Below are positions 1-21,893 of a stretch of 21,893 bases of DNA, in pieces (within the stretch, counting starts at the first letter, position 1; every line of letters begins with the position of its first letter). The notes under the pieces were generated by a model. That model was given only the letters and a program-made list of their open reading frames with translations, made no database searches and had not been told where the DNA came from. The translations under genes were made by a program, and so were the position numbers. The stretch lies in IMG/VR virus record IMGVR_UViG_2061766007_001580. One strand, 5' to 3'. Origin of the DNA: an uncultured virus (IMG/VR IMGVR_UViG_2061766007_001580) (Duplodnaviria; Heunggongvirae; Uroviricota; Caudoviricetes).

Positions 1-456
1 CAACGTAACAGATTAACTCAACTTGAAGATAATTATGTTTTATGGACAGACACTACAGATATTTCAGCAGAAAATGGTGTACAATATGAAATTACAATGT
101 CAAACGCAAGTGAATCTGTTCGCTATGTTTACACAACGGCTTACACCTCAACAGGCTTGAGATTACCTTGTGATATTGAAAGGTATGTACGTTTATCTGT
201 AAGGTCGTACAGAGTTGATAATGGTGTAACCACTTACAGCTTACAATCTGCTGTTATCGAGGGTGAGTGCAGAGAGTGTACGTTTGAGCTTGGTATCAAC
301 AACTACTCACAGCTTGTTCTTACAGTAAACACTTATTATCCAATCACAGTAGATGTGGTTAATGATGAGATCGTGTTAAGAATTACTGATGAAAACTTTG
401 CGACAGAGTTGGGTCTTGACGAAGATGGTATGCTCTATCGTTTGATTGAAATTTAA
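1..456 (+). CDS. Phage structural/tail-associated protein, 5'-truncated
   Basis: Frame 1 is open from base 1 (QRNRLTQLED...) to TAA at 456, so the ATG at 97 is probably internal. The sequence is beta-rich and lies directly upstream of tail-fibre-like genes. Function is inferred from context. Confidence 0.5.
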   Translation, partial: QRNRLTQLEDNYVLWTDTTDISAENGVQYEITMSNASESVRYVYTTAYTSTGLRLPCDIERYVRLSVRSYRVDNGVTTYSLQSAVIEGECRECTFELGINNYSQLVLTVNTYYPITVDVVNDEIVLRITDENFATELGLDEDGMLYRLIEI

Positions 457-468
457 GGATTTAATTAT

Positions 469-858
469 ATGACACAAGTTAGGATTGATATAGGTTATTT
501 CAATCCTACTTTCAATGGAAAGTGGGATAAAACCTTAACTTATAATTCCATGAACACCGTATGTTTTAACAACTGTGTTTATATGGCCAAAAAAGATAAT
601 AAAGGTAGTTACCCTGATTACATGACATCATCGAGCAGTAGTTACGCTGTTGGTGATACGTGGTGTGCAAATGTTATGAACTACCATCCAATGCGACCTG
701 ATATGCAGAACTCCATTGTGAATTTAATGACAGTTTTGCCGTTTCAAGGTGCTTTGTATTACTGCTCTTATTACAGTGCTAATAAAAGCAGTTATTATTA
801 TTGGAATTATCAAAAGGGCTTTACAAAAATTTTCAATAATTTAACTAGAGGATATTAA
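469..858 (+). CDS. Putative tail accessory protein with one CBM5/12-like (W..Y..V.Y..Y.A) module
   Basis: RBS AAGGA upstream. N-terminus IDIGYFNPTFNGKWDKTLTYNSMNTVCFNNCVYMAKKDN resembles the repeats of the next gene. Confidence 0.55.
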   Translation: MTQVRIDIGYFNPTFNGKWDKTLTYNSMNTVCFNNCVYMAKKDNKGSYPDYMTSSSSSYAVGDTWCANVMNYHPMRPDMQNSIVNLMTVLPFQGALYYCSYYSANKSSYYYWNYQKGFTKIFNNLTRGY

Positions 859-1989
859 ATGTCTACTCAAACTCGTTCAGTCAATTTAGGCAAAATTGGC
901 TTTAATACTCGCTTATGGTCTAGTAGCACATCGTATACTAAAAATGATTTTGTCGTATATGAAAATTCTTTGTATACGGCAACAACAAGCGTTCCTGCTG
1001 GCACTTTGCCAACAAACACAAACTATTTTATGTGCGTGAGTAAAGGTGTTACTCCTAAAGGAGCTTATAACAGCAACGATACTTATACTATCAATGATAT
1101 TGTAATTTATAACAACAACGCCTATTGGTGTATGCAAGATAACGTGACAGCACTTCCTACTGACACTACATATTGGATGCAAATTCCGTCTCCGTCTCTT
1201 AACGCAGGTTTCGGCATCGGTAATCGTTATTCGGTTGTTCCTGCTGATAGCGATTTGGAGGCTCTATGGAATTTAGTTCCTAATGGCACTGTTGACGGCT
1301 CAGAAGAATTGTATGGAATGACAGCTTTAACAAATAATTTCAGACCTGTTTTAATGGCTGTTGAATCTGCTCCGTTTCACGAAACAACAACAAATTATCG
1401 ACTTTCCACGGGATCTGATGGCCAAAAAAATAACGATAGTGGCAGACATGTCAATATACCTAGTATTGTTTTTGATACTGTTGGAACTGTTAAAACCTTT
1501 AGATTTTTAGTCTATGCAAGCTCTAGTTATAGGTATAACTATCTGCGATTTTTAACACCGAGTAGAGTTGAATCTGATTATTCAGACAATAATACTTACG
1601 GATTACAATTTGGCTTTAGTGGTGATTACCTTTGGTGTGGCTTACGAAGTAGAACCACCGATAGAGACTTTTTTGACAGCGGTTCTAGCGAAAGTGGTGG
1701 AGATTTCAGTTATATGGTCAGATCTGATGATATAAACGAATTTGTATTTGTAATAGAACGTACAACATCAGGATATAACTATGACTCTTATGTAAATGGC
1801 ACAAAATTCAGATCAGGCTCTAGCACTTACAATTATAACGCTACAATAACAGGTGTGTATTTAGGAACAGCAGGTTCAAGTTCTCAAGACGCATATAATA
1901 GAGGTATTGCTCAAGTGGAAATCTATAACGGTGCTAAAATAACAGCTCCATATACACCTAGTTATCAACTGTTAAGTGAGCCTGTATAA
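859..1989 (+). CDS. Putative receptor-binding/tail fibre protein: two CBM5/12-like repeats plus C-terminal LamG/ConA-like beta-sandwich
   Basis: Repeats WSSSTSYTKNDFVVYENSLY...PTNTNYF and YNSNDTYTINDIVIYNNNAY...PTDTTYW. C-terminal FVFVIER...SYVNG...VYLG...GIAQVEIYNG...PYTP matches the LamG-like pattern. RBS GAGGA. Confidence 0.65.
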   Translation: MSTQTRSVNLGKIGFNTRLWSSSTSYTKNDFVVYENSLYTATTSVPAGTLPTNTNYFMCVSKGVTPKGAYNSNDTYTINDIVIYNNNAYWCMQDNVTALPTDTTYWMQIPSPSLNAGFGIGNRYSVVPADSDLEALWNLVPNGTVDGSEELYGMTALTNNFRPVLMAVESAPFHETTTNYRLSTGSDGQKNNDSGRHVNIPSIVFDTVGTVKTFRFLVYASSSYRYNYLRFLTPSRVESDYSDNNTYGLQFGFSGDYLWCGLRSRTTDRDFFDSGSSESGGDFSYMVRSDDINEFVFVIERTTSGYNYDSYVNGTKFRSGSSTYNYNATITGVYLGTAGSSSQDAYNRGIAQVEIYNGAKITAPYTPSYQLLSEPV

Positions 1990-2162
1990 TGAAAAGGTTT
2001 GGCATTTATGTGTTACGTTGGATTGTGAGTGGTTTTGTAATGTTGCCCTTTATGATGTTGTTTGAAAGTCTAGGTTTAGAACTCGAATACAACATTATCG
2101 CAGGGCAACTTATAGGTGCTTGCATTTTTTATAAATTAGACCGTTGGATTTTTACCAAATAG
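1989..2162 (+). CDS. 57-aa two-TM membrane protein (GtrA-like half domain or holin candidate); not in ORF track
   Basis: TAATG coupling with the upstream gene. Translation MKRFGIYVLRWIVSGFVMLPFMMLFESLGLELEYNIIAGQLIGACIFYKLDRWIFTK* has two hydrophobic segments. Confidence 0.7.
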   Translation: MKRFGIYVLRWIVSGFVMLPFMMLFESLGLELEYNIIAGQLIGACIFYKLDRWIFTK

Positions 2163-3439
2163 GACTAATCAACTTTTTCCACGCAGGCTCAATATTGTTG
2201 ATAAACTGTTGAGCCTGATCTAAATAATAATCATAATCAATATTATTCAAAATCGTTTCTATTGGCTCAAAATCGTTCACTATTGCACAGCCCTCAGATT
2301 TAGGTACAGTTGAACCATTACTAAAACGCAACGCAACAGGTGAGCTATTAACGGCCTTATAAAAGCGAACAGCCTCGTTGCTTGCGTCAGAGTTNNNNNN
2401 NNNNGTGTTTGATACAAGTATCTGCAATCATAAGAATGTAGAGCTGGCCTGTTAGCGTGATTTGGATATACGCCTGTGGGTTATACATCTTTGAGCCTGT
2501 ATTATTAAAGTTGCCTGTAGCTGAATTTAGCACCTCTTTTAAACCCATAGATAAGTCACTGTTGGTTTGTCTGACTTCTTCTCTACGTGCAAGTATCTTG
2601 TTAATTTCAGTTACAAAGTCTTTGCCAAAAATACTTTGCAGTATCGGCTCTCTGCATATCATTGACGGATAAAACGCTTTTATATCCCAATCGATTAACA
2701 CATTGTCTTCATCACTGGCTCTGTTGATGTCAGGTGAAAACCCATGCAGACCGCCAACACCTATCTTTGCTGTGATATTACCGACTTCAACCGTTTGTGG
2801 TAAACACGGATGCTTGATACTACCACCTTTAACAACAAACTCGTGAGATACAATGTCGTTAAACAACTTTTGGAATACAGGCGTATCAAAGTGTAAAAAA
2901 GACGGTGCTTGATAATAAAACTGTTTTACAGGCTTTGTATAAGCAGGGCGTAAATCAGGCATCTTCTCAATAACAGCACTAGGGCGAGTGTTGAGGAAGT
3001 TGATTTTATATTCCTTGCTCAAACACAGGATCATGTAAACCTTGTTATACAGAAAATCATTGTACATCTGTAAAATGTTCTGAGCCTGTAACGCACAATC
3101 GTTTTTGATGTTGTCTTTTACATGCACCTGTCTAACACCTGCTCTGTAACATGCAAGCTCGTAAGAAATGTTTTTAACAAGGGTAGAAAGTATCATATTG
3201 ATCGGCATTTCACCAAAACATTCTCTGCACCATACGTTGAGCTTTTTATTCCATGACAGCATGATGTTTTTGTTCGCAATAAAAGCAGATAACAATTTCT
3301 TTGACTTTTCTTCGCCTTTATTTAAAACAAAATATTCTCTGTTTTGATTAATTGCAAACAGCATAGTGTTGTCAGATGTTACGGCACAGCACCAATGCTC
3401 ACCGTGGTTAAACTCTCGTTGTAAAGAATAAATTGCCAT
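2152..3439 (-). CDS. Divergent phage family B-type DNA polymerase, interrupted by an assembly gap at 2395-2404
   Basis: GVGGLHG; motif A-like DWDIKAFYPSMI; motif B-like GLKEVLNSATG; QITLTGQL; C-terminal VRFY...VPKSEG...IDYDYYLDQA. The motif C region is probably lost in or at the gap. Confidence 0.75.
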
Positions 3440-3442
3440 ATA

Positions 3443-3637
3443 TTACTTCGTATATCTGAAATGCAGGTAAATGTAATGCCACTCAATAAACTCATTGAAC
3501 ATCGCTTTAGTTTCACGATTTCTCAAAGGGTAGAACATGTTGTAATATATCTGTTCCCATTCGTGAAATGATCGTATTGTTTTCTTATCATTAAAACGCT
3601 CGTCAGAGCAAACATAGTAATCTTGTGTTTCTTCCAT
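3443..3637 (-). CDS. Hypothetical protein (64 aa, MEETQDYY...)
   Basis: RBS GAGGT precedes the ATG at 3637. The track's GTG start at 3670 lies inside a hairpin. Confidence 0.6.
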   Translation of the reverse strand: MEETQDYYVCSDERFNDKKTIRSFHEWEQIYYNMFYPLRNRETKAMFNEFIEWHYIYLHFRYTK

Positions 3638-3653
3638 TTTTACAACCTCACAA

Positions 3654-3688
3654 ATAAAAAAGGTACTCACCTTTCGATAAGTACCTTT
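3654..3688 (-). terminator. Intrinsic terminator
   Basis: Minus strand AAAGGTACTTATC-GAAA-GGTGAGTACCTTT followed by TTTATT. Two G-U pairs and the GNRA loop work only on the minus strand. Confidence 0.8.
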
Positions 3689-3708
3689 GGGCTTTCAATA
3701 CACATATC

Positions 3709-3834
3709 TTAACCTTGTAGCATATAAGTAAAGTCGTTGCTGGTTACGCTATAAGAAAAATGATAACTCTTTGTAACTGGTTTATATGCTGTTTCTGTAT
3801 TGTACTTATCTTTGGTAATAAAACTTAAAAACAT
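3709..3834 (-). CDS. 41-aa small protein; not in ORF track
   Basis: MFLSFITKDKYNTETAYKPVTKSYHFSYSVTSNDFTYMLQG*. RBS GAGGTG, own promoter upstream and terminator downstream. Confidence 0.6.
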   Translation of the reverse strand: MFLSFITKDKYNTETAYKPVTKSYHFSYSVTSNDFTYMLQG

Positions 3835-3876
3835 AATACACCTCACATAAAATAAAAATATATCTTAATTATGTGT

Positions 3877-3893
3877 AGTATATCACACTTTTT
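3877..3893 (-). promoter_or_regulatory. Extended -10 promoter AAAAAGTGTGATATACT
   Basis: TGn-TATACT. 15 bp are identical to 9364-9378. Confidence 0.6.
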
Positions 3894-3902
3894 CAAAAAT
3901 AG

Positions 3903-4232
3903 CTATTTGTTGACGTCTGTTGGCTGTGAAAACCTTTTAGCGATTTCTGCCACCATTGTAGTATCTTCGTCTAAAAACTTTTTCCATACAACAAACTGAT
4001 CTCTATACTTATTCGCAATTCTTACAAGAGAAACTATCAGAACTTCGTCTCGTTCCTCTATCGCTTTGTTATACATCTCAATGATTGCCTCTAAAGAAAG
4101 GTCAATAGCATTAAGATGTGAATTGATTTCGTCTAAGCGTCTTGATGTATCTCGTGTAAGAACATCAGACATGTGTTTTAATGCTTGTAAATCTTCTGCT
4201 TCGTACTGTTCTAAAATATTACTCTCTGTCAT
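3903..4232 (-). CDS. Hypothetical acidic helical protein
   Basis: 109-aa ORF with a promoter directly upstream; no recognisable motif. Confidence 0.6.
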   Translation of the reverse strand: MTESNILEQYEAEDLQALKHMSDVLTRDTSRRLDEINSHLNAIDLSLEAIIEMYNKAIEERDEVLIVSLVRIANKYRDQFVVWKKFLDEDTTMVAEIAKRFSQPTDVNK

Positions 4233-4252
4233 AAAAATTCAAACCTTTGTGA

Positions 4253-4300
4253 TTGTTTTTGCAATACGATTATGCTACAATGTTTTTCATAATTAGTCAA
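4253..4300. promoter_or_regulatory. Overlapping promoters for the divergent genes 3903-4232 and 4319-5443
   Basis: Plus strand: TTGTTT(4253-4258)-17-TACAAT(4276-4281) with TG extension. Minus strand: TTGACT(4300-4295)-17-TAGCAT(4277-4272). Confidence 0.55.
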
Positions 4301-4318
4301 GTATTTTAAGGTGGTTTT

Positions 4319-5443
4319 ATGAAAAATAATGTTGTTGTCACAGGTTTTTTAGGTTACATAGGATTTAACTTAACCGTAACACTTTTACGTCTTGGTTACA
4401 ATGTTATCGGTGTGGATAGAAAAGCAGAAAACGGAGAGATTAAAAACTTCTTTAAGTCAACTGGGTTCAAGTGTCATGGAAAGTTTGATTGCTTTAAAGC
4501 TGATTTAGCCTGTATGCAGGAAACCAAAGATTTTATAGCTTGGTGCAAACAGCAAAAGCTGAAAGCGTGTGCTTTAGTTAATTTATGTGCAGAAACAAGC
4601 ATACCTCAGAGTTTGATAAATCCTACTCAAACAGTAGGTAATAATCTGTTATGCACAAACTCTGCCGTAATGATTGCAGACGCTTTAAAATGCACCTCTT
4701 TTGTTCATGCAACAAGCATTACCGCCATAGATAATAAAAGCAACTGGAATCCTTATTCATGGTCTAAACGTCTTTGTGATGATGTGATTTTGCATAACAG
4801 CCTGTTTTCCGACACTTTTTATAAGGGTGTTATAATAACTAATCCATTTGGCTCTTTGGCAGGGGTTGAGCGTGACGGCAACGCCTTTGAACGTAATTTG
4901 GCTGACTGTATTTACAATGGCAAAACTTTGGAATTATCCGTTGAAAATAACAATGTGTACGACAATGTGTTTAAACGTAATTTTGTAAGTATGTACGAAT
5001 TGATTACCGTGTTTTTATACACTATTACAATGCCTACTCGCTGTCCTCGTGTGCAGTATGTAAACGGTGGCATTGTAAGACCTGATGATTTTCTTGCATC
5101 GTACAGCATTACTCAGCTTGCAGATTACTTTAGTCAATATCACGATATGGATATGCGTTACGTTAATAGCGAAGACTATACTAGAATTAAAGATGTGCCA
5201 CGCTATTCGCCACCTCGTGACGGCAGTTATAAGGATTTTTTAAGCACATTACAGGATATGCCTAGTATTTTGTTTGAACCACCTGTATGGTTTTCTGATG
5301 AACAAAAGCAAATGCTTAAAGACCTGCACACAATCTTTAGGAACAGCTCAGACAAATTATATTGCCAAAGTGTGCGATTTGATATATTATATAAAACATT
5401 CATTTTATCTCAGGGGTATCAACACAAATGTTGTATCAACTAG
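4319..5443 (+). CDS. NAD-dependent epimerase/dehydratase (extended SDR, GalE-like)
   Basis: VVVTGFLGYIG Rossmann motif, VIGVD, ADL, VNLCAETSIPQS, catalytic PYSWSK (YxxxK), FKRNFVSM equivalent to RDFIHV. Confidence 0.85.
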   Translation: MKNNVVVTGFLGYIGFNLTVTLLRLGYNVIGVDRKAENGEIKNFFKSTGFKCHGKFDCFKADLACMQETKDFIAWCKQQKLKACALVNLCAETSIPQSLINPTQTVGNNLLCTNSAVMIADALKCTSFVHATSITAIDNKSNWNPYSWSKRLCDDVILHNSLFSDTFYKGVIITNPFGSLAGVERDGNAFERNLADCIYNGKTLELSVENNNVYDNVFKRNFVSMYELITVFLYTITMPTRCPRVQYVNGGIVRPDDFLASYSITQLADYFSQYHDMDMRYVNSEDYTRIKDVPRYSPPRDGSYKDFLSTLQDMPSILFEPPVWFSDEQKQMLKDLHTIFRNSSDKLYCQSVRFDILYKTFILSQGYQHKCCIN

Positions 5444-5889
5444 AATTTTCAGATGTAATACATAATTTTTTAGCTAACGAGGAATACCTTAAAGGTTTTC
5501 TCTCAGCGTTAGGCTATCCCGAACAGGAGTTTTCGGTAAAAGGCCGATTATTTAAAGATGATGAATTTGTATCGTGGGTGCAAAGATCTCCCACGATTGA
5601 CGGTTTTGTTATCTCAACAAACGGTATGGAAATTTATTTTATCTCACCGAGCAAAAATTATATAGGCTTTTGGGGGCATAGAAACTTTTTCACATGGCGA
5701 TTAGCAAAACGTCACGATAATAAAAATGACGGCATTACAAGATGTGTGATTAACTATATATATAGACCTGAAAGCAATAAAACGGAAGAATTTGATGTTA
5801 TCAAAAACTTTCATATACTTAATCTTTACGAGGGGAAGATCCCCGAAGAACTAAAACAATGGCTACAAGCTATTTATAAAGAGTTGTAA
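5428..5889 (+). CDS. Hypothetical protein
   Basis: 153-aa ORF overlapping the end of the SDR gene in the same operon; no motif recognised. Confidence 0.6.
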   Translation: MLYQLEFSDVIHNFLANEEYLKGFLSALGYPEQEFSVKGRLFKDDEFVSWVQRSPTIDGFVISTNGMEIYFISPSKNYIGFWGHRNFFTWRLAKRHDNKNDGITRCVINYIYRPESNKTEEFDVIKNFHILNLYEGKIPEELKQWLQAIYKEL

Positions 5890-5906
5890 CAAATATAGGA
5901 GAATTT

Positions 5907-8339
5907 ATGAAACTTACAACAAACGCAAAAGATATGCTAGACGCACTTAATAAGGTTGCCCCTGCCGTGGGTAAACTGGAAGTATTAGCCTGCGTAAAAC
6001 TTTCTTTATTTTCAAATAGGCTAACACTCTGTTGTACGGATAATGAGATTTGTTTGAAAACAGCAATTACTTTAGACGGTAATAATGAAGATGGAGAAAT
6101 CTGTTTCTCTTTAAAAACTCTTGTTGATACTTTAAAGAAAGTAGATCAAGAAAAACCTGTAAACATCAAGACCATAGAAAACAACAAAGTCGTGGTTTCA
6201 AGTGGTAGGTTTAGATCTACTGTGCAGTATTTAGATGCTGACCTTTTTCCTGAAATTAACACTGTTGATAATAACGTATTAACTGCAATCTTCAAGAAGA
6301 CTGATTTGTATCAGCTTGCAGAAAACACAAAGTACAGCGTTGATGTTGGAAGTTATCGTGTATTCTTGCGTGGGGTTAATGTTCGTTTCAGCAAAGGTTT
6401 AGCCGAGTTTATTGCTAGTAACGGTCACTTGATGGCTTACTGTAAGGCAACAGTAGATAACGATGTGGAACACGATATAATTATACCAAAAAAGACTTTG
6501 GATATTATATCAAGCATGACTAAAACCGCTGAACAAGAAATTATCACCATGAATGTGAGCAGTAACAGCATATCGTTGGATATTGATGATACAACTTTAG
6601 TATCAGTGTTGGTTGANNNNNNNNNNNNNNNNNNNNNNNNNNNNNNNNNNNNNNNNNNNNNNNNNNNNNNNNNNNNNNNNNNNNNNNNNNNNNNNNNNNN
6701 NNNNNNNNNNNNNNNNNNNNNNNNNNNNNNNNNNNNNNNNNNNNNNNNNNNNNNNNNNNNNNNNNNNNNNNNNNNNNNNNNNNNNNNNNNNNNNNNNNNN
6801 NNNNNNNNNNNNNNNNNNNNNNNNNNNNNNNNNNNNNNNNNNNNNNNNNNNNNNNNNNNNNNNNNNNNNNNNNNNNNNNNNNNNNNNNNNNNNNNNNNNN
6901 NNNNNNNNNNNNNNNNNNNNNNNNNNNNNNNNNNNNNNNNNNNNNNNNNNNNNNNNNNNNNNNNNNNNNNNNNNNNNNNNNNNNNNNNNNNNNNNNNNNN
7001 NNNNNNNNNNNNNNNNNNNNNNNNNNNNNNNNNNNNNNNNNNNNNNNNNNNNNNNNNNNNNNNNNNNNNNNNNNNNNNNNNNNNNNNNNNNNNNNNNNNN
7101 NNNNNNNNNNNNNNNNNNNNNNNNNNNNNNNNNNNNNNNNNNNNNNNNNNNNNNNNNNNNNNNNNNNNNNNNNNNNNNNNNNNNNNNNNNNNNNNNNNNN
7201 NNNNNNNNNNNNNNNNNNNNNNNNNNNNNNNNNNNNNNNNNNNNNNNNNNNNNNNNNNNNNNNNNNNNNNNNNNNNNNNNNNNNNNNNNNNNNNNNNNNN
7301 NNNNNNNNNNNNNNNNNNNNNNNNNNNNNNNNNNNNNNNNNNNNNNNNNNNNNNNNNNNNNNNNNNNNNNNNNNNNNNNNNNNNNNNNNNNNNNNNNNNN
7401 NNNNNNNNNNNNNNNNNNNNNNNNAATACAAGATATAAAAATAAGCAGGTATTATGTGATACTTTTGGGATTCACAGAACTTCTTTTGATAAATACCTCG
7501 CTAAAGGTATGACCATAGATCAGGCTGTTGATAAATTGCTTGAGAGNNNNNNNNNNACAGGAAGTTATCGTGTATTCTTACGAGGTGTCAATGTTCGTTT
7601 CAGCAAAGGTTTAGCCGAGTTTATTGCTAGTAACGGTCANNNNNNNNNNTGCAAAATATCCTAATGTTGCACAAATTATCAATTTTGCACCTACAGTCTC
7701 TTTCTCTGTGTACAATGATGAATTTGTGAAAGCTATTAAGCGTGTGGCCATTACATCAAACAAGAATAGNNNNNNNNNNCGCAAAATATCCTAATGTTGC
7801 ACAAATCATCAACTTTGCACCTACAGTCTCATTCTCTGTGTACAATGATGAATTTGTGAAGGCTATTAAGCGTGTGGCCATTACATCAAACAAGAATAGT
7901 CAAGCTGTAATGTTGAATGTGAAAGACGGAGAAATCCGTTTATCAACCATGAANNNNNNNNNNTTTCTCTGTGTACAATGACGAATTTGTGAAAGCTATT
8001 AAGCGTGTGGCCATTACATCAAACAAGAATAGTCAGGCTGTAATGTTAAATGTGAAAGACGGAGAAATCCGTTTATCAACCATGAACTCTCAGCATGACG
8101 AATCGGAAGATTTTATCAGTTTGCCAACAAACACCTCTGCTGAATACTCAAGTGCGTTTAGTGCTGAATATTTATTGTATGTGCTGTCGATGTTGCACAC
8201 TGAAAAAGTTTGTTTTTTTGGCTCGTCTAGTGTAAATAATTGTAAGATTTCAGGATATGATGAAACTACTTTTAAAAGTAATATTGATCAACTTGGTGAC
8301 AATGAACCCTTGTATGTGATCTCTAGGATTGTTGTCTAG
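5907..8339 (+). CDS. dnaN: DNA polymerase III beta sliding clamp, fragmented by scaffolding (true gene about 378 aa)
   Basis: LTLCCTDNEI, DADLFPEI, ASNGHLMA, IIIPKKTL, LVD|AKYPNV, FVKAIKRVAI, AFSAEYLL and LYVISRIVV follow the beta-clamp pattern. RBS AGGAG. 5907-6616 joins in frame to 7650 or 7780 and then to 7964-8339. Confidence 0.92.
7425..7953 (+). repeat. Stack of short allelic duplicate fragments (assembly bubbles) of dnaN and of the 8409-9290 gene
   Basis: 7425-7546 matches about 8739-8857. 7557-7639 matches about 6349-6428. 7650-7769 and 7780-7953 overlap each other and 7964 onward. They differ mainly by synonymous SNPs and are separated by 10-N joins. Confidence 0.9.
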
Positions 8340-8343
8340 TTAA

Positions 8344-8372
8344 TTGACAAAAAGAAAACAAAGCTCTATAAT
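8344..8372 (+). promoter_or_regulatory. Perfect sigma70 consensus promoter
   Basis: TTGACA(8344-8349)-17 nt-TATAAT(8367-8372). RBS AGGAG at 8399-8403. Confidence 0.85.
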
Positions 8373-8398
8373 GATAAGTTATAGAGCTTTTATTTTTT
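8360..8398 (+). terminator. 12-bp perfect inverted repeat plus T-tract (dnaN terminator and/or operator)
   Basis: AAAGCTCTATAA(8360-8371)-TGATAAG-TTATAGAGCTTT(8379-8390) followed by TATTTTTT. Confidence 0.7.
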
Positions 8399-8408
8399 AG
8401 GAGAAATA

Positions 8409-9290
8409 ATGTTTGATTTACCAAAACCGAAAGAAAAACAGTCAACCGATCATTTAGGTAATGTATATCCCTCTTTTAAAAAGATGTGCGAACATTACCA
8501 TTTACGACCACAGGTTGTTTATGCAAGATTATCACTTGGTTATTCACTGGAAAAGGCGTTGACTACAGACAATACTGTTACATACAAAGGGGTTACTTAT
8601 TCCTCTTTCTCTGAATTGTTTAGACGTTTTAATATAAACCCACACATAGCTAGAAATCGGTTAAATCTTGGATGGAAGTTAGAAAAAACGTTGACCACGC
8701 CTGTCAATTATCGTTCGCCTTACGTTTTTTATAAAGGCACAAGATATAAAAATAAGCAGGTGTTATGTGACACTTTTGGGATTCACAGAACTTCTTTTGA
8801 TAAATATCTCGCTAAAGGTATGACCATAGATCAGGCTGTTGATAAATTGCTTGAGAGACATCAGATTTTTGTTGGTGATCGGGTTTTTTATAATGTAGAT
8901 GAAATTGCAAGAGCCTTTAATGTAAGTGCAAGAACTGTTACTCGAACTATTAAAGCGACACAAGACAAAAATGCTAGGCTTTTACTTCTACAACAAACAC
9001 AAAATAGAAATTTTCATAACAATAGTTGTTGGATTTGTAACGGCAAAGAGATAACACGAGTTGAGGAAATAATGAAAATAACAGGCATGTCAATGACTTG
9101 GTGCAGTAGAATGTTATCTGAATACAGAGATGGAAAAACACCGATTATCATTCCAACAACCGATCATTTAGGAAACAGTTTTGCCAACTTTAAAGAAATG
9201 TGTTTGTTTCACAAAGTGAAAGCATCTTTGGCTCTGAAAACAATATTAAAAACAGGAGATGTTAAAACAGCTTTGAGCCAAAGTAAATAA
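8409..9290 (+). CDS. Tandem-repeat putative DNA-binding protein (about six NUMOD1/IENR1-like beta-hairpin-HTH modules)
   Basis: Modules TDHLGNVYPSFKKMCEHY..RLSLGYSLEKALTT, YKGVTYSSFSELFRRF..RLNLGWKLEKTLTT, YKGTRYKNKQVLCDTF.., VGDRVFYNVDEIARAF.., CNGKEITRVEEIMKIT.., TDHLGNSFANFKEMCLFH... Confidence 0.7.
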   Translation: MFDLPKPKEKQSTDHLGNVYPSFKKMCEHYHLRPQVVYARLSLGYSLEKALTTDNTVTYKGVTYSSFSELFRRFNINPHIARNRLNLGWKLEKTLTTPVNYRSPYVFYKGTRYKNKQVLCDTFGIHRTSFDKYLAKGMTIDQAVDKLLERHQIFVGDRVFYNVDEIARAFNVSARTVTRTIKATQDKNARLLLLQQTQNRNFHNNSCWICNGKEITRVEEIMKITGMSMTWCSRMLSEYRDGKTPIIIPTTDHLGNSFANFKEMCLFHKVKASLALKTILKTGDVKTALSQSK

Positions 9291-9334
9291 TAAAAAGCCC
9301 ACCACTAGATAACTATGTGATGGGCTTTATTTTT
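9291..9334. terminator. Bidirectional intrinsic terminator between convergent genes
   Basis: Minus strand AAAGCCCATCAC-ATAGTTATCTA-GTGGTGGGCTTT then TTATT. A T-run also follows on the plus strand. Confidence 0.8.
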
Positions 9335-9361
9335 GTCTTTGTTTGACTGATCTACAGACGT

Positions 9362-9378
9362 ATTATATCACACTTTTT
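9362..9378 (-). promoter_or_regulatory. Extended -10 promoter AAAAAGTGTGATATAAT overlapping the nrdD stop
   Basis: TGn-TATAAT consensus; same motif as 3877-3893. Confidence 0.55.
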
Positions 9379-10442
9379 AACAGTGTTTAACTCTCTTGCT
9401 AAACTCGTCAAGTTTTCCCACGTTTACAGGTCGGCTGTTGATTTCACCTAAATAACCGCAGATTCTACGNNNNNNNNNNACTAAACTCGTCTAACTTCCC
9501 TACGTTTACAGGTCGGCTGTTGATTTCACCTAAATAACCGCAGATTCTACGGATTGCGTGTAATTTAGCAGGATCACTTGTTCCACAATTAGGACAGGTA
9601 AACTTTCCGTCCTTAAACACGCTTTCACCGTGGAAACCACATGAGCAACTATCTATCGGTGAGTTTATCGCAAAGTATGGAACTTTGTCATAAGCGTAAT
9701 CCCACAGCTTTTCTAATGCCTGCAAGTTGTGTTCAAGATTTGGTGTTTCCACATAACTGATAAAACCACCACTCGCCCACTGAGGATAAGGAGACTCGAA
9801 ATCAATCTTACTGAATGGGTCTGTCTTAACTCTTACATCAAGATGGAACGAATTAGTGTAATATTCCTTGTCGGTAACATTCTTGACAACACCAAACTCT
9901 GCCTTGTCTTTCTTTTCAAAAGTGTGAGACAAACTTTCACTAGGGGTAGAATACAGGCTATAACCTAATCCCTCGTCAGCTTTCCATTCTTTGCACTTGT
10001 CTGACATGAACTTAACTATACGTTCAGCAAATTCTTTCATCTCTGCATTGTCAATTAAGTTTTCATCACTCTTGAATACTTCATGCACAGCTTCGTTGAC
10101 ACCTACATATCCGAGTGATACGCTGGCTCTGCCGTCAGCGATATAAGGATAAATGTAATCGTCAGGCTTTAAACGTAATAACGCACCGTATTGCCAGCAG
10201 ATAGGTGCTTGCTTTGCCTGCACAGTCTTTAATCGCTTTAATCTAGTCTGTAACCCTTTGTGAGCAAGTTCGCACATCTTATCAAGTTCGTACATGTACT
10301 TGTTCTTTCTGTTTTCAAGATCTGTTTCAGTCAGACGTAAAGCAATTCTCGGCAGGTTTACACTCACGACTCCTGTGTTAAATCTTCCGTCATAAACTCT
10401 CTCGCCTTTTTCGTTTTCCCATTCACCTAAGAAACTTCTACA
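9377..10442 (-). CDS. nrdD: Anaerobic ribonucleoside-triphosphate reductase, exon 2 (3' end duplicated across the gap at 9470-9479)
   Basis: Starts CRSFLGEW. Contains GRFNTGVVSVNLPR, SLYSTPSESL, YYTNSFH, the Zn site CSCG..CPNCG and the glycyl-radical loop RRICGYL. The true end ...DEFSKRVKHC* (TAA 9377-9379) is in the allelic fragment. Confidence 0.95.
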
Positions 10443-10688
10443 CATTTTGTTCAACATAAGTCGCAACCTTATATCCGTTCTTTACGAACTGCTGTATATC
10501 GCTATACAGTTCAGACTATATCTTCACTATTTCTAGTGCCTACCATTTCGAGTGCCATTTGCTTGCACCCTACATCGCTACATTCATCACGATTAGTCGT
10601 TACACACTACCTTTCGGCTTGGTACGGTATTGTCTCAATGAGAGTTCCACCGTTTAGATAGGTTTTACATGAGCAGTTTTTAAAGTTT
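10443..10688 (-). ncRNA. Group I self-splicing intron (IA-type, with P7.1/P7.2), 246 nt, no homing endonuclease ORF
   Basis: Exon 1 ends GGU and the intron ends in G. P1 AUGGGU/GCUCAU with U.G at the splice site; P3 CCUAUC/GGUAGG; P4 ACGGUG/UACCGU; P7 GACUA/UAGUC; J8/7 AAGAUA; P8 CACUA-GAAA-UAGUG; three P9 hairpins. Removal restores PMG|CRSF. Confidence 0.96.
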
Positions 10689-11831
10689 ACCCATAGGGTT
10701 TTTAAACCCACCTGTTACCTCAACAACTTTATCATACGATAAAATATCAGGGTACATTCGCCTTGCACTACATTCGAGTGCTAATTGCTTAATATCGTAG
10801 TTAGGATCTTGTGGTTCTAAATTTAACCCACGCTTTAACGCAAATACCAACTTAGGGAAAATCGCTGTTTTACGTTCAACACCTAAACCCTTTATTCTTG
10901 TTTTTAAAATCCATTTTTGCACCATTCTAGCCCATTTGCTAGTACCTAAGCCAAAACCAAACGTACAGAATGGCGACTGACTGTGGCTATTACATGAGGT
11001 GTTGATCTGATATTCACATTGTTGGAACGCATCCTCACATTCCTTTTCAGTGCGTTTCATAGCGATACGCTCAATATCCTCAGCAGTTGCGTCATTGTAA
11101 TCTTCGGTAACTTCTTTACAGTATTTCTCATAAGTCTTTTCAACGTATGGTGCTAAAACCTCGTCAATTCTGTTAATTGTAGTACCGCCATAATTTTGAG
11201 AACTCACCGCTGTAATGACCTGCGACAATACATTTGTTGCTACTCTGATTGACTTAGGTGTGGTAATGTGAGCAGTACCCATTACAAAGCCGTTTTCAAA
11301 CATATCTTTGATATTCACAAGACAGCAGTTAATGTAACCACCAGCAGGAGAGAAACCTAGATCGTGCATGTAGATTTCGCCTTTGATATGAGCATTGGCA
11401 ATTTCTTTTGGTAGGTATTGTGTCAAAGCCCATTGTTTACTAATTTCACTAGCTATAAAATCTCTTTGAGAACAATTAGTGTTTCCGTCAATATTAGCAT
11501 TTTCATTAGCAATATTTGAATCGTGAATTTGATAAATATCGTTAATAATGTTATTTATTGAACGTGCGTTGGCTCTGTGTTCACGGTAATGAGCGTAATT
11601 GCGGAGAGTATTAACACAACCGCACTTACCGAGAGATTGTTCAACCATGTCTTGTATTTCCTCAACGGAATACACAGCAACATCTTCGTTCTTAAATGTA
11701 TTGCAAAGGCGTATAACCTGTTCGATAGCCATTTCAACAGGTTCGTCATTTACTTGTGCTTTCTTAATAGCACTCTTGATTTTCTCAGCGTCAAAGTCAA
11801 CCTTTGAGCCGTCTCTTTTAATCACTTTCAT
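10689..11831 (-). CDS. nrdD: Anaerobic ribonucleoside-triphosphate reductase, exon 1 (N-terminal ATP cone)
   Basis: MKVIKRDGSKVDFDAEKIKSAI ATP cone, NENAN, IYMHDL, INCCLV, YGGTT, TAIFPKL, RMYPD; ends KNPMG. Spliced product is about 708 aa. Confidence 0.95.
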
Positions 11832-11845
11832 AATATCACCTTTAG

Positions 11846-11872
11846 AAAAATAAAGGTTGCAAACGCAACCTT
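11846..11872 (-). terminator. Terminator-like hairpin in the nrdD leader
   Basis: AAGGTTGC-GTTT-GCAACCTT followed by TATTTTT, ending just before the RBS AAGGTG (11842-11837). Confidence 0.6.
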
Positions 11873-11895
11873 AAAAATCGTGTTGGTAATTATCT

Positions 11896-11923
11896 ATCTT
11901 ACCACACTTTTACTCTTTGTCAA
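11896..11923 (-). promoter_or_regulatory. Putative nrdD promoter
   Basis: TTGACA(11923-11918)-16-TAAGAT(11901-11896), with AAAAGTGTG-G directly before the -10. Confidence 0.65.
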
Positions 11924-12182
11924 CAACAAACACCGTCAAGACCATTTCAACGTTGATACTGTTCACATCTTCATCGCAACACCTATCAAGTGTTTGAGGA
12001 ACAATATTCAGCATGTTGCACCATGTTCTAACTGTTTTGTTTTTTAAATCATCAGGAATGTCTGATACCATGCCAGTGAACACATTGTCGTCATACAAAT
12101 AGATTGCCACAATTCTTCGTTTTAACATGTTTTTGTCAAATTCTTTAAACAGCTTTTTTACTTTCATTATCATTTTTTCCAA
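11910..12182 (-). CDS. Hypothetical protein (allele A)
   Basis: 90 aa; near-identical to 12671-12943. Confidence 0.7.
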   Translation of the reverse strand: MEKMIMKVKKLFKEFDKNMLKRRIVAIYLYDDNVFTGMVSDIPDDLKNKTVRTWCNMLNIVPQTLDRCCDEDVNSINVEMVLTVFVVDKE

Positions 12183-12670
12183 AATTGTGCTAAATCATCT
12201 TTAGTATATTCNNNNNNNNNNNNNNNNNNNNNNNNNNNNNNNNNNNNNNNNNNNNNNNNNNNNNNNNNNNNNNNNNNNNNNNNNNNNNNNNNNNNNNNNN
12301 NNNNNNNNNNNGGTCGGCATTTCTTCGATTGTTATTACACCTTTTTTATTCCATACAACCTCTTTAGGATCGTATTTTATTTCATATTTAGCTTGAAACT
12401 CCTTTGCTTTCTTTAAAGTGTCAAAAACACAAATAAGTTCTTGTTTCCATTGTGTNNNNNNNNNNNNNNNNNNNNNNNNNNNNNNNNNNNNNNNNNNNNN
12501 NNNNNNNNNNNNNNNNNNNNNNNNNNNNNNNNNNNNNNNNNNNNNNNNNNNNNNNNNNNNNNCACATAACATAGTGTAGTATAATTCCTTGTTAGGTAAA
12601 TCACACTGTCTGATCATTAACATGTTTACTCCTTATAAACGTTTATAAATCTATCGCNNNNNNNNNNGTT

Positions 12671-12943
12671 TTACTCTTTGTCAACAACAAACACCGTTAA
12701 GACCATTTCAACATTGACGCTATTCACATCTTCATCACAACACTTGTTCTGTATAAGAGGGTTGACCTCTAACATGTTGCACCATGTTCTAACTGTTTTG
12801 TTTTTTAAATCATCAGGAATGTCGAACACCATGCCAGTGAACACATTGTCGTCATACAAATAAATTGCCACAATTCTTCGTTTTAACATGTTTTTATCAA
12901 AATCTTTAAATAGCTTTTTCAGTTTCATTATCATTTTTTCCAA
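12671..12943 (-). CDS. Hypothetical protein (allele B)
   Basis: 90 aa; the frame is conserved between both copies. Confidence 0.7.
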   Translation of the reverse strand: MEKMIMKLKKLFKDFDKNMLKRRIVAIYLYDDNVFTGMVFDIPDDLKNKTVRTWCNMLEVNPLIQNKCCDEDVNSVNVEMVLTVFVVDKE

Positions 12944-13299
12944 AATTGTGCTAAATCATCTTTAGTATATTCAAAAAATAAAGGAAGGTGCTTTTTTGGC
13001 TCTTTTTTAAAATCATCACTTTTTATATGCTTTATAGGCTCGGTTGTTTTCTTTTTCTTTTCCAGCCACCAAAACTTTGTTTCGTCATATGTAGTTGGCA
13101 TTTCTTCGATTGTTATTACACCTTTTTTATTCCATACAACCTCTTTCTCTTTAGGATCGTATTTTATTTCATATTTAGCTTTAAACTCCTTCGCTTTCTT
13201 TAAAGTGTCAAAAACACAAATAAGTTCTTGTTTCCATTGTGTTGCGTTGTAGTAATCTACTTCCCAACAATGATACACTGCATAAACTTTATTACCCAT
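12931..13299 (-). CDS. Hypothetical Lys-rich protein
   Basis: RBS GAGGAG. A partial allele at 12312-12455 lacks one KE unit. Confidence 0.7.
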   Translation of the reverse strand: MGNKVYAVYHCWEVDYYNATQWKQELICVFDTLKKAKEFKAKYEIKYDPKEKEVVWNKKGVITIEEMPTTYDETKFWWLEKKKKTTEPIKHIKSDDFKKEPKKHLPLFFEYTKDDLAQFWKK

Positions 13300-13301
13300 A
13301 A

Positions 13302-13448
13302 TTACTCCTCATAGAAAAGTGTTATATACAGATATTGTTTTGATGCATCTGCAACACGAGGGTCTAAACATATCCTGTCAAGTTCTTTGCATAACATAGC
13401 GTAATACACATGCTTGTTCGGTAAATCACACGGTCTGATCATTAACAT
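13302..13448 (-). CDS. 48-aa hypothetical protein; not in ORF track
   Basis: MLMIRPCDLPNKHVYYAMLCKELDRICLDPRVADASKQYLYITLFYEE*. RBS AAGGAG. A frame-conserving allele MLMIRQCDLPNKELYYTMLC lies at 12563-12623. Confidence 0.7.
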   Translation of the reverse strand: MLMIRPCDLPNKHVYYAMLCKELDRICLDPRVADASKQYLYITLFYEE

Positions 13449-13450
13449 GT

Positions 13451-13753
13451 TTACTCCTTATAAACGTTTATAAATCTATCGCCTACAATCGCAACGTAAA
13501 AACCTCTACGCACTAAATCTCGTAAATGCTTATCCACCTTTTCGGCTAAAACGGACTTAACGTGTTGCTGTTCAAATTCTGATTTAAGCATACCAGTAAG
13601 CAGACCAAGACTACCACCGCCCATTTCAGACAGCTTTTCAAAAGGTTTAAATTCTGCTTCGTTTATGAACAGCACTTCATTACTTGCCATTGGCACTAAA
13701 TCCATTACACATAGCGTCTGCCACATCTCTTGTCTGTCTCTAATCAGCCCCAT
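13451..13753 (-). CDS. Hypothetical protein
   Basis: 100 aa; partial allele at 13875-14093. Confidence 0.7.
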   Translation of the reverse strand: MGLIRDRQEMWQTLCVMDLVPMASNEVLFINEAEFKPFEKLSEMGGGSLGLLTGMLKSEFEQQHVKSVLAEKVDKHLRDLVRRGFYVAIVGDRFINVYKE

Positions 13754-14118
13754 CTTCCTGTTTCCACCTTATCTCATAAACCTGTTGTGATGGATAACTA
13801 CACAACTCATAAGTGTTAACAATTTCGTATTCGTTATTTTGGCAAACATCTATAAAGAACATATNNNNNNNNNNGACTTTTTCAGCCAAAACAGACTTAA
13901 CGTGTTGCTGTTCAAATTCTGATTTAAGCATACCAGTAAGCAGACCAAGACTACCACCTTGCATTTCTGATAGTTTTTCAAAAGGTTCAAACTCTGCTTC
14001 GTTTATGAACAATACTTCATCACTTGCCATTGGCACTATGTCCATTACACATAGTGTCTGCCACATCTCTTGTCTGTCTCTAATCAGCGTCATATTATTT
14101 CCAGCTTATCTCATAAAC

Positions 14119-14583
14119 CTAAAATCCAAACCAACTTTTTGAATTTCTTTTACACGCATCATTTTCACCCGTGTGATAAGAATCCATCATAAGATCCTGC
14201 ATAAGCTCGTGTGGGATGCGTACGTCACCACTAAGAAAACTCTGTGGAACTATGTCTAACAATATACATGAGTGAATCCCAATAGGTTTTTTATCCTCAC
14301 CCATGTTCCACGAATCCACATGCCATTGGTCTTTCATTACGCTAAATTCAAGCATGTATGAATATTCAGGTTTGATGTTTATCGTACCGATCTCGTTTCC
14401 TGCGATACAATCTTTCCAATTACCTGAAACTACAAAATCACATGCACGAGGTACAGTTAAACGAAGTACAAATCTTTCGATTTCATTTTTACCATGCATC
14501 GGCTCGTTATCAAGCCATTTAACTAAGTGTAAATAATCTCTAACTTTCATTCTTTTTCTCCGATAAAATCTTGTCAAATTCAC
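14119..14583 (-). CDS. Hypothetical protein (cassette gene 2; start may be MKVRDY at about 14550)
   Basis: ORF whose stop codon abuts the left direct repeat. Confidence 0.6.
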   Translation of the reverse strand: MNLTRFYRRKRMKVRDYLHLVKWLDNEPMHGKNEIERFVLRLTVPRACDFVVSGNWKDCIAGNEIGTINIKPEYSYMLEFSVMKDQWHVDSWNMGEDKKPIGIHSCILLDIVPQSFLSGDVRIPHELMQDLMMDSYHTGENDACKRNSKSWFGF

Positions 14584-14851
14584 AATTAAGTTTGTTTATC
14601 AGTGTTTTATAAAGTTCAAGATCGGTTTCTTCTTCGCCATACGGATTATAAACACTATCTATCATCGTATTGAACCCCACTTGCTCTTTTCCGTTTGGTG
14701 CTGTAAAACATACAGTTACCACCTTTACAAAATGATTATGAGGTAATCCACTTGAGCAAACCTCATGCTTAAATTCAGGATATTGTTTCGCAAACATTCC
14801 TACTTTTGCCACAAATTCTTCTATTCTGCTGTCAGAATCATTCATAATCAC
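14540..14851 (-). CDS. Hypothetical protein (cassette gene 1)
   Basis: RBS GGGGGTG before an ATG at about 14845. Confidence 0.6.
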   Translation of the reverse strand: MIMNDSDSRIEEFVAKVGMFAKQYPEFKHEVCSSGLPHNHFVKVVTVCFTAPNGKEQVGFNTMIDSVYNPYGEEETDLELYKTLINKLNCEFDKILSEKKNES

Positions 14852-14866
14852 CCCCTATCATTTCCT

Positions 14867-15241
14867 CTATTTCCACCTTATCTCATAAACAGGCTGTGAC
14901 GGAAAACTACACAACTCATAAGTGTTAACAACCTCATACTCGTTATTTTGACAAACGTCTATGAAAAACATATCACTGTCACTTAGCATACCACTACGAA
15001 AACTAATCTTATGAGCTATATGGTTATCAACCATAACATAAACCCAACCATGATAACCATTATTCAGTAAGTATTCGATAAAGTCCTTAAATTTATCGAT
15101 GTGATGTTTTGTTTGTCTATCTACAAACGCCTTAAAGAATTTCTGAAACTCAATATCTTTGAGAATGGTTATTGGGTCTGCATCTGCAACGTATTTTTTA
15201 AACTCGTTAAAATGCAAGAAAAAGTCACGTTCATCAATCAT
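14867..15241 (-). CDS. Hypothetical protein (MIDERDFF..., 124 aa)
   Basis: Similarity to the allele (16324-16599 plus 13740-13864) begins at this Met. Confidence 0.7.
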   Translation of the reverse strand: MIDERDFFLHFNEFKKYVADADPITILKDIEFQKFFKAFVDRQTKHHIDKFKDFIEYLLNNGYHGWVYVMVDNHIAHKISFRSGMLSDSDMFFIDVCQNNEYEVVNTYELCSFPSQPVYEIRWK

Positions 15242-15557
15242 ATTTCCATTTCTCCCATGCAAAAGTATTTTGAACACCGCCCTCATCAGGAAAAAGTTTG
15301 GCTACGTGTTGATGTGTCAGATAACACAAACATTCTTCAAAAGCTGGTGTTATAAGTTTTCGTTAAAAACGGAAAGTCACCCCTCTGTTAGATTTCAGAC
15401 CGAAAGTAACGTATGACCATGACCATATACCTAGTTCACCGTATCTTATAGTATGACCAAAACGCACTGTTTCAACAGCGTGATTATTGTAAAATTCAAC
15501 CAAATCAGTTAGCAATTCCTTTTGCTCAGGTGTTAAATCATTTTCATTCATCTGCAT
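15234..15557 (-). pseudogene. Allele of the 16589-16909 gene with an in-frame TAA at 15363-15365
   Basis: FRF*RKLITPAFEECLCYL...LFPDEGG versus intact FRFKRTLITSAFEECFCYL...LFPDEGG. Confidence 0.7.
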
Positions 15558-15906
15558 TATCTTCTCCTACACAAGTATCATCACGGAATGACGGATTGTA
15601 AACAAGGTTGGATTTTTGGGGTTTATACCATTCCAAACTCGTAACATTCTTGCTTGATAAATCCCATCTAACACGGATAAATGGCGAATAGGCATTAGTA
15701 AACGCATTTGTGTAATATTCGTCATGTATATCCATTCGATGTTGCATCATTATCATAGCAACATCGTTGAACGTGGCGTGACTAAACCGCTTTTTCTTTG
15801 ATGATAAGTCATATAGCAACCCTCTAATCAACCATGTATAACAATCTATGGCACACTTATACCCAGCTTTCCAATCCTCGCTGGGGAACTTATTACTCTC
15901 ATTCAT
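15544..15906 (-). CDS. Hypothetical phage protein (MNESNKF...)
   Basis: Partial allele at 16896-17218 is near-identical. The track's longer start overlaps the upstream gene. Confidence 0.65.
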   Translation of the reverse strand: MNESNKFPSEDWKAGYKCAIDCYTWLIRGLLYDLSSKKKRFSHATFNDVAMIMMQHRMDIHDEYYTNAFTNAYSPFIRVRWDLSSKNVTSLEWYKPQKSNLVYNPSFRDDTCVGEDNADE

Positions 15907-16291
15907 CTTCATCTTCATCCTCAACATAACAACTTTCTTTGCCCCACAAGAACTCTGCGACCATTCTCTTGTCGTATTTCTTTGGGAAAGTTCTAGGTAA
16001 AGTGATGTATTCCCATCCCTCAGAACCATCATATTCCCAACGGTGCATCACTGTGTTGTCCTTAAACAAGATTGTCGTACTCGTATTAACCTCGCTAGAA
16101 CCGTAACCATTGTTGTACACATGGTTAGCAACAGAAGCAAAAGTGTTAAAATCAACAAGAATTTCATCAGGATAACTATCGTTAAGATCGTGCCAAAACC
16201 CAGTGTGTTTAGTCATTTTGACATACAGTACATCGTCAGGTGTTTTGCCGATTTCTTTCATAAAATCAAGTGTTTCAGTTAATAAATTCAT
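15899..16291 (-). CDS. Conserved hypothetical phage protein (MNLLxETL...YNNGYG...EYDGSEGW)
   Basis: RBS GAGGTG. The motif pattern is recalled from uncharacterised phage proteins. The 5' end is duplicated at 18193-18277. Confidence 0.7.
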   Translation of the reverse strand: MNLLTETLDFMKEIGKTPDDVLYVKMTKHTGFWHDLNDSYPDEILVDFNTFASVANHVYNNGYGSSEVNTSTTILFKDNTVMHRWEYDGSEGWEYITLPRTFPKKYDKRMVAEFLWGKESCYVEDEDEDE

Positions 16292-16588
16292 ATTTCACCT
16301 CGATATTGTTACANNNNNNNNNNGAATAGATCGCTGTCACTCAACATTCCGCTTCTAAAACTGATCTGATGGGCTATGTGGTTATCAACCATCACATAAA
16401 CCCAACCACGATAACCGTTGTTCAGTAAATATTCGATAAAGTCCTTAAATTTGTCGATATGACGCTTTTCCTGCCTATCAACAAAGGCTTTAAAGAATTT
16501 CTGAAACTCAATATCTTTGAGAATTGTTATCGGTTCTGCATTATTTACGTATTTCTTAAACTCATTAAAATGTAAGAAAAAATCCTGT

Positions 16589-16909
16589 TCACCAAGCATA
16601 TTTCCCCCATGCAAACTCATTGTGGCAACCACCCTCGTCAGGAAAAAGTTTAGTTGTCTTTTGATGAATAAGATAACAAAAACATTCTTCAAAAGCAGAT
16701 GTTATTAACGTTCGTTTAAACCGAAACAATACTGTCCTGTCGGTTTTGAGGGTAAAAGTAACAAACGACCACGACCATATACCCAATTCACCAAATCTTC
16801 TAGTATGACCAAACCTCACTGTTTCAACAGCGTGACTGTTGTAAAATTCAACTAAATCAGTTAGCAATTCCTTTTGCTCAGGTGTTAAATCATCTTCATT
16901 CATCTGCAC
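16589..16909 (-). CDS. Hypothetical protein (intact allele, 106 aa)
   Basis: RBS GGAG; homologous to 15234-15557. Confidence 0.7.
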   Translation of the reverse strand: MQMNEDDLTPEQKELLTDLVEFYNSHAVETVRFGHTRRFGELGIWSWSFVTFTLKTDRTVLFRFKRTLITSAFEECFCYLIHQKTTKLFPDEGGCHNEFAWGKYAW

Positions 16910-17228
16910 TATCTTCTCCTACACAAGTATCATCACGGAATGACGGATTGTAAACAAGGTTGGATTTTGGAGGTTTATACCATTCCAAACTCGTAACGTT
17001 CTTGCTTGATAAATCCCATCTAACTCTGATAAATGGCGAATAGGCATCAGTAAACGCACTTGTATAATATTCGTCATGTATATCCATTCGATGTTGCATC
17101 ATTATCATGGCAACATCGTTGAACGTGGCGTGACTAAACCGCCTTTTCCTTGATGATAAGTCATATAACAACCCTCTAATCAACCATGTATAACAATCTA
17201 TGGCACACTTATACCCAGNNNNNNNNNN

Positions 17229-18165
17229 CCGCCATTGGTGCTTTAATTGCACCGTCATGTTCATATCCCACCAACTTAAAATCACTTGTCTTTACAGATT
17301 TTAAGAATGAATCTATGTTACTATAATCAGCGTTCGCAGGCAACTCTAATTGTGGTAATTTGTGAGGTGTGCGAGTTAATTGCTCTTCAACTTGTTCAAT
17401 GTGGTTTTTGTAAATATGCGTGTTACCTAAACTTCCTATCAATTCGTGAGGGGTTTTACCTGTCATTCTTGCCACGATATGCAACAGCAGAGCGTAACTA
17501 GCGATGTTGAAAGGAATCCCCAAAAAGCAATCTGCACTCCTTTGATTCCACATCAAACTTAATTTATCCCCATCCACATCAAACTGATACGAGAAATGGC
17601 AAGGGGCTAAAGACATGGTTGGCAAGTCAGCAGGATTCCAAGCTGAAACAACAAGTCTGCGTGAGTTCGGATTGCTTTTAATTTCGTTGATAATATTCTT
17701 TATTTGGTTTACTTCAACAGTCTGATAATAGACATTATACCCATGTATAGAACCATCTTGTTTATACATCGGATCTTTAATTTCTTTAACACCTCTAAAG
17801 CTACACCATTGACTTCCATAAATTCGGCCTAGCTCACCGTCAGTATAACCTAACGCCTTTCCCTGATGTTCATAGTTATCAGTCCAAATAGTTCTGCGTT
17901 CCTTTTCAGTGAGTTCCGCATAAGGCTTATTATCGTTCTTAATCTCGGCTAAACGATGTTCATTGGTAGAACCCTCTAAAAACCAGAGTAACTCGCTACA
18001 CATAGCACGAAAAGCCAGTGCCTTTGTAGTTACCGCAGGAAAACCGTCTTGCATATTAAAACGAATTTGTCTGCCAAATACGGCAATAGTGCCTACTCCT
18101 GTTCTATCTTCCCTTTCAGTTCCGTTGTCTAAAACATCTTGTAATAAATCTAAATACTGTCTCAT
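17229..18165 (-). CDS. thyA: Thymidylate synthase (T4 td-like; last codon(s) in gap)
   Basis: MRQYLDLL..DRTGVGT, FPAVTTK, ELLWFL, NSRRLVVSAWNP, LAPCH, QRSADCFLGIPFNIASY, HIYKNH, IKAPMA. Insert TIWTDNYEHQGKALGYTDGELG resembles T4 td. Confidence 0.97.
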
Positions 18166-18287
18166 TTTAACTTTACCTTTTANNNNNNNNNNCACATCAT
18201 CAGGTGTCTTGCCGATTTCTTTCATGTAATCAAGTGTTTCAGTTAATAAATTCATATTTCACCTCGATATTGTTACANNNNNNNNNN

Positions 18288-18473
18288 CTTATCCGCAATT
18301 CTCACAGAGTAAAATGACACGCTTTTATCAGCCTGCACATGTCTATTGCCGTAATAAAATAATACCCAATATGGAACTAATTTTGCACTCCCTGAATACA
18401 GTACGTTGTCTTGTGAGAATTTTATCACTACATTATCATCAAAGTGTGAATGTAAAAACTCTGTTAATCCCAT
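18288..18473 (-). CDS. Hypothetical protein, 3' end in gap
   Basis: Coupled to the upstream stop (TAAATG) with RBS AGGTG. Confidence 0.55.
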
Positions 18474-18734
18474 TTATTCACCTACTAAAACTTTTGCACA
18501 AATCAAATATTCAGCAACACTCACAGCAAAGATAATTAGAATAAGGCTGGTGTACTGATAAAACAATACTGTCAACGCAACATTTTTCTTGGTATCATCA
18601 TCGACATGCTTACTGTCACCATGCTGTTTCATTAAACGTATAGCACACTTGCTCACGTCAAAAGGAAAGCTGAAAAATCTTATCACTGCAAAACCGATAA
18701 GTACACTAATTATAATAACATCAATACTAATCAT
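18474..18734 (-). CDS. Hypothetical two-TM membrane protein
   Basis: Hydrophobic stretches VIIISVLIGFAVIRFFSFPF and VALTVLF..LILIIFAVSVA. Confidence 0.6.
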   Translation of the reverse strand: MISIDVIIISVLIGFAVIRFFSFPFDVSKCAIRLMKQHGDSKHVDDDTKKNVALTVLFYQYTSLILIIFAVSVAEYLICAKVLVGE

Positions 18735-20193
18735 TACTTACTTTTTCCTGTTCTTCTTTAAATCTTGAAAATGCTGTTTTTTGCTTATTAGAACACATCG
18801 TGTAAAATATATTATGCGTGTTCAAATACTCTCTGTCTTCTTCCCACTGCTGTGCAGATGTATAACTCTTATACCAAGTTCTTCTATCTCCGTCAAACTT
18901 CATACCTAAATTTTTTGCAAAAATCTTGTTGTCGTATGAAAGTTTAATGTGAACTTCTATTGTGTTCTGTAAAGCATTGTTATAAAGCTCTTGCACTGCC
19001 TCATTATAATGTATTACAGCACCTAAAGCAAGACAATCATTCACAGCTCTGTGAGCATTGTAAAAATAACCCAGCTTGTACATTAAGGTTTCAAGGTTTT
19101 TCTTGTGGCAACCCCTTTTACCCCAATCAATTTCGGTTAAGCTATCAGCCCACGGCTTATCTGCTAATTCAGGAAAAGCCTTATCGACAAACTTACGGTC
19201 GAAACCTGCATTGTGAGCTACGATTAAATACTTGCCTTTTGGCAGATGATCNNNNNNNNNNACCATCGTATAAAATATATTATGCATGTTCAAATACTCT
19301 CTGTCTTCTTCCCAATGCTGTGCAGATGTATAACTCTTATACCAAGTTCTTCTATCTCCGTCAAANNNNNNNNNNNNNNNNNNNNNNNNNNNNNNNNNNN
19401 NNNNNNNNNNNNNNNNNNNNNNNNNNNNNNNNNNNNNNNNNNNNNNNNNNNNNNNNNNNNNNNNNNNNNNNNNNNNNNNNNNNNNNNNNNNNNNNNNNNN
19501 NNNNNNNNNNNNNNNNNNNNNNNNNNNNNNNNNNNNNNNNATAACCCTTTTTACCCCAATCAATTTCGGTTAAGCTGTCAGCCCACGGCTTATCTGCTAA
19601 TTCAGGAAAAGCCCTATCGACAAACTTACGGTCAAAACCTGCATTGTGAGCTACGATTAAATACTTGCCTTTTGGCAGATGATCCTTAAAGCTGTCATAA
19701 GTGATGTGCTTGCCTGTAACCATTTCATTTGTAATGCCTGTGATCTGTGTAATTTCATCGCTGATCGGTTTTGAGGGTTGATTAAAGCCGTCATACACAT
19801 CATCAATGCTGATAATGGTATTCCATCTTACGTTGTAGGTTACGACTACAAAAGCCAGTTCGATAATTTCATTTGTCTTGTGATCAGTGCCAGTGGTTTC
19901 GGTATCAAGCAAAACCATCTGCCTGTTATCAGAGCTACCTACAATGTGTTCATTGACAACCAACGGACTAAANNNNNNNNNNCTGTCTTGTGATCTGTGC
20001 CAGTGGTTTCGGTATCAAGTAAAACCATCTGTCTGTTATCAGAGCTACCTACAATGTGTTCATTGACAACCAACGGACTAAACTTAATATCATCACCGTT
20101 GATTGTGATAGAGTCTTCAAAAGGGTTTAAGCGTAACAGCTTAAACTTGTCAGGAGACTTTGTTATTTCTGCTATTTCTTCATTTGTAATCAT
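18727..20193 (-). CDS. DEDDh 3'-5' exonuclease (DnaQ/epsilon-like) with C-terminal DUF5710-like domain; fragmented into allelic pieces
   Basis: ExoI LLDTETTG, ExoII AHNAGFD, ExoIII AHRAVND; C-terminal YDNKIFAKNLGMKFDGDRRTWY. Start MITNEE overlaps the nrdG stop (ATGA). Confidence 0.9.
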
Positions 20194-20805
20194 ATCTGTT
20201 CTTCCTGCATTGTTTTTAAATTCCAAATCTTTTGATTATCAGAGCCACGGAAAGGTTTTACATGCCCTTCGTTTTCTTCGTACTTGCCGTCAACAAGATA
20301 ATCTACATACTGTTGCAAATCAAAGACCAGTGAAGTTGACTGTTTTTTAAGTTCTTGAAAAGTGTAACCTGTATAAACCCAAATCTTAATTTCAGGCTTA
20401 AATTCTTTTACATCTCGGCAGATCTGTAAAACTGACAGTCTGTTATACACACTTAACGGATCGCCACCGCTGATAGTTAATCTGCTGATATTAGGGTTTT
20501 CAATAGTCTTTAACAGATACCTCATAGTTTCTTCGGTAAAAGGTTCACCACCGTATCTGTTCCATGTCTTTTTATTGAAACATTCTCTACAGTGATGTTC
20601 ACAGCCTGCTACAAACAAAGTAGTACCAAAGCCTGTACCGTTNNNNNNNNNNAGTTTCTTCGGTAAAAGGTTCACCGCCATATCTGTTCCATGTCTTTTT
20701 ATTGAAACATTCTCTACAATGATGTTCACAGCCTGCTACAAACAAAGTAGTACCAAAGCCTGTACCGTTGTTACATTCTACAGGCTCAATTCCAAAATAA
20801 TTCAT
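20190..20805 (-). CDS. nrdG: Anaerobic RNR activase (radical SAM); 5' part duplicated across the gap
   Basis: NGTGFGTTLFVAGCEHHCRECFN (CxxxCxxC), LTISGGDPL, IWVYTGY, DYLVDGKY, FRGSDNQ. RBS AAGGAG. Confidence 0.95.
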
Positions 20806-20821
20806 TACTTAATAAATCTCC

Positions 20822-20992
20822 TTAATCTTCTGCCTTTGCTGAAAATTCGAGCTTTGGTGCTTGTTCTTTCACAACAAGCATCTTGTCGATAATAGCCTTT
20901 TCTGCATCTGAATACTGCTTATACTCGCTGGCAACAAGACTGTGCTTAACGTTGAACAGTGAGCCGATATTGATAAATGCCTTTTCACATTC
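20822..20992 (-). CDS. C-terminal part of a hypothetical phage protein; not in ORF track in this frame
   Basis: ECEKAFINIGSLFNVKHSLVASEYKQYSDAEKAIIDKMLVVKEQAPKLEFSAKAED* stops at the nrdG RBS. The fragment KKTEMALRKELVEKNF (21168-21240) may be its N-terminal part. Confidence 0.55.
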   Translation of the reverse strand, partial: ECEKAFINIGSLFNVKHSLVASEYKQYSDAEKAIIDKMLVVKEQAPKLEFSAKAED

Positions 20993-21002
20993 NNNNNNNN
21001 NN

Positions 21003-21123
21003 AAGCCTTGTCTCTCACATAAAAGCCTAAATCATCTTCACCGTAAACATTGTGATCCCATTCAACAACGAGCATGTTGTAAAAACGTTTCATGCTCTTT
21101 AAACTCGGCTTTTGGTAGTCCAT
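21003..21123 (-). CDS. N-terminal fragment of a hypothetical protein
   Basis: RBS GAGGTGG followed by MDYQKPSLKSMKRFY...; runs into a gap. Confidence 0.45.
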
Positions 21124-21764
21124 ATCATTATAACCACCTCTTGTAGAGTCGAATAAANNNNNNNNNNATTCTTGCCCTTCTTGCTTTCCACAAAGTTCTT
21201 TTCAACAAGTTCCTTACGCAGAGCCATTTCAGTCTTCTTGNNNNNNNNNNNNNNNNNNNNNNNNNNNNNNNNNNNNNNNNNNNNNNNNNNNNNNNNNNNN
21301 NNNNNNNNNNNNNNNNNNNNNNNNNNNNNNNNNNNNNNNNNNNNNNNNNNNNNNNNNNNNNNNNNNNNNNNNNNNNNNNNNNNNNNNNNNNNNNNNNNNN
21401 NNNNNNNNNNNNNNNNNNNNNNNNNNNNNNNNNNNNNNNNNNNNNNNNNNNNNNNNNNNNNNNNNNNNNNNNNNNNNNNNNNNNNNNNNNNNNNNNNNNN
21501 NNNNNNNNNNNNNNNNNNNNNNNNNNNNNNNNNNNNNNNNNNNNNNNNNNNNNNNNNNNNNNNNNNNNNNNNNNNNNNNNNNNNNNNNNNNNNNNNNNNN
21601 NNNNNNNNNNNNNNNNNNNNNNNNNNNNNNNNNNNNNNNNNNNNNNNNNNNNNNNNNNNNNNNNNNNNNNNNNNNNNNNNNNNNNNNNNNNNNNNNNNNN
21701 NNNNNNNNNNNNNNNNNNNNNNNNNNNNNNNNNNNNNNNNNNNNNNNNNNNNNNNNNNNNNNNN

Positions 21765-21893
21765 GTTTAGGCTGACAACGAAATTCAGGCGGTTAGGCAA
21801 AGGCTTTTTACCCAAACTGTTGAATGTGTTTCTACCCATAATCACAGTATGACCAGTTGTTGTGTTTTTAAACTCTTTTAAGTCTGCTGAACA
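21765..21893 (-). CDS. folA: Dihydrofolate reductase, internal fragment
   Basis: [41 protein letters not shown] is the DHFR signature. Confidence 0.95.

Follow-up and report, generated by a model that had tools for sequence, protein, structure and literature searches.

A probable sunY-type group I intron without an open reading frame at the finger-loop cysteine codon of nrdD in an uncultured phage, and its relatives at the same site

Among the closest known relatives of the element analysed here is the intron in the nrdD (sunY) gene of bacteriophage T4, an intron of 1033 nt that interrupts the gene one base into T4 codon 180 and carries a GIY-YIG endonuclease gene (I-TevII) downstream of P9. 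In the classification of Michel and Westhof, introns of this subgroup, IA, are defined by the hairpins P7.1 and P7.2. A second point of comparison is the RefSeq record of phage phi92 (NC_023693), in which nrdD is annotated as a two-piece CDS, a 'spliced variant', while both halves are listed as separate CDSs as well. The phi92 intron separates the Gly codon from the Cys codon within the finger-loop motif MGC, exactly where the present one lies. According to PMC4493059, the finger loop of ribonucleotide reductases (RNR) of all classes holds a conserved cysteine initiating catalysis, and in class III a finger-loop methionine takes part in a radical together with the second cysteine. A literature search that included passages of PMC3653736, PMC3606486, PMC7344957, PMC2988022 and PMC4837284 returned no description of an intron at this Gly/Cys site; the phi92 genome paper (PMC3457257), outside that search, may describe it.

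The window, that is, the whole 21,893-nt stretch of DNA that was analysed, comes from an uncultured cattle-gut phage (IMG/VR record IMGVR_UViG_2061766007_001580). Its nrdD gene is encoded on the minus strand and reads ..AAC CCT ATG GGT / AAACTTTAAAAACTGCTCATG ... GAACAAAATG / TGT AGA AGT TTC.., where the slashes mark the ends of an insert that begins with AAACTTTAA and finishes with CAAAATG (Table 1). The predicted ligated-exon sequence is ..CCTATGGGT-TGTAGAAGT... The upstream open reading frame, 10680..11831 (-), runs into the insert and ends ..PMGKL*, so the stop of unspliced translation at the third intron codon, as given in the preliminary description, can be read directly from the sequence. 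In Pfam, exon 1 matches the ATP-cone (4.4e-19) and positions 1-250 of the NRDD profile (3.7e-68), and exon 2 matches positions 264-557 of the same profile (2e-85) and Gly_radical (1.1e-22). Since these are contiguous parts of one profile, the two reading frames are halves of one gene. A scripted joining of the exons, made solely to number the residues, gave 706 residues, the last 4 of which are N-masked, with Cys382 as the first residue of exon 2. The motif PMGCRSFL is restored as had been expected; the length proposed earlier was about 708 residues. In PDB 1h78 and 1hk8 the counterpart of the first exon-2 residue is residue 290 of T4 NrdD, which places the insert directly 5' of the cysteine codon, in agreement with the first reading. 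The T4 sequence is SPMGCRSFL from residue 286, and its residue 290 is therefore the cysteine. We take it to be the finger-loop cysteine that starts catalysis; the name 'Cys290' for T4 NrdD did not turn up in the literature search. The view that a single full-length NrdD polypeptide needs splicing is thus supported. The list of reading frames contains no sense-strand frame within the intron, the sole one of at least 40 aa inside it being a 41-codon antisense frame with a GTG start, and no intron-encoded endonuclease gene in this copy.

Table 1. Features of the nrdD locus in the window and helices of the proposed intron (P, paired region; compensatory, pairs changed on both sides in the 12-row alignment)
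Feature	Coordinates	Strand	Basis
nrdD exon 1, 381 codons; ATP-cone and first half of NrdD barrel, ends ..PMG	10689..11831	-	ORF list; Pfam
Very probable group I intron, 246 nt, ORF-less, sunY-type IA2	10443..10688	-	Rfam RF00028, 60 bits; covariation; intron-less alleles; exact 246-nt skip in RNA contigs
nrdD exon 2, first codon TGT (Cys382); remaining barrel, Zn site, glycyl-radical domain; last codons N-masked	9465..10442	-	Pfam; alignment to PDB 1h78
In-frame TAA, stops translation of unspliced RNA after two intron codons	10680..10682	-	Sequence, ORF list
P1: 5' exon AUGGGU (10694-10689) with internal guide GCUCAU (10674-10669), U.G at splice site	10669..10694	-	Pairs in the 9 of 12 rows sharing the guide position
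P3 5' strand CCUAUC, partner 10539-10544	10657..10662	-	5/6 pairs compensatory, 100% paired
P4 ACGGUG/UACCGU around P5 UCUC-AUU-GAGA	10624..10653	-	P4 4/6 compensatory, 100% paired; P5 3/4, 98%
P6 (2 bp, A-U/C-G) and minimal P6a hairpin GCC-GAAA-GGU	10604..10623	-	P6 1/2 compensatory; HNH gene replaces hairpin in relatives
P7 5' strand GACUA, partner 10514-10518, pseudoknot across P3	10594..10598	-	100% paired, 1/5 compensatory, 4 invariant
P7.1 hairpin AUCG...CGAU	10574..10593	-	4/4 pairs compensatory
P7.2 hairpin GGGUGC...GCACUC	10550..10570	-	5/6 compensatory, 98.5% paired
P3 3' strand GGUAGG	10539..10544	-	Covariation
P8 hairpin CACUA-GAAA-UAGUG	10525..10538	-	Proximal 3 pairs 97% paired, 2 compensatory; distal 2 alignment-limited
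P7 3' strand UAGUC	10514..10518	-	Covariation
P9 hairpin CUGUAUA-GCGA-UAUACAG	10492..10509	-	5/7 compensatory, 100% paired
P9.1 hairpin GUUC-GUAAA-GAAC	10477..10489	-	3/4 compensatory
P9.2 hairpin AUAAG-GUUGCGA-CUUAU	10456..10472	-	5/5 compensatory, 84% paired
Terminal G (omega G)	10443..10443	-	Last base G in 10/10 rows reaching the 3' end
nrdG (NrdD activase), context only	20190..20729	-	PHROG 626, 1.1e-50

The insert matches the Rfam group I intron model RF00028 with 60.0 bits (gathering score 50; E 3.5e-13), and no other family passes its threshold anywhere in the window. The model alignment puts P1 and P2 wrongly into exon 1, up to position 10750, and the helices were therefore derived from the sequence and its relatives. 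The covariation set comprised 12 rows: the window intron, two rumen relatives, the introns of phi92, of a PD06-like contig, of an rV5-like Avunavirus phage and of the Felix O1-like phage EC6, two Bacillus phage tape-measure introns, an Aeromonas phage terminase intron, and the 5' parts of the nrdD introns of T4 and HY03. The structure that was scored was written from the window row of a MAFFT alignment. Standard pairs occupy 92.2% of 732 cells and 40 of the 63 pairs have changed on both sides. Neither value was matched by any of 500 shuffles, and sliding the 3' partners by 1-3 columns lowered pairing to 31-42%. The weakest helices in the alignment are P6a (50% paired), distal P8 (59%) and P1 (78%). 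The first two are variable-length hairpins that MAFFT misaligned, and P1 is low because in three rows, all introns of other genes, a P2 is present and the guide sits elsewhere. Folded by itself, the intron has a minimum free energy of -59.6 kcal/mol (z -2.3, equalled by 6 of 200 shuffles) in a structure that recovers P3, P4, P5, P6a, P7.1, P7.2, P8 and P9.2.

Covariation thus covers the group I core from P3 to P8 with its P3/P7 pseudoknot, and the two ends carry the expected marks: at the 5' splice site U(10689) wobble-pairs with G(10674), and the intron closes with a G, 10443. All helices listed in the preliminary description, from P1 with its guide and P3-P9 to the two 3' hairpins, were found at the places given there, and its main proposal, a 246-nt ORF-less group I intron with P7.1 and P7.2 and without P2, holds. 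To these helices we add P6 (10623-10622 with 10605-10604), in which a compensatory change has replaced the G-C of most rows by A-U in the window; the P6a that follows has only 3 bp. Bases 5' of the guide were compared by eye with exon 2, and no convincing P10 pairing was seen. For a second intron in the window, a permissive Rfam scan gave just two sub-threshold matches, neither to an intron, and a scan for core motifs gave the known copy and one match at chance level. A candidate second intron, with a tentative junction, was noticed in relatives. Taken together, we consider it very nearly certain that 10443..10688 is a real group I intron in nrdD, IA2-like and lacking a homing-endonuclease gene.

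The presence of P7.1 and P7.2 between P7 and the 3' strand of P3, together with the lack of P2, is characteristic of the sunY-type IA2 introns. Between guide and P3 there is only GUAAAA, collinear with the T4 and HY03 rows. Compared by blastn with the three T4 introns, the window intron is nearest by far to that of nrdD (97 bits, the other two giving 44 and 38). Judged by these comparisons, it is an ordinary new example of the phage introns of sunY type, subgroup IA2. It shares with the T4 nrdD intron the guide GCUCAUG, the helix order P3-P4-P5-P6-P7-P7.1-P7.2-P3'-P8-P7'-P9 and 70% identity over intron positions 15-202. In contrast, the insertion sites are different, as had been suspected: the T4 site corresponds to window residue 274, 108 codons upstream of the window site at Gly381/Cys382. 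In P1, the window intron has G.U where the T4 intron has A-U.

The same-site intron of phi92 is one of several. Homologous introns were read at the Gly/Cys site in five loci (L001, L003, L010, L011 and L012) and in rumen relatives of the window phage; by blastn the homologous ribozymes are 66-78% identical, and 304 phage records match the intron. The introns of phi92, the PD06-like contig and the rV5-like Avunavirus phage share with the window copy the junction ..ATG GGT / ... ATG / TGT AGA AGT TTC.., the first bases AAACT-TAA, the guide and the 3' domain, with 66-70% identity over nearly the full length. They differ in a longer P6 region, being 279, 290 and 252 nt long, respectively, and they reside in enterobacterial myoviruses whose NrdD exons are less than 48% identical to those of the window. 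Phage EC6 (CCG ATG GGT/TAAC..AAG/TGT AGA) and Vibrio phage 355E48.1 (TAT ATG GGT/TAAG..ATG/TGC CGA) have introns at the same site with a homologous core, 75-76% identical over positions 88-242. That of EC6 is 316 nt long with a short ORF remnant in P6, and that of 355E48.1 is 819 nt long with an ORF. GenBank annotates the nrdD genes of these two phages only as split or fragment.

An intron at this site is consequently not new, and the window very likely adds a new copy of a known family; the suggestion that this might be an undescribed compact ribozyme has to be dropped. Nor does 'minimal' fit well. The ten ORF-less copies that were measured have 246, 247, 252, 258, 260, 263, 279, 290, 300 and 316 nt, so the window copy is only the shortest, by 1 nt. 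Small ORF-less group I introns of similar size presumably include those of Azoarcus tRNA-Ile (about 205 nt), Anabaena tRNA-Leu (about 249 nt) and Twort orf142, all of which we take to belong to other subgroups or other genes. The window copy has lost none of the peripheral IA2 elements and is thus compact, though not the smallest known. Megablast of the whole nrdD gene against GenBank found no close phage, only a 113-nt intron piece in Aeromonas phage phiA047. A pattern made of the 5' junction and the guide matched 3 IMG/VR loci, only one of which had not been seen before, and had 0 matches in a set of one genome per prokaryote species, a zero that says little because the pattern is narrow.

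A protein search with exon 2 in IMG/VR and metagenome contigs detected a small clade of rumen relatives, 75-90% identical. Three of them (L006, L017 and L022) have an uninterrupted ..MGCRSFL.. gene, for example ..CCA ATG GGC TGT AGG TCG.. in L006, which fixes the junction at Gly/Cys. Others have an ORF-less intron at the same site, either of 247 nt and 94% identical to the window intron (L016) or of 263 nt and 74% identical (L005/L019). In L015 a same-site intron is cut off by the contig end. Among 78 metagenome loci with a match beginning at the cysteine, 73 are continuous, mostly homologues of about 45% identity, and 5 are interrupted.

The third kind of allele is long, 737 nt in L004/L020 and 738 nt in L018 against 246 nt in the window, again at the same site. 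These long introns contain an ORF of 168 codons (intron nt 81-587) that matches HNH_3 (8.6e-11 in L004) and, more weakly, NUMOD4 and the I-HmuI NUMOD-like profile. All three of these loci have an HNH_3 ORF in P6 and represent two distinct relatives. The 510-nt ORF segment of L004 occupies the place of the 19-nt P6a hairpin of the window, and the ORF stop codon lies inside a P7 strand (..AAC GAC TAA). Outside the ORF segment, the ribozyme parts of the window and L004 introns differ at 6 of 231 nt (about 97% identical), while 180 differences fall in the final 477 nt of exon 1 (about 62% identical). This disparity suggests that the intron has moved recently between diverged phages. Moreover, the exon-2 flank TGTAGAAGTTTCTTA is common to the intron-bearing alleles, phi92 and the Avunavirus phage, and exon 1 always ends with GGT in intron-bearing alleles, whereas the empty ones have GGC or GGA and then TGTAGG.. 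or TGCCGT... Homing with co-conversion, and recent transfer between diverged phages, would be expected to leave such a pattern, and the element probably is, or recently was, mobile. Homing would be attributed to the HNH enzyme of the relatives.

How one intron type came to occupy two sites of nrdD is a separate question. The T4 site, ..UAUGAGU, and the Gly/Cys site, ..UAUGGGU, are one transition apart upstream of the cleavage point. The guide GCUCAUG is the same in both lineages, and the Gly/Cys lineage therefore tolerates a G.U pair in P1; the rumen variant L005 has since changed its guide to GCCCAU, which gives G-C instead. The endonuclease genes are unrelated and sit in different loops, GIY-YIG after P9 in T4 and HNH in P6 in the ORF-bearing relatives of the window intron, as would be the case if the ribozyme had moved before it gained its nucleases. 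On this basis one may speculate that the sunY-type intron colonised the two sites by guide-directed, reverse-splicing-like transposition and not by endonuclease homing alone, a scenario that we find conceivable and rather doubtful.

The window stretch is present in bovine-gut metagenome runs and, in small shares, in six metatranscriptome runs. Assembled contigs, not reads, of three RNA runs from two studies (X15, X16 and X17) and of one DNA run from another study (X3) were mapped on positions 9600-11831. In each of the three RNA runs one contig joins 10442 to 10689, skipping exactly the 246 nt, with shorter sides of 38, 86 and 106 nt. In exon 1 these spliced contigs match the window at only about 93-95%, which marks them as sequences of relatives, not of the exact window phage; their exons are joined at the point that the preliminary description had predicted. 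Run X17 also has a 251-nt intron-only contig placed exactly on 10443-10688 and free of exon flanks. Ligated exons and free intron are thus both present in RNA libraries, as contigs of relatives and alongside empty-site alleles in DNA. A contig of X15 over 10419-10667 represents unspliced RNA or DNA. In the single DNA run X3 the exact skip was not seen; one of its contigs (10360-10745) spans both junctions, and a contig joint that skips 313 nt, with unknown letters between, may be an empty-site allele.

Since RNA libraries can hold DNA and intron-less alleles exist, the 246-nt joint alone is no proof of splicing. Accordingly, the contigs with the skip could derive from intron-less relatives or carried-over DNA, the ribozyme being functional and its splicing in vivo unobserved. 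Empty alleles are indeed available as a source (L006, L017 and L022), the spliced contigs are 5-7% diverged in exon 1, and the mismatch counts at the joint sides of X16 and X17 do not separate intron-bearing from intron-less alleles. The X15 contig is more informative, however. In the 38 nt of exon 2 at its joint it has 1 mismatch, which fits the window-type intron alleles (0-3 mismatches in the same 38 nt) and not the empty alleles (4, 7 and 15); the diverged 263-nt type (L005/L019) has 7. Furthermore, a mixture of DNA alleles assembled with 31-letter words should leave exon flanks, which the intron contig of X17 lacks, and no exact skip occurs in the DNA run. We regard an origin from carried-over DNA or empty alleles as unlikely. 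Genuine splicing is favoured by the near-matching X15 flank and by an intron-only contig that ends at both boundaries, and the intron appears to be removed from RNA in nature. The window intron itself is probably active.

Another reading accepts the ribozyme as real by descent but no longer splicing, with NrdD made as two assembling polypeptides or the gene dead. There are some data in its favour. First, two in-frame ATGs lie upstream of exon 2 (ATG TTG AAC AAA ATG/TGT), with AAGG 9 nt before the first. Second, a split NrdA is reported for Aeromonas phage Aeh1, as cited in PMC3653736 and PMC7344957. Third, the phi92 record also gives the nrdD halves as separate CDSs. However, the AAGG and the first ATG are inside the P9.2 helix, and the break would part Gly from the radical Cys inside the finger loop. 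None of the core helices is damaged, and compensatory changes are seen even against the closest relatives: between window and L016, P3 has an A-U to G-C change and P7.2 a G-C to A-U change. The ligated-exon form in all three RNA runs also speaks against loss of splicing, and this reading is very improbable. Finally, that the insert is a spacer between two genes or an assembly artefact, a reading favoured only by the separate listing of two ORFs by the program, is refuted, to a degree that leaves it practically no weight, by the RF00028 match, the covariation, the NRDD profile halves 1-250 and 264-557, the same arrangement on independent contigs of several collections, and the RNA and DNA contig results, including the DNA contig from another study that crosses both junctions.

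If the window intron splices as proposed, the steps, which we infer from those standard for the group I intron family, would be as follows. P1 would form between the 5' exon end AUGGGU and the guide GCUCAU, the cleavage site being marked by U.G, and a free guanosine bound at P7 would attack after U(10689). The terminal G(10443) would then take the place of that guanosine, and the exons would be joined as GGU-UGU. Joining would restore the finger loop P-M-G-C-R-S-F-L and the 706-residue NrdD. The TAA at intron codon 3 would meanwhile keep ribosomes off the ribozyme. All of this presupposes autocatalysis by the intron. In sister phages nearly the same ribozyme carries an I-HmuI-like HNH gene in its P6 loop, and other sisters are empty, a distribution that may reflect homing.

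The present copy leaves the understanding of the group I intron mechanism unchanged, and its significance is mainly in annotation and natural history. Many phage genomes have an nrdD that is split by this family at the radical-cysteine codon. In most public records the two halves are labelled 'split', 'fragment' or 'hypothetical', and intact anaerobic dNTP synthesis is consequently under-called. The rumen clade adds the shortest copy measured (246 nt), as well as empty, ORF-less and HNH-bearing alleles with marks of recent transfer. It also adds field evidence of intron removal in nature, in the form of metatranscriptome contigs that show the ligated junction exactly. With its three kinds of allele side by side and its RNA-level evidence, the rumen clade would be a natural system for following the full life cycle of an intron.

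ORF-less introns are carried by the tape-measure genes of the Bacillus phages BMBtp13 and 11143. Both are approximately 70% identical to the nrdD intron of the window (positions 19-246) and share with it the same P6a-type hairpin and P9.1/P9.2 tail; unlike the window intron, however, they contain P2 and a different guide. In the database records of these two phages, the 'tape measure' is annotated as two separate CDSs. On the opposite strand of the window intron there is a 41-codon ORF with a GTG start, which is a mechanical call only and is unsupported.

Other genes of replication or nucleotide metabolism in the window are, or may be, broken. First, the gene for a sliding clamp of the DNA polymerase III beta type is in two pieces. 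The approximately 350 residues following clamp domains 1-2 in the first piece have no Pfam or PHROG match, and nothing was matched in this region by the Rfam scan. The split may be due to an intron or endonuclease insertion, or to an intein-like element. Second, pieces of a DNA polymerase and of a proofreading exonuclease are found in separate, partly overlapping ORFs at 18727-19963 (-) and 2387-3439 (-), a polymerase fragment lying 15 kb from the former pieces. This arrangement suggests that a frameshift has occurred, that there are additional insertions, or that the polymerase is split. Third, an ORF at the window edge, with a partial DHFR match, may be another interrupted nucleotide-metabolism gene.

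Two further observations concern the neighborhood of nrdD. The 293-codon ORF facing its 3′ end has repeated helix-turn-helix modules, seen as TDHLGN..F..FK.MC motifs at each end. Its only matches are to HTH_23 and to the DNA-binding part of the HNH-endonuclease PHROG phrog_3377 (profile 98-159), and it looks like a free-standing relative of homing endonucleases without a recognisable nuclease domain. Directly upstream of nrdD, a two-gene cassette is duplicated in tandem (11910-13299, -): its 90-codon ORFs are near-identical, and the other two ORFs have long identical stretches in common. None of these cassette ORFs has a family match.

Features in the window and in related phage sequences
Feature	Sequence	Position	Strand	Remark
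ORF-less tape-measure intron	BMBtp13 (L095)	348-605
ORF-less tape-measure intron	11143 (L096)	348-607
Second nrdD group I intron	L018	about 2413-2700		RF00028, 52.9 bits
Second nrdD group I intron	L020	about 2407-2694		RF00028, 52.8 bits
585-codon ORF	window	5907-7664	+	clamp domains 1-2, residues 1-236
122-codon ORF	window	7971-8339	+	clamp domain 3; ~300 nt downstream of 585-codon ORF
293-codon ORF	window	8409-9290	+	convergent with nrdD 3′ end
41-codon ORF	window	10536-10661	+	antisense within nrdD intron
90-codon cassette ORF	window	11910-12182	-
Cassette ORF	window	12201-12623	-	part N-masked
90-codon cassette ORF	window	12671-12943	-
Cassette ORF	window	12931-13299	-
ORF overlapping RNase_T ORF	window	18727-19563	-	different frame
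Exonuclease ORF	window	19361-19963	-	RNase_T match
248-codon ORF	window	21099-21845	-	DHFR match in first 29 residues only (profile positions 40-67)

Finally, the nrdD genes of two close relatives, the rumen phage contigs L018 and L020, carry a second group I intron in exon 2. This intron is absent from the window, where the homologous place (about 9543, codons CGY) is uninterrupted. In both relatives it is located at or beside the glycyl-radical motif RRICG|YLG; therefore, introns in this clade target the two radical residues of a single enzyme.
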